From: Thermoplasmata archaeon
GTDB lineage: Archaea; Thermoplasmatota; Thermoplasmata; Lutacidiplasmatales; UBA184
Reading direction: 5' to 3'
Assembly: GCA_028864975.1 (NCBI GenBank)
Contig: JAGWLG010000024.1
Span: forward strand, 1 to 52,970
DNA length: 52,970 nucleotides
In this document: piece by piece, positions 1-52,970 of the stretch
Position numbering within the stretch: position 1 is the first letter of the stretch
Layout of the letters: each line of letters opens with the position of its first letter
Notes under the pieces: generated by a model
What the model saw: only the letters and a program-made list of their open reading frames with translations
What the model was told of the DNA's origin: nothing
The model's database searches: none
Made by a program: the position numbers and the translations under genes

Positions 1-38
1 CGCCTGCTCCGTTCGACGGGGGGGCAGTGGAGACGCAG

Positions 39-72
39 CATGGGAGTCCCTCGGTCGCCGAGGACTCCCATG
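39..72. repeat. Inverted repeat (15-bp stem with one bulged base, 3-nt loop)
   Basis: CATGGGAGT-C-CCTCGG-TCG-CCGAGG-ACTCCCATG; lies about 200 nt downstream of the stop of the 269..3640 minus-strand gene. Confidence 0.6.
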
Positions 73-268
73 TCGGAGAACTACGCAACAACGCGAAGAA
101 CGCCGAGCGCGCCACTGCCCTACCCTACCGTCGAGGCCTCCCCACGAGGATGCGAACGGTGGCGCGCAACCGGTACGAGACCCGGTGCATCGTCCGCCAG
201 CAGGCCGCCGTGACCGACAACCGGTTAGATGGTCCGTCCGAGAGTGCTGGGATCGTGTCCGAGCGGAA

Positions 269-3200
269 CTACTCGGGCTCGACCTCGCCGTCCTCCTTCG
301 CGAGGGAGGTGGTCACGGGATCGCCTTTCGTCTCCGAGCTGGAGGGTCCAGCTTCGGACGTGGGTCCTGGAGCGGAGCCCGAGCCCTTCGGGGAGGGTTC
401 CCCGGCCTCGGGCCCCACCTTCGGAGTCTCCCGCTTCCTCCTCCGCCGTTCGTAGATCGCCCACGCCAGCAATAGTGGCACCAGGGCGCCTACGCTCGCC
501 AGTAGGGCGATCTCCCACGTCGCGAGCCCAGGGGACCCGCCGCCTCCTTGTCGCCCGGTCGGGGGGAGCGGAGCAAAGGAGATCATCTGAGCAGCGGAGG
601 TCCCGTTCACGCTCTTCGTGAACGAGGAGGGGGTAGCGGAATACCCCGTGACGTTCACGACCTCCCCGTCGTACGTTCCGTTGAGCTCCTGGAACGTCAT
701 CGAGCTGCCCATCGTGGAGTTCGTCACTCCGTTCACGGTGACCGACCAGCGGACGCCGGAAGGAAGTCCGGTCTCGGTGACGGATAGGGTGTAGGTGAGC
801 TCGAAGATGGCCGTCTCGTTGACCGGTCCCTCCATCGTGGCCCGCCCGGTATCGGCGGACCCCGTGTAGCTTCCAGGCCCGAGGCCGCTCCAAGCGACGA
901 AGACGCGGTCTCCCTTCGCGAGAGCGGACAGGGGCACGATGGACCCCCAAACGTACCACCCCCCTCCAGGTGACACGACCGAAGCCCCGGCGGCCTTGGC
1001 GTTCACCGTCAGCAGATACGAGGGGATGTAGACCAGCGGGACCGTCAAGTTCCCGTTCCCGAGGGCGAACGAACCGGACGAAACGTTCACCTCGTAAAGG
1101 GAGCCCCATCCCACGGCGATCGACGTCGCGACGGAGAAGGTGTAGGACCCTTGGGGTTCCAGGAAGGTGAGGGTGTTCGTGGTTCCGTTATGAGACGCCC
1201 CGTTCACCGAGACCCACCACAGCTCTCCCGCAGGAAGTCCGGTCTCCACGAAGGCGACGGTCAGGCGGAGGAGAGAGAAGGTGATGTTGGTGTCGATCGT
1301 GAGCCCCTGGACGTTGAGGGTCCCGGCGGCGGGGCTGACCGTCGTCCCCCGCACCGGCATCACCGTGTAGACATACGTGCCGTTGGGCTCGTAGAAGGTG
1401 AGCGAGCTCAGGGACGTGGTGATCGAGGTGGCGCCGAGCGTCACCGTCCAGTTCGTCCCGGCGGCGAGCCCGGTGCGGTCGAACACCACGGGATAGAGCG
1501 CCGGCGTCGCCGGTGCGATGAAGGTGACCGACCCGGACATCTGGTTCGCGACGACGATCTCGCCGTTCACGGGGTCCCATGCGACGTCGGTGGGATCCGA
1601 CCCGACGGGGATGGAGATGGACGGCCTCCCGTCGTTGCCCACGATGACGCTCACGTTGTCCGACCCGGAGTTCGCGACGTAGACCTCCCCGGTCACCGGG
1701 TCGATCGCGACGCTGTCCGGCTGATGCCCGACGGGGATGGACCCCAGCGGGCTCCCGGTCGAGCCGTTGAGGATGGTCACATTGTCCGACCCCTCGTTCG
1801 CGACGTAGATCCGGCCGTTCAAGGGGTCCACCGCGGCGTCGTACGGCACGTTCCCGACCCCAATGGATCCCACGACGCGGTCCGTGGTCCCGTTGATCAC
1901 CGTCAGGTCGTTCGAGTTCCAGTCGGTCACGTAGAGGTACCCTGTCGAGTTGTCGAGGGCGATGGCGTTGGGCCCAAAGGAGGTGTTGATGGGACGCAGC
2001 TGTCCGAGGGTGGAAGGGTCGAGGACGCTGACGTTGTTCGATCCGGTGTCCGCCACGTAGAGGAGCCCGTTCCGCCCGTCGTAGGTGACCCCTCGAGGTC
2101 CCAGACCCACGGGTACGTGGCTCACCTCGCGCCGGAGGGTCGGGTCGACCACCACGAGGTTGTTCCCGCCGTACAGGACGCTGTACTGGGTCGCGTAGAA
2201 GAGGCCGGTCGCGGGGTCGAAGGCGATCCCGTAGGGGTTCCCTCCGATGGGATCCCAGCCCAGCGAAACGTTCCCCACGAGGTGATGCGTCCTCCCATCG
2301 ATCAGGCAAAGGTCGTTCCCCTGGGAGTTGGTCACGGCGAGGCTCCCCGAGCGAAGGTCGAAGGCCATGAGGTCCGGGGTCGTGCCAAGGGTCGTGTTGC
2401 CCACGGCGGTCTCGCGGGTCCCGTCGATCGCTGTCACGTTGTTCGACCCGAAGTTGACGGCGTAGAGCTCCGCGTTGCGGCTGTCGAAGGCCACGTCCGC
2501 AGGGAAGAGCCCCGTGGCCACGTTCCCCTGCACGGTGTTCGTCGAAGTATCGATGACGCTGACGTTGATCAGTCCCTCGCTGGTGGCGTAGACGTTCCCG
2601 TTCGCCGGGTCGTAGGCGATCCCCGTGGGATAGGCGTTGAGCCCTCCCCCGACGAGGATGGTCGCGACCACCGAGTTCGTGGCGCCGTTCACCACGCTGA
2701 CCGCGTTCCCGTAGGAATCGGTGACGTACAGGTCGCCGTTCGCCACGTCGAAGGCGATGGCGTACGGGTAGGAGAGCGGGCCCAGCGGCACCGCGGGCCC
2801 GGTCAACCAGGTCGTCCCATTGATGGCGGTCAGGTTCCCCGAGTAGAGCGAGCTCACGTAGATGGCCCCGGTCGTGGTGTCGAACCCGATCCCAAAGGGG
2901 TCGAGAAGCCCGGAGATGGACCCCATGAGGCGGTCAGTCGTGCCGTTGATGACGCTGACGTTGGCCGAGTGCCAGTTGGTGACGAAGATCTCCCCGTTCC
3001 GGGAGTCGAGGGCCAGCCCCCAAGGGGAGCTCCCCACCTGGACCTGTCCGACGAGAAGGTCCGTGGAGGCGTTGAGGATGCTCACGACGTCGGTGGAACC
3101 GATAGCGGCATACACGAGATGGTTCAGACGGTCGTACAGGATCGTGCCTGGAGACGCCCCCACGGGGACCGTGTCGAGGACCTGAAGGGATGTCGCGTTC

Positions 3201-3640
3201 AACACCGAGATCAGGTCGCTTCCGGAGTCGACCACGAAGACCTTGCCGTCCCTGGGGTCGACAGCGACCGATTGGGGGGCGAGGCCGTTCGCCGGCAGGA
3301 AGTTCCCCGGTAGGAGGGAGCCGTTGGAGAGGACCAAGGTGCTCGTCACCTGGTTTCCCCCGTCCGGACGGGGGGTCGCAGGTCCCGCCGAGGGCGTCGG
3401 GGCGGACGACGACGGTGACGGGTAGGGAGATGGCGCGCCCGTCAGGGTCGCGGCGAGGGTTGGGGAGGGCACCGGCGCTTCCGCCGCGAGGAGCTGGGTC
3501 GCCCCGGCCTCGCGCGTGGCCACCCCGGGGGCGAACATGACGGCCGCCAGCAGGAAAGCAAGGCCCGGCGCGATGCCGGGGGGCGCCGACCGGCGACGGG
3601 GAAGGGGCCGGCTCCTCTGCACAGCGCGCCGCAAGCTCAT
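269..3640 (-). CDS. Membrane-anchored surface protein: tandem YVTN/YncE-type beta-propellers, thermopsin-type Ig-like repeats, C-terminal TM anchor
   Basis: Hydrophobic N-terminal signal (GLAFLLAAVMFA); many repeats of P.GIA.D..NG.LYV.N..S..VSVI; repeats VFVETGLP.G..W.V.VNG; C-terminal TM (IALLASVGALVPLLLAWAIY) followed by ERRRRKR. Confidence 0.9.
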   Translation of the reverse strand: MSLRRAVQRSRPLPRRRSAPPGIAPGLAFLLAAVMFAPGVATREAGATQLLAAEAPVPSPTLAATLTGAPSPYPSPSSSAPTPSAGPATPRPDGGNQVTSTLVLSNGSLLPGNFLPANGLAPQSVAVDPRDGKVFVVDSGSDLISVLNATSLQVLDTVPVGASPGTILYDRLNHLVYAAIGSTDVVSILNASTDLLVGQVQVGSSPWGLALDSRNGEIFVTNWHSANVSVINGTTDRLMGSISGLLDPFGIGFDTTTGAIYVSSLYSGNLTAINGTTWLTGPAVPLGPLSYPYAIAFDVANGDLYVTDSYGNAVSVVNGATNSVVATILVGGGLNAYPTGIAYDPANGNVYATSEGLINVSVIDTSTNTVQGNVATGLFPADVAFDSRNAELYAVNFGSNNVTAIDGTRETAVGNTTLGTTPDLMAFDLRSGSLAVTNSQGNDLCLIDGRTHHLVGNVSLGWDPIGGNPYGIAFDPATGLFYATQYSVLYGGNNLVVVDPTLRREVSHVPVGLGPRGVTYDGRNGLLYVADTGSNNVSVLDPSTLGQLRPINTSFGPNAIALDNSTGYLYVTDWNSNDLTVINGTTDRVVGSIGVGNVPYDAAVDPLNGRIYVANEGSDNVTILNGSTGSPLGSIPVGHQPDSVAIDPVTGEVYVANSGSDNVSVIVGNDGRPSISIPVGSDPTDVAWDPVNGEIVVANQMSGSVTFIAPATPALYPVVFDRTGLAAGTNWTVTLGATSITTSLSSLTFYEPNGTYVYTVMPVRGTTVSPAAGTLNVQGLTIDTNITFSLLRLTVAFVETGLPAGELWWVSVNGASHNGTTNTLTFLEPQGSYTFSVATSIAVGWGSLYEVNVSSGSFALGNGNLTVPLVYIPSYLLTVNAKAAGASVVSPGGGWYVWGSIVPLSALAKGDRVFVAWSGLGPGSYTGSADTGRATMEGPVNETAIFELTYTLSVTETGLPSGVRWSVTVNGVTNSTMGSSMTFQELNGTYDGEVVNVTGYSATPSSFTKSVNGTSAAQMISFAPLPPTGRQGGGGSPGLATWEIALLASVGALVPLLLAWAIYERRRRKRETPKVGPEAGEPSPKGSGSAPGPTSEAGPSSSETKGDPVTTSLAKEDGEVEPE

Positions 3641-3665
3641 GCGTGATGCGGACGAGCCCTTCTTC

Positions 3666-3675
3666 CGAATTAAGC
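3666..3675 (-). promoter_or_regulatory. Putative archaeal TATA box for 269..3640 (leaderless start)
   Basis: GCTTAATT on the minus strand about 28 nt upstream of the ATG at 3640, in an otherwise GC-rich context. Confidence 0.5.
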
Positions 3676-3880
3676 CACCGCGTCACCCGCACGTAGCGCC
3701 AGGAGGCGCTGGGACGCTCTTGCTCCGCCAGTACAGGTCAAACCCGGCCCACGTGAAGGTGGTCTTCAGGGGGAAAGAAGTCGCGGACGTGTTCGGGCGT
3801 GGGGGTCCTCCGCGGGTCCGAGGTGTGGGCGTGAGCACCGCCGAAAGGTCCATGCTCGACCCCCGCTACCGAGGCTGAGC

Positions 3881-4339
3881 ATGACCAAGGTCTACATCGA
3901 GACGTCGGCGTTGAGTCGGTACTACGACGACGAGGACCCGGTCCGTCGAGACCCCACCCGAGCCTTCTTCGGGCGCGTGGCGAGGAGAGAACTCGATGCG
4001 GTCACCTCCGAGACGACAGTCGCCGAGATCCGACGTTCGGCTCCCGACCTTGCAGTCCGTCTCGAGGCTCTGATCGCCGCCCTTGGCCTCGCCATTCTCC
4101 CTGAGTCCCGTGAAACGGACGAGCTCGCTCAAGCCTACATCAACGCTCGCATCATCCCGGTTGATGAGCCCGAGGACGCTGTTCACGTTGCGCTCGCGGT
4201 CCTCCATCGAGTGGACGTCGTCGCGACTTGGAACCTCAAGCACATGGCGAACTTCAGGGCGATCACGGCCGTGAACAAGCTCAATACGGAGAGAGGCCTT
4301 CCTCGTATCGAGATCCTGACCCCGGAGCAAATCCCATGA
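3881..4339 (+). CDS. PIN-domain (VapC-like) ribonuclease toxin
   Basis: N-terminal KVYIETSALS; EDAVHVALA and VVATWNLKHMAN; C-terminal ILTPEQ, typical of this PIN subfamily. Confidence 0.88.
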   Translation: MTKVYIETSALSRYYDDEDPVRRDPTRAFFGRVARRELDAVTSETTVAEIRRSAPDLAVRLEALIAALGLAILPESRETDELAQAYINARIIPVDEPEDAVHVALAVLHRVDVVATWNLKHMANFRAITAVNKLNTERGLPRIEILTPEQIP

Positions 4340-4611
4340 CGGACGAGTGTGGGCCAAACTTCCCGGAGTGGCTTCTGAAGGCCCGGCGGGAGTCCGCGCG
4401 CCTATGGTCGACGCAGACTACGGAGGAGCGGATTGCGGGGACCCACAAGGCGGCCCAAGAGGCCCTTCGGCAGGGGGCGGAGTGGCGGGAAACTCATCCA
4501 GACGAGTTCGCCCGGTTGAAGCGAGAACTTCTGGAGGCCGGGACTCGGCCCCCCTCATCCGCGCGGTCCAGTCCTCACCGCCGAAGGGGACGTCAGCCCT
4601 CCGGCGCTTGA
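4336..4611 (+). CDS. Small protein translationally coupled to the PIN gene; putative downstream antitoxin
   Basis: ATGA overlap with the PIN stop (4336-4339); 91 aa, helical and charged (MTDECGPNFPEWLLKARRESARLW...). Confidence 0.6.
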   Translation: MTDECGPNFPEWLLKARRESARLWSTQTTEERIAGTHKAAQEALRQGAEWRETHPDEFARLKRELLEAGTRPPSSARSSPHRRRGRQPSGA

Positions 4612-4941
4612 GCGCTGGCGCCAAAGCGTCGTCTTCGGACGTTCGCCCCTCGGAACGCGGCCTGGGCACTCCCGTCGCCCGCGCTCGATCGCAACGCAAA
4701 GGGCTGGCTCCACAGTCGCGCCGCACTTCTCCCCCCTGGACACGCCTTCCCCGAGGGAAGGTCGATGGCCCGGTCGGGCCCGGGCCCGTCCGCCCAGCGG
4801 CACGCCCGCCACCTCCGGCTGCCGACCCAATAGGGTGGGCGCCGTGCGCGGCGAGGGCCCCTGCCGACCGAAGCGCGGCCACGGACGGCACCGATCGCGG
4901 CCGGGATGCGAAGATATAGGCGCCCCGGCGGTTCCTCGGGC

Positions 4942-7900
4942 GTGGCACCGGAACGGACCGGCCGGCTCAGAGCCGCTCCACCCTTCCCAAGACGGGCGGC
5001 CCCCCGGGCGGCATTGCTCGGCCGTCTGGTCATCCTCTTGGTGCTGGGCCTCCCCCTCCTCGCGGCCCTCGCCCAAGGCATCGACGGCGCGAGCGGGGCG
5101 GCGGCGAGGACGTACCCTCCATGGGGTCTGCCCTCCGGTCTCTCGGACCGGACGGTCCCGGGTGGCGGCGGCCCTCCCTGTGTCGCGCCAGGGACGACAG
5201 CACATCCCTGTGGCTCCGCCCCCCAGCTTCGGCCGCATCATCCCGACGGGGCTGGTACCGTGATCGCGACGATCCCGGTCGGGTGCGGTCCTTTCGGCGC
5301 GGACTACGACCCCGCCCTGGGGGAGGTCTTCGTCGGGAACTCTTGCGGGGACTCGTTGAGCGTGATCTCGGCCGCGAGCCAGTCGGTCGTCGCCACCATC
5401 GCGCTGGGAAGCGGCAACGATGCGGAGGGTGTCGCCTACGACACCTCCAATGGGTACGTCTACACGGCCAATCCCGGGTCGGGGACCATCAGTGTCGTCG
5501 ACGCCGCCACGAACTCCGTCCTGGCGACGCTCCCCGGGGGGTACTTCCCCTGGGGGATCGCCTACGATGACCGCAACAGCGAGGTGTACGTGGCCAACGA
5601 CGGGGCGGGGAACACGGTCAAGGCGGTCGCGGGGCTGAGCCTCGTCGGCGGCATCAACGTGGGGAGCAGCCCTGACGGGGTCACCTACGACGGCGAGAAC
5701 GGCTACGTCTACACGGCGAACAGCGGCACGCACACCCTCTCCATCATCTCCGGGGCGACCAACAGCGTGGTCGGGACCCTCTACTTCTCCGGCTGGTTCC
5801 CCTACTGGGTCGCCTACGGGGCCAAGAGCGGGGACGTCTATGTGGCGGACTCCGCCACCGCGACCGTCTGGGTGGTCTCGGGCTATACCAATGCGCTCGT
5901 CGCCACCATCCCCATGCCCTCACCGACGATCGAGATGGCCTACGACAGCGGGAACAACGATGCCTACGCCACGGCGGGCTGCTACATCGCCTCGGCCGCC
6001 GTCTACGTCATCAACGGCTCGACCAACAGCTACCTCACCTCGATCCCGGTGGGGACGAACCCCTGCGGCATCGCCTACGACCCCGTCAACGGCGACCTCT
6101 ACGTCGCGAACTCCGGGTCCAACACGGTGAGCGTCATCTCCACCTCGAACCCCGTCTCCTCGGTCCCTTCGGCCGCCCCGGCGAGCGTGGACCTCTCCCA
6201 GTCCACCACGTTCACGACCAGCCCGGGCGGTGGGGTGCCCCCCTACACCTACGTATGGAACGGTCTCCCCTCGGGCTGCCTCTCCTCCAGCACGCCGTCG
6301 CTCTCTTGCACCCCGAGCGCCACCGGGACCTCCCACGTGTCGGTCTCGATCACGGACTCAACGGGCGCGACCACGACGAGCGGGGCCCTGACCTTCCACG
6401 TCTACCCCGACCCCATGGTGAGCCCTCCCAGGGCCACGCCCGTTTCGGCCGACGTGAACCAATCGGTGGTCTTCAACACCACGGCCAGGGGGGGCACGGG
6501 AAGCTACCCCGCCTTCTCGTGGACCCCATCGTCGCCGGGCTTGGGATGCGTCCTCGGGAGCTCGAACAACATCACCTGCACTCCGACCGCAGCGGGGACC
6601 TACACGGTCGGCGTCTCGGTGACCGACACGAACTCCTGCAGCTCCGGGACCCCCGGGTCGTGCACCGCCTCGCCCACCCCCTCGGGGTCCTTCGTCGTTT
6701 ACGCGGACCCGACGCTGGGAGCGCCCACGGCCTCCCCCCCGATCATCGACGCCGGGCAGACCGTGAACTTCTCCTCTGCCGCGCCGGGGGGTGGCCTCGC
6801 CCCCTTCCGGTACAGCTGGTCCGGATTGCCGGCGAGCTGTACCAGCTCGAGCGGTCCTGTGGACTCCTGCACCCCGGCGAGCGGAGGGACCTTCAGCATC
6901 ACCGACACCGCGACGGACGCGAACGGGGTCTCCGTCACGAGTCCAGCCCTCTCCTTCACCGTCAACAGCACGCTCGCCATCTCCCTGGGCTCGACCGTGA
7001 GCGTGCTGGACCTGGGCCAGTCGGTGTCGTTCCGTGTCTACGCAGGGTTCGGCTCCCCTCCCTACTCGTACTACTGGAGCCCGGTAACGGGGTTAGGCTG
7101 CGCCCCCTCCACGGGGAGCGCGCTCAACTGTACTCCCGTCCAGAACGGAACGCTCGGCGTCACCGTGGTGGTTCACGATGCTGCTGGCAAGCGGGTCGCC
7201 GCCTCGCAGAGCGTGACGGTGAACTCGGACCCCATGGTCCGTCTTAGCGGTCCGAGCGCCACGGACCTAGGTCGGGTCGTAGTGCTCTCCGCGAACGGGT
7301 CGGGGGGAACCTCCCCGTACTACTTCCGGTGGGGAGCTCCCGGTGCCCTGGGCTGCGCCCCCTCCTTGACCAAGAACCTCACCTGCGTTCCCACGGCGGC
7401 GGGCGTGGACGCGGTCGACGTGGTCTTGACCGACCGCGTCGGCGAGACCGACACCGTCGCATTCACGGTGACCGTGAACGCTCTCCCCTCGGTCACCCTG
7501 ACGGGGTCGAACACCACCGACGTGAACACCCCGGTGGCCTACACCGCGGTGCCGGCGCAGGGTACGGCTCCGTACGTCTACGCCTGGACCTCACCCCCGC
7601 AGATGGGATGCGTCCCCTCGACGAACAAGAGCCTGTCATGCACCCCGACCGTGAGAGGGAACTACACGCTCAAGGTCCAGGTCACGGACCGCGCAGGGGT
7701 CACGGTCACGGCCCTCCGGACGGTCTCGGTCAACCCCCCGCTCGAGCTCGTGCTCTATGCTCCCTGGACCGTCGACGCGCCCGGGTCCTTCGAGGCGCGG
7801 GTCCAGGTCTCCGGGGGGAGCTCGCCGTATGCGTTCTCCTGGGCCTATCCCGTGGGACTCGGGTGCGCCTCTTCCACCAACGCCACCCTGTCCTGCGACG

Positions 7901-8919
7901 CCAACGCGGGTGGACACTTCACCCTCGAGGTCAACGTGACCGACGCGACCCAGACCAACGCCACCGCCTCGGTCGTGGTCCACGTGGTCCCTCCACCGCC
8001 TCCACCTCCGACGCCCACGCTCCTCAACACGTTCCAGATCTGGTGGTGGGTCCCGGTGCTGGCGGCCGTTCTGCTGGCACTTCTCGTGGCCTTGGTGCTC
8101 CGTCCTCCACGCGAAAGTCTGGACGAACCGGAAGGGATCGATCGCGGGGGAAGCGAGGGCATGGGTCCGCCCTCGAAGGTCGTTCCCGCGCCCTCCGGGA
8201 GCCCGCCCTCGGGAGGGGAGACAGGGAAGGGCACGGAGCCCGCCGAGCACGACGAAGACGAGCTCCCCCACGACATTCGCGCGGCCGAGCCGAGCGCGGT
8301 CCCCTCCTCCTCATTCCTGGAGGTCGGCGGCCCAGGACAGCCCGCGGAACCTGTCGAGGTCGTCGCTCCCGGTCCCCCGCCCTCCGCCGCGGCCGAAGGT
8401 CTCCTCTGTCCGTCCTGCGGAGTTCCGGTGGCGACGGGGGCGAACTGTCCCTCGTGCGGGGCCTCCGTGAGCCTGCTCGCCCAACCCCGGCCCCTCTCCC
8501 CTGAGGAGCGAACGCTCCTGCGCTACCTCCGGCTCAAGCGGTCCCGCGAAGGGCCGGTGGGACCGCCTCTGGAGGCTCCTCCCCCCTCTTCACCCGAGCC
8601 CGTCGTCCCTCCACCTCCCCCTGCGCCGGAGGGGGTCGGGCCCGAGCCCGTGGTTCCCCCGCTCGCGATCCCCCCACCGCCTCCGGAGCGCAGAGGGTTC
8701 GCGCTTTGCCCGACCTGCGGGATGCCCCTAACTCGGCTCGACCAGGAGTGCTCGAACTGCAACCTCACCTCGCAGAACCTGATGACCATCTGGCCGAAAC
8801 CTGAGCCACCCCCGAGGAAGAGTTCGAAGGACCCTCCGACCAAGGATGGCGCTTCCCAGGAATCCGCACCAGCGGATCCCGTCAACGAGGCCGACGAGAG
8901 CGTCGAGGACGACGCCTGA
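4942..8919 (+). CDS. Surface protein: YVTN beta-propeller, about 7 Cys-containing PKD/Ig-like repeats, TM helix, Pro-rich cytoplasmic tail with two double zinc ribbons
   Basis: ORF 4906..8919; GTG at 4942 preferred because GATATA lies at about 4914-4919. YVTN repeats; repeats W.GLP.GC....LSC.P...G; TM IWWWVPVLAAVLLALLVALVL; tail has CPSCG..CPSCG and CPTCG..CSNC. Confidence 0.88.
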   Translation: MAPERTGRLRAAPPFPRRAAPRAALLGRLVILLVLGLPLLAALAQGIDGASGAAARTYPPWGLPSGLSDRTVPGGGGPPCVAPGTTAHPCGSAPQLRPHHPDGAGTVIATIPVGCGPFGADYDPALGEVFVGNSCGDSLSVISAASQSVVATIALGSGNDAEGVAYDTSNGYVYTANPGSGTISVVDAATNSVLATLPGGYFPWGIAYDDRNSEVYVANDGAGNTVKAVAGLSLVGGINVGSSPDGVTYDGENGYVYTANSGTHTLSIISGATNSVVGTLYFSGWFPYWVAYGAKSGDVYVADSATATVWVVSGYTNALVATIPMPSPTIEMAYDSGNNDAYATAGCYIASAAVYVINGSTNSYLTSIPVGTNPCGIAYDPVNGDLYVANSGSNTVSVISTSNPVSSVPSAAPASVDLSQSTTFTTSPGGGVPPYTYVWNGLPSGCLSSSTPSLSCTPSATGTSHVSVSITDSTGATTTSGALTFHVYPDPMVSPPRATPVSADVNQSVVFNTTARGGTGSYPAFSWTPSSPGLGCVLGSSNNITCTPTAAGTYTVGVSVTDTNSCSSGTPGSCTASPTPSGSFVVYADPTLGAPTASPPIIDAGQTVNFSSAAPGGGLAPFRYSWSGLPASCTSSSGPVDSCTPASGGTFSITDTATDANGVSVTSPALSFTVNSTLAISLGSTVSVLDLGQSVSFRVYAGFGSPPYSYYWSPVTGLGCAPSTGSALNCTPVQNGTLGVTVVVHDAAGKRVAASQSVTVNSDPMVRLSGPSATDLGRVVVLSANGSGGTSPYYFRWGAPGALGCAPSLTKNLTCVPTAAGVDAVDVVLTDRVGETDTVAFTVTVNALPSVTLTGSNTTDVNTPVAYTAVPAQGTAPYVYAWTSPPQMGCVPSTNKSLSCTPTVRGNYTLKVQVTDRAGVTVTALRTVSVNPPLELVLYAPWTVDAPGSFEARVQVSGGSSPYAFSWAYPVGLGCASSTNATLSCDANAGGHFTLEVNVTDATQTNATASVVVHVVPPPPPPPTPTLLNTFQIWWWVPVLAAVLLALLVALVLRPPRESLDEPEGIDRGGSEGMGPPSKVVPAPSGSPPSGGETGKGTEPAEHDEDELPHDIRAAEPSAVPSSSFLEVGGPGQPAEPVEVVAPGPPPSAAAEGLLCPSCGVPVATGANCPSCGASVSLLAQPRPLSPEERTLLRYLRLKRSREGPVGPPLEAPPPSSPEPVVPPPPPAPEGVGPEPVVPPLAIPPPPPERRGFALCPTCGMPLTRLDQECSNCNLTSQNLMTIWPKPEPPPRKSSKDPPTKDGASQESAPADPVNEADESVEDDA

Positions 8920-8946
8920 AAAGGTGGCGCGCCCCGCTTCCCCACG

Positions 8947-8952
8947 TTTAAA
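8947..8952 (+). promoter_or_regulatory. Putative TATA box for 8986..11331
   Basis: TTTAAA 33 nt upstream of the ATG. Confidence 0.55.
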
Positions 8953-8985
8953 TGGAAGGAACGAGCTTGCATGTCATGATGTAGC

Positions 8986-11331
8986 ATGGGGGAGGTCACG
9001 CGACCCCGGCCGCTCTCGCTAGTCCGCGCGCTCGTCCTCGCGGGCGCAGCGATCGCTCTGACCTTCGTGGTCGCGGTGGCCACCCCCGGCGGGGGTGGCC
9101 TTTCTCCCGCTGCCTTGCCTCAGGCGCCCGCGCCTTCGCTCTCTCCGGGGGGAGGGGCAGCCCGCTCCAGTGCCTCCTCTCCGTTCGGCACGTTCTCGGT
9201 CAGCGGCACCCAGCCCTGCTCGTCCGGGTGGAACGGCACCTGCCCGCAGCTCGTCCCCTCCATCCAGGTCTCGCCGTCGGCGATCTGCCTTCGTTGGAGG
9301 ACCTGCAACGGCAACCCCTTCGATGCCAGAGTGACCCTGAACGTCACGGCCAAGGGGACCCCGCTCACCTATCCTCCCAACGTCCAGGTGGTCTTCGTGG
9401 TCGAGACGACCCCCTTCGACGGCGTCTACGATCCCGGCTCGATGGACTACGGAGGTTCCTCTCCCGGGAGCTTCGCCACCGGGGGCCCAGATGATCCCTG
9501 CAGCGCGCCCTGCGTGGAGTCGAACGGGGTCCCCTTCTTCGCCGCCAATGCGGGGACCATCGCCTCGAACATCGCGGCGAAGTACGGGGCCTCGTCCAAC
9601 TCCTGTACGCCGGGCCCGGGGTTGAACTCCGTATGCTTTTCCCTGGTGGACTACTTCGCCGACTGTGTCAACTCCCCGCCGGTGCAGTGCGCGGGCGACA
9701 ACCAGAACGACGCGGACGGGAGCGAGTACAACGTCGATGTCTCGAGCTTCGTCCCGGCGACGACCTTCGGGACGACGGTCAACACCATGATGGTCAGTGG
9801 GTCCCTCTTCGGCGGGCAGTTCAACAACCCCGGCTGCTACGACGGGAACGGCGCCTGGGTCAACTGCGACTCCGATTTCTCCGACAATCTCCTCGACTCC
9901 TCCTCCATCACGGCCCTCTACGGCGCACTGCAAGGGAGCGGGCTCGCCTGGGACCCGAACGCGGACCACGCCATCGTGCTGTTGACCTCGACCGCCCCCC
10001 GGGACCCCGGCTATCAAGTGCAGTACGCTCCTACCTACTCGACCTGGTGGAACCAGGGCCCGAGCGTCACCTGCGAGCCTGCCTACACGTTCCCCGGCGG
10101 GCTCACCTCCCCGCCGTGCATGAGCTGGACCGGGACCGGGGTCGGCTCCTCCATCGCGGCCCTGGCCAAGGCCGCGAACGCGACGGTGAACGTGATCGAC
10201 CTGCCCGACGGGGCAACGGTCGTCAACTCGGGCGACTACAACCTCGGAAACCCGGCCCTCTCGGGGGAAGCGTCGAACGACGTGCAGGCCATCCTGTCGG
10301 CCGGGTGCGACATGGCCGTGGCGACCGGTGGCATGTGGGAGGGGCCGCAGGGGTTCCCCTGCGGGGCCGCGCCCCCTGGGAGCGGCGGGCTGGGGAACCT
10401 GACGATCAGCTGCTCGGGCCAGGTCATCGGATGCATCCCTCAAGGGCAGAACCACGCACCCCCGACCTCCTGGAGCTCCGACCCCGCCCTCGGCTGGGCG
10501 ATCTCGAACATCCAGTTCCCGTTCCTCCACTCCAATCTCGCGGCACGGAACACTCAGGGCGGGGTCTTCCAGTTCACTCCGAGCTCGTACTTCGCGGTCG
10601 ACTCCACTCCCGGAGGAGGGGCCATCGGGACGCCGGGCTATTCGGTGGCCTGCTTCCACCCGGGAGGCCCCGCGCCACCGTGCTCTTCCACGCCCTTCGC
10701 GACCGGGCTCGCCGGCGGAGGTGTGAGCTGGTCCTGGCCGTACAGCACAATGGACCTCGGAGACAGCTGGGTCGGCTCGTTCAACCTCGTCACGGCCGGG
10801 GGGTTCCCCAGTGCGCTCCTGGGCCACACCCTCCCCGTGGACGCGTGCGTGAACGGACCCCCGAACCCCTGGCGCGGGTGCCTGGGCCCGGTCTCGGGCA
10901 CCTTCGCCCAGGAGAACTACACGCGTTTCGACGGATTGGCCGCGATCCACCAGTCGTTCCCGCCGGGGTTCCTCACCGTGACCACGTACCTCGCGTTCCC
11001 CCCTCCACCGCCGCCACCCCCTCCTCCCCCTCCTCCCGCACCCCCCCCGCCGGGCATGCCGGTCCTCAATCCGGTCAACCTCCCTCTCGCCAACCCGCTC
11101 ACCTCCCCGCTCCTCTCGCCCGTGACGAGCCCCGTGGGGAATATCATCAATACCCTCTCGCTCACCGTGAACGTGATGGCCCAGCCGCTGTCGACCGGGC
11201 TCGTCACCGCCGGCTGGGTGGGTGCCATGTCGGTCATGGGGGTCGGGACGAGAGTGAAGCAGCGACGTATGGTGGCGATGCGGAACATGGCCCAGGGGTC
11301 CCGCCCGCCGAGGAGCACCCACGGAACTTGA
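8986..11331 (+). CDS. Secreted/anchored Cys-rich protein with a divergent vWA-like domain, poly-proline linker and C-terminal hydrophobic-basic tail
   Basis: Signal peptide; strand pattern VQVVFVVETT / FSLVDY / AIVLLTST / ATVNVIDL resembles vWA but lacks DxSxS; P12-A-P4 run; tail TGLVTAGWVGAMSVMGVGTRVKQRR. Confidence 0.75.
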   Translation: MGEVTRPRPLSLVRALVLAGAAIALTFVVAVATPGGGGLSPAALPQAPAPSLSPGGGAARSSASSPFGTFSVSGTQPCSSGWNGTCPQLVPSIQVSPSAICLRWRTCNGNPFDARVTLNVTAKGTPLTYPPNVQVVFVVETTPFDGVYDPGSMDYGGSSPGSFATGGPDDPCSAPCVESNGVPFFAANAGTIASNIAAKYGASSNSCTPGPGLNSVCFSLVDYFADCVNSPPVQCAGDNQNDADGSEYNVDVSSFVPATTFGTTVNTMMVSGSLFGGQFNNPGCYDGNGAWVNCDSDFSDNLLDSSSITALYGALQGSGLAWDPNADHAIVLLTSTAPRDPGYQVQYAPTYSTWWNQGPSVTCEPAYTFPGGLTSPPCMSWTGTGVGSSIAALAKAANATVNVIDLPDGATVVNSGDYNLGNPALSGEASNDVQAILSAGCDMAVATGGMWEGPQGFPCGAAPPGSGGLGNLTISCSGQVIGCIPQGQNHAPPTSWSSDPALGWAISNIQFPFLHSNLAARNTQGGVFQFTPSSYFAVDSTPGGGAIGTPGYSVACFHPGGPAPPCSSTPFATGLAGGGVSWSWPYSTMDLGDSWVGSFNLVTAGGFPSALLGHTLPVDACVNGPPNPWRGCLGPVSGTFAQENYTRFDGLAAIHQSFPPGFLTVTTYLAFPPPPPPPPPPPPPAPPPPGMPVLNPVNLPLANPLTSPLLSPVTSPVGNIINTLSLTVNVMAQPLSTGLVTAGWVGAMSVMGVGTRVKQRRMVAMRNMAQGSRPPRSTHGT

Positions 11332-11391
11332 CCGGGCGGGGGCGAGCGCGGTCTCACGACCCTCTTGCCCCCTGGATCCGAAGGGGTTCGA

Positions 11392-11411
11392 CTTCGGTCA
11401 GGTCTCGACCC
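11392..11411 (+). repeat. Copy 1 of a 20-bp direct repeat (19/20 identical to 12422..12441)
   Basis: CTTCGGTCAGGTCTCGACCC versus CTTCGGTCAGGGCTCGACCC. Confidence 0.45.
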
Positions 11412-11552
11412 AGTCGGCGAGCCCTATCGAGAGGCGCGGGGCGCCAAGGCATCCGAAGGCGAGCTTCGAGGACAGGGACGCGCCCCCGAACCTGAGAGCG
11501 GTTATCGTGATCCGAGCGGAGTCGGTCGGCCCTGGCCCAGCAGCCGACGGCG

Positions 11553-11810
11553 CTACGCGTGGGCCTTACCATTAGCCGGGGGAATGTGGGTGGCGCCCAC
11601 TTCGTTCCCCAGGCCGAACAGCCCCTTGGCCTTCGCCGCCTTTTCGGCCGATGCCCAACCTCGGGGCGTCAAGGAGGTCTCCCCGCAACGGGGGCACTCG
11701 TGAACTGGGAACAGGCCCAGTGAGACCCCATGGACGATGACCTCCTTCTTCCCCGGGCGGACGCGGTCCCCGCACTCGGGGCATAGTCGGATGGGCTTAC
11801 GGGTCGTCAT
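11553..11810 (-). CDS. YgiT/MqsA-type zinc finger protein (putative antitoxin)
   Basis: CPECG...VHGV...VHECPRCGE, the YgiT-type zinc-finger signature; start overlaps the upstream stop. Confidence 0.85.
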   Translation of the reverse strand: MTTRKPIRLCPECGDRVRPGKKEVIVHGVSLGLFPVHECPRCGETSLTPRGWASAEKAAKAKGLFGLGNEVGATHIPPANGKAHA

Positions 11811-12037
11811 CGTCTCACTCCCGGGAATGCGGTCTTGACCCTAATAAGACACTGGAGGAGTTTCACCTTGATGTGCCATTCACGATACACGATGTCGTAA
11901 GCGGGTCCACCCTCGGCCACCCAGATCCCCTCCCGCACCATCCGCTCGACGTCCGTCCAGGCCAGCCCCCGGTCGAAGAGCATCTCGAGGGGGTGTCCGA
12001 GGATAGGTTCGATCAGGCACTTCTTCCTCGGGTCCAT
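11807..12037 (-). CDS. Small DUF4258-like putative toxin
   Basis: 76 aa; HPLEMLFDRGLAWTDVERMVREG resembles the H(A)..RM..R.I...DV...I..G pattern; ends IRVKTAF; coupled to the YgiT-type gene. Confidence 0.65.
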   Translation of the reverse strand: MDPRKKCLIEPILGHPLEMLFDRGLAWTDVERMVREGIWVAEGGPAYDIVYREWHIKVKLLQCLIRVKTAFPGVRR

Positions 12038-12421
12038 GGACTCGTCCGGCCTCCTCGCGGAGGCAGGAGGGCGAGCGAGAGGTCATGAACGCGATGGTCA
12101 TGCGCTCGTGTGATCGGTGCCCTCGGGCCCAGGTGGCCGCGATCTCACGCTCCGACAGGTGCAACGCGACAGCGAAGGGCACGTCCAATCTCGGGATATG
12201 CGCGGATCCATGGGAAGACGGACCCTCATCGGTTCGCGGCGCCCTCCCGCGGGAACCCGTGGCCCCCGCGTACACGTGGGGGAGGCCGTTAGCCGTGAGG
12301 GCGTGCTCAACGCCCTGGGCAAGGACCTCCTGGTGCACCCTTGCAAGTCGAATCGACCGCACCCCTGCCGAGTCCCACCGCAGCGTGCTTGACGGGGCTC
12401 CGTCCCCAGCGATCGGACAGC

Positions 12422-12441
12422 CTTCGGTCAGGGCTCGACCC
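12422..12441 (+). repeat. Copy 2 of the 20-bp direct repeat
   Basis: 19/20 match to 11392..11411. Confidence 0.45.
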
Positions 12442-12563
12442 CGGGGGGGCCGCAGGCAGGAGAGCGTGGTCTCTCATGGACACAGGGGTCGAAGAACCCG
12501 AGAATCCCCCCGGAAAGCTAGGGGGCCCATCCGTCGCCGGTGCGGCCCACCGTTCCGCGTGGG

Positions 12564-13016
12564 TCACTTGCGAACGACGAACTGCACCTCGCAGTCGGCC
12601 CAGGCCCGCTTGTCCTTCCACGGGTTCCCCGGATAGACCTCGCGCGGCCACTCCACGCTCTTGATCTCGCCGTACTTCTTCCGCCACCGTACCCAGTCGC
12701 TCAGGCCGTGGTAGACGATCCGCGACGAGAGCTTCTCCGGATCGAAGGCGACCTTGGCGACGTGGGCCGGGGGGAGGGTCTTCAGGCGGACCCGTCCCTC
12801 GGCCCTCGCTCTCCCCCGGTACTCGAGGCAGGCCTCCCAGCGGTTCCCACCGCGTTCGAGGAACACGTATCGCCCCCGTCGTACCCCTTGGCGCTCGGCC
12901 CAGTGCTCGAGCTCCTCGAACTCGGTGCGAAGGTTGTCCTCCTTCCAAGGCCCGACGCGGACGATCGACGCGACGCGATAGCTCGGCGACCGGCTCAAGA
13001 CGAAATCCACGACCAT
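12564..13016 (-). CDS. GyrI-like small-molecule-binding domain protein
   Basis: Start MVVDF at 13016; RVASIVRVGPW, LPPAHVAKVAF, YHGLSDW, PREVYPGNP and CEVQFVV match the two-fold GyrI-like pattern. Confidence 0.75.
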   Translation of the reverse strand: MVVDFVLSRSPSYRVASIVRVGPWKEDNLRTEFEELEHWAERQGVRRGRYVFLERGGNRWEACLEYRGRARAEGRVRLKTLPPAHVAKVAFDPEKLSSRIVYHGLSDWVRWRKKYGEIKSVEWPREVYPGNPWKDKRAWADCEVQFVVRK

Positions 13017-13128
13017 GTTGCGACCTCCGTGGGGATCGACCCCGAGCTCCACACTGTCTCAGAGGAGATAGCCCTGGAGCCGCCCGTGGGCGGTCCTACT
13101 CAAATAGCCTCATCGCGTCCATCGTAGC

Positions 13129-13896
13129 GTGCCCCTCGTCGACGCCCAGGTGCGCGCTCGCCACCCCTGCGCGTACACCGAGGTCTGCCTGGAGGCTCCC
13201 GGTTCGACGTTGCTTCGCTGGTTCGACCTCGGTCGTAACGTCCTCCTCCTCTCGAATCGCACCTCTCGAGGGCTTGAACGGCTGCTCAAGGGGGTCCGCG
13301 AGGTGTTCCGGGCCTCTTGTCTCGCGAGAGAGGGGCTCGAGGCGGTGGCGGTCGTGCCCGATCTGGGCTGGACGGACCCTCGCTCCCTCGAAGGGTCGGC
13401 CGGTCGAACGGGTGTTTGGATCGTGCCCCCCATCACCATCCAGGAAGGTCAAGAGAGCTGCCGCGTGGTCGCCCGGGACCCACGGGCGCTGCGCGGTTTC
13501 ACCGACGGCCTGAGGCGGAGCGGGCCTGTGGAGCTCCTGGCGGTCACTTCGAGAGGCGACATCGCCGCCTTGATGGACCCCTCAGGGATCGCGGCCCATC
13601 TGTTCGAGGGCATGTCCGACCCCCAGGTACGTTCCCTGGTCGCTGCATGGGATGGGGGGCTCTTCCACGTCCCGGCAAGGGCGCGCTGGGGGGAGGTCTC
13701 CGACCGCCTCCGTCTCTCGCGTTCGACCTTCGGCGAGCATGTCCGGAAGGGACAGTTCCACCTCGTCCAGAACGCGATCCCCGCGCTCCGCTTCCGAGCC
13801 TCGAGGGTCCCCGAGCGCATCGCGCTCCCTTCCCTCCCCCCGCCGACGACGAGAAGAAAGGCCCCCCAGCGTGGGACCCGCTCCGGCCCGGGCTAG
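13129..13896 (+). CDS. Bacterio-opsin-activator-type (HTH_10) transcriptional regulator
   Basis: C-terminal MSDPQVRSLVAAWDGGLFHVPARARWGEVSDRLRLSRSTFGEHVRKG corresponds to LT..Q...L..A...GYF..PR......ELA..LGIS..T..EHLRKA. Confidence 0.82.
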   Translation: MPLVDAQVRARHPCAYTEVCLEAPGSTLLRWFDLGRNVLLLSNRTSRGLERLLKGVREVFRASCLAREGLEAVAVVPDLGWTDPRSLEGSAGRTGVWIVPPITIQEGQESCRVVARDPRALRGFTDGLRRSGPVELLAVTSRGDIAALMDPSGIAAHLFEGMSDPQVRSLVAAWDGGLFHVPARARWGEVSDRLRLSRSTFGEHVRKGQFHLVQNAIPALRFRASRVPERIALPSLPPPTTRRKAPQRGTRSGPG

Positions 13897-14618
13897 GGCT
13901 CGACCCAGTGGGCGTACCGGAGCGAGAGGAGCGCGGCCAACCCCGCGAAGGCCCCCAGGTACCCGAACGCGAAGATCTCCTGGGAGAGCGGGATCGGCCC
14001 GAACCCCAGAGCGGCCCGGGCGACCTGGGCGGCGTCCGTGGTTGGCGCCAGCAGGGCGATCGGTCTCCAGAAGGGAGGAAGCCGGTCCAGCGGATAGTAC
14101 ACGGGAGGAAGCAGGCCTAGGGCAAGGCCGACCAGATTCCCCACCTGGTTCACCCGGGTCACGCTCTTCGCCGCGAGCCCGGCGCTGAACCCCACGAAGA
14201 GCATCCCTGTCCACAGCAGGAGCAGCGCCGCCATCGCCAAGAGGACCCCCTGGACGGAGAGCGGCACGAAGATGGCGAGGGCGACCGCGGCCATCACGAG
14301 CGAGGGGGAGCTCAGGAACGTCGCATAGAGCGCGGTCCCCACGGCGAAGGAAGCCGGGCGCATGGGGGAGGAGACCAGGAAGTCCTGGATGTGGTGGTGG
14401 ACCCGGTTCCAGTATACGATGGGCGCACCCGCGATCCCCGCGCCCGTCAAGGCGAAGACCAGCACGCCGGGAAGGGCGGCGATCGCGCCCGCGGTCCCGA
14501 TGAAGATCAAAAGGAACATCACCGGCAGGAACGAGATGATGACCGTGAAGAGGAGCCCCGTCGGGTCCTTCGCATCCTGGTGGATGTGAAAGAGCGCGAA
14601 GTGGACCGTCTCACCCAT
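13893..14618 (-). CDS. ABC-2 type transporter permease
   Basis: About six TM segments; LLPPVYYPLDRLPPFWRPIALLAPTT is the ABC-2 C-terminal motif; overlaps the ATPase stop. Confidence 0.88.
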   Translation of the reverse strand: MGETVHFALFHIHQDAKDPTGLLFTVIISFLPVMFLLIFIGTAGAIAALPGVLVFALTGAGIAGAPIVYWNRVHHHIQDFLVSSPMRPASFAVGTALYATFLSSPSLVMAAVALAIFVPLSVQGVLLAMAALLLLWTGMLFVGFSAGLAAKSVTRVNQVGNLVGLALGLLPPVYYPLDRLPPFWRPIALLAPTTDAAQVARAALGFGPIPLSQEIFAFGYLGAFAGLAALLSLRYAHWVEP

Positions 14619-15501
14619 CCGGTTCGTCAAGGGGACCTCCGACCCGGCGCATGAACGCGTCCTCCAGGCTGGGGGGGCGGACCGAGACCTTCCGGCCCTC
14701 CCGCTGCCCTCGCTGCACCACGGCGAGGAGCTCCTCGTCGTTGCGGACGGCGATCGTCTCGGCGTGTCCGTTCGCCCCTTGAAGGGAGGAAGGAGGTGCC
14801 AGGTCGACCATCGTGGAGGAGCCCGAGCCGGTGATGGCCTCGTGCACCGTCCCCTCGAAGAGGACGCGCCCCCTGTCGATGATCGCGAGCCGGTCGGCGA
14901 GCGCCTCGACCTCGTCCAGGTAATGGGAGGTCAGCAGGAAGGTGCAGCCATCGCGCTTGAGCCGACGCAAGATCCTCCAGATGCCCCGCCGGGCGATCGG
15001 GTCGAGCCCGATCGTAGGCTCGTCCAGGAAGAGCAGCTCCGGGCGGACGACGAAGGCGTAGGCGATGACCACCCGCTGCTTCGTCCCTCCCGAAAGGTCG
15101 AAGATCATCTTGTGCCGATGCTCCCACAGGTCCAGGTCGCGAAGCACCTCGTCGGTCCTGCGACGCGCTTCTTCGCGCGCCACTCCCCGGATGCGCGCGA
15201 TGCGGTAGACCGCCTCGTCGGGGGTGTTCCAGCCGTGGGGGATGGCGCCTTGGGGCACGACCGCGATGTGGTCGCGGATCGCCCAGGGGTCGCGCACAAC
15301 GTCGTGGCCCATGACCCGGGCCGTCCCTTCGTTGGGAGCGAGCTGCGTCGCGAGGATCCTCAGCAGCGTGGTCTTCCCGGCGCCGTTGCGGCCGAGAAGG
15401 CAGTAGATCTCGCCCTCGCGTACGCTAAGCGAGACGTCCTGGAGCGCCCGGGTCCCCCCCGGGTAGGTCTTGCCCAGAGCCTGGGCTTCGATCACCGACA
15501 T
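14611..15501 (-). CDS. ABC transporter ATP-binding protein (DrrA/CcmA-like exporter)
   Basis: Walker A GRNGAGKTT, signature LSGGTKQR, Walker B LLFLDEPT, H-loop LTSHY. Confidence 0.95.
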   Translation of the reverse strand: MSVIEAQALGKTYPGGTRALQDVSLSVREGEIYCLLGRNGAGKTTLLRILATQLAPNEGTARVMGHDVVRDPWAIRDHIAVVPQGAIPHGWNTPDEAVYRIARIRGVAREEARRRTDEVLRDLDLWEHRHKMIFDLSGGTKQRVVIAYAFVVRPELLFLDEPTIGLDPIARRGIWRILRRLKRDGCTFLLTSHYLDEVEALADRLAIIDRGRVLFEGTVHEAITGSGSSTMVDLAPPSSLQGANGHAETIAVRNDEELLAVVQRGQREGRKVSVRPPSLEDAFMRRVGGPLDEPDG

Positions 15502-15917
15502 GTTCCTTGACTCCAGGAATCATCGCCGTTCCCAGCAACGCGCGTCCACTTGAAACTTCGGGTGGCCCGTGCTTTAGGCCCGCGCCCGGTGCAGGCCATT
15601 ACAGGCCTTCCTTGTAGGGTCCCGTTCCAAGGCATCTCCGAAGAGGGGGCCCCTGGGGCGCCCGGCGGGATCCGATGGTCGAAGGACTCCCTCAGGGCCC
15701 CCACCGCCCATGACCACGTGCGTCGCTGCATGCGTCGCGGGGTCCGTACCGACGGGGACCTGGTGCGGACGGTGCCCGGGGCTCCGTGCCTCCTTCCGGC
15801 CCGTACGCGTCGCCCTCGAGGACCGGGGGGGCCCGGTGGGGCTCCCCCTCCTCGCTTTGTGAGGTGGTCGAGCGAACCCATATGAGCGGGGGGGCGATGG
15901 GATGGACGAGGAGCCCG

Positions 15918-16133
15918 ATGCCGAAGCGCCTTGCCCATGACGAATCCATTTCTCGCATGCCTCCCGAGCGGGAGATGAAGCGGCACCGCGGAGAGTGGGT
16001 GGCCATCGTGGACCGAAAGGTCGTCGCCGCAGGGAAGGACCTGAAGCGTGTCCTCCAGGCGGGCAGGAAGGCCTCCCCTCGCCACGAGCCCTTCATGTTC
16101 CACGTTCTCGAGCAGGACTCCCTCTTGCTCTAG
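15918..16133 (+). CDS. DUF5678-family small protein
   Basis: HRGEWVAIVDRKVVAAGKDLKRVL matches Y.GKWVAI....VVA.G.....V; GAGGAG RBS precedes ATG 15918 (alternative ATG at 15882). Confidence 0.8.
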   Translation: MPKRLAHDESISRMPPEREMKRHRGEWVAIVDRKVVAAGKDLKRVLQAGRKASPRHEPFMFHVLEQDSLLL

Positions 16134-16144
16134 GGGGGGTCGGC

Positions 16145-16605
16145 CTGCCGACAGACTCCCGTCGGAGTTGGGGGAAGACCCTCGTCTTCCCCTATCAGGA
16201 GGTAATCTATGGGAAGCGTCGGGAGATGGCCCCCGCCCTCGACGTGAGGTTGACCTGGGGACGCGCAAAGCTCGAGACCAGGATGGTCTTGGGCACCGGC
16301 TCGACATTCTCTGCCCTTCCTTCCGAGGTAGCGAGATCCTCGACCTGGAGCTGGGGGAATCCACCGTGGAGCGTGCTGCGGTCGGTGGTCCCGTTCCCGC
16401 CAGGACCTCCCGAGTTCACCTCCAGGTCCTCGCGCCCGGCTCCGAACGCACCGTGCTGTCGTTCCCTCTGAACCCGGTCTCGGTCACTGCGAAGGGGAGG
16501 GACACCCCCGTGGCACTCCTCGGGCGGAAGCCGTTCTTCCAGCACTATGCCCTGTTCCTGTACGAGTACCGGCGAGAATTCGTTCTCCAAGAAGCGCCGA
16601 CCTGA
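16145..16605 (+). pseudogene. Retropepsin-like (clan AA) aspartic protease, frameshifted and lacking the catalytic Asp; start approximate
   Basis: FPY...PALDVRL...MVL-G-TGSTFSALPSEVA (GGC at 16292-16294 where GAC is expected); one-base frameshift at 16333 continues as EILDL...AAVGG...ALLGRKPFFQHY. Confidence 0.78.
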
Positions 16606-17219
16606 GTCCTGCGCACCGTTCGTTCCTCCCTTCGCCAGGAACAAAGACGTGCGATCCCCGCCAGAACAGGGCAGCCGCCCCGAGACAACCGAAGAGGCAT
16701 CCCCACGAGGCCGCGCACCGTGACGGGCACCTTGTGGCCCGCGAAGGTGCGTCGACCGGTGCGGTCGGACCATCGAGCGGGACCGCAGCCTCAAGGTGGG
16801 TGGGGACCTCGGCTCCGAGTCGCGCGAGAAAGGGATTCCTGAACGGGTTCCCGACGGGGGACGTGGAAGCACGGAAACTGCCCCTCACCTACCGCCATCC
16901 TCTGCAGGGCACCCGCGCGATTCCCGAACGGCGGGAACGGGCATGGGACGCGGTTCGTACCTGCTGGCGCACTTTCGGCTTGCGCAGAGGCCGCCGAAGA
17001 CCCTGCCGGAGGCGTCCCCTCTGAGCTCTGCACCTCGAGACGCGCTCTCGCTCAGCCAGCCCGTGGGGGGCACGAGGAGCGCATGGCCAGTCGCGACCTG
17101 CGCCAGGGTCTTGTCCAACGGGTAAACCTACTCTCGGCAGCTGAGACCCATGGCCGCGGTCCTTGCGTGTTCTTCTTGTGGGCTGTCCCTGTCGTGCCCC
17201 CTCAGGGAGCGGGAGCGCC

Positions 17220-18245
17220 TTGGACCTCTTCACCCACGTGATCTTCGCCTACCTCCTCTCCTTCGTCCTGTGGGGCCCGGCGACCCCGTGGTACATTGCC
17301 GCGGGAGCGATGGCCGGAGGGCTACCGGATTCGGACGTGCTGTTCTATCCGCTGGCCAAGCGGTTCCCGCTCCTGCGGCACCACGGCATCACCCACTCCA
17401 TCCTGGGGGCCACCGCGGTCGCGGGAGCGGGCTCGGTCATCGTCCCGTACATCCTAGCGCCCTTCATCCCCGGGACTCCCACGGACCTCGCCGCGGGGAC
17501 CACGCTCCGCTTCTTCGTCGCGATGCTCCTGGGCGGTCTCTCGCACGTCTTCCTGGACGGCTTCACCCACTTCTCCGTGCCCCCGCTCGCTCCTTTCTCT
17601 CACCGCGAGTTCGCGCTGCACGCCGACCGGGCGATCAATCTCGGCATGACCGCCCTGACGGTCGCGACGCTGGTGACCTTGATCTGGGAGAACCGAAACC
17701 CCTCGGTCGTTCCCGTCTCGCTCTGGATCGAGACGGCGTGGGTCCTCGTGGTGATCTACGGCGGCTACCTCGTGGCCCGCGGGCTCGGTCGATGGCGGGC
17801 GGGAGAAGCGAGGGCGAGCGGGGGCTACTCGGCCGTGATCCCTACGGGCAATCCCGTCGTGTGGTTCCTTGTGGACGAAACGATCACTCCCGAGAGGTAC
17901 CACCTCCGCTACCGTCGGTACGTCCTTGGGAAGGGATACACGATGCCGGAGCGGACCGTCGACGTCGCGAAGTCGCCCCGAGGGACCGGCCCGGTCCTGA
18001 CCCCGCAGGAGGCATTGAACCGCAGCTACGCTCCTGCGATGCAGAAGAACGGCTTCCTGCACTCGAGCTATCACTTCGGCGAGGCCGAGCGGAAGGGAGC
18101 TTTCTTCGAAGTGGTCTGGTACTCGATCGAGTTCGCGATGCTGGGGCGAGCTCCGGGCGTCCGCGTTCGGGTCGAGGCGGAGTCGGGGAAGGTACAGTTC
18201 GTCGGCGGCAACTTCCTGCGTCCCCCCGCGGCCGCGGGGATTTAG
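17220..18245 (+). CDS. Membrane-bound metal-dependent hydrolase (YdjM/DUF457-like)
   Basis: TTG start gives MDLFTH; LPDSD, HHGITHSI and SHVFLD are the conserved metal-binding motifs; several TM helices. Confidence 0.85.
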   Translation: MDLFTHVIFAYLLSFVLWGPATPWYIAAGAMAGGLPDSDVLFYPLAKRFPLLRHHGITHSILGATAVAGAGSVIVPYILAPFIPGTPTDLAAGTTLRFFVAMLLGGLSHVFLDGFTHFSVPPLAPFSHREFALHADRAINLGMTALTVATLVTLIWENRNPSVVPVSLWIETAWVLVVIYGGYLVARGLGRWRAGEARASGGYSAVIPTGNPVVWFLVDETITPERYHLRYRRYVLGKGYTMPERTVDVAKSPRGTGPVLTPQEALNRSYAPAMQKNGFLHSSYHFGEAERKGAFFEVVWYSIEFAMLGRAPGVRVRVEAESGKVQFVGGNFLRPPAAAGI

Positions 18246-18277
18246 GGGGCGGAGGGGTCCTTCCTGGGACCAAGGCC

Positions 18278-18283
18278 TTTTAA
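18278..18283 (+). promoter_or_regulatory. TATA box of the tRNA-His gene
   Basis: TTTTAA about 28 nt upstream of the tRNA 5' end. Confidence 0.7.
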
Positions 18284-18310
18284 CGGCGCCATCATGGCTT
18301 ACCACGAAGC

Positions 18311-18418
18311 GGCCGGGATAGGGTAGTCTGGCCTATCCTGGGGGACTGTGGATCCCTCGACCCGGGTTCAAAGGACAGCGGGGACCACCCCCGCCGTCGG
18401 AGACTCTCGGTCCCGGCC
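18311..18418 (+). tRNA. tRNA-His(GUG) with encoded G-1 and a 32-nt intron (18373..18404) at position 59/60
   Basis: Acceptor stem GCCGGGA/TCCCGGC plus G-1:C73; D-arm GGGT-AGTCTGGCCTA-TCCT; anticodon arm GGGGA-CT GTG GA-TCCCT; T-stem CCGGG/CTCGG; removing 18373..18404 restores the T-loop TTCAAAT. Confidence 0.92.
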
Positions 18419-18525
18419 CTTCTCCCCCACTCGCGGGGGGCCGAGTCGAGGGGGGACCTCCCTTCTGGTCGGGACGTACCTTGGGGCCCGAGTCTCCCAA
18501 CCGATCTATGACACGGATGCCGGCC

Positions 18526-19656
18526 CTACGGCGAAGGACCTGAAGCCCCTGCAGGGGCTGTCGGTGCCGGCATTGGGGAGGGAGGGAACGCGGGCTGGGA
18601 GGAAGGCAAGTACCTCTTCCTCAGTCGGAAGAGGACGAGGAAGGCCGCTGCGAGAACTGCCCCCACCAAATAGTCCTGGAGGGCGAAGGTCACGACGAAG
18701 TCCCACGGAACGAGCCAGGAGAGAAGACCGAAGGCGAAGTACACCTTGTGAAGGGAGTTCCCGCTCCTCCCTGCCTCGCGGACGACGAGGAAGAGCGCCA
18801 CAAGTGCGCTACCGAGCTCTCCGGCAATGACGAGGAGAGGGAAGGAGAGGAGGTGGGGGGCCACGAGATAGAACAGCAACCAGGCGGAACCGAACGCGAT
18901 GCCCAGCCCCAGGAACCACCGGGGCGAGCGCCGAGGCAGAAGGGATCGGGGGTAGAGCCAGTCCCCCTTCGCGAACCGCGCAGCGATCACGAAGAGCGCC
19001 ATCACTCCCAGGAGGAACCCGAGGATCAGGTAGCCTTCGAAGTAGTTCGGGACGAACCCGAAGAAGCCCCAGATCACGGCGAACGTCAGGGCCCCCAGGG
19101 CCCACAGGAGCCCTCGATCCGTCAGGAACCGGTGGCCCCGGGTCTCGGGGTAGAGGAGCTCCACCAGAAGGATCGGCAGGGCGATGCTGAAGAGCGCATG
19201 GAAGAGTGCGATCACTACCGCAAAGACCCAGCTGACCCCGAGAAAATGGCCGTACGTGGCGAGGTAGCCCGCGGCGCTGCTGTGGGGATACACCATCGTC
19301 TTGGTGGCGATCCCCTCCTCGGCGATGCCGTAGGCGATCCCCAGCGGGAGCACCCCCGCCCAGCCGTTCTTCCACCGGAGGGCGAGGTCTCGGATGAGGA
19401 GCGACCCCGCACCGTAGAATCCCAGAAGGCCGAGCACCGCGACGGGGTTGATGAGGTTCCACACCGGGGTCGAGCCGGTGAGGAGCTCGGGGATGGTTAC
19501 CGCCAGGGTGACGAGGGTCAGCTGGGCACGGTTCTCGTGGGCCCAGGAGCGGAGCCGGTCCAGTCGCGAGCGAGCTTGGGGCGGCACCCCACCTGAACAC
19601 ATCGGGGGAGGCACGGAGGACGGGAGAGGGCTGGACGGAGCGAGGGTGCCCGACAT
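18526..19656 (-). CDS. Multi-pass membrane protein of unknown function
   Basis: About ten hydrophobic segments; conserved-looking PELLTGST and GIAYGIAEEG; GC3-rich codon usage. Confidence 0.8.
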   Translation of the reverse strand: MSGTLAPSSPLPSSVPPPMCSGGVPPQARSRLDRLRSWAHENRAQLTLVTLAVTIPELLTGSTPVWNLINPVAVLGLLGFYGAGSLLIRDLALRWKNGWAGVLPLGIAYGIAEEGIATKTMVYPHSSAAGYLATYGHFLGVSWVFAVVIALFHALFSIALPILLVELLYPETRGHRFLTDRGLLWALGALTFAVIWGFFGFVPNYFEGYLILGFLLGVMALFVIAARFAKGDWLYPRSLLPRRSPRWFLGLGIAFGSAWLLFYLVAPHLLSFPLLVIAGELGSALVALFLVVREAGRSGNSLHKVYFAFGLLSWLVPWDFVVTFALQDYLVGAVLAAAFLVLFRLRKRYLPSSQPAFPPSPMPAPTAPAGASGPSP

Positions 19657-19904
19657 ACGTGCGCACCGTGTGCGTGAAAAGCCTCGGAAGGGGTATTTGA
19701 ATGGCCCAGAACGAGAGTGCCGGGCTCATGGGCCCCTCCACCGCAGCTCAGTCGCGCGCGCTCTGCTCGCTCGCCCGGATTGGCTCGACGCGCCCCGCGG
19801 CGCTCCGCCCTGCCCCCCTCGTGGGCGGGCGAGAACCGATCCGCGCCACAGATGTCCCGGGTCGTGGGCACATTAATGGAGGGTGGACGCGATGGCCCTC
19901 GCTC

Positions 19905-22844
19905 ATGAGCGCAGCGATGCTCGGACGACCCGCCCCACGTCCTCGGCGCCCCGCCGCCTGTCGATCGGCCGCTGCTCTTTCTCTCCTGGTGCTGCTCCTC
20001 CTCTCCTCCGGTGGTGGCATCGGGGCCCCTACCCCGACCGTACGCGCGCCGACCGCGCATCCTTCCGTCTCTTCGCGGTCCCCTTCTGTCCCCTTCGCCG
20101 CACCGACCTGGGTCCAGCACGTCACCCGGGTCTCCCCTCCTCCCCTCGAGTACTCGGGGGTGACCTACGACCCGGTCGACGGATACGTCGTCCTGTTTGG
20201 AGGATGCAAGGCGCTGGTGGCGAACAATTGCGTCGCTCCTGCGAACGACACCTGGAGGTACCAAGGTGGGGTCTGGACCAACCTCTCGGAGAAGCTTCCT
20301 GCTCCCTCGCCCCGGTGGGGGGCGGGCTTCACCTGGGACACCTCCGACGGCTACGGGCTCCTCTTCGGCGGGGCCGGCACCGCGGGGTCCTACGCGGACA
20401 CCTGGACGTTCTTGGGGGGAAAGTGGACCAACGTCACCGCGACCGCCGGTACGCCCCCCACGGGACGGTCGGAGTTCGCGCTCTTCAACGACACGGTGGA
20501 CGGGTACGCGGTGCTGTGCTGTGGCGGGAGCAACGTGGGCAATCTGGGAGACACGTGGGAGTTCCACGGGGGGACCTGGGCCCCCCTTTCCGCGACAGTC
20601 CCGGTCCGGTGCTGCGTCCAGGGGGCGATGGACACCGCCGGCGGCCACGGGGTGATCTTCGGCGGCGGGAACAGGGGCGCGCTCGCCGATAGCTGGTTCT
20701 TCTCGGGGGGGAGCTGGACCTCCGGCCCGACCGGTCCCACGGGGGTCTGCTGTGCGGGCCTCGCCTACGACCCCGTCTACCGCTACGACCTGCTCTTCGG
20801 GGGAGGGAGCAACTCCGGACCCGTCGCGACCACTTGGACGCTCTCCGGCAGCACGTGGACGCCGCAGTCCCCTTCCGCCTCCCCCTCGGCCAGGGCGGAG
20901 GTCGCCGAGACGTTCGACGCGCGGGACGGGTACCTGATGCTCTATGGCGGCACCCCTTCGATCTCCGGCCCGATCGACAACGACACGTGGCTCTGGACCG
21001 CTCCCAACCCCCTGCTCCTCAACTCGCTCACGGCCACGCCCGACCCGGTCGACGTCACCGGCACGACTTGGATCAATGTCAGCGCCTCGGGAGGGTCCCC
21101 CAGCTACTCCTACGCCTACGCGGGGCTTCCCCCAGGCTGTACCTCTCGCAACTCCGCGAGCCTCTCTTGCGCGCCCTCGGTGGCCGGGACCTACTCGGTC
21201 TCCGTCTGGGTCAACGATACCGTGGGGAACTCGGTCCAAGGAGCTCTCCAGCTCTCTGTGGACCCGCTCCCCAGCATCGGCTCGTTCAGCGCATCCCCCG
21301 CTCCGGGCGAGGTCTCGGTCCCCGCGAACCTCACCGTCGCCGTCTCCGGTGGCTCCCCGCCCTTCCGCTACACCTATACCGGGCTCCCGGCCGGATGTGC
21401 TTCGTCGAACGCGTTCTCGCTCCCCTGCACGCCAACAGCCCCGGGCACCTTCAGCGTGGGAGTGACCGCGGCCGATGCGCAAGGGAAGGTGGCCGTGGGT
21501 TCGCTGACCTGGTCGGTGGATCCTCTCCCGTCCATCGTCGCGTTCATCGCGACCCCTTCTCCACAGGACCTGGGCCTTGTCGTGAACCTCACCACCACGA
21601 CCTCGGGGGGCACCGGACCGATGCACTACACCTACCTAGGGCTCCCGGCGGGCTGCTCCCCCCGGAACTCCGCGTCCCTCACCTGCGCTCCGGTCGCCAC
21701 GGGGACCTTCGCCGTGCAGGTGAACGCGACGGACATCTTCGCTCGATCCGCGTACGGGTTCCTGAACCTCACGGTCGGGCCCGACCTCTCCATGACCGCG
21801 TTCTCGGCCTCCCCCGTGGTGGTCGATGTCGGTGCGACCGTGGTGTTCCGCGAGTCGACCTCGGGCGGGGTCGCACCCATCTCGTACACGTACGGCGGGC
21901 TCCCACCCGGCTGTTCCTCGCGGAACCTGTCGACCGATCCCTGTACTCCTTCGGCGAGCGGGAACTTCACCGTCTTCGGCAACGCGACCGACCTACGGGG
22001 AGATCCCTCCTCTTCGTCGCTTCTTCTGACCGTCCACCGTGCGCTCGAGATCGGCGCGTTCCGTCCCCTCCGTCTTCCCTTGGACCAGGGCGACGTCCTC
22101 GGGCTGCTCGTCTCCACCTACGGCGGGACGGCTCCCTTCTCCTTCGCGTACTCCGGCCTCCCACCGGGCTGCCTCTCCTCCAACGCGTCCACCTTGAGCT
22201 GCACCCCGAGCACCTACGGCTCGTTCAACGTCACCGTCTCCGCCACGGACCCCGGAGGAGGCGCCGCGTCCGCGACCGTGAGCTTCTCGATCGCGGCCCC
22301 GTTGAAGGTGGTGAGCTTCGGGCCTACCCCATCGACGGTGGTCCTCGGAAACACGGTCCAGTTCGCGTTGGAGACCCTCGGAGGCTCCACCCCCCTCCGG
22401 ATCTCGTACCAAGGCCTTCCCCAAGGGTGCTCCTCGGCCAACAGCAGCTTCGTCATCTGCACGCCGACCGCCTCTGGGAGCACCACGGTCTCGGTCGCGG
22501 TGATCGACATGGCCGGCCACTCGGTCGAGACCAATGCCACGCTGGTCGTGCAGCCCATCCCCCCTGCGCCCGCTTCGAACGTCGCCACCCAGGAGGTGGG
22601 GCTTCCGCTGTGGGCGTGGGCCCTCCTCGTCGCGGTTGCCGTAACGATGCTGCTCGTGGGGTTCCTGCTCGGGCGTCGCCGCCGCGAGGGGAACGCCTCG
22701 GGAGCTCCGCCGGCCTCCTCCCTACCTGCGACAGCGGGCTCTCGACCTTCAGCGCCGCCGGGATCCGAGGGAACCACATGGGCCTCCGTCCCGCAGGAGG
22801 TTCCTGTGGAACCCGGCCCGCCCCCGGCTCCCCCGAGTGGATGA
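19905..22844 (+). CDS. Surface protein: six-bladed Kelch propeller, six Cys-containing PKD/Ig-like repeats, C-terminal TM
   Basis: Six repeats of YD...GY.LLFGG...DTW; six repeats Y.Y.GLP.GC.S....L.C.P; TM LWAWALLVAVAVTMLLVGFLLGRRRR; ATG 19905 lies about 30 nt after CATTAAT. Confidence 0.88.
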   Translation: MSAAMLGRPAPRPRRPAACRSAAALSLLVLLLLSSGGGIGAPTPTVRAPTAHPSVSSRSPSVPFAAPTWVQHVTRVSPPPLEYSGVTYDPVDGYVVLFGGCKALVANNCVAPANDTWRYQGGVWTNLSEKLPAPSPRWGAGFTWDTSDGYGLLFGGAGTAGSYADTWTFLGGKWTNVTATAGTPPTGRSEFALFNDTVDGYAVLCCGGSNVGNLGDTWEFHGGTWAPLSATVPVRCCVQGAMDTAGGHGVIFGGGNRGALADSWFFSGGSWTSGPTGPTGVCCAGLAYDPVYRYDLLFGGGSNSGPVATTWTLSGSTWTPQSPSASPSARAEVAETFDARDGYLMLYGGTPSISGPIDNDTWLWTAPNPLLLNSLTATPDPVDVTGTTWINVSASGGSPSYSYAYAGLPPGCTSRNSASLSCAPSVAGTYSVSVWVNDTVGNSVQGALQLSVDPLPSIGSFSASPAPGEVSVPANLTVAVSGGSPPFRYTYTGLPAGCASSNAFSLPCTPTAPGTFSVGVTAADAQGKVAVGSLTWSVDPLPSIVAFIATPSPQDLGLVVNLTTTTSGGTGPMHYTYLGLPAGCSPRNSASLTCAPVATGTFAVQVNATDIFARSAYGFLNLTVGPDLSMTAFSASPVVVDVGATVVFRESTSGGVAPISYTYGGLPPGCSSRNLSTDPCTPSASGNFTVFGNATDLRGDPSSSSLLLTVHRALEIGAFRPLRLPLDQGDVLGLLVSTYGGTAPFSFAYSGLPPGCLSSNASTLSCTPSTYGSFNVTVSATDPGGGAASATVSFSIAAPLKVVSFGPTPSTVVLGNTVQFALETLGGSTPLRISYQGLPQGCSSANSSFVICTPTASGSTTVSVAVIDMAGHSVETNATLVVQPIPPAPASNVATQEVGLPLWAWALLVAVAVTMLLVGFLLGRRRREGNASGAPPASSLPATAGSRPSAPPGSEGTTWASVPQEVPVEPGPPPAPPSG

Positions 22845-22863
22845 GGCCGGACCGGTCGCGGGT

Positions 22864-23865
22864 TCAGCTCTCCGCGGCTGCGCTCGGATCTTCTTCGCGC
22901 TTGCGAGGACGAGCCGCCGCTCTCGCCTCCTTCAGGAAGTCGTTGCGGTGGCGAGCCGACCGCGCCTCCTCTCGAAGGTGGTCGTCGCAGAGCAGCGTGT
23001 TCTTCCAGTGCCAGGTCGCGCGGTGCCGGCAGCTCGCGACGTTGCACTTCTTCTTCCCGACGTAGGTTGTGGCCCCTCCCTCGTAGACCCTTAGGTTCCT
23101 GCCGGGCCCCCGCCCGGTCAGGACCTTGGGGACCCTCGTGCCCGGTGCGGTCGCACGGGGGAAGAGCTCCTCCAAGACCTCCGGCACCCGGTCGAGATGG
23201 TAGTCCGCCCACGTCGCGCCCCATCGGCGCAGGTCCGCCGGGGAGATCGACCAGGAAGGAAGGAGGCAGGCGCGCCCCAGCAGGGTCACTCCCTTGACCT
23301 TGCGACCGGTCTCCATATCGAACTGGGAGTCTCCGACGAGCACCAGCGGGACGTGCGGCCACTTCTCGTGGAAGGCGCGGAGATGGGCGTCCTTGGTGCC
23401 TTGCTTCGCTCCACGTACCTCCTCGAAGAAGAACCCGAGCCCCTCCCGCTCGAGCAGCACTTCGGCCATCTCGCGCTCGGCCCCCGTGGAGATGACCAGC
23501 TTCCACCCCGCCTGGTCCAGGCGTTTGAGCAGCTTCGGCACCTCCGGAAAGAAGCTCGCGTGAGCGTAGGCGTTCTTCACCTTCAGCTCATGGAACTTGT
23601 TCGCGGCGTTCTGAAGCTCGAACGGGGTGGCCTCGGGGTAGAGCTCCCGGAGCTGGAGCTCGAAAGGCTTCCCGGTGGTACGGTAGTACTGCCGCGCCGC
23701 CTCCTCCCTCGAGGTCCCAAAGACCTCGTGGAGCACCTGGGACGCTGTCGTCCCGATCGGCCGCATGCTGTCGAGCAACGTCCCGTCCAGGTCGAAGGCC
23801 AGGACCCCCCGAGGGGAAGTGGGGGGGAGGCGCCCGCCTTTCGGCGGGTCCTTTTGGGAGGACAT
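22864..23865 (-). CDS. HAD-superfamily hydrolase with C-terminal Cys/His (putative Zn-binding) extension
   Basis: Motif I FDLDGTLLDS, motif II ISTG, motif III K (GTK), motif IV VGDSQFD; tail KCNVASC...LLCDDH. Confidence 0.88.
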   Translation of the reverse strand: MSSQKDPPKGGRLPPTSPRGVLAFDLDGTLLDSMRPIGTTASQVLHEVFGTSREEAARQYYRTTGKPFELQLRELYPEATPFELQNAANKFHELKVKNAYAHASFFPEVPKLLKRLDQAGWKLVISTGAEREMAEVLLEREGLGFFFEEVRGAKQGTKDAHLRAFHEKWPHVPLVLVGDSQFDMETGRKVKGVTLLGRACLLPSWSISPADLRRWGATWADYHLDRVPEVLEELFPRATAPGTRVPKVLTGRGPGRNLRVYEGGATTYVGKKKCNVASCRHRATWHWKNTLLCDDHLREEARSARHRNDFLKEARAAARPRKREEDPSAAAES

Positions 23866-23915
23866 GGGGGAGTGGTGGGTCGAGGTTACATATAATTCTG
23901 AGAGGTCCGTTCCAC

Positions 23916-25145
23916 GTGCATCCTTCAGAGGCCATACGCGGCCGGCGGTCCGAACTCCTGACCGGCCGTCGCATCGTGATCGGGATCTCGGGTTCCATCG
24001 CGGCCACCGAGACCCCCCGGATCGTCCGGGAGCTCGTCCGTCATGGGGCCCACGTGGAGGCGGTCATGACCAAGGACGCTCTGGGCATCATCACTGCCGA
24101 AGCGCTCCGTTTCGCGACAGGCTCCCCTCCCATGACCGAGATCACGGGAGATGTCGAGCACGTCCGCCACCTGGGGCGAGGACCCGGCCGAGCGGACCTC
24201 CTTCTGCTCGCCCCCGCGACGGCGAACACGCTCTCGAAGATCGCGCATGGGATCGACGACACCCCGGTCACGACCTTTGCTTCCATCGCGCTCGGAGGGG
24301 GCGTCCCGGTCCTCGTGGCCCCCGCTATGCACGAGGACATGACACGGAACCCCGCGGTGAGAGAGAACCTGCAGCGACTTGAGCAGATGGGCGTCCACTT
24401 CGTCCCGCCCGCGATGGAGGAAGGCGAAGCGAAGCTCGCCGCTCCCGAGACGGTCGCCGCCCACGTGTTGCACCTGCTCGCCCGAGGGCCCTGGAAGGGA
24501 CGGAAGGTTGTCGTCATCGGCGGGTCCACCTCCGAGCCCTTGGACGAGGTCCGCTCCCTCACGAACGAGGGGAGCGGGCGAGTGGCCCTCTCCCTGGTCA
24601 CCCAGGCTTTCTATCGCGGGGCCGAGGTCGAGGCGTGGCTGGGCCAGCTCCGGGTCCCGGTCCCGCCTTTCCTGGCACCTAAGCGGTTCACGACCCTCTC
24701 GGACCTGCGCGAGCTGATCAAAACGGAGTCCAAGTCCTTGAAGGAGGCCGACGCGGTCATGGTCCCGGCCGCGCTCTCCGACTTCACGCTCAAGAAGCAG
24801 GCCGGGAAGATCCCCTCGCTCCAGGAGAAGCTCATCCTCGAACTGACGAAGGCCGAGAAGGTCCTTCCGGAACTTCGACACCTGGTCCGCGCCCCCTCCT
24901 TGCTCGTGGGGTTCAAGCTCGAGGCGGGCCTCTCTCCGCGCGCGCTTCAGGAGCGGGCCTGGGTCTATCTTCAGGCGACCGGATGCGATGCGCTCGTCGC
25001 GAACAACCGCGAGAGCATGGGGGGGACGGCGGCCGAGGTCTACCTGGTCCGTCCCGAGGGGAAGGTGCACCCCTACTCCGGTCCAAAGGATGTGGTCGCC
25101 GGCCGCCTTCTCGATGACCTCGGGGAGAGCCTTCCGCCGAAGTAG
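23916..25145 (+). CDS. coaBC: Bifunctional phosphopantothenoylcysteine decarboxylase/ligase
   Basis: GISGSIAA, PATANTLSKIAHGIDD, APAMHEDM (CoaC); GGSTSEPLDEVRSLTNEGSG, AALSDF, LVGFKLE, LVANN (CoaB). Confidence 0.95.
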   Translation: MHPSEAIRGRRSELLTGRRIVIGISGSIAATETPRIVRELVRHGAHVEAVMTKDALGIITAEALRFATGSPPMTEITGDVEHVRHLGRGPGRADLLLLAPATANTLSKIAHGIDDTPVTTFASIALGGGVPVLVAPAMHEDMTRNPAVRENLQRLEQMGVHFVPPAMEEGEAKLAAPETVAAHVLHLLARGPWKGRKVVVIGGSTSEPLDEVRSLTNEGSGRVALSLVTQAFYRGAEVEAWLGQLRVPVPPFLAPKRFTTLSDLRELIKTESKSLKEADAVMVPAALSDFTLKKQAGKIPSLQEKLILELTKAEKVLPELRHLVRAPSLLVGFKLEAGLSPRALQERAWVYLQATGCDALVANNRESMGGTAAEVYLVRPEGKVHPYSGPKDVVAGRLLDDLGESLPPK

Positions 25146-25248
25146 CGGCCCGGGCCGTCTCCCGTGTCGTCGAGGACGGGGCGCAGATCCTCGTAGCAGG
25201 GAGAGCAATCGGCATACGTCACCGCCCTCAGCACTCCGGCATCCGACC

Positions 25249-28191
25249 ATGCTCCTCTCGTCCGGGCGACCTACGCCTCTCCTGGCCTGGGTCACCCTCT
25301 TTCTCTTGGCCCTCCCATGGCCCGCGGTCTCGGCCTCGGGCCAGGGGTCGCCTCCCCCTCTCCCCCCGACCCTCGAGGTGTCCTCCGGTGCGGTTCCTGC
25401 AACCCTCGCCGTCTCGTCCTCGAGCTACACGCTCCCGCCATCGTTCTGGGGCACGACCGTCTCGGCCGAGGCCCGTCTACTACCGGACGAGGCCGCGATG
25501 CTGAACGCGACACGCTCGCACGTTCTGGTCTGGACCGGGGCGAACGCCGGCGACCGCGTCAACATGCTCAACGATACGATCATCACGCAGAACGGGACGA
25601 GCCTGATCTGGAAGGCGCCCCCCACCAACGAGACCCAGTTCATCCACCTCTGCCGAGCGATCTCCTGCGAGGCCATCCTCCAGGTGCCGGGGGAGATCGA
25701 CGACCCCTCGTTGGCGGCCGCCGTTGTCAACTACACCGAAAAGACCCTAGGGTTCACCCCGGCCTACTGGGAGATCGGGAACGAGCCGGAGCTCTGGCGG
25801 TACTGGAAGGTCCCCTGGAGCTCCTGGAACGTCCCGCCCCAGAACGGCTCGGCCATCATCACCCCGGGCGAGTATGCCTGGATGGTCCACAACTATACCG
25901 CGGTCCTCCGCACCGCGGACCCGAACCTCCGCATCCTGGGGATCGCCGGCACGGGCCGACCCCAACCCCCCGTGCTCACGCCGCTATCGGCATGGATCAA
26001 CGCCACGGTGGCGGTCAACGGCGCGAACCTCTCGGGCATCGCCTTCCACGTCTACACGGCCGGGGTCTACGGCGCCCACACGCTGGGCCAGTTCTACGCC
26101 TTCGACACCGGACCGTACAGCGTCTTCGGAAGGGTCTCGGACGCCCGCTCGAGCATCTCCAACGAGATCAACGCGACCTGCCCAGGATGTCCCACCCCAC
26201 CCGTCTTCCTGACCGAGCTCGGCTCCGCGCTCTCGCACTTCTTCTTCGCGAACTTGAGCCGGGGTTTCGCCGGGGGGCTTTCCATGGCGGCGAGCGAGGC
26301 GGAGGGGATGGACCTCGACCTCCCCACGCTCGACGTCTTTGCCTCCGTCTTCAACACCTCCAACGCTTGGTTCGCCTTGAACGGGACGCCGCGGCCGGAC
26401 TTCGCGGTCTATGCCCAGTTCCTCTCGGGCCTGGGGAGCGACGTCTTCCCCGCGACGCTGACCCCCCCCAGCGGTCCGCCGTACACCGGTATGAACACCT
26501 CCCTCGGTGCGAACCTCTACGCCGTGGCGACCGAGGACCCCAGCGACCACGGTCGCTCCGACCTCCTCCTCGTGAACCAGAACACGACCACGAACGTCTC
26601 GCTTGCGCCCGCCCTCCCCGGCATTTCCGCCACCCCCCGGGTTCTCCTTCGAGAGTGGAGCGCGCGTGCGGTCTACGGTCCTCTCAACTCTACCTGGTGG
26701 GTCGCGCCGCTCACCGCGGCTCCCGTGGTCTCGGTACTTCCCGGTGGCCTTCCCTCCAGCTGGACGCTCCCTCCCCAGACGATCGCGGAGTTCGAGTCCT
26801 ATCCGAGCGCCGGTGCCGGGGTCTCGTTCAACGAGACCGGTCTTCCCTCGGCCGAGCGCTGGTATCTCTCGCTCAACGGAAGGACCGAGGAGACGCCGGG
26901 GACGAACCTGACGGTCATCCTGCCCACCGGAACTGCCTCGGTCGCACCGATCGCCCTCCCACTGCCATTCGGGAGCTTCCGTCCGAACCCCCTTGAGCGG
27001 ATGGAGCCGTTCCCGCCCTCCTCGGTGACCGTGGGGTCCACGACCCAGGACTTCCTGGTTCCCTTCGCCACCCAATGGAACATCTCGACCTCCGTCGGTC
27101 CCCCTGGCTCGGGCTGGACAACACCGCCTGTCGGGTGGGCGAACGCGAGCAGCGTGGTCACGCTAGACGAGGTTCCCGCGTCGGGGTTCGTTCCCGGAGG
27201 GTGGACAGGCGTCGGAACCGGTTCCTACACGGGGCTCTCCTCCCAGGCGACCCTGGTCGTGAAGGGTGCGATCCAGGAGACGGCCTTGTTCCTCCACGGT
27301 TTCCCCGTCACCGTCTCAGAGACAGGGCTCGCGACCGGCACCCCTTGGAGCCTTTCCATCGGCGGGGCAACGAGCTCGTCGACCTCCTCCTCTCTTGTCG
27401 TGCTCGAGGCGAACGGAACCTTCGCCCTCCAGGTGGGGACCCCTACAGGCTACACCCTCTCTTCGGCCCCCTCCACGTTGACCGTCAACGGTGGGCCGGT
27501 GTCGGTCTCCATCGTCTTCGCCCCGGTGGTCGCCACCTACTCGGTGCGATGGCAATCGGTCGGTCTCCCCGGGGGCGCGACCTGGTTCCTCCTCCTCAAC
27601 GGAGCGCGTTGGAACGCTTCGGTCGGGACGGTGGTGGCCGCCCTTGCGAACGGCTCCTACGCTGCATGGGTCTCGAACGCTGGAGATTTCCATCCCTCCA
27701 ATCGCTCGTTCACGGTCGAGGTCCTTGGGGGACCGCTGAACCTCACGGTTCCGTTCGTGGAGAACACCTACCCGGTCCTCGTCGGCGCCTCCGGCCTCCC
27801 CACCGGCGCCTCCTGGTCCCTCCAGGTCGTCGGCTTGGGCGCGTTCACGTGCAGCGCCACATGTACGTTCCCCCTGACGAACGGCACGTTCGACTGGCTG
27901 CTGACCCCACCCAGCGGATACGCTTCCGACTCGGACCATGGCACCCTCACGGTCCGCGGGACTCCGACCTACCTGAACGTCACGTTCCGACCTCCCCCCG
28001 CGGCACCCTCCTTTTGGGGCCAGCCAGAGGGGTGGACGGTCATGGGGCTCCTGGGAGGCGGGGCCGCGTTGGGCCTGGCGGTCTTGCTGATACGTTGGCG
28101 CCGACGCCCGAAGGGCCCCGAGCGACTCCCGTGGGAGGAGCGCGACCGGGCGTCAGGGATCGTCGCCCCTGAGCCCCGCCCTCCTTCGTGA
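25249..28191 (+). CDS. Membrane-anchored clan GH-A-like glycoside hydrolase with thermopsin-type stalk
   Basis: Signal peptide from MLLSSG; YWEIGNEPELW (acid/base) and VFLTELGS (nucleophile); ETGLP...W repeats; C-terminal TM plus RWRRRPK. Confidence 0.8.
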   Translation: MLLSSGRPTPLLAWVTLFLLALPWPAVSASGQGSPPPLPPTLEVSSGAVPATLAVSSSSYTLPPSFWGTTVSAEARLLPDEAAMLNATRSHVLVWTGANAGDRVNMLNDTIITQNGTSLIWKAPPTNETQFIHLCRAISCEAILQVPGEIDDPSLAAAVVNYTEKTLGFTPAYWEIGNEPELWRYWKVPWSSWNVPPQNGSAIITPGEYAWMVHNYTAVLRTADPNLRILGIAGTGRPQPPVLTPLSAWINATVAVNGANLSGIAFHVYTAGVYGAHTLGQFYAFDTGPYSVFGRVSDARSSISNEINATCPGCPTPPVFLTELGSALSHFFFANLSRGFAGGLSMAASEAEGMDLDLPTLDVFASVFNTSNAWFALNGTPRPDFAVYAQFLSGLGSDVFPATLTPPSGPPYTGMNTSLGANLYAVATEDPSDHGRSDLLLVNQNTTTNVSLAPALPGISATPRVLLREWSARAVYGPLNSTWWVAPLTAAPVVSVLPGGLPSSWTLPPQTIAEFESYPSAGAGVSFNETGLPSAERWYLSLNGRTEETPGTNLTVILPTGTASVAPIALPLPFGSFRPNPLERMEPFPPSSVTVGSTTQDFLVPFATQWNISTSVGPPGSGWTTPPVGWANASSVVTLDEVPASGFVPGGWTGVGTGSYTGLSSQATLVVKGAIQETALFLHGFPVTVSETGLATGTPWSLSIGGATSSSTSSSLVVLEANGTFALQVGTPTGYTLSSAPSTLTVNGGPVSVSIVFAPVVATYSVRWQSVGLPGGATWFLLLNGARWNASVGTVVAALANGSYAAWVSNAGDFHPSNRSFTVEVLGGPLNLTVPFVENTYPVLVGASGLPTGASWSLQVVGLGAFTCSATCTFPLTNGTFDWLLTPPSGYASDSDHGTLTVRGTPTYLNVTFRPPPAAPSFWGQPEGWTVMGLLGGGAALGLAVLLIRWRRRPKGPERLPWEERDRASGIVAPEPRPPS

Positions 28192-28286
28192 GCCCGTCCC
28201 CTCCGAAGCGTTCGACCCTGCTCCCCTCCCCGTGAGGCGCCGCCCTCATTACCCTGGGTGCCGTCGGGCACCCGGGGTGCTGGGGC

Positions 28287-29618
28287 ATGCCGGTCCGATC
28301 ACGGGGATCCAGAGCCAAAGAGGGCTACCACAAGGTCCAGGACCGGCTCGCGAAGGTCTGCCGACCGGAGAGCTTGGTCCTAAGCCACGGGTACGACCCG
28401 TCGCGGAGCGAGGGGGCGCTCATCCCGCCCATCTTCCTCTCCTCGACCTTCGTCTTCCCGACCGCGGAGGAAGGCAAGAGGTTCTTCGAGATCGCCTACA
28501 ACCTCCGTCCGCGCCGACGCGGGGAGAAGCTGGGACTGATCTACTCCCGACTGAACAACCCGGACCTCCAGATCCCCGAGGAACGGCTCACCTTGCTCGA
28601 ACAAGGCGCCGAGGCCGGGCTCCTCTTCGCGAGCGGCATGGCTGCGATCACGACCTCGTTCCTGGCGCTCCTCGCTCCCGGGGACGCGGTCGTGTCGACG
28701 GAGCCCGTCTATGGCGGGACGGACTACCTCTTCCGCACGATCCTCCCGAAGTACAGGGTCAAGGTCCGGTTCGTGCCATCGGGGGTCGACCGAAAGGAGC
28801 TCGTGAGGGTCCTGAACGAGCTCAAGGCGAGCGGGTCGCGCCCCGCCGCGATCTTCGTCGAGACCCCGGCCAACCCGACGAACGTCATGACCGACATTGC
28901 GGGTTGTGTCGCGGCGGCCCGGGAGGTCGGACGAGGAGCGCAGCGTCCCTGGGTGCTCGTCGACAACACGTTCCTGGGGCCCTTGTGGCAGAGCCCGCTG
29001 CGCCATCACGCGGACCTCGTCCTCTACTCGGCGACGAAGTTCATCGGCGGCCACAGCGACCTCGTCTCCGGGGCGGCGCTCGGCCGCCGGGAGCTCATCG
29101 ACCGGATCGCCGTCTACCGGACGATCCTCGGGACCATGGCGAACCCCTTCGACGGGTTCCTCGTGCTCCGCAGCCTGGACACCCTCACCGTCCGCATGAA
29201 ACGGCAGAGCGAGACGGCGAAGCGGGTCTCCAGATGGCTCGTCCGTCAGCCGCAGGTCTCCCGCGTGCTCTACCCGGGCCTCCCAGAGGACGCCCAGCAG
29301 CGGCGCCTCGCCCGCCGCCAGTGCCGGGGCCCGGGCTCGCTCATCTCCTTCGAGGTCCGAGGGGGCGAACGGGGGGCCTTCCGCTTCCTGAACGCGCTCG
29401 AGCTGGTCAAGGTGGCCGTGAGCCTTGGCGGGACCCACACGCTCGCGGAGCATCCCGCGAGCATGACGCACAGCGACGTGCCCCGGGAGGAGCGGGAGCG
29501 ACACGGGATCTCCGAGTCCATGGTCCGTCTCTCCATCGGCCTCGAGGACCCGGGCGATCTCATCCGCGATCTCCAAGGCGCGCTCCGAATCACCTCGCGG
29601 CTCGCCCACAAGCACTGA
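28287..29618 (+). CDS. Cys/Met metabolism PLP-dependent enzyme (cystathionine gamma-synthase / methionine gamma-lyase family)
   Basis: PPIFLSSTF, YSRLNNP, FASGMAAI, YGGT, ETPANPT, VDNTF, YSATKFIGGHSD (PLP lysine), AVSLGG, RLSIGLED. Confidence 0.93.
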   Translation: MPVRSRGSRAKEGYHKVQDRLAKVCRPESLVLSHGYDPSRSEGALIPPIFLSSTFVFPTAEEGKRFFEIAYNLRPRRRGEKLGLIYSRLNNPDLQIPEERLTLLEQGAEAGLLFASGMAAITTSFLALLAPGDAVVSTEPVYGGTDYLFRTILPKYRVKVRFVPSGVDRKELVRVLNELKASGSRPAAIFVETPANPTNVMTDIAGCVAAAREVGRGAQRPWVLVDNTFLGPLWQSPLRHHADLVLYSATKFIGGHSDLVSGAALGRRELIDRIAVYRTILGTMANPFDGFLVLRSLDTLTVRMKRQSETAKRVSRWLVRQPQVSRVLYPGLPEDAQQRRLARRQCRGPGSLISFEVRGGERGAFRFLNALELVKVAVSLGGTHTLAEHPASMTHSDVPREERERHGISESMVRLSIGLEDPGDLIRDLQGALRITSRLAHKH

Positions 29619-29751
29619 ATGTGTCCGCGTGGGGTCGACGCGCCCCAACGGTGGCGGTCCGCAGGGCGGGGACCGCCCCTGTCCGGTTGTCAGAGGGCAC
29701 ATCGAGCTGGCCAATCGCTTCGAGGGCCGCAGCGCGGAGGGGCCCCCGAAC

Positions 29752-30096
29752 TCATCGACGTGAGCCGGGGAACCACTCGTCGTACGTCGCGTGGTCCACG
29801 ATATCGAGCAGGATCACGTCCCTGTCCAAGATCGTATAGAAGAGGCGATGGAAGGAGGCCAGGTCCACGCAGTACAAGTTCTCGACCCCGTAGCGGGAGC
29901 GAAAGTGGGCCGGGATGTGCCGGGGCGGGATGACCTCGCCCCACTGTCCGTCCAACTTGAGCCTCAGAATGGCGGTCTGAAGCCCCTTCCAGATGGCGGG
30001 GGCCGGTTGTCGGCCAGCTCGGGCGTCAGCCTCCCACCGCGCATACTCCCCGGTGAGTGCACCGTGGGCCACGACGCTTCGAGGGCGGAACGGCAC
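29752..30096 (-). CDS. RelE/ParE-like putative toxin of an archaeal two-gene module
   Basis: GEVIPPRHIPAHFRSRYGVENLYCVDLASFHRLFYTI...LLDIVDHATYD resembles the RelE-fold C-terminus (RL.Y....V.ILDI..H). Confidence 0.65.
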   Translation of the reverse strand: MPFRPRSVVAHGALTGEYARWEADARAGRQPAPAIWKGLQTAILRLKLDGQWGEVIPPRHIPAHFRSRYGVENLYCVDLASFHRLFYTILDRDVILLDIVDHATYDEWFPGSRR

Positions 30097-30105
30097 GGCT
30101 CCTCT

Positions 30106-30390
30106 TCAGAACCGACGGCCCAGAGCGACGGCGCGGCGAAGGGACTCGCTGTCCGCGTGCGTCCACTGGACCCCTTTGGACCCCTCGACGGCCATCCCGA
30201 GGCGGAAGAAGTAGCCGAGCGCCCGGTTGAGGCGAGGTCTCGTCGTGGAGTGTCCCCTCCGCTCAAGTTCGTCCAAGAGCCAGTTCCGGCTCACCGGGAC
30301 CCCAGCCCTCCGGAGCAACGATTCCACGAGTTCCACCGTTGAAAGGTTCACATCCGGCGCATGGGGGGCGGAGCGAGCAGATGCGCTCAT
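30106..30390 (-). CDS. Small winged-helix-like protein, putative antitoxin/regulator
   Basis: Real start MSASARS at 30390 inside ORF 30106..30819; NLSTVELVESLL...SRNWLLDEL...RLNRALGYF...GVQW; stop lies 10 nt before the toxin-like gene. Confidence 0.65.
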   Translation of the reverse strand: MSASARSAPHAPDVNLSTVELVESLLRRAGVPVSRNWLLDELERRGHSTTRPRLNRALGYFFRLGMAVEGSKGVQWTHADSESLRRAVALGRRF

Positions 30391-30831
30391 GGAGAACACA
30401 TATCTGTGGAGGCTATAGAACTTTACATCCCCAGGGGTACCCCTTGGTCGTTGCCCTACCCTCAGCGAGCCGCATTGCGTCCCATGCGGGCCGCCGTGCG
30501 TGGCGGTGGGGTGCAGGCGGGCGGCAGGAGCCCTACCGCCGGAGGAAGCGAGCACCGATCTGGTGTGGAAGGCAGGAGTGGGCCGCCTGCAACCCACATG
30601 CATGGTGGCAAGGCTCTCTACCACCGTTGGGCCCGGAAGGTCTCGAATGGGCCGCGGACCGCCATGCCCTCGTACGCTCTTCGCTGGGATGTACCGCACC
30701 TCCCCGGAGGAACGCTCGCGGGCCCACCACGGAGGGGCGCTCCAGGTCGGAGGCGTACCGGTTGGCCCCCGGGACCACTCGAGGAGATCGCCCCCGCTTC
30801 CAGGGAGTAGGGGTGGCACGGTGTCCTGCTC

Positions 30832-32121
30832 TCAAGCTTTCGACACGCGCGCAGGACCCGGTGCAGGAAGGCGGGCCCAGTTCCTGACCGAGGGGATCGC
30901 AAGAAGCGCGAAGCTCGCGAACGCACCCCCCACGCCGGCAAGAACGTACGTGTGTCCTACCCCCAGGAGAAGGACCGCGAACCCCCCCGCGATCTGGCCC
31001 ACGGGGATCATCGCGAAGGCCCCCGCCTCGCTCGTCGCGAAGTATCTCCCCATCACCTTCTCGGGGACGGTCCGTTGCTCGGCCGAGAGGGCACAGGTCC
31101 CGGCGAACGACTGGAGGATGGCGAAGAGAAGGGCCAACGCGACCGCCAGGGGAAGGTAGGCGGTCAGTCCCAGCACCACCACGCTCAGCCCCGCGCATCC
31201 CGTCGCCACGGCGAACCATACCCCCGGGGCGCGGTCCGTGCCGACGCGACCAGGGAGCAGCGGACCGATCGCGAACCCCGCGGTGTTCGCGGCCAGGAGC
31301 ACCCCGAACACCGCCACCGTGAGGTGGAGCTGCTGCGTCACGTAGAAGATCTCGAAGCCGTTGTACATCGCGAGGAAGAAGTTCGCGACCAGGGCGCTGA
31401 TCGTGATCGCCAGGAGCGCGGTCTGGGACCGCAGGAATCGTAGCCCCTCGCGGGCCTCGGCGAGCAGGCTCGCACGCATTTCGGGCGGGGAGGCGGGGGC
31501 CTCCCTTCGACGCGGCAGGACCATCCACGTCAGAAGGGCGGCGGAAACGAGGAACGTGAGCGCGTTCAGCAGCAGTGCGAGACCCAGCAGAGCTCCCAGA
31601 AGTACGACCAAGGCCCCGCCCAGCGGGCTCCCCACGAAGCTCGACGCGGTGCCGCTGCTCTCTAGGAGCCCGGTTGCGTCGGTGAGCCGTTCGGAACGCA
31701 CCAGCCTGGGGAGCAGGGCGTTTCGCGCGGGCCGGAACAGCGTTCCCAAGCCGGAGACCGCGAAGGCCGCCGCAAGCACCAGGACCACGTTGCTGCCCCG
31801 GACGAGCACGTCGGCGGCCAATGCCCCCAGGATCGCGAAGCGGCCGAGGTCGCAGGCGACCATGAGCCGACGCCGGTCGAACCGGTCGACGAGGGCACCC
31901 CCGAGGATCCCAAAGAGGGCGGAGGGGAGGAACTCGACCACCCCGAGGAGGGCGATCGCCAGGGGGGAACGGGTGGCGCTGTACACGAGCCACGTGAGGA
32001 CGACGTAGCCCACCGCATTCCCCAGCGAGGAGCCAATGGACCCGGAGCACAGGAGGGCGAAGTTCCGATTCCCCCAGAGAGGGACCCGAGCTCCTGTCGC
32101 GGCCTCGACCGTTGACCTCAT
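30832..32121 (-). CDS. MFS transporter (DHA3/MefA-like exporter)
   Basis: About 12 TM segments; motif A GALVDRFDRRRLMVACD; FRPARNALLPRLV; start could be 32154. Confidence 0.9.
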   Translation of the reverse strand: MRSTVEAATGARVPLWGNRNFALLCSGSIGSSLGNAVGYVVLTWLVYSATRSPLAIALLGVVEFLPSALFGILGGALVDRFDRRRLMVACDLGRFAILGALAADVLVRGSNVVLVLAAAFAVSGLGTLFRPARNALLPRLVRSERLTDATGLLESSGTASSFVGSPLGGALVVLLGALLGLALLLNALTFLVSAALLTWMVLPRRREAPASPPEMRASLLAEAREGLRFLRSQTALLAITISALVANFFLAMYNGFEIFYVTQQLHLTVAVFGVLLAANTAGFAIGPLLPGRVGTDRAPGVWFAVATGCAGLSVVVLGLTAYLPLAVALALLFAILQSFAGTCALSAEQRTVPEKVMGRYFATSEAGAFAMIPVGQIAGGFAVLLLGVGHTYVLAGVGGAFASFALLAIPSVRNWARLPAPGPARVSKA

Positions 32122-32338
32122 CCTCGACCCCACGACTCTTCGGTCGCTGGCCATGTCGGCTGGCTCTTGGGGATTCCCTCCACTACCCCGGGGTGGGCAG
32201 CCCCCCTCAGGAGGAAGGAGGGTCGATCAAGGTCACGCTACTCCTGCCCCACGACGAACCTCCGGGCATGGCCCGCCGAAAGCCCTGCCGAGACGACCTC
32301 GAGGACCGGATACTCTCGCATCAGTTAGCGGCAGCCCG

Positions 32339-32917
32339 CTAGGGAGTCCTCTCAGTCTTCGAAACGCGGGCCGCTCTCGCGAGGAGCTCGGGAAGCAGGT
32401 CGCCGACATCCTCTTTCTTCGCTCGGAGCTCAAGGTACTCCCGATCCAGGGAGGCACCGAACTCGGCGACCAGGAGGATCGCTTGGTTCAGTTCCTCGGG
32501 AAGCTTCCAATGCTTGGTGGAGGCCAGGCGTCCGATGATGAGGTCCTCGACCGCGGCCACCCGAACCCTCCCGAACGGGGTGTCGATGGTCCGAAGCAGG
32601 GAGGTTCGTCCGTGGTAGTCTTGCGAGCTGACGATGTCGAGCGCGATCTTCCAGCCCTCGGACCACCAGATGCGCCCGTCCTTGTGGAAGCCCCAGGCGC
32701 GGAGCACGTGCTCCAGCGCCTCCCTCCGCCCGACGACGTCGAGGTCCCCCGAAACATACGCCCCCCCAGAGTAGATCTCTATCGCCGAACCCCCGACCAC
32801 GATGAGGCCGTCCTTGAGGCCTGCTTCTCGACCCAAGAGGGCGCAGAAGTAGAGCGTCCTCTGGGCGGGAGATGAGGTCCCATCCAGGAGCTTGTGGGCC
32901 TCCTCCATGCCGGTCAT
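32339..32917 (-). CDS. DUF6036-like nucleotidyltransferase (AbiEii-related)
   Basis: LIVVGGSAI...YVSGDLDVV (GG..A...T.D.D pol-beta motif); VEDLIIGRL; coupled to the upstream HTH gene. Confidence 0.8.
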   Translation of the reverse strand: MTGMEEAHKLLDGTSSPAQRTLYFCALLGREAGLKDGLIVVGGSAIEIYSGGAYVSGDLDVVGRREALEHVLRAWGFHKDGRIWWSEGWKIALDIVSSQDYHGRTSLLRTIDTPFGRVRVAAVEDLIIGRLASTKHWKLPEELNQAILLVAEFGASLDREYLELRAKKEDVGDLLPELLARAARVSKTERTP

Positions 32918-33420
32918 CGTTCGCGCCGGCGTAGCCTCCTTGGGGTGGGGTGCCCTCGTAAGGACGTCGCCAATCCCACGGCACGAAGGGCTCGGTCCTT
33001 CTCGGGCGGCCGTTCAAAGTCCCTCAGGATCGGTGGGGGCCCCCGCCTCCAAGAGAGCTTGGATAGATTGGGAGGGGGCAGGTCGCGGATGCGCTCTCTC
33101 AGCTCCTGTGTGACGTCGATGCCGTTGACGCCTCGGTCCAGCCAATCCTCGCTCCAACTCACACGAGCGCGTTTCGAGAGGAACGACCTGAGATCCTCAT
33201 CTCGGAGTCGCCAGCCTCGCCCCTTCCTTTCGAGAGCTCGTGGCTCCACCAAGCCCGCCCTGGCCAGACGATCGAGCTCCATGGACACCTTGATGGGCTG
33301 CACGTCCGAGAGCTTGGCGATCCGATAGCCACTCAGGTCACGTCGGGCGCTGGCAAGGACGACGAGGATCCTGGCTCGAGCCTCGCTGCCGAAGACGGAG
33401 GCCAGTCCCGTCGCCATCAT
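32914..33420 (-). CDS. Winged-helix (ArsR-like) protein, probable cognate regulator/antitoxin of the nucleotidyltransferase
   Basis: VFGSEARARILVVL...SGYRIAKLSDV....VSMELDRLARAGLV; ATGA overlap with the downstream gene. Confidence 0.78.
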   Translation of the reverse strand: MMATGLASVFGSEARARILVVLASARRDLSGYRIAKLSDVQPIKVSMELDRLARAGLVEPRALERKGRGWRLRDEDLRSFLSKRARVSWSEDWLDRGVNGIDVTQELRERIRDLPPPNLSKLSWRRGPPPILRDFERPPEKDRALRAVGLATSLRGHPTPRRLRRRER

Positions 33421-33432
33421 GATATCTCAATA

Positions 33433-33443
33433 GGATAGTATCC
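33433..33443. promoter_or_regulatory. Palindromic operator candidate in the AT-rich promoter of the HTH-NTase operon
   Basis: GGATA-G-TATCC, 13-23 nt upstream of the ATG at 33420. Confidence 0.45.
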
Positions 33444-33549
33444 GTTACTGATAATAAAGTGTGACACAGGTCCCACAATGCCCAAGGCCCCGCACGGGAC
33501 GAGGGCAGCCTCCGGGAGCCGCTCCGGCCTCCCCCGGGGCCGATGCGAC

Positions 33550-34188
33550 CTAGAAGTGCCCGGCCGCGCCCACCACACCGTTGATGATGAACTGCACCCC
33601 GACCGCGGCGAGGAGCAATCCCATCACCCGGATGATGGCGGTGATCCCGACCCGTCCCAGGTAGCGGAAGATCCCCTGCCCGAAGTGGAGGATCGCCCAG
33701 GATGCGAGGGTGACTGCGATCACCGCGACGAAGAGCCCCGCGAGGTCGATGACATCCCCGCCGCTGTTCCCGACGAGGACCATGACCATCGCGATGGCCC
33801 CCGGTCCCGCGAGGAGCGGGATCCCGAGGGGGGCGATCGCGAGCTCGTCGCGGCGCCGGATGGCGTCCTCCCGGTCCGCCGGGGGGATCTTCTTCCCGAC
33901 CTCCCCGTGCAGCATGTCGTAGGCGATCAGGAAGAGGAGGATCCCTCCCGAGATCTCCATCGCCCAGAGGGTGAACCCGAACGCCGCGAAGAGGAAGCGC
34001 CCCGCGACGAGGAAGACCACGAGGGTGACCCCGCACGTCGCGACGGCCCTCTTGAGGATCACGCGTTTGTCCGCCTCGTCGAACCCCTCGCTGAGCGCGA
34101 CGAAGAACGGGAGGGTCCCGATCGGGTCGACGGTCGCGAAGATGCTCGCCGCCGCGGCGAGGAGGAAGCCGAGCTCTGCTTCGGTCAC
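33550..34188 (-). CDS. marC: MarC family integral membrane protein
   Basis: IFATVDPIG, ISGGILLFLIA, IAPLGIPLLAGPGAI, RVMGLLLAAVGVQFI; GTG start at 34188 overlaps the upstream TGA. Confidence 0.92.
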   Translation of the reverse strand: MTEAELGFLLAAAASIFATVDPIGTLPFFVALSEGFDEADKRVILKRAVATCGVTLVVFLVAGRFLFAAFGFTLWAMEISGGILLFLIAYDMLHGEVGKKIPPADREDAIRRRDELAIAPLGIPLLAGPGAIAMVMVLVGNSGGDVIDLAGLFVAVIAVTLASWAILHFGQGIFRYLGRVGITAIIRVMGLLLAAVGVQFIINGVVGAAGHF

Positions 34189-35162
34189 GGGTGCGAAGGA
34201 GAGGCGGACGCATCGCCCCACTGGATGCCGCAGTTGCTGCAGACACGGCTCGAAGGGAGCGGGCTCCCGCACATCGGGCACTCACGGACCGACTGCAGCG
34301 AGACCGACCCGAACGAGGAGATCTTCATCGGGGCTTGGGAACGGATGGACGGAGGTGTGGTGGGGGGCGGCGCAGGTCGCTCAGAGAGAGCCCCCGTCTT
34401 CCGGGGCGCCTCGGGGGTGGGGGTCGGAGGGGGAGAGCTCGAGGGCATCGGCGGTGGTGGCGCCGGGACGGCGAACAGGTCCGGGCCCTGTGTCGCTTTG
34501 GAAGGCGGTGCCGGAGGTTCCGAGACGGGGGGAGAGGTCCTGGTCGGAGCTGGCGAAGGAGGGCTGGGGGTTGCCGCGGGCTTGGCCACCACATTCTCCG
34601 AGGGGGCGACGGTACCCAACGAGGGGGACGCCGGACGGACCGCGGCAGGAGCGGGGAGTGGGGTCGATACCACCGGAGGGCTGGAGGGAAGAACGGGGTC
34701 CTTGGCCGCAGGCCTCGCCGGCGGGTTCGCAGGGATGCTGGGCGGGAGCGCCGACTCCCCCGCTTTCGACAGCGCATCGTACTTGTCGTCGTTCAGCGTC
34801 AAGGCCGGCAGAAGCCCCAAGGGGAGGAGATTGCGCGTGCTTCGCGGAGCTTCCTTCTCGCTGCTCACCGGTGGCGAAGGGGGGACCGGGGCAGCGGCAC
34901 TCCCCGTAGAGGATGCGCTCACGGCCTCAGCAGGTCTCGGAGGAGAGGGTTCGCTCGACTTCTTCGTTCTCTCCTTCTTGCGCCTCGGCGGTCGAGGCTC
35001 TCGCCCGGGGATGAGCGTCGTCGGCGTGAGGCCGTTCCAGGTGACGAGACAGCTGCGGCAGGTCCGGTCCCGCTTGAGGTCGCCCCCGCACCAGGGGCAG
35101 TACACGAACATCTCGGGTACAGGAGTGCCCTGGGCCACCACGGGGGGAGCTAGGGTCGCCAA
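34185..35162 (-). CDS. Soluble Pro/Ser-rich protein with N- and C-terminal double zinc ribbons
   Basis: CPWCGGDLKRDRTCRSCLVTW and CPMCGSPLPSSRVCSNCGIQW flank a low-complexity linker; alternative ATG at 35111. Confidence 0.8.
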   Translation of the reverse strand: MATLAPPVVAQGTPVPEMFVYCPWCGGDLKRDRTCRSCLVTWNGLTPTTLIPGREPRPPRRKKERTKKSSEPSPPRPAEAVSASSTGSAAAPVPPSPPVSSEKEAPRSTRNLLPLGLLPALTLNDDKYDALSKAGESALPPSIPANPPARPAAKDPVLPSSPPVVSTPLPAPAAVRPASPSLGTVAPSENVVAKPAATPSPPSPAPTRTSPPVSEPPAPPSKATQGPDLFAVPAPPPPMPSSSPPPTPTPEAPRKTGALSERPAPPPTTPPSIRSQAPMKISSFGSVSLQSVRECPMCGSPLPSSRVCSNCGIQWGDASASPSHP

Positions 35163-35195
35163 GGATAAAGGAAAGGGGGGCGGAGAGCGGGAGGT

Positions 35196-38100
35196 CTAAC
35201 CGCCTTCGTTCTCCCAGCTCATGTTGCAGCGGGAGCAGTAGCCGTTCTCGAGGGGTCCGCTGCAGATGAAGCAGCGACCAGGGCCCGCCACGAGAGGCTC
35301 CGCGGGGGTCGTGGAGGCGGGCGGCGATGCAGGGAAGGGAGGCGCCGGCGGGGGAGCGACCGCTTCAGGCGCTGACGACACGGTCGACGGAGGAGGGATC
35401 GGAGGAGGCGATCGCGAGGTCGCGGGAGCCGCAGGCTCCCGGGGGATCTCCCGCACGATCGGCGGCGGAGGGACCAGGGGCGCTGCCGGCTCCTCTGGTG
35501 GGGGCGGGTGAGCGAGCGAAGAGGTGGGAGGCAGCTTCTGGGGCTCCGGCGCGCTCTCGACACGGTCCGTGAAGGCCGTGGGCTCAGGCGCGTTCGGCTC
35601 CCACGAGACCTGACAGATGTTGCAGACCCGGCCCGGCGCGAGGGGGCCGCCGCACTGGGGGCAGTGGGTGAGGTCGGCGGGGATCACGGGGGCAGGAGGG
35701 GGAGGGGGCAGAGGGGCCGTCGGAGGCATCGACCCGGTGAGGGTCTGAGGAGCTCCGTGGCCGATCCCTCCCGCGTCGTCCCCCTGGGTAGGTTCCCACC
35801 GCACCTGGCAGACCGGACACTCGCTCTGGGGGGAGAGCGGACCGGAGCACTGCGGGCAGTGGGTGAGCTTCTCCACGATGGGTGGTGGCGTGGAAGCCGG
35901 CACCGCCGGCGGAGAGATCGGGCTTGGAGCCATGACCTCGGTGGGGACCGCCGGTCCTACGGCGGCCGCATCCGGGCTCGCCACGAACTGACAGGTGGGG
36001 CAGGGGATGCCCTCCCCCAGGAGGCCCGACCCGCATCTCGGGCAGAGCGGTCCCGAGGCGGTAGGCGCAGCCGGAGCGGACGGGACGGACGGCGGCCCCG
36101 AGGCCGCGGTCGCCAAGACCGCGCCCACCTCGCTCACGCGAGTCCCCGGAGGGAGCGACGCTGGCCCAAAGGGGACCGCGCCACCTAGGTCGTCGGGGGA
36201 CTGGTCCGAGGCCCCCACCGGGACCATCGGGGCGATCATGTCGGGGTTCATCGCCGCGCCACCGGCGACCATCGGGGCGCCCACCGCGACGGCAGGGGCA
36301 AAGGCCTCCATGTCCGGGGAGTACTCCTCACGGGGGCGGCGGCGACGCATCGCGACCGCCAGGACGATCGCGGCCGCGGCGATCGCCGCGACCACCAGGA
36401 GGATCCACCATGGAATACCCGCGATGGTACCACCGTTGAAGATCCCCTGGCTCTGGGGCACCGCGACCGTGGCGGTGTAGTTCCCGGTCCCGGAACCCCC
36501 CGAGGTGTCGGTGACCTTGACCACCACCGGGTACCCGCTGGCCTTCGTGTAGAGATGCGCCACGCTCGAGGTGGAGGAGGTCGTGGTCGTGCTGACCGCG
36601 GCCGAACCGTCGCCGAAGTCCCAAAGGAGCGTGTAGGTTCCATGCCCGCCCGTGATGGTGGCGGTGATCGTCATGTTCACAGGCGCGGGGTCGTTGAACT
36701 GGCTGCTCGTGACCGATACGGAGATGGCAGGGTAGACGCTCACGTTCAGGAACCCGTTGCCCGTGCCCCCCACGCTGTCCGTAACCGTCGCGCGGACCTC
36801 GTAGGTGCCGGCGGTCGAGAACGGGTGGCCGAGCTGCGTCGAACCCGACTGGGCGGCGGCCCCTGTGCCGAAGGTCCAGCTGACGGAGGAGGTGAGGAAG
36901 CTCCCCGACCCTCCGGAGGGCGAGGCCGTGAAGATGTCGTTCACGTTGACGTCGACGGAGGTGGTGGTGGCGGTCAGGACGACCAAAACGGCGGGGTTGA
37001 TGAGGACGCTCGTGGGCGCGGAGGTCGTCGTGGCCCCCTTGCTGTCGACCACCTTGAGGGTCGCCGAGAACGTCCCGCTCGCCGCATAGGCGTGGGTCAC
37101 TTGGGCGGGCGCCGTCGTGAGCGTGACGGGCGTCGAACCGTCGCCGAAGTCGAACGTGTAAGAGGCATAGGTCCCCGAACCGCCCGTCACGGACCCGGCG
37201 AAGGAGATCGCCTCGCCCACGTCCGCCGTTGAGGGGCTGGCCGAGACCACCGCGGTGAACTGCCCCGCGGCAGCGACCGTGAGGGACTTCTGGGCGTTCC
37301 CGGTGTTCCCCTTGGAGTCCGTGACCACGACGGACGCGGTGTAGGGCCCGGGTGCCGCGTAGGTGTTGGTGGCCGTGTTCGTCGGGCTGTTCGCCGTGTG
37401 CCCGTCGCCGAAGGTCCAGGCGTAGGCGACGTAGGGGGCCGTGCCTCCGTTCACCCCGGCGGTGAACGTCACAGGAAGACCTGCCACGGGTGAGGTCGGG
37501 CTGTAGCTCAACGTCACCGCGAGCGTGCAGGCGCTGCCGCATCCCGTCCCCGCGGGGTTCACGATCTCGTTGAAGGGCTGGCTCGCGGAGTGCCCCGCGG
37601 AGTCCAGGACCGAGAGCGTCACCGAGTAGCCGGGGTTGCTGTTGGCCGTAGTGTAGTTGTGGTGCTGCCAGGCGCCCAGCCCCACCGCAGAGCCGTCCCC
37701 GTAGTTCCAGCTGAACGTGTAGGGGGCGAGCCCTCCCGTCGCCGCGGAGGAGAAGGTCACCATGGTGGTGGTGTTGGAGGGGTTCGGCGAGCCTGTCGCG
37801 CTCAGGATCGAGAGGGGGGCGAGGACGTGGATCGCGGTCGTGGCCTTCGCAGAGAAGCCCAAACTGTCGACCACAGTGACGGTCGCGTTGTACCACCCCG
37901 CCGAGCTGTACGCGTGGGTCGCCTTCGCCCCCGAGAGGGCCCCGGTCCCGTCGCCGGGGTTCCACGAGTAGGTGTAAGCGGGGCTCCCGCCCGTCACGGT
38001 CGCGTTCAGGAAGACGGTCTGGCCCGCCACCGGGGAGGCAGGTGCCGAGGCCGCGGCCACCGTCATCGGACTGTCGACCAGGACATAGCCGGTGGTCCCG

Positions 38101-40472
38101 GCGGTGACCTTCGGGTTCGCGGAGTCGGTCACGTTGAGGTAGACCGTGAAGTTCCCGGAGCTGGGATACTTGCCCGAAGGGTTCGTCAGCGTGGAGGACT
38201 GCCCGAAGCCCAAGCTCCAGACCCACGCCAAGGTGGGGGTCCCCCCAGCCACGGTGGCATTGAACCAGACGGTCTGCCCGACCAACGCCGGGCGGGGCGA
38301 GGAGACCAAGTTCGTGACCGATAGCGCCGAACTGACCGTGACCGTGGCGGTCGCCCAGGTGGAGGTCATCCCGAGGGAATCGGTCACCGACGCGGCGACC
38401 GTCGTGGTTCCGACCGCGCTGAACGTGTAGGGGAAGCTGGACGTCGTGGCCCCGGCCTGCGCGGCACCGTTCACCTGCCAGGAGTAGGCGTTGGCGCCGT
38501 AGGTTCCTGACCCCCCGCTCGGGGTCGCGGTGAAGGTGAGGCTCTGTCCCACGTCGACCGCTCCCGAGGAGGGGGAGATGGACACGAGGAGACGAGGGTA
38601 CACCGTGATCGTTCCCGCACTCGCGGTCACGATCTCTCCGAGCATGTCGGTGATCTGGACGGAGGTGGTGTACGTGCCAGAGTTCGTGTAGTTCACGAGC
38701 GGGTTCCTCGCCGTCGTGGGACAGCTGGGCGAACAGGCCCCGCCGAAGTTCCAACTGTAGGAGTACGCGGGCGCGCCGGCCGCGGGGGTCGAGTTGAACT
38801 GGACGTTCTGCCAGAGGTCGACCGTCGTCGGGGAGGCCGAGGCCGCGCCATACAACGCGAAGAAGTTCCCGTAGTAGACCTGGGCGGCGGGGTTCCCCGA
38901 ATCGATGTACACGACGTCGACACGGAAGGGCGAGGCCCCCGCGTTGGTCGTGACCCCGATCGAGGTCGCCGAGTACGGGCCCCCGGCGGCGACGCCCGCC
39001 ACCGTGGTGAGGAAGGTCCCCGAGATGGAAGGCGCCCAGCTCGCGTCCACGACGCTGCTGCTCGAGTCGTACCAGGACACGAACGGTCCACCCGAGGTCC
39101 CGTCCACGGCGATCGAGGCGCTCACGGTCCCCGTGGTGGTCGCGGAGCCCGTGGGGTAGCCACCCCGGGTGTACGTGTTCCCGGAGGCTCCGGTGTGGTA
39201 CCAGTAGGCGACATCGTAGCTCGGAGCGCTCGCGGTGGCGGCGTTGAGCTCGAAGGCGAGGTAGCTGTTGTTGCCCCCCGAATAGGTGATCTGATCAGGT
39301 CCGGTGACGATGACCGTGTAGGACCCTGCGAACGCGGAGCTGGTGATGGTCGCGGGTCCCTGAGGCGAACCCGCCCCACTGGTGTAGAGGGTGTTGTAGT
39401 TCTCCGTCGAATAGAACGCTCGAGCGTACTGGGTCGTCAACGCCCCGTTGGTCCATGAGGCCAGCACCGAGCAGTCAGGCGTGGTCGAGCTGCAGGACAT
39501 CCCCAGGTCCGGCCAGTATTCGGCCCCGCTCGCGGTGATGGCCTCGAGCCGCCACCCGCCATCGCATGAGGTGGTGACGCAGTAGGTCGTCCCCCCGGCG
39601 AATCCGTCGACCCCGACGACGGTGCAGGACGGCCAGGTCGTCCACGTCCCGCAGTCCACAAAGTCGCTCCAGAAGGTCACGAGGAAGTTCCCGGCGGAGT
39701 CCCAGGAGCCCGCGGTCCCCTCGAACGTATTCTCCGGGCCGTACCCGTTCGCCCGGATCCACGACTGTCCCCCCGTCGCAGCCCAGGAGGTTCCTCCGTT
39801 GGTCGAGACGTCCACCGTGTAGCCGTCGGAGGTTGCGGGGTTGATCGTGGTACGCGTGCGGTTCTCCCAGACCACCCCCAGGTGCGCCGAAGCGCCGCTC
39901 CCGAACACCGAGAGGTCGGGCGAGGTGTCCTGCGTCGCGTACGACCCGTCCAATTGGACCGGGGTGGAGAAGCTCGTGCCGTCGTTGCTGCTGTAGGCGA
40001 ACCAGATCGTCCACCGGCCCGTCACGTTCGCCGACCAGACCGTCCAGACGTAGCCGGACGAATCGGTCACGGTGGAGGGATTGTTGGACCAGGCGAACAC
40101 CGGGCCGCCGTTCTGGTCGGTGATGGTGGTTGTCGAAACATGGACGGAATTACCAAAGACCGTCAGGGAAGGGAGGGCGCGGGAGGCCGAGTCATTCGGA
40201 GGCATCGAGGGGGGTATCAGCGCACGGGCAGGAGCGACCTGGAGTGCGCGGGCCGCATGGGAGACAGGAACCGCTCCGGCGAGGGACATGATCGAAGGAC
40301 TGAGGGCCGTCCGGTCGATGAGCGAGGTCCCGGTTCCCTTGGCCATCTCCGAGGTCCCATGCGCTCCGACGAGGAACGAGCCTTGAGCGCCCCCCGTGAG
40401 CACCAGGGCGCTCAAGAGAAACCCCAAGGTCAAGCCCAGAACGAGGCGAGAACCTTGGGCGTGGTAGACCAT
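35196..40472 (-). CDS. Giant surface protein (1758 aa): BNR/Asp-box propeller, about 9 PKD domains, TM helix, Pro-rich tail with four double zinc ribbons
   Basis: Start MVYHAQG at 40472 followed by a signal peptide; Asp-boxes YSSNDGTSF and VSTNGGTSW; PKD cores W.FGDG...H.Y...G.Y; TM IPWWILLVVAAIAAAAIVLAVAMRRRR; four CxxC-x7/8-CxxC motifs. Confidence 0.9.
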   Translation of the reverse strand: MVYHAQGSRLVLGLTLGFLLSALVLTGGAQGSFLVGAHGTSEMAKGTGTSLIDRTALSPSIMSLAGAVPVSHAARALQVAPARALIPPSMPPNDSASRALPSLTVFGNSVHVSTTTITDQNGGPVFAWSNNPSTVTDSSGYVWTVWSANVTGRWTIWFAYSSNDGTSFSTPVQLDGSYATQDTSPDLSVFGSGASAHLGVVWENRTRTTINPATSDGYTVDVSTNGGTSWAATGGQSWIRANGYGPENTFEGTAGSWDSAGNFLVTFWSDFVDCGTWTTWPSCTVVGVDGFAGGTTYCVTTSCDGGWRLEAITASGAEYWPDLGMSCSSTTPDCSVLASWTNGALTTQYARAFYSTENYNTLYTSGAGSPQGPATITSSAFAGSYTVIVTGPDQITYSGGNNSYLAFELNAATASAPSYDVAYWYHTGASGNTYTRGGYPTGSATTTGTVSASIAVDGTSGGPFVSWYDSSSSVVDASWAPSISGTFLTTVAGVAAGGPYSATSIGVTTNAGASPFRVDVVYIDSGNPAAQVYYGNFFALYGAASASPTTVDLWQNVQFNSTPAAGAPAYSYSWNFGGACSPSCPTTARNPLVNYTNSGTYTTSVQITDMLGEIVTASAGTITVYPRLLVSISPSSGAVDVGQSLTFTATPSGGSGTYGANAYSWQVNGAAQAGATTSSFPYTFSAVGTTTVAASVTDSLGMTSTWATATVTVSSALSVTNLVSSPRPALVGQTVWFNATVAGGTPTLAWVWSLGFGQSSTLTNPSGKYPSSGNFTVYLNVTDSANPKVTAGTTGYVLVDSPMTVAAASAPASPVAGQTVFLNATVTGGSPAYTYSWNPGDGTGALSGAKATHAYSSAGWYNATVTVVDSLGFSAKATTAIHVLAPLSILSATGSPNPSNTTTMVTFSSAATGGLAPYTFSWNYGDGSAVGLGAWQHHNYTTANSNPGYSVTLSVLDSAGHSASQPFNEIVNPAGTGCGSACTLAVTLSYSPTSPVAGLPVTFTAGVNGGTAPYVAYAWTFGDGHTANSPTNTATNTYAAPGPYTASVVVTDSKGNTGNAQKSLTVAAAGQFTAVVSASPSTADVGEAISFAGSVTGGSGTYASYTFDFGDGSTPVTLTTAPAQVTHAYAASGTFSATLKVVDSKGATTTSAPTSVLINPAVLVVLTATTTSVDVNVNDIFTASPSGGSGSFLTSSVSWTFGTGAAAQSGSTQLGHPFSTAGTYEVRATVTDSVGGTGNGFLNVSVYPAISVSVTSSQFNDPAPVNMTITATITGGHGTYTLLWDFGDGSAAVSTTTTSSTSSVAHLYTKASGYPVVVKVTDTSGGSGTGNYTATVAVPQSQGIFNGGTIAGIPWWILLVVAAIAAAAIVLAVAMRRRRPREEYSPDMEAFAPAVAVGAPMVAGGAAMNPDMIAPMVPVGASDQSPDDLGGAVPFGPASLPPGTRVSEVGAVLATAASGPPSVPSAPAAPTASGPLCPRCGSGLLGEGIPCPTCQFVASPDAAAVGPAVPTEVMAPSPISPPAVPASTPPPIVEKLTHCPQCSGPLSPQSECPVCQVRWEPTQGDDAGGIGHGAPQTLTGSMPPTAPLPPPPPAPVIPADLTHCPQCGGPLAPGRVCNICQVSWEPNAPEPTAFTDRVESAPEPQKLPPTSSLAHPPPPEEPAAPLVPPPPIVREIPREPAAPATSRSPPPIPPPSTVSSAPEAVAPPPAPPFPASPPASTTPAEPLVAGPGRCFICSGPLENGYCSRCNMSWENEGG

Positions 40473-40629
40473 AGGTTGCGTGGGCGTCGCAAGCCTCCTG
40501 GGGTATAAGTACGTGCGCGGCGCACCCTCGAGGGTAGGCCCGTTTTCCTCTCGAGAAACCCGCGCGGCGGCCGACCCCGCGACGCGCACCTTATACCTCC
40601 CTCCGAAATGGCGCGCCCGGGTCGAAACG

Positions 40630-41799
40630 ATGGTGCTGCTGCGAGAGTACCGAGGCAAGGAGATCCTTCGAAAGTACGGCGTCCCGGTCCCCTCCGGGAA
40701 GGTGGTCCACAGCGGAGCGGAGGCGGCGGCGGCATTCACCGACAGGTCGGCCCCCGTGCCGTGCGTCGTCAAGGCCCAGGTGCTCTCCGGAGGAAGGGGG
40801 AAGGGCGGGTTCGTCAAGGTCGCGAACACGGCGCTCGAGGCCGTCGCGGCCGTGGACGCGATGATCGGGAAGGAGTTCAAAGGAGAGAAGGTCCGGGAGG
40901 TTCTCCTGGACCCCAAGGCCGCGATTGCCCGAGAGCTCTACTTGTCGGTCACGGTCGACCGGTCCTCCCGCAAAGCTCTCCTCATGGCCTCGGCCCAGGG
41001 GGGCATGGAGGTCGAGGCGCTCCCCGCCGAAAAGCTCCTGAAACTCCCCATCCATCCCCTAACGGGGCTCGTCGCTTACGAGAAGAGGGCCGTCGCCAAG
41101 GAGTTCGGCCTCCCCCCCGACGCCACCCGCGACCTGGACAGGATCCTCGACGCCCTGTGGACGATCTTCGAGAAGGAGGATGCGGAGCTCGTCGAGATCA
41201 ATCCTCTCGCCCTGGTGGGCGACCACCTTCAGGCCCTGGACGCGAAGGTCATCCTCGAGGATGACGCGATGTTCCGCCACCCGGACTTCCAGAAGGAACA
41301 CGGGGAGCTCTCCCCCCTGGAACAAAAGGCCCACGACAAAGGGATCGCCTTCGTCGAGATCGGCGGCGACATCGGGGTGCTGGCGAACGGCGCCGGCCTC
41401 ACCATGGCCACCCTGGACGTCCTCTACCAAGAGGGAGGCAAGCCCGGGATATTCCTGGACCTCGGAGGCACGGACGACCCGAAGAAGGTCGTCGAGGCCT
41501 TCCTGATGATGACCGAGGCCAAGCCGAAGGTCGTGTTCATCAACATCTTCGGGGGGGTCACCCGCTGCGACACGGTCGCGAGCGGGCTCGTCGAGGCGTT
41601 GAAGCAGGCCAAGCCCGACTTCCCCCTCGTAGCCCGTATCCGAGGGAACAACGAGAAGGAGGGGATCCAGATCCTCCGGGCGGCGGGAATCGGCTCCTAC
41701 GCCGACCTCGCGGAGGCGGCCAGGAACGTCGTGGCCCTGGAGCAGGGGAAGGCGAAGGCGCCTCCTCCCCCCGCCATCGTCGCGGGAGGTGCGCGATGA
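40630..41799 (+). CDS. sucC: Succinyl-CoA synthetase beta subunit
   Basis: [69 protein letters not shown]. Confidence 0.95.
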
Positions 41800-42680
41800 G
41801 CATCCTGGTCGACGGCCACACCCGCGTGATGGTCCAGGGGATCACCGGCCATCAGGGGACGAACCACACCAAAGGGATGAAGGCCTTCGGGTCCAACGTC
41901 GTCGCCGGGGTCACCCCCGGCAAGGGCGGGACCCAGGTCGAGGGGGTCCCGGTCTTCGACACGGTCAAGGAGGCCGTGAAGGCAACGAAACCGAACGCGA
42001 CCTGCATCTTCGTCCCGGCGCCCTACACGCGCGACGCCTTCTACGAGGCCGTGGACGCAGGCATCCCGCTCGCGGTCATCATCACCGAGCACGTGCCGTT
42101 CCACGACATGCTGAAGATGCTCTACTACGGGAAGCTGCACGGGACCCGCATCATCGGCCCGAACTGCCCGGGGGTCGCGACCCCCGGCGGCTCGAAGGTC
42201 GGGATCATCCCCAACGTCGTCTTCAAGCCCGGCCGCGTGGGCGTCGTCTCGCGCAGCGGAACGCTGACCTACGAGATGGTCGCGGGCCTGACCGAGGCGG
42301 GCTTCGGACAGACCACCTGTGTCGGCCTGGGCGGGGACCCGGTGAACGGCACGACCTTCATCGACGCGCTCGAGCTCTTCCACAATGATCCCCAGACGGA
42401 CCTCGTCGTCATGGTGGGGGAGATCGGGGGCGTCGCCGAAGAAGAGGCGGCCGAGTACATCGGCAAGGGCTTCGGGAAGCCCGTCGTGAGCTACATCGCT
42501 GGCCGCTCCGCGCCCCCTGGCAAGCGGATGGGGCACGCGGGGGCGATCATCGCGCAGGGACGCGGGACCGCTGAGAGCAAGGTCGCGGCGCTCGAGAAGG
42601 CGGGCGCGAAGGTCGCGAAGTTCCCTTACGACGTCCCAGGGCTCGTGAAGCGAGCGCTCAAAGAGAAGGGGAAGGCATGA
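41796..42680 (+). CDS. sucD: Succinyl-CoA synthetase alpha subunit
   Basis: [50 protein letters not shown] (phospho-His); ATGA overlap with sucC. Confidence 0.97.
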
Positions 42681-42925
42681 AGGGGGGACCCGGGGAGACC
42701 TCGGAGGCTCCAAGGCGGAGCCCGCACGCTCCCGCCGCCGCCCCGAAGTGCTCGGTCCCAGAGTGCTCGGCGGAATCGGTCCGCTCGATCGCCCTTGCGG
42801 AAGCGAAGAAGGCCTTCGAGAAGCTCCCGGACGGGGAGCGTCGCGCCCATCTCTGCCGCGAGCACTACCGGGCCTGGAAGAAGGCCACGAAGAAGGACCG
42901 GGACCTCCAGCGGCTCGGCTGGTAA
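42677..42925 (+). CDS. Small C-x4-C...LC-x2-H putative zinc-binding protein
   Basis: KCSVPEC...VRSI...[28 protein letters not shown]; coupled to sucD; resembles an uncharacterised archaeal family as I recall it, not verified. Confidence 0.75.
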
Positions 42926-42961
42926 GGAGACCGCTACTCCTTCCCCAGGTGAGGAGGAGCC

Positions 42962-43384
42962 TTGTCGGACGAGTCCTCGCCGGAGCGGCCGGAGCCGTAC
43001 ACCGATGCGCTCCGGGCCATCACGCCGGACCTCCTCATCGCCATCTGGCAGAGCACGATCGATGAGGGGAGTGGGCACTTCTCCCGGGAAGTCAAATACC
43101 CCACCGTCCTTGCGAAGATCTCGAACTACCTTCAGAACGAGGCCCTTCGCGTCCCCCCGTGGGAGGCCTGCGGGACGGTTCTCTTCCGGTTCGTCGACGA
43201 GCAGCCGTTCGGCGACTGCAATCACCGCACCGGGTGGTTCCTGGTCCAAGCCCTGATGGCCCGGGCGGGCTACCGGCTCGTGCGGAGCGAGGACCACATC
43301 GTCGACTTCCTGCGGGGGATGGTCAATCGCGCGGTCACCCGGGAGCAGGCCATCGCCTGGGTCAGGGAAAGCTTCGCTCGCTAG
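42962..43384 (+). CDS. Fic/Doc family protein with variant active-site motif
   Basis: EQPFGDCNHRTG aligns with HPFxDGNxRxG; size and C-terminus are Doc-like; TTG start after a GAGGAG RBS. Confidence 0.75.
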   Translation: MSDESSPERPEPYTDALRAITPDLLIAIWQSTIDEGSGHFSREVKYPTVLAKISNYLQNEALRVPPWEACGTVLFRFVDEQPFGDCNHRTGWFLVQALMARAGYRLVRSEDHIVDFLRGMVNRAVTREQAIAWVRESFAR

Positions 43385-43545
43385 GCGAGGGCCTGGCAGA
43401 CGGCGTGTTGCAACCGCAGCCGGGCTCGGACCTCCTCCAAGAGGGCACGCTGGACGGCGGTCCACTCGACCAGGGGGGGTGTCCTCCCGGTCGAGGGAGG
43501 AGTGACCCGGGGAGAGAGACTGGCGGGACGGGGAACGGCTTCCAC
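43381..43545 (-). CDS. Putative 54-aa small protein (below the ORF-track cutoff)
   Basis: GTG start preceded by GGAGGG and by a TATA-like CCTATATC about 25-30 nt upstream; MEAVPRP...LVEWTAVQRALLEEVRARLRLQHAVCQALA*. Confidence 0.4.
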   Translation of the reverse strand: MEAVPRPASLSPRVTPPSTGRTPPLVEWTAVQRALLEEVRARLRLQHAVCQALA

Positions 43546-44228
43546 GCCCTCCGGAGGTCCCGGCGGGGGATATAGGCTGACCCTCCCGGCAGCGCGATTT
43601 TCTCACCTAATATCTTGAGCTGTGAAGACGCGCGATCAGCCTATCCAAGAGCGCCATGCGACGACCACGACGACCACCAGGGAGGAGATTAAGCCGAGGA
43701 CCCTCACGGGTCCCCATGGCCGTCCAAGGGTGCCGACGGCTGCGGCGCCGTCGTCCAGCCGAGCCCGGCCGTCAAGATGGCGGCGGCCCCCGACTCCCAC
43801 CCCAGCAAGATTTGGATCCCAGGCACAGTCCGAAGGGTGGCACCTACCGCGGGAACGGGCCGACGGCCCAGCCCACACCCACGGACTGCGGGACTGGGCG
43901 CGCCCCCGCGTTCGTCCCCGCGAGCGTGCTCGCGTCGAGGTCCGTGCCGCGGCCTTGAGCCCCCGGCACCACCGAAGGTCCCCCCCCGCCCCTGCCCCTC
44001 GCCCTGCCAGGCTCGGTGGCGGCGCACACCGACGGGGACGCCTCGCCGTCGCCCCAGGCGGGCCGCGCGTGGTCCTCTGGTGGCCTTGCACACGGCCTCC
44101 AGAACTCTTCACAGTCGCTAAGCCCTGGCGAGATCAACACATCTTCGAGGAGTGCCACGCAGGCGTGCGCCTACGAGGTGCCTCGACCCAGGACAAAGGA
44201 ATATCCCCCCGCGGCGCGTCCCTGCTTC

Positions 44229-46478
44229 GTGCCAGCGACGGCCGGGTCCTCGGTCCCCGGGGGCGACCTCTCGCCCGATGTCCTCGGCATGCTCTCCCTC
44301 CTGGAGCTGGGAGGAGGGGCCCTCCTGCTGGTCTCGGGAGGGAATGCGGCCACGCGTCGCTCCCACTTGCGCGCGATCGAGGGCACCTTCCGAGCCCGGG
44401 GGATACGAACGGAGCGGCTGGTCGCCTCCTCGCGCGACCGGGAGGTCCCCTACGGCGCTCTCCTCCCCTGGCTCTCCCGATGGGTGGGGGAACGCTCCAC
44501 CGTGGGCGAGTCGAGGGCGGCGAGAGCCCCGCAAACGACGGGTCGGGCATCGCCCGAGAGGCGGGAAGCGCCCTTGCCGATGGTCGCCCTGGTCGGGCTC
44601 TTCGCCCCGGGAGGCGCGGCGAGCGCCCCGACCTCCCTGGCCGCCGCCCCGTCAGTGTCGTCCTTGGGCCATGACGCGGCCCGGCCCGCGGTCGAACCCG
44701 AGGACGTACGGCTCGAGCTCCTGGAGCTCGTCTCGGGCGCTGCCAAGGCGCAGCCGACCTTCGTCGCGCTCGAGCACGCGGAACTCCTGGACCCCCAGAG
44801 CCGGGAGTGGCTCCACCGGCTCGTCCTGGTGATCGAGCGGGTGCCGCTCCTCCTGGCGTTCACCTTCGACCACGAAGGTCCCGAGCTGACGGAGTGGTCC
44901 GAGGCGGGAGGACACCCTCGAAGCGCTCCTCTGTGGCATCGTCTCCCGCCCCCTCCCCCCGAGACCCACCAACCGTCCGTGCAGGGCCTCCCGCTCGAGT
45001 CGCGCCGGTTGCTCCTCGCGACGCTCCTCTCAGGGAACGACGCGGACCCCTCCTTGATCGCCGAGGCCCTCTCCCTCACGGAAGGCGTGGTGCGCCAGCA
45101 GCTGGACTCCCTGAGATCGAAGGGGTGGCTCGACGAGCACGATGGGACCTGGAGCCCGGTGGAGCCAGCGCTCGTCGAGGAGGGACTGGTCGAACTTGGG
45201 GCCTCCGCCTCCCCTGAGATCCACCGCGGGATCGCGCGCGGGCTCGAGAGGCGATTCCCTCAGGCCCACGGGATCAACCGTCTCCATTTGGCGGACCATT
45301 GGACGGCGGCAGGGGCCCTCGAAAAGGCCGTCCCGTTGCTCCGGGAGGGGGCCTCCGAGTGCGAGGTCTGGGGAGCCCCCGAGCTCGCCACCCTGCGGCT
45401 CCAGAGGGCCCTCCTCCTCGCCCAACGGGAACCGGGCGCCCGGGGGAGGGAGCTCGAGGAAGCGGTCCTCTCGCAACTGGGGTCCGTGCGCTACCGGGCC
45501 GAGGACCCGGTGGGAACGGTGACCGCCCTCCGCAAGGCCCTCGAGCTTTCCCAAGCCCGAGGTACCTCGGTGCGCGTGTGGGGGAGCTACGTCGCTCGCC
45601 TCGCCAACGCGCGCGTGCGGCTCGGGGAGGACCCCGAGCCGGAGCTCCGGACCACGCTCGAGAAGGTGCGGGGCCTCCACCCGGGCGTGGAGGCGATCCT
45701 CCTGCGGGCGCTCGCCTCCTACCTCCTCGCCCGAGGGCGCCCGGAGGAGGCCATCGAGGCCGCCGAGAAGGCCGCTTCGCTCGCGGAGAAGGGGAACGAC
45801 GTGGTCCTGGCCGCGCGCACGCGCATCACCGCCGCGACCTGCTACCTCTTCGGCGGTCGGGACCTGGAGCGCCCGCGCCAGCACCTGCTCCGGGTCCTCG
45901 AGATGCGGGAGAAGATCGAGGGGGACCCCGAGGAGACCGTCCTCGTGGACGCCTACGACCAGCTCGCCCTGATCGAGCTCAACCGGGGGAACTTCGCCGA
46001 AGCGAACCGCATGGGAGAGGAGGCGCTCCAGGAGGCGCGTCGCCGCGGCTCCCGGACCAGCCTCGTGGGGACGCTGGGCAACTCCGCTGAGTACGCGTGT
46101 GCGGCCGGGAACTGGAAGCGGGCCGAGGAGATGGCCATCGAGATGCGCCGGCTCTGCGAGAGGTACTCGACGCCCGAGACCGACGACAGCTCCTTCCAGC
46201 TCCTCCTGGTCGAGTCGATGATCTCGGGCGCGAAGGGAGAGGTCCGTCCCGCGATGCGGAAGCTCGACCAGTTGATCGCTACGGCCGAGAAGAGCGGCAT
46301 CCGCTACTTCGCCGGGCAGGCCGTGCTCCAACAAGCCCTGCTCCTGGAGCGGAGCGGCGACCTCGCGGGGGCGCGAAGGCTCGTCCGCCGTCTCCATCAC
46401 GAGGGGATGGTCAAGTCCTTGGGCACAGGGAACGTCCACCAGCTCGAGGCGCTCGAGAAGAAGCTCTCCGAACGTTAG
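44229..46478 (+). CDS. Degenerate STAND-type (MalT/AAA_16-like) NTPase, winged helix and TPR-like superhelix
   Basis: LLLVSGGNAATRRS at the Walker A position; PYGALLPWL; VALEHAELLDPQS at the Walker B position (normally LDDLHWAD..S); HREIA-like (IHRGIA), LADHW, A..A TPR patterns; start uncertain (44229 or 44289). Confidence 0.72.
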   Translation: MPATAGSSVPGGDLSPDVLGMLSLLELGGGALLLVSGGNAATRRSHLRAIEGTFRARGIRTERLVASSRDREVPYGALLPWLSRWVGERSTVGESRAARAPQTTGRASPERREAPLPMVALVGLFAPGGAASAPTSLAAAPSVSSLGHDAARPAVEPEDVRLELLELVSGAAKAQPTFVALEHAELLDPQSREWLHRLVLVIERVPLLLAFTFDHEGPELTEWSEAGGHPRSAPLWHRLPPPPPETHQPSVQGLPLESRRLLLATLLSGNDADPSLIAEALSLTEGVVRQQLDSLRSKGWLDEHDGTWSPVEPALVEEGLVELGASASPEIHRGIARGLERRFPQAHGINRLHLADHWTAAGALEKAVPLLREGASECEVWGAPELATLRLQRALLLAQREPGARGRELEEAVLSQLGSVRYRAEDPVGTVTALRKALELSQARGTSVRVWGSYVARLANARVRLGEDPEPELRTTLEKVRGLHPGVEAILLRALASYLLARGRPEEAIEAAEKAASLAEKGNDVVLAARTRITAATCYLFGGRDLERPRQHLLRVLEMREKIEGDPEETVLVDAYDQLALIELNRGNFAEANRMGEEALQEARRRGSRTSLVGTLGNSAEYACAAGNWKRAEEMAIEMRRLCERYSTPETDDSSFQLLLVESMISGAKGEVRPAMRKLDQLIATAEKSGIRYFAGQAVLQQALLLERSGDLAGARRLVRRLHHEGMVKSLGTGNVHQLEALEKKLSER

Positions 46479-46529
46479 CCCCTCTGGGCGCCCCAGGAGC
46501 GCCCGCACCGGAGCGAAGCGACCACGGCC

Positions 46530-48053
46530 TCAGACGACCCGCGCCAGCTGGTAGGGCTCGTGGGCCTGGCCCGCCACCAGGAGGAAGTTGGGGGTCCAGG
46601 GAGAGACGCCGCTCAGCATGATGCGGCCCTGCCGCATCCGGATCTGAATACGGAGGCTCGCGAGGGGTCGGACGGCTTCCAGGAAGCGGTCCCCGACGCG
46701 CCCGATCACGACCGTGTGGGTCGCCCTTCCGGACATGAACGCCTGGAGGGTCGCGGGGAAGGCGCCGGCGGTCTCGTTCCCGAGCGGGACCTTGAAGGCG
46801 TTCGCGATGGCATAGATCCCGTTGACGTGGACCACGCCGAGGGAGGTCGCCCCGGCCCCCTCCCCCGCGCGCAGGAACTCTTCGACCTGCCAGTTGGAAG
46901 AGGCTGACCCGTCGCCCTTCGGCGCTTCGAGCGGGAGGATGGTGCGGTGGAACTCGTCGTGCGAGTCGGGCTCGTCCTCCCGCCGGGTCGGCACCCAGAG
47001 GAACCGGACCTTCTCGAAGTACATCTTCTGGGGAAGGCTGAACTTGACGCGCTTCCAGAGAAGTTCCGGTGTGGCCCGGGTGTCCGGGAGGATGACGACC
47101 GGCCCCCCCTTTCCCGCGGTCTCCGCCACGATGGGGGCAAGGAGCACGTACGGGACGAGCTGGGGCACGGCGGGGTCGAGCTCGAACAACGTGAGCCCTC
47201 CCACCGGCAGGCGACCGAAGCTCTCGGCAAAGCTGATCGAACCTGGCCAGAGATATTCCGGCATGACGTCGGGCTGAGGCTCCGCCCGGCCCGTGGGCAT
47301 GTCCTCGTACGGTTGGAGCGGCTCGATGCATTCGAACCGCCCCCCTTCCAGCGTGAAGGGATACATCCCATGGGCGATCCGAACGCCCCGGAGCTTGCGG
47401 ACCAGGAGCCAGCGCTCAAGCCGTTCGTCCTTGAACTCGTTCCCCACGTGGACGACGCCGTTCACGAGGTAGTCGAGCTGCGTCTGGGCCTCGCGCTCGA
47501 CCACGAGGACGAGGTGGACCGGAGCGGAGGCCATCCTGGAGAGGAGGATCCGCTCGACCTCCTCCCGGTCGGGAAGGTCCGACCGGTCCTTCCCGGGGTG
47601 CCCCAGGTACCCCTCGACCAGCGCGTCCCAGGAATCGACGACCAGGAGCGAGGGCCCCTCCGCCCCCAGCCGCGACCAGGCCTCTTGCAGGGCTTCGGGG
47701 AGCCAGAGGAAGGCCTTCAGCGCGTCCACCGACCCTTCCGGGCCTGGAGCGAGCAGCTCGGAGAGCTTCCCGACGGACCGCGCGGCACCTCGGACCCCAT
47801 CGGTGGACCCTGCCGTCGCGACCACGTCGATGGACTTCGAGCCCTCCTCCCCCAACCAGGGGAACTCCCGGTGAAGTTCGTCAGGAGCGACGCGGCTGGT
47901 CACCAGGACCCGCCGACCTCCGAAGCTCTCCAGGAGGGCGAGCGCCAGGGTCGTCTTCCCCGCGCCCGGAGGGCCCCGCAACAGGAGGGACTGCGGCCCT
48001 CGCAGCTCGAGGAACTCTCGCAGCTCTCGCGGTAATCGGACGGATGCACCCAT
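46530..48053 (-). CDS. GvpD-like / KaiC-RecA superfamily ATPase with an inactive second domain
   Basis: SLLLRGPPGAGKTT, LLVVDSWDAL, LDYLVNGVV, VRKLRGVRI, YPFTLEGGRF; the second RecA-like half lacks GKT. Confidence 0.82.
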   Translation of the reverse strand: MGASVRLPRELREFLELRGPQSLLLRGPPGAGKTTLALALLESFGGRRVLVTSRVAPDELHREFPWLGEEGSKSIDVVATAGSTDGVRGAARSVGKLSELLAPGPEGSVDALKAFLWLPEALQEAWSRLGAEGPSLLVVDSWDALVEGYLGHPGKDRSDLPDREEVERILLSRMASAPVHLVLVVEREAQTQLDYLVNGVVHVGNEFKDERLERWLLVRKLRGVRIAHGMYPFTLEGGRFECIEPLQPYEDMPTGRAEPQPDVMPEYLWPGSISFAESFGRLPVGGLTLFELDPAVPQLVPYVLLAPIVAETAGKGGPVVILPDTRATPELLWKRVKFSLPQKMYFEKVRFLWVPTRREDEPDSHDEFHRTILPLEAPKGDGSASSNWQVEEFLRAGEGAGATSLGVVHVNGIYAIANAFKVPLGNETAGAFPATLQAFMSGRATHTVVIGRVGDRFLEAVRPLASLRIQIRMRQGRIMLSGVSPWTPNFLLVAGQAHEPYQLARVV

Positions 48054-48129
48054 GAAGGACCCTCAAAAGGCGGGTTCGAGTGGTAGGATGAAGCCTCGGA
48101 GGCTCTTGACCTTACCGGTCGGGCGCCCC

Positions 48130-49104
48130 TCAGGTCCTTCGGAACCTCTGCGCCTGGTTACGCCGCCGTGCCGCGATCCACTTCTGGTCGTCCGAGAAGC
48201 CCGGTAAGGGCGGGGGTTTCATGAGGTAGGTGGGAGCGCTCTTCTGCGACCGCTCGTCGGTCGAGGAGGTGGCGCGCTCTTCGGCCCCTCGATGCCGAGG
48301 GATCCACTCGTAGGCGTAGTCGACGACCTCCCGCTGGTCCATCAGGCGAGCCTCCCCACACCCCACCCGTCCGGTCGTGACCGCGTGCGTCGCCTGCTCG
48401 AAGTCCCGCCCGAGTTCGGCGAAATCCTCGCTGGTACCGTCCAGGTCGCGGAACCTCACCCGGACCACGCGGTGCCCCCGGACCATCCTCCCCTCGAACG
48501 GCACGACCGTGTCGCGTCCCTTCCACCGGGAGCGGAACTCGGCCAGGTGGATCGAACTGTTGGCCCGGTGGTCCACCCCGAGGAGGAGGACCTTCCCGTT
48601 GAGGTCATAGAAGTGGCTGAGCGGCGAGCGTTCGCCCATACCGAAGTCCAGGGAATGGTGGCCCAGCAGGTGGAGCGCGTTAGGACCTCGTGCGCTGAAG
48701 GAGACGTTCGGGTGATGGCTTCGCTGCGTCCCCGGCTGGGTCCGGAAGAGCTCGGCCACGACGCCCACGCCCCGCGTGGGCGAGAGCTCCGGGTCGAAGG
48801 GCGGAACGTTCCTACGGATGGGGTCCCACCAGGACTCGGGCACGGGAGGGTCCGTCCATCGCGAAGGCTCGGGCAGGCTGTAGGAGTAGGCGGGCATCAT
48901 GAGGGTCCCGGCCGGACCCACCGCCTCCTCGAGGGCCTCCAAGACGGTCTGCGCCCCGCCCACGACCCAACCGAGCGCGCTCATGGAGGAGTGGACGAGA
49001 ACGTCCATCCCGGGGCGAACCCCCAGACGGAGCAGGTCCGCGACGAGCCGGGCACGGGTGACCGGGAGCTCTCCCGTCCGCTCGATGACCTCCCTCTCTG
49101 TCAT
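48130..49104 (-). CDS. AAC(3)/YokD family N-acetyltransferase
   Basis: LGVRPGMDVLVHSSMSALGWVVGG, GTLMMPAY, GVVAELFR, RSHHP, GERSPL, VLLLGV, NSSIHLAE. Confidence 0.9.
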   Translation of the reverse strand: MTEREVIERTGELPVTRARLVADLLRLGVRPGMDVLVHSSMSALGWVVGGAQTVLEALEEAVGPAGTLMMPAYSYSLPEPSRWTDPPVPESWWDPIRRNVPPFDPELSPTRGVGVVAELFRTQPGTQRSHHPNVSFSARGPNALHLLGHHSLDFGMGERSPLSHFYDLNGKVLLLGVDHRANSSIHLAEFRSRWKGRDTVVPFEGRMVRGHRVVRVRFRDLDGTSEDFAELGRDFEQATHAVTTGRVGCGEARLMDQREVVDYAYEWIPRHRGAEERATSSTDERSQKSAPTYLMKPPPLPGFSDDQKWIAARRRNQAQRFRRT

Positions 49105-49244
49105 GCGCGGGAAGGAGGCAATGGACCGGCGCCATTTCACACCTTCCCCGCGCGAAGGGCGGCCCCGCCGTGACACCCTCGCCGGGGCGGCGGCACTGCG
49201 TTCTTAGCCTGCGGAGGCCCACTTCGGGCTGAGCTCTCGACGAG

Positions 49245-50606
49245 ATGGCGCTGTCACCTCCTTCCGAACTTCCGGCTTGCTCTGGGTGTGGTGCGCCGCT
49301 CCCGTCCGGGAGCCTCGGGAGACCGTGCATCCACTGTGGGTTTCTCAGCCCCCACATCCCCGCCGACCAGTCCTCCCCTCAGCCCACCCCCCGGAGGCGT
49401 CGTCGGATCGGTGTGTCGGTCGTCCTGTTCGTGGTCTTCCTTCTAATCGGGCTGCTCGTCGTGGGTCCGCTTCTCGGTGAGACCCCCCTGGGCGACCCCC
49501 TCGGGCTCGCACATCGCGCGAACGGAACACCCGTGGGCCAGACCTACTCTCAAGCGAGGGCGATGGCCGACCCCTACGCGGCTGCTCAGGGCGGGGGTGC
49601 CTGGGACCTGTACATCGTGAGCGGTCTCTCGTTGACCCAGGCGTTCCAACCCGGTGCGTGGAGCTGTCCCTCGGGACTGGCGCTCGTCTCCAACGGCGGC
49701 AACCTTGGCACGGGGACCGCCCCGATGTGGTTCTTCGGCTACGCCAAGCCCAACGGGTCCGGGGGCGGAGCCGTCCACTTGGACGTCCTGGTGGAGGGGT
49801 CGACCGTCCATACCCTCCCCGCCTCCTGCGCGGGGGACACGACGTTCCTCGGACCTCTCGCGCCGAGCGGGATCATGGACAGCGAAGTGGCCGCTTCCGA
49901 CGCGCTCGCGGATGGTGGGTCGAGCTACCTTCGCGCCCACCCCAACGCCAGCGCGAACTACCTGCTGGCCGACGCCTCGACGTACCAAGGGTTTTCTCGG
50001 TTCTGGTACGTGGAGCTTGGTGTCTGTCCGGTCCAGGCGCTGGGGCCCCGGGGGGCGTACCCGGACTTCGCGGTCTCGTTGAACGCGACCACCGGGGCGG
50101 TACTTGGCTGGTCCAACACGACGCAGTCCTGCCCTGGAGCGAACGAACCGGCCATCGGAGCCTTGAGCTACGGCGTCGGGGGAGGCGGGGCCGCGGCGTT
50201 GTCGCAGCCGGACTACCCCACCTGCAACAGCGGAGTGGGAGGAGACCCGGCGTGCTTCACGCCCAACGTCGACGGGAGCTGCTCGTTCACGGTCAACCCC
50301 CACTCGGGGGTCGCCCTCCTCATCTCGGTGCAAGACCGGAACGGGAATCCGCTCAGCGGCGTCTCGATCGACCTGACGTCCGTCGGGGTGTCGGTCTACG
50401 CCCTTCCGTCCAGCACGGAGGTGACCGGATCCTCACCGGGGGGCGGGCCGGGCGACGCGATCTGGACCTCCCTTCATGGGACCGTCCCCGCCAACGACCC
50501 GGCGGGAGGAGACATCACGGTCTCCGCGAGCTATTCGTTCGGCGGGACCACCACGACCGGGACGGCCCAGCTGCCGGTCTCGCCGCCTACGAGCGCCAAC
50601 TGCTGA
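49245..50606 (+). CDS. Single-pass membrane protein with an N-terminal double zinc ribbon and a Cys-rich external domain
   Basis: CSGCGAPLPSGSLGRPCIHCG, then RRRRR and the TM IGVSVVLFVVFLLIGLLVVG, then a Ser/Thr/Gly/Cys-rich domain. Confidence 0.75.
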   Translation: MALSPPSELPACSGCGAPLPSGSLGRPCIHCGFLSPHIPADQSSPQPTPRRRRRIGVSVVLFVVFLLIGLLVVGPLLGETPLGDPLGLAHRANGTPVGQTYSQARAMADPYAAAQGGGAWDLYIVSGLSLTQAFQPGAWSCPSGLALVSNGGNLGTGTAPMWFFGYAKPNGSGGGAVHLDVLVEGSTVHTLPASCAGDTTFLGPLAPSGIMDSEVAASDALADGGSSYLRAHPNASANYLLADASTYQGFSRFWYVELGVCPVQALGPRGAYPDFAVSLNATTGAVLGWSNTTQSCPGANEPAIGALSYGVGGGGAAALSQPDYPTCNSGVGGDPACFTPNVDGSCSFTVNPHSGVALLISVQDRNGNPLSGVSIDLTSVGVSVYALPSSTEVTGSSPGGGPGDAIWTSLHGTVPANDPAGGDITVSASYSFGGTTTTGTAQLPVSPPTSANC

Positions 50607-50759
50607 AGACTCGTAGCAGCTCCAGTGCGGCCGACCCCCCTGAGGCGACCGAGCGCCAGCAAAAGGCCCCGCGGCGTTCCCCCCGGGATCGCGAGCGCTC
50701 GTCGGGCAGCTGAGCATCCGGGCCCCTCGCCTGTCCAGTGGGCCGGGGGCCTCGGTAGC

Positions 50760-51170
50760 TCAAGCTTCCGGGAGCATCTGGAAGCCGGCCTCTCGGAAGT
50801 TCCGGTCGAAAGTGAACGCTGAGCTCACCTTGAGCGCCCGCATGAGAACGAATGATGTGCAGTCCACGAAGCTCCACTCCTTGTCAGGGTGCCCGAGCAT
50901 GAGGTCCAGGGAGGCTTGGTGATCGGCCTCCGACAGATGCACCACCTCGAGACTCCGCGAGCTCCGGATCCCCTCCACCAGCGCTCGGACGGCCCCGACA
51001 CCTCGGCGGAACCGGAGGATGGTGTACGACTCCCCCAGCACCTGGTCGGAGGTCAGCATCCGCCCGTGCCGACCGGCGAGGATCTCCCGACGCATTCGCT
51101 CGGCCTCGGCGTGATGGACGTCGTCCGGTACGGTCAGGGCGAAGAAGGCCCCAGTGTCGACGAAGATCAC
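50760..51170 (-). CDS. vapC: VapC/PIN toxin
   Basis: IFVDTGAF, TSDQVLGESY, WSFVDCTSFVLM, AFTFDRNF. Confidence 0.92.
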   Translation of the reverse strand: MIFVDTGAFFALTVPDDVHHAEAERMRREILAGRHGRMLTSDQVLGESYTILRFRRGVGAVRALVEGIRSSRSLEVVHLSEADHQASLDLMLGHPDKEWSFVDCTSFVLMRALKVSSAFTFDRNFREAGFQMLPEA

Positions 51171-51406
51171 GTTCGCTTCCCGTAGAGGACGCGGTCATGG
51201 TCCACCGAGCCTCGCTCGCGCTTTCCGGTGGGAGCCACGGTGGGCCACGCACGAAGCAGGGGGTCCTGCGGATCGACCCGGTCCGGGAGGACGTGCTCAC
51301 GGATCGCCTCTCGAATGACCTCCTGGAGCGTACGAGAGGTCTCGTGAGCGCGGCGTTTCAAAAGCTGGTACTCCGCCTCCGGGATCTGGGCCTGAACAAG
51401 TTTCAT
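51167..51406 (-). CDS. Ribbon-helix-helix (CopG-like) antitoxin
   Basis: MKLVQAQIPEAEYQLLKRRA....TLQEVIREAI; C-terminal SVDHDRVLYG; overlaps the vapC start. Confidence 0.85.
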   Translation of the reverse strand: MKLVQAQIPEAEYQLLKRRAHETSRTLQEVIREAIREHVLPDRVDPQDPLLRAWPTVAPTGKRERGSVDHDRVLYGKRT

Positions 51407-51414
51407 TTTCCATT

Positions 51415-51424
51415 ATTCATGAAT
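51415..51424. promoter_or_regulatory. Palindrome upstream of the RHH antitoxin
   Basis: ATTCATGAAT, a perfect 10-bp palindrome in an AT-rich promoter. Confidence 0.4.
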
Positions 51425-51532
51425 TGGTCATTGTATATGAACACGACCAGGAGGTCGGCCGTGCGACGCCAGGGACACTTACCCGGGGTGAGCGTTCGGA
51501 CTCGGCCGACTCGGTGGACTACATAATCGACA

Positions 51533-51545
51533 TATAGATTCTATA
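51533..51545. promoter_or_regulatory. Palindromic TATA/operator upstream of the second vapBC
   Basis: TATAGA-T-TCTATA, 15-27 nt upstream of the ATG at 51560. Confidence 0.5.
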
Positions 51546-51559
51546 CAGTCACCAGCTGG

Positions 51560-51805
51560 ATGGCCGCCAGAACCGTCGCTCTTGACGAGGAATCCTACGC
51601 TCTGCTCCGAGCTGCTCGGCGCCCAGATGAGAGTTTCAGTGAGACCGTGAAACGTCTGGCCAAGCCGCGAAAGGGGATCGGGGACCTTTGGGGCGCGTGG
51701 GCGAACGCGACCCCTGCTGAGACCAAGCAGATGTCCCGGCTGCAGGCGGCGCTCGCCGAAGGGGATCGGCGAAGGGCCGAGCTCATCCGGAGAGCGTGGG
51801 AATAG
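51560..51805 (+). CDS. vapB: Archaeal VapB-family antitoxin (DUF217-like)
   Basis: RTVALDEESYALLRAARRPDESFSETVKRL matches KTI.I.DEAY..L...K...ESFSDVI.RL. Confidence 0.88.
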   Translation: MAARTVALDEESYALLRAARRPDESFSETVKRLAKPRKGIGDLWGAWANATPAETKQMSRLQAALAEGDRRRAELIRRAWE

Positions 51806-51808
51806 GCC

Positions 51809-52195
51809 GTGCTGGTCCTCGACACGACCTTCTGCATCGACCATCTCCGGGGGAGGGCGGAGGCCAAGTCCAAGACCGACGAGCTCGACGCTTCAGGAGA
51901 GAGGCTCGCGTTAGTATCCGCCTCGATCGTCGAATTCCTGGTCATGCCGTCAGCCCAGGGGGGTGAGAGACTTCGGGAGGCCCTTGACCTCGTCTCCCGG
52001 TGTGAGATGCTAGAGGTGGACGAGGAGATCGGCATGAGCGCGGCACGACTTGGCGGCGAGTGTCTCAAACGTGGGTCCACCGTTGGAGCCATGAATCTTG
52101 TCATCGCAGCCACCGCGATACGCCACAGATGTGCCGTACTCACGCGAGACCCTGACTTCTCCCGGATTCCCGGCGTGATGGTCGTTTCCTACTGA
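51809..52195 (+). CDS. vapC: VapC/PIN toxin, with one conserved acidic residue replaced
   Basis: LVLDTTFCIDHLRG, SIVEF, IAATAI, VLTRDPDFSRIPG; MNLVIA where D.LIA is expected. Confidence 0.9.
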   Translation: MLVLDTTFCIDHLRGRAEAKSKTDELDASGERLALVSASIVEFLVMPSAQGGERLREALDLVSRCEMLEVDEEIGMSAARLGGECLKRGSTVGAMNLVIAATAIRHRCAVLTRDPDFSRIPGVMVVSY

Positions 52196-52970
52196 GATAG
52201 CATCCGCCTGGCGTACGACCCGCCAAGGGCGGACCTGGTCGGCGACGGCCACCGTCCCGACTTTCTGACCTCGACCCCGTCATCGTCAGAGAATTGGTGG
52301 ACCCTAAGCGTCGGTCCAGGTGAGCTCGACCTACACATGGCACCCGCTTTCCGGACGTGAAGCGCGTAGCCCATGTACGCCCCTTCTATCGGTCCGGGAG
52401 CCCCCCTCACGGCGAAAAGTCGGTAAACCTCATCACGACGTACCAATCGACCGCCCTGGAATCTCGTGGCGACGTACGTCAGCTCGAAAGAAGTACGCCG
52501 GAGATGTGTGCTACACATTTCGCGCCAGAAACCTCGTCGGCTGTCCAAGTTGAGTTGAGGTGAGGTGGTGCTGCTCCGTACCCCCGTAGAACTGCACACC
52601 GAGGGCGGGGAGGGTTCGACGAGGAAGAGGCGACTGGAGGAGGGGGTCCAGGGGGCTAACCAGGCTCGGGCAACGCGGTTGGGGGATGGACGACGGAGCC
52701 CGGCAGAACTGCCGTCGCAAAACACGTGTAACAAGCAGTGCACCGGCCGCCGCACCCGGGTATAGGGAACCCTGGTCCGGACCTCGAGGTCTCAGAATCT
52801 GGAGGGGGAGAGGCGATTCTCATCTCGGACCCAGGTTCGACACGTAGGTAGGGCGATTCTCCGATAGCCGGCCGAGGGGGCCAAACCCCCCGAAAGTTTT
52901 CCTACACTCGAGAGAGGGGGGTCGGCCCTACAGGAGGCGGGACCAGCCCCCGAGGAATCGCTCCGTCTCG

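What the first reader, a model, noticed from the sequence alone, without database searches (positions are those of the whole stretch)
18311..18418. tRNA-His(GUG) interrupted by a 32-nt intron in the T-loop (position 59/60) with bulge-helix-bulge geometry
Seen: a complete archaeal tRNA-His cloverleaf whose T-loop is split after TTCAAA by 18373..18404. The junctions form T-stem CCGGG/CTCGG, a central helix TTCA/GGAG (three pairs plus one A.G), 3-nt bulges AA|G and AC|T, and an intron hairpin GAC-A-GCGGGG/CCCCGC-C-GTC. Cutting after the second bulge base restores TTCAAAT exactly. Known: most archaeal introns sit at 37/38; non-canonical introns are mainly described in Thermoproteales and a few lineages with broad-specificity splicing endonucleases. 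Inference: this probable Thermoplasmata host needs an EndA able to cut an imperfect BHB at a non-canonical site. The intron also interrupts the tRNA 3' half that integrases often target. Default tRNA scans may miss this gene.
Basis: partly seen in the sequence, partly recalled or inferred. Interest (0 to 1): 0.8.

Follow-up and report, generated by a model that had tools for sequence, protein, structure and literature searches.

The report
Histidine tRNA gene with T-loop intron
This is the only detectable histidine tRNA gene of an uncultured soil archaeon (class Thermoplasmata). A 32-base protein-spliced intron of a known kind interrupts its T-loop, and the one unexpected point is that the genome encodes only the splicing enzyme type that the literature describes as limited to standard introns.

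Summary
Window 18311-18418 (+) is a tRNA-His(GUG) gene with an encoded G-1:C73 pair, split between A59 and U60 by a 32-nt intron (18373-18404).

- **Detection.** ARAGORN and Rfam miss the unspliced gene. Removing the intron gives a 76-nt tRNA-His.
- **Junction.** The predicted junction GTTCAAA|TCTCGG equals the T-arm of intronless tRNA-His genes in other Thermoplasmata.
- **Conservation.** The intron sits at the same site in 33 of 36 other genomes of the family. Exons are nearly invariant. Eight of ten pairs of the intron hairpin show compensatory changes.
- **Single copy.** No second tRNA-His was found in the genome.
- **Geometry.** The layout is 3-4-3 hBHBh', but the central helix has three standard pairs plus A57.G, and thermodynamic folding does not predict it.
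- **Wider pattern.** At least 8 tRNA genes in this genome have 59/60 introns, and family genomes have 4-14 model matches each.
- **Enzyme.** The only EndA is a two-repeat alpha'2 protein with no insertion at the CSL site. RtcB is present.

The scan has already found this same tRNA-His intron in several other genomes, and other T-loop introns in this genome. It is a new member of a known kind.

The parts
18278..18283 (+). A/T-rich TATA-like box (TTTTAA), 28-33 nt upstream of the tRNA 5' end
   Evidence: Sequence. An A/T-rich box sits at the same distance upstream of tRNA-His in the relatives, within otherwise GC-rich flanks. Promoter function is inferred.
18311..18372 (+). Exon 1 of tRNA-His(GUG): G-1, acceptor 5' strand, D-arm, anticodon arm (GTG at 18348-18350), T-stem 5' strand (18362-18366) and T-loop positions 54-59
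   Evidence: ARAGORN call on the spliced sequence. Nearly invariant across 34 aligned genes.
18367..18370 (+). Exon strand of the BHB central helix (U54 U55 C56 A57)
   Evidence: Pairs with 18399-18402. U-G, U-A and C-G are kept in 28-31 of 31 distinct sequences. A57 faces U in 10 and a non-pairing base in 21.
18371..18373 (+). 5' three-nucleotide bulge A58 A59 | G, with the 5' splice site between 18372 and 18373
   Evidence: Geometry. The junction is fixed by intronless orthologues.
18373..18404 (+). 32-nt intron at tRNA position 59/60
   Evidence: Deletion restores the tRNA. Present at the same site in 33 of 36 other family genomes, with variable sequence.
18374..18398 (+). Intron hairpin h' (10 stacked positions with one A.C mismatch, 5-nt loop 18384-18388)
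   Evidence: Part of the MFE fold. 8 of 10 pairs have compensatory changes on both sides, and 89.9% of cells are paired.
18399..18402 (+). Intron strand of the central helix (GGAG)
   Evidence: N-G-A-G is conserved in an otherwise variable intron.
18403..18405 (+). 3' three-nucleotide bulge A C | U60, with the 3' splice site between 18404 and 18405
   Evidence: Geometry. The junction is fixed by intronless orthologues.
18405..18418 (+). Exon 2: U60, T-stem 3' strand (18406-18410), acceptor 3' strand (18411-18417), discriminator C73 (18418). No encoded CCA.

Best explanation
This is a functional, single-copy tRNA-His(GUG) gene whose T-loop is interrupted between A59 and U60 by a 32-nt archaeal (protein-spliced) intron.

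Proposed mechanism:
1. In the precursor, the T-stem, T-loop nucleotides 54-57 paired with GGAG near the intron's 3' end, and the intron's own hairpin form a helix / 3-nt bulge / 4-position helix / 3-nt bulge / helix structure.
2. This is the same local shape as a canonical 37/38 intron: a 5-bp stem carrying a 7-nt loop, with the intron between loop nucleotides 6 and 7.
3. The genome's single homodimer-type (alpha'2) EndA cuts after the second nucleotide of each bulge.
4. RtcB joins the halves, restoring the T-loop UUCAAAU.

Shown: gene, intron position, conservation, hairpin covariation, and presence of the enzymes.
Inferred: transcription, cleavage by this EndA, and ligation.
For: - The spliced sequence is called tRNA-His with the G-1:C73 identity pair, and the unspliced gene is invisible to ARAGORN and Rfam.
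- The predicted junction is identical to the T-arm of intronless tRNA-His genes in other Thermoplasmata.
- The intron is at the same site in 33 of 36 other family genomes across 7 genera, and also in G055 and G040 of other families.
- Exons are almost invariant while the intron varies.
- 8 of 10 hairpin pairs show compensatory changes, and all five measures exceed 500 of 500 shuffles and all slid controls.
- The three intron bases that pair with U54-C56 are conserved.
- No other GUG anticodon arm in a tRNA context, and no other His-like BLAST match, exists in the assembly.
- A conserved A/T-rich box lies about 30 nt upstream.
- EndA with the Tyr/His/Lys motifs is present, and so is RtcB.
- Seven other tRNA genes of this genome have the same layout at 59/60.
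Against: - There are no RNA data, so splicing is inferred.
- The central helix has only three standard pairs plus A57.G. ViennaRNA does not predict it: pair probability is below 0.5%, and the BHB is 3.2 kcal/mol less stable than an open 7x7 internal loop.
- The literature states that alpha'2 EndA needs a strict 3-4-3 hBHBh' motif (PMC3239211). A. fulgidus alpha'2 EndA hardly cleaved a BHB intron in a D-loop (PMC3241643).
- The genome is 89.6% complete, so an unassembled second tRNA-His or EndA subunit cannot be excluded for this genome alone.
Confidence: 0.9

Rival explanations
1. The precursor is spliced at 59/60, but not through a classical BHB read by EndA alone. The junction would exist as an open internal loop between the T-stem and the intron hairpin. 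It would then need either an unrecognised adaptation of the alpha'2 EndA, a helper protein or RNA modification, or induced fit to form the helix.
For: - Folding does not form the 3-pair central helix in the His, Asp, Ser-GGA and Ser-GCT precursors.
- Position 57 faces a non-pairing base in 21 of 31 distinct tRNA-His sequences, and in 5 of 8 T-loop introns of this genome.
- A sister genome (G038) carries 13-14-nt T-loop introns with no intron helix at all.
- The literature says alpha'2 enzymes are narrow (PMC3239211, PMC6379350).
Against: - The 3-4-3 spacing is kept exactly in all 8 genes and in all His orthologues.
- The intron bases opposite U54-C56 are conserved.
- The Ala, Asn and Gly precursors with four full pairs fold as strict hBHBh'.
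- No second endonuclease-family gene appears in any of the 59 relatives with a match.
- Nearest-neighbour models do not score bulge stacking, A.G pairs or protein binding.
Confidence: 0.07
2. It is a disrupted, non-functional tRNA-His copy (a pseudogene carrying an insertion), and the working tRNA-His lies in the unassembled 10% of the genome.
For: The genome is 89.6% complete. The gene is not recognised by standard finders.
Against: - The same interrupted gene is the only His-like match in family genomes that are 95-100% complete, for example G006 and G004.
- Exons are invariant across 7 genera while the intron drifts with compensatory changes.
- The promoter-like box is conserved.
- No other GUG arm in a tRNA context was found.
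Confidence: 0.02
3. The 32-nt insert is an assembly or binning artefact.
For: None beyond the fact that the genome is a fragmented assembly (124 contigs).
Against: The insert is found at the same site, with diverged sequence, in more than 30 independently assembled genomes.
Confidence: 0.01

Closest known systems
59/60 introns of Candidatus Micrarchaeum acidiphilum ARMAN-2: pre-tRNA-Pro(GGG) (strict hBHBh' at 53/54 and 59/60) and pre-tRNA-Cys(GCA) (13-nt hBH at 59/60) (Fujishima et al. 2011, PMC3239211)
   Same: The intron is at exactly the same tRNA position in the T-loop. It has a BHB-type junction built from the T-stem and T-loop nucleotides. The gene is invisible to simple tRNA finders.
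   Different: ARMAN-2 uses a three-unit epsilon2 EndA with a specific loop and demonstrated broad specificity. Here the only EndA is a two-repeat alpha'2 protein without such an insert. The host is Thermoplasmata, not DPANN.
Non-canonical-position BHB introns of Thermoproteales and other TACK archaea, where 59/60 is a recurrent site (Sugahara et al. 2008 and Fujishima et al. 2010, cited from my own knowledge and not read here)
   Same: Same position, short length, BHB junction, and many tRNA genes affected per genome.
   Different: Those hosts have heterotetrameric (alpha-beta)2 EndA with the Crenarchaea-specific loop (PMC3241643, PMC5829648). This lineage lacks both.
Canonical archaeal tRNA intron at 37/38 with a strict hBHBh' motif, cut by alpha4 or alpha'2 EndA (A. 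fulgidus EndA-RNA complex, PDB 2GJW)
   Same: The local architecture is identical: a 5-bp stem, four loop nucleotides pairing with the intron, 3-nt bulges, and cuts after the second bulge nucleotide. The EndA type is the same, aligning end to end with 1R0V/2GJW at E 2e-25.
   Different: It is located in the T-arm instead of the anticodon arm. The fourth central pair is A.G in this gene.
A. pernix pre-tRNA-Thr2 D-loop BHB intron (Hirata et al. 2011, PMC3241643)
   Same: A BHB intron outside the anticodon loop.
   Different: That substrate was hardly cleaved by wild-type alpha'2 A. fulgidus EndA and needed the CSL insert. The present lineage keeps T-loop introns in essential single-copy tRNAs without a CSL.

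Membership tests
tRNA-His | Cloverleaf with GUG anticodon | tested here: met
   ARAGORN calls tRNA-His(gtg), 76 nt, on the spliced sequence. Stem pairs are 100% standard in the acceptor, anticodon and T stems across 31 distinct sequences.
tRNA-His | Extra G-1 paired with C73 (histidine identity element) | tested here: met
   G at 18311 pairs with C at 18418. The pair is G-C in 31 of 31 sequences.
Archaeal BHB (hBHBh') tRNA intron | Two 3-nt bulges separated by a 4-bp central helix | tested here: inconclusive
   The 3-4-3 spacing is exact, but the helix has U-G, U-A and C-G plus an A57.G mismatch. The helix is not predicted by ViennaRNA. Same-genus relatives have U opposite A57, giving 4 full pairs.
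Archaeal BHB (hBHBh') tRNA intron | Flanking helices h (exon) and h' (intron) | tested here: met
   The T-stem is 100% paired. The intron hairpin is 89.9% paired, with compensatory changes at 8 of 10 pairs.
Archaeal BHB (hBHBh') tRNA intron | Cuts after the second nucleotide of each bulge yield a functional mature RNA | tested here: met
   The product T-arm GTTCAAATCTCGG equals that of intronless orthologues. No other junction gives this sequence.
Archaeal BHB (hBHBh') tRNA intron | Host encodes the EndA endonuclease and the RtcB ligase | tested here: met
   EndA: PF01974 and PF02778, two copies each in one 374-aa ORF on contig C53. RtcB: PF01139, 565 bits, on C104.
Archaeal BHB (hBHBh') tRNA intron | Intron is actually excised in vivo or in vitro | not testable with these tools
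   No RNA data or enzyme assay is available.
Broad-specificity EndA ((alpha-beta)2 or epsilon2 architecture, or the specific loops CSL/L1, ASL/L2, L3) | Heterotetramer or three-unit architecture | tested here: not met
   There is a single gene with two tandem N+C repeats. 59 of 61 genomes (G000 plus 60 relatives) have the same single two-domain open frame and no extra paralogue.
Broad-specificity EndA ((alpha-beta)2 or epsilon2 architecture, or the specific loops CSL/L1, ASL/L2, L3) | Insertion with a key Lys at the CSL site of the catalytic unit (A. fulgidus E174-L178 region), or a C-terminal L3 insert | tested here: not met
   The catalytic repeat aligns with A. fulgidus SEKGDL and with M. 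jannaschii EndA without insertion. A. pernix alpha has about 10 extra residues there. There is no C-terminal insert relative to 1A79. Loop sites are as described in PMC3241643 and PMC5829648.

The most novel reading that the evidence does not exclude
A loop-less, homodimer-type (alpha'2) splicing endonuclease routinely and accurately removes non-canonical T-loop introns. These include ones whose central helix is imperfect (A.G) and, in a sister lineage, 13-14-nt introns lacking the inner helix.

This would contradict the published rule that only (alpha-beta)2 and epsilon2 enzymes, or enzymes with specific loops, process non-canonical introns. It would mean one of two things. Either the 59/60 site is tolerated because the T-arm mimics the anticodon arm, or this Thermoplasmata EndA carries an unrecognised specificity determinant.
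Probability: 0.6. Interest if true: 0.55.

Novelty: new member of a known kind. Interest (0 to 1): 0.4.

Why it matters
For annotation: tRNA-His, and at least seven other tRNAs of this genome, are missed by ARAGORN and by the Rfam tRNA model. Genomes of this soil Thermoplasmata family will therefore look as though they lack essential tRNAs unless an intron-aware archaeal search is used.

For biology: the textbook correlation between EndA architecture and intron position does not hold in this lineage. A whole family keeps 4-14 T-loop introns per genome, including in single-copy essential tRNAs, with only an alpha'2 EndA that lacks the known specificity loops. This gives a concrete, easily testable substrate-enzyme pair for asking what really limits 'narrow' endonucleases.

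The individual gene itself is an ordinary example of a documented intron type.

Tried and rejected
- **Standard finders.** ARAGORN and Rfam on the unspliced window found nothing. ARAGORN with -i on the genome gave mostly spurious long-intron calls, including a false tRNA-His with a 2733-nt intron on C39, so I did not use it for the census.
- **ARAGORN as register test.** It accepts many deletion registers, so I rejected it for fixing the splice site and used intronless orthologues instead.
- **Whole-precursor MFE.** It does not give the cloverleaf and is uninformative.
- **Integrated element at the tRNA.** No att-like repeat of the 3' exon beyond chance (3 matches against 1.27 expected). The flanking ORFs tested show no integrase domain; the only Pfam matches are a YdjM-family hydrolase upstream and a Kelch/PKD-repeat protein downstream.
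- **Lineage-specific insert in the catalytic repeat.** An apparent 6-residue difference from A. fulgidus is a deletion in A. fulgidus, because M. jannaschii and M. kandleri align without a gap. Rejected.
- **Literature.** Searches for T-loop or non-canonical tRNA introns in Thermoplasmata found no report in the held library. This is not proof that none exists.
- **Full census not attempted.** I did not run a SPLITS-like census of all intron positions. The D-loop introns noted by earlier readers were not re-tested.

Full report
**Observation**

The window is contig C93 of a 3.6-Mb, 124-contig assembly, 89.6% complete.
- G-1 is at 18311, the acceptor 5' strand at 18312-18318, and the anticodon GTG at 18348-18350.
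- The D-arm has A14, G18G19 and A21.
- The T-stem CCGGG (18362-18366) can pair only with CTCGG at 18406-18410.
- Between them lie TTCAAA, 32 extra bases (18373-18404) and T18405.
- The acceptor 3' strand and C73 end at 18418. No CCA is encoded.

ARAGORN finds no tRNA in the whole window. Rfam finds none at gathering score, or at E<=10 on the local stretch. After deleting 18373-18404, ARAGORN calls a 76-nt tRNA-His(gtg). ARAGORN tolerates neighbouring deletion registers, so it does not fix the junction. What fixes it is that intronless tRNA-His genes of other Thermoplasmata read GTTCAAATCTCGGTCCCGGCCC. In this gene only a 59/60 junction gives that sequence.

**Is it real and functional?**

A BLAST search of 60 relatives found the interrupted gene, intron included, in 33 of 36 other genomes of the same family, spanning 7 genera. 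One further copy is cut by a contig end, and two genomes had no match. One of the 33, G028, is unpublished. I left it out of the alignment and no claim depends on it.

In the 34-sequence alignment the exons are almost invariant, while the intron is the variable part. Counting pairs on the proposed structure gave these results:
- The acceptor, anticodon and T stems are 100% paired.
- The intron hairpin is 89.9% paired, and 8 of its 10 pairs change on both sides.
- All five measures exceed 500 of 500 shuffles.
- The covariation score is 0.139, against at most 0.044 for partners slid by 1-3 columns.
- The intron bases opposite U54, U55 and C56 are conserved: G or A, A, and G, in 28-31 of 31 distinct sequences.
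- The base opposite A57 is U in 10 sequences and a non-pairing base in 21.

No second tRNA-His exists in the assembly:
- None of the 39 Infernal tRNA matches coincides with a histidine gene called by ARAGORN.
- The only GUG anticodon arm in a tRNA context is this one.
- The only other BLAST matches in the genome are the Arg-TCG and Asp genes.
- Family genomes that are 95-100% complete also show only the interrupted gene.

An A/T-rich box (TTTTAA, 18278-18283) lies 28-33 nt upstream. An equivalent box sits at the same distance in the relatives, within otherwise GC-rich flanks. This fits an archaeal TATA-type promoter, although promoter function is inferred.

**Anatomy of the junction**

Reading 5' to 3', the elements are:
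1. T-stem (h).
2. U54-A57 (central helix strand).
3. Bulge A58 A59 | G.
4. Intron hairpin (h', 18374-18398).
5. GGAG (18399-18402, other strand of the central helix).
6. Bulge A C | U60.
7. T-stem 3' strand.

This is the 3-4-3 hBHBh' layout, with both cuts after the second bulge nucleotide. It is positionally equivalent to a canonical 37/38 intron. In both cases a 5-bp stem carries a 7-nt loop and the intron sits between loop nucleotides 6 and 7. This follows directly from the geometry.

The imperfection is real. The helix is U-G, U-A, C-G plus A.G. ViennaRNA predicts an open 7x7 internal loop instead: the BHB is 3.2 kcal/mol worse, with pair probabilities below 0.5%. Same-genus relatives have U opposite A57, giving four full pairs. 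The fourth pair therefore toggles freely and seems dispensable.

**Context in the genome and lineage**

My own scan removed candidate 59/60 inserts between complementary T-stems and then ran ARAGORN. It recovered eight tRNA genes with the same layout: Ser-GCT, Gly-TCC, Arg-TCG, His, Ala-GGC, Asn, Ser-GGA and Asp. Five of the eight have a purine-purine mismatch at position 57. Ala, Asn and Gly have four full pairs and fold as strict hBHBh'.

A covariance model of the T-arm plus intron (R1) found exactly these eight in the genome, with nothing else at E<=1. Across relatives it gave:
- 4-14 matches per genome in all 36 family genomes.
- 1-4 matches in the two other families of the order.
- 0-4 matches in other families of the class.

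I checked 14 matches outside the family by splicing them in silico. Eleven became tRNA calls only after splicing: Arg, Ala, Pro, Leu, Trp, Gly, His and one Sec-like call.

In a sister family of the same order (G037, G039, G042) and in G054, tRNA-His instead carries a 37/38 intron with an intact T-loop. Many other class members have an intronless gene.

**The enzymes**

PF01974 and PF02778 each hit twice within one 374-aa ORF on contig C53. This is the two-repeat alpha'2 architecture.
- It aligns end to end with A. fulgidus EndA (1R0V/2GJW, E about 2e-25).
- The second repeat keeps the Tyr, His and Lys motifs (FRAY, SSHARYLV, VRK).
- At the site where A. pernix EndA carries the Crenarchaea-specific loop (A. 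fulgidus E174-L178, per PMC3241643), the protein aligns with A. fulgidus and M. jannaschii without insertion. A. pernix has about 10 extra residues there.
- There is no C-terminal insert either.
- All 59 genomes (G000 included) with a match have the same single open frame with two domains and no extra subunit.
- RtcB is present.

The nearest EndA loci in public genomes are all MAGs titled Thermoplasmata archaeon, best at 73% identity.

**Comparison with what is known**

T-loop introns at 59/60 are documented in ARMAN-2: a strict hBHBh' form in pre-tRNA-Pro(GGG) and a relaxed hBH form in pre-tRNA-Cys(GCA) (PMC3239211). From my own knowledge they also occur in Thermoproteales. Reviews state that canonical and relaxed BHB motifs occur in D-loops, T-loops and acceptor stems (PMC6379350). 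The kind of feature is therefore known.

What differs is the enzyme context:
- The literature says alpha4 and alpha'2 enzymes need a strict 3-4-3 motif (PMC3239211).
- It says that only (alpha-beta)2 and epsilon2 types cleave non-canonical introns (PMC5829648, abstract).
- It reports that wild-type A. fulgidus EndA hardly cut a D-loop BHB intron (PMC3241643).

Here a loop-less alpha'2 enzyme is the only candidate for removing T-loop introns from single-copy essential tRNAs, some with an imperfect central helix. My literature searches found no report of this for Thermoplasmata.

**Earlier notes of this scan**

The scan has already reported the same tRNA-His intron in several other genomes, and other T-loop introns in this genome, with the same conclusions. 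I re-derived the following independently here:
- the count of at least 8 T-loop-intron genes;
- the alpha'2 call;
- family-wide conservation.

**Verdict**

It is not supported in its inference of a special endonuclease architecture. This is a new member of a known kind. Interest is moderate, and it comes from the lineage-wide mismatch between intron position and quality on one side and enzyme type on the other, not from this gene alone.

Noticed in passing
G038 loci L146, L150, L153, L154, L156 (model R1 hits): A genome of a sister family in the same order carries 13-14-nt T-loop introns, such as TTCA AA|A GTGAAC TGAA AA|T. They have no inner intron helix, so they are a relaxed hBH/BHL-type motif at 59/60. 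The genome's only EndA is the two-repeat alpha'2 form. Three of the five gave a tRNA call after in-silico splicing.
   Followed up: partly
window 18373-18404 versus G000 C119:61584-61615 (L142) and C104:121143-121174 (L141): The His intron is clearly more similar to the Asp intron (alignment score 13; 0 of 2000 shuffles reach it) and to the Ser-GGA intron (score 11) than to the other five T-loop introns (scores of 5 or less). This hints at a common origin or at intron spread between tRNA genes.
   Followed up: partly
L047-L049 (G037, G039, G042) and L045 (G054): In a sister family of the same order, and in a complete 1.5-Mb genome of the class, tRNA-His has an intron at the canonical 37/38 site and an intact T-loop. 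The same tRNA therefore carries different intron positions in related lineages.
   Followed up: no
G000 C53:49166-50143 (L051 1447-2571, minus strand) and relatives: The N-terminal (structural) repeat of these EndAs matches the whole catalytic-domain profile PF01974 (positions 1-85). In G054 it matches only positions 1-23. Relative to A. fulgidus it has about 15 extra residues (PRGGTPSKTPSKWWVE region). The repeat lacks the Tyr/His/Lys triad.
   Followed up: partly
window 17163-18245 (+): The gene just upstream of tRNA-His encodes a YdjM-family membrane-bound hydrolase (PF04307, E 4e-18). The high GC content produces many overlapping spurious ORFs on both strands around the tRNA.
   Followed up: partly
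G000 C2:48495-48606: A possible tRNA-Arg(GCG) was called at 89 nt after removing a 37-nt T-loop insert. Its junction (TTCG/CCCC, bulges AG|A and TG|A) does not fit the BHB layout of the other eight, and model R1 did not match it. It may be a false call or a gene with further introns.
   Followed up: no
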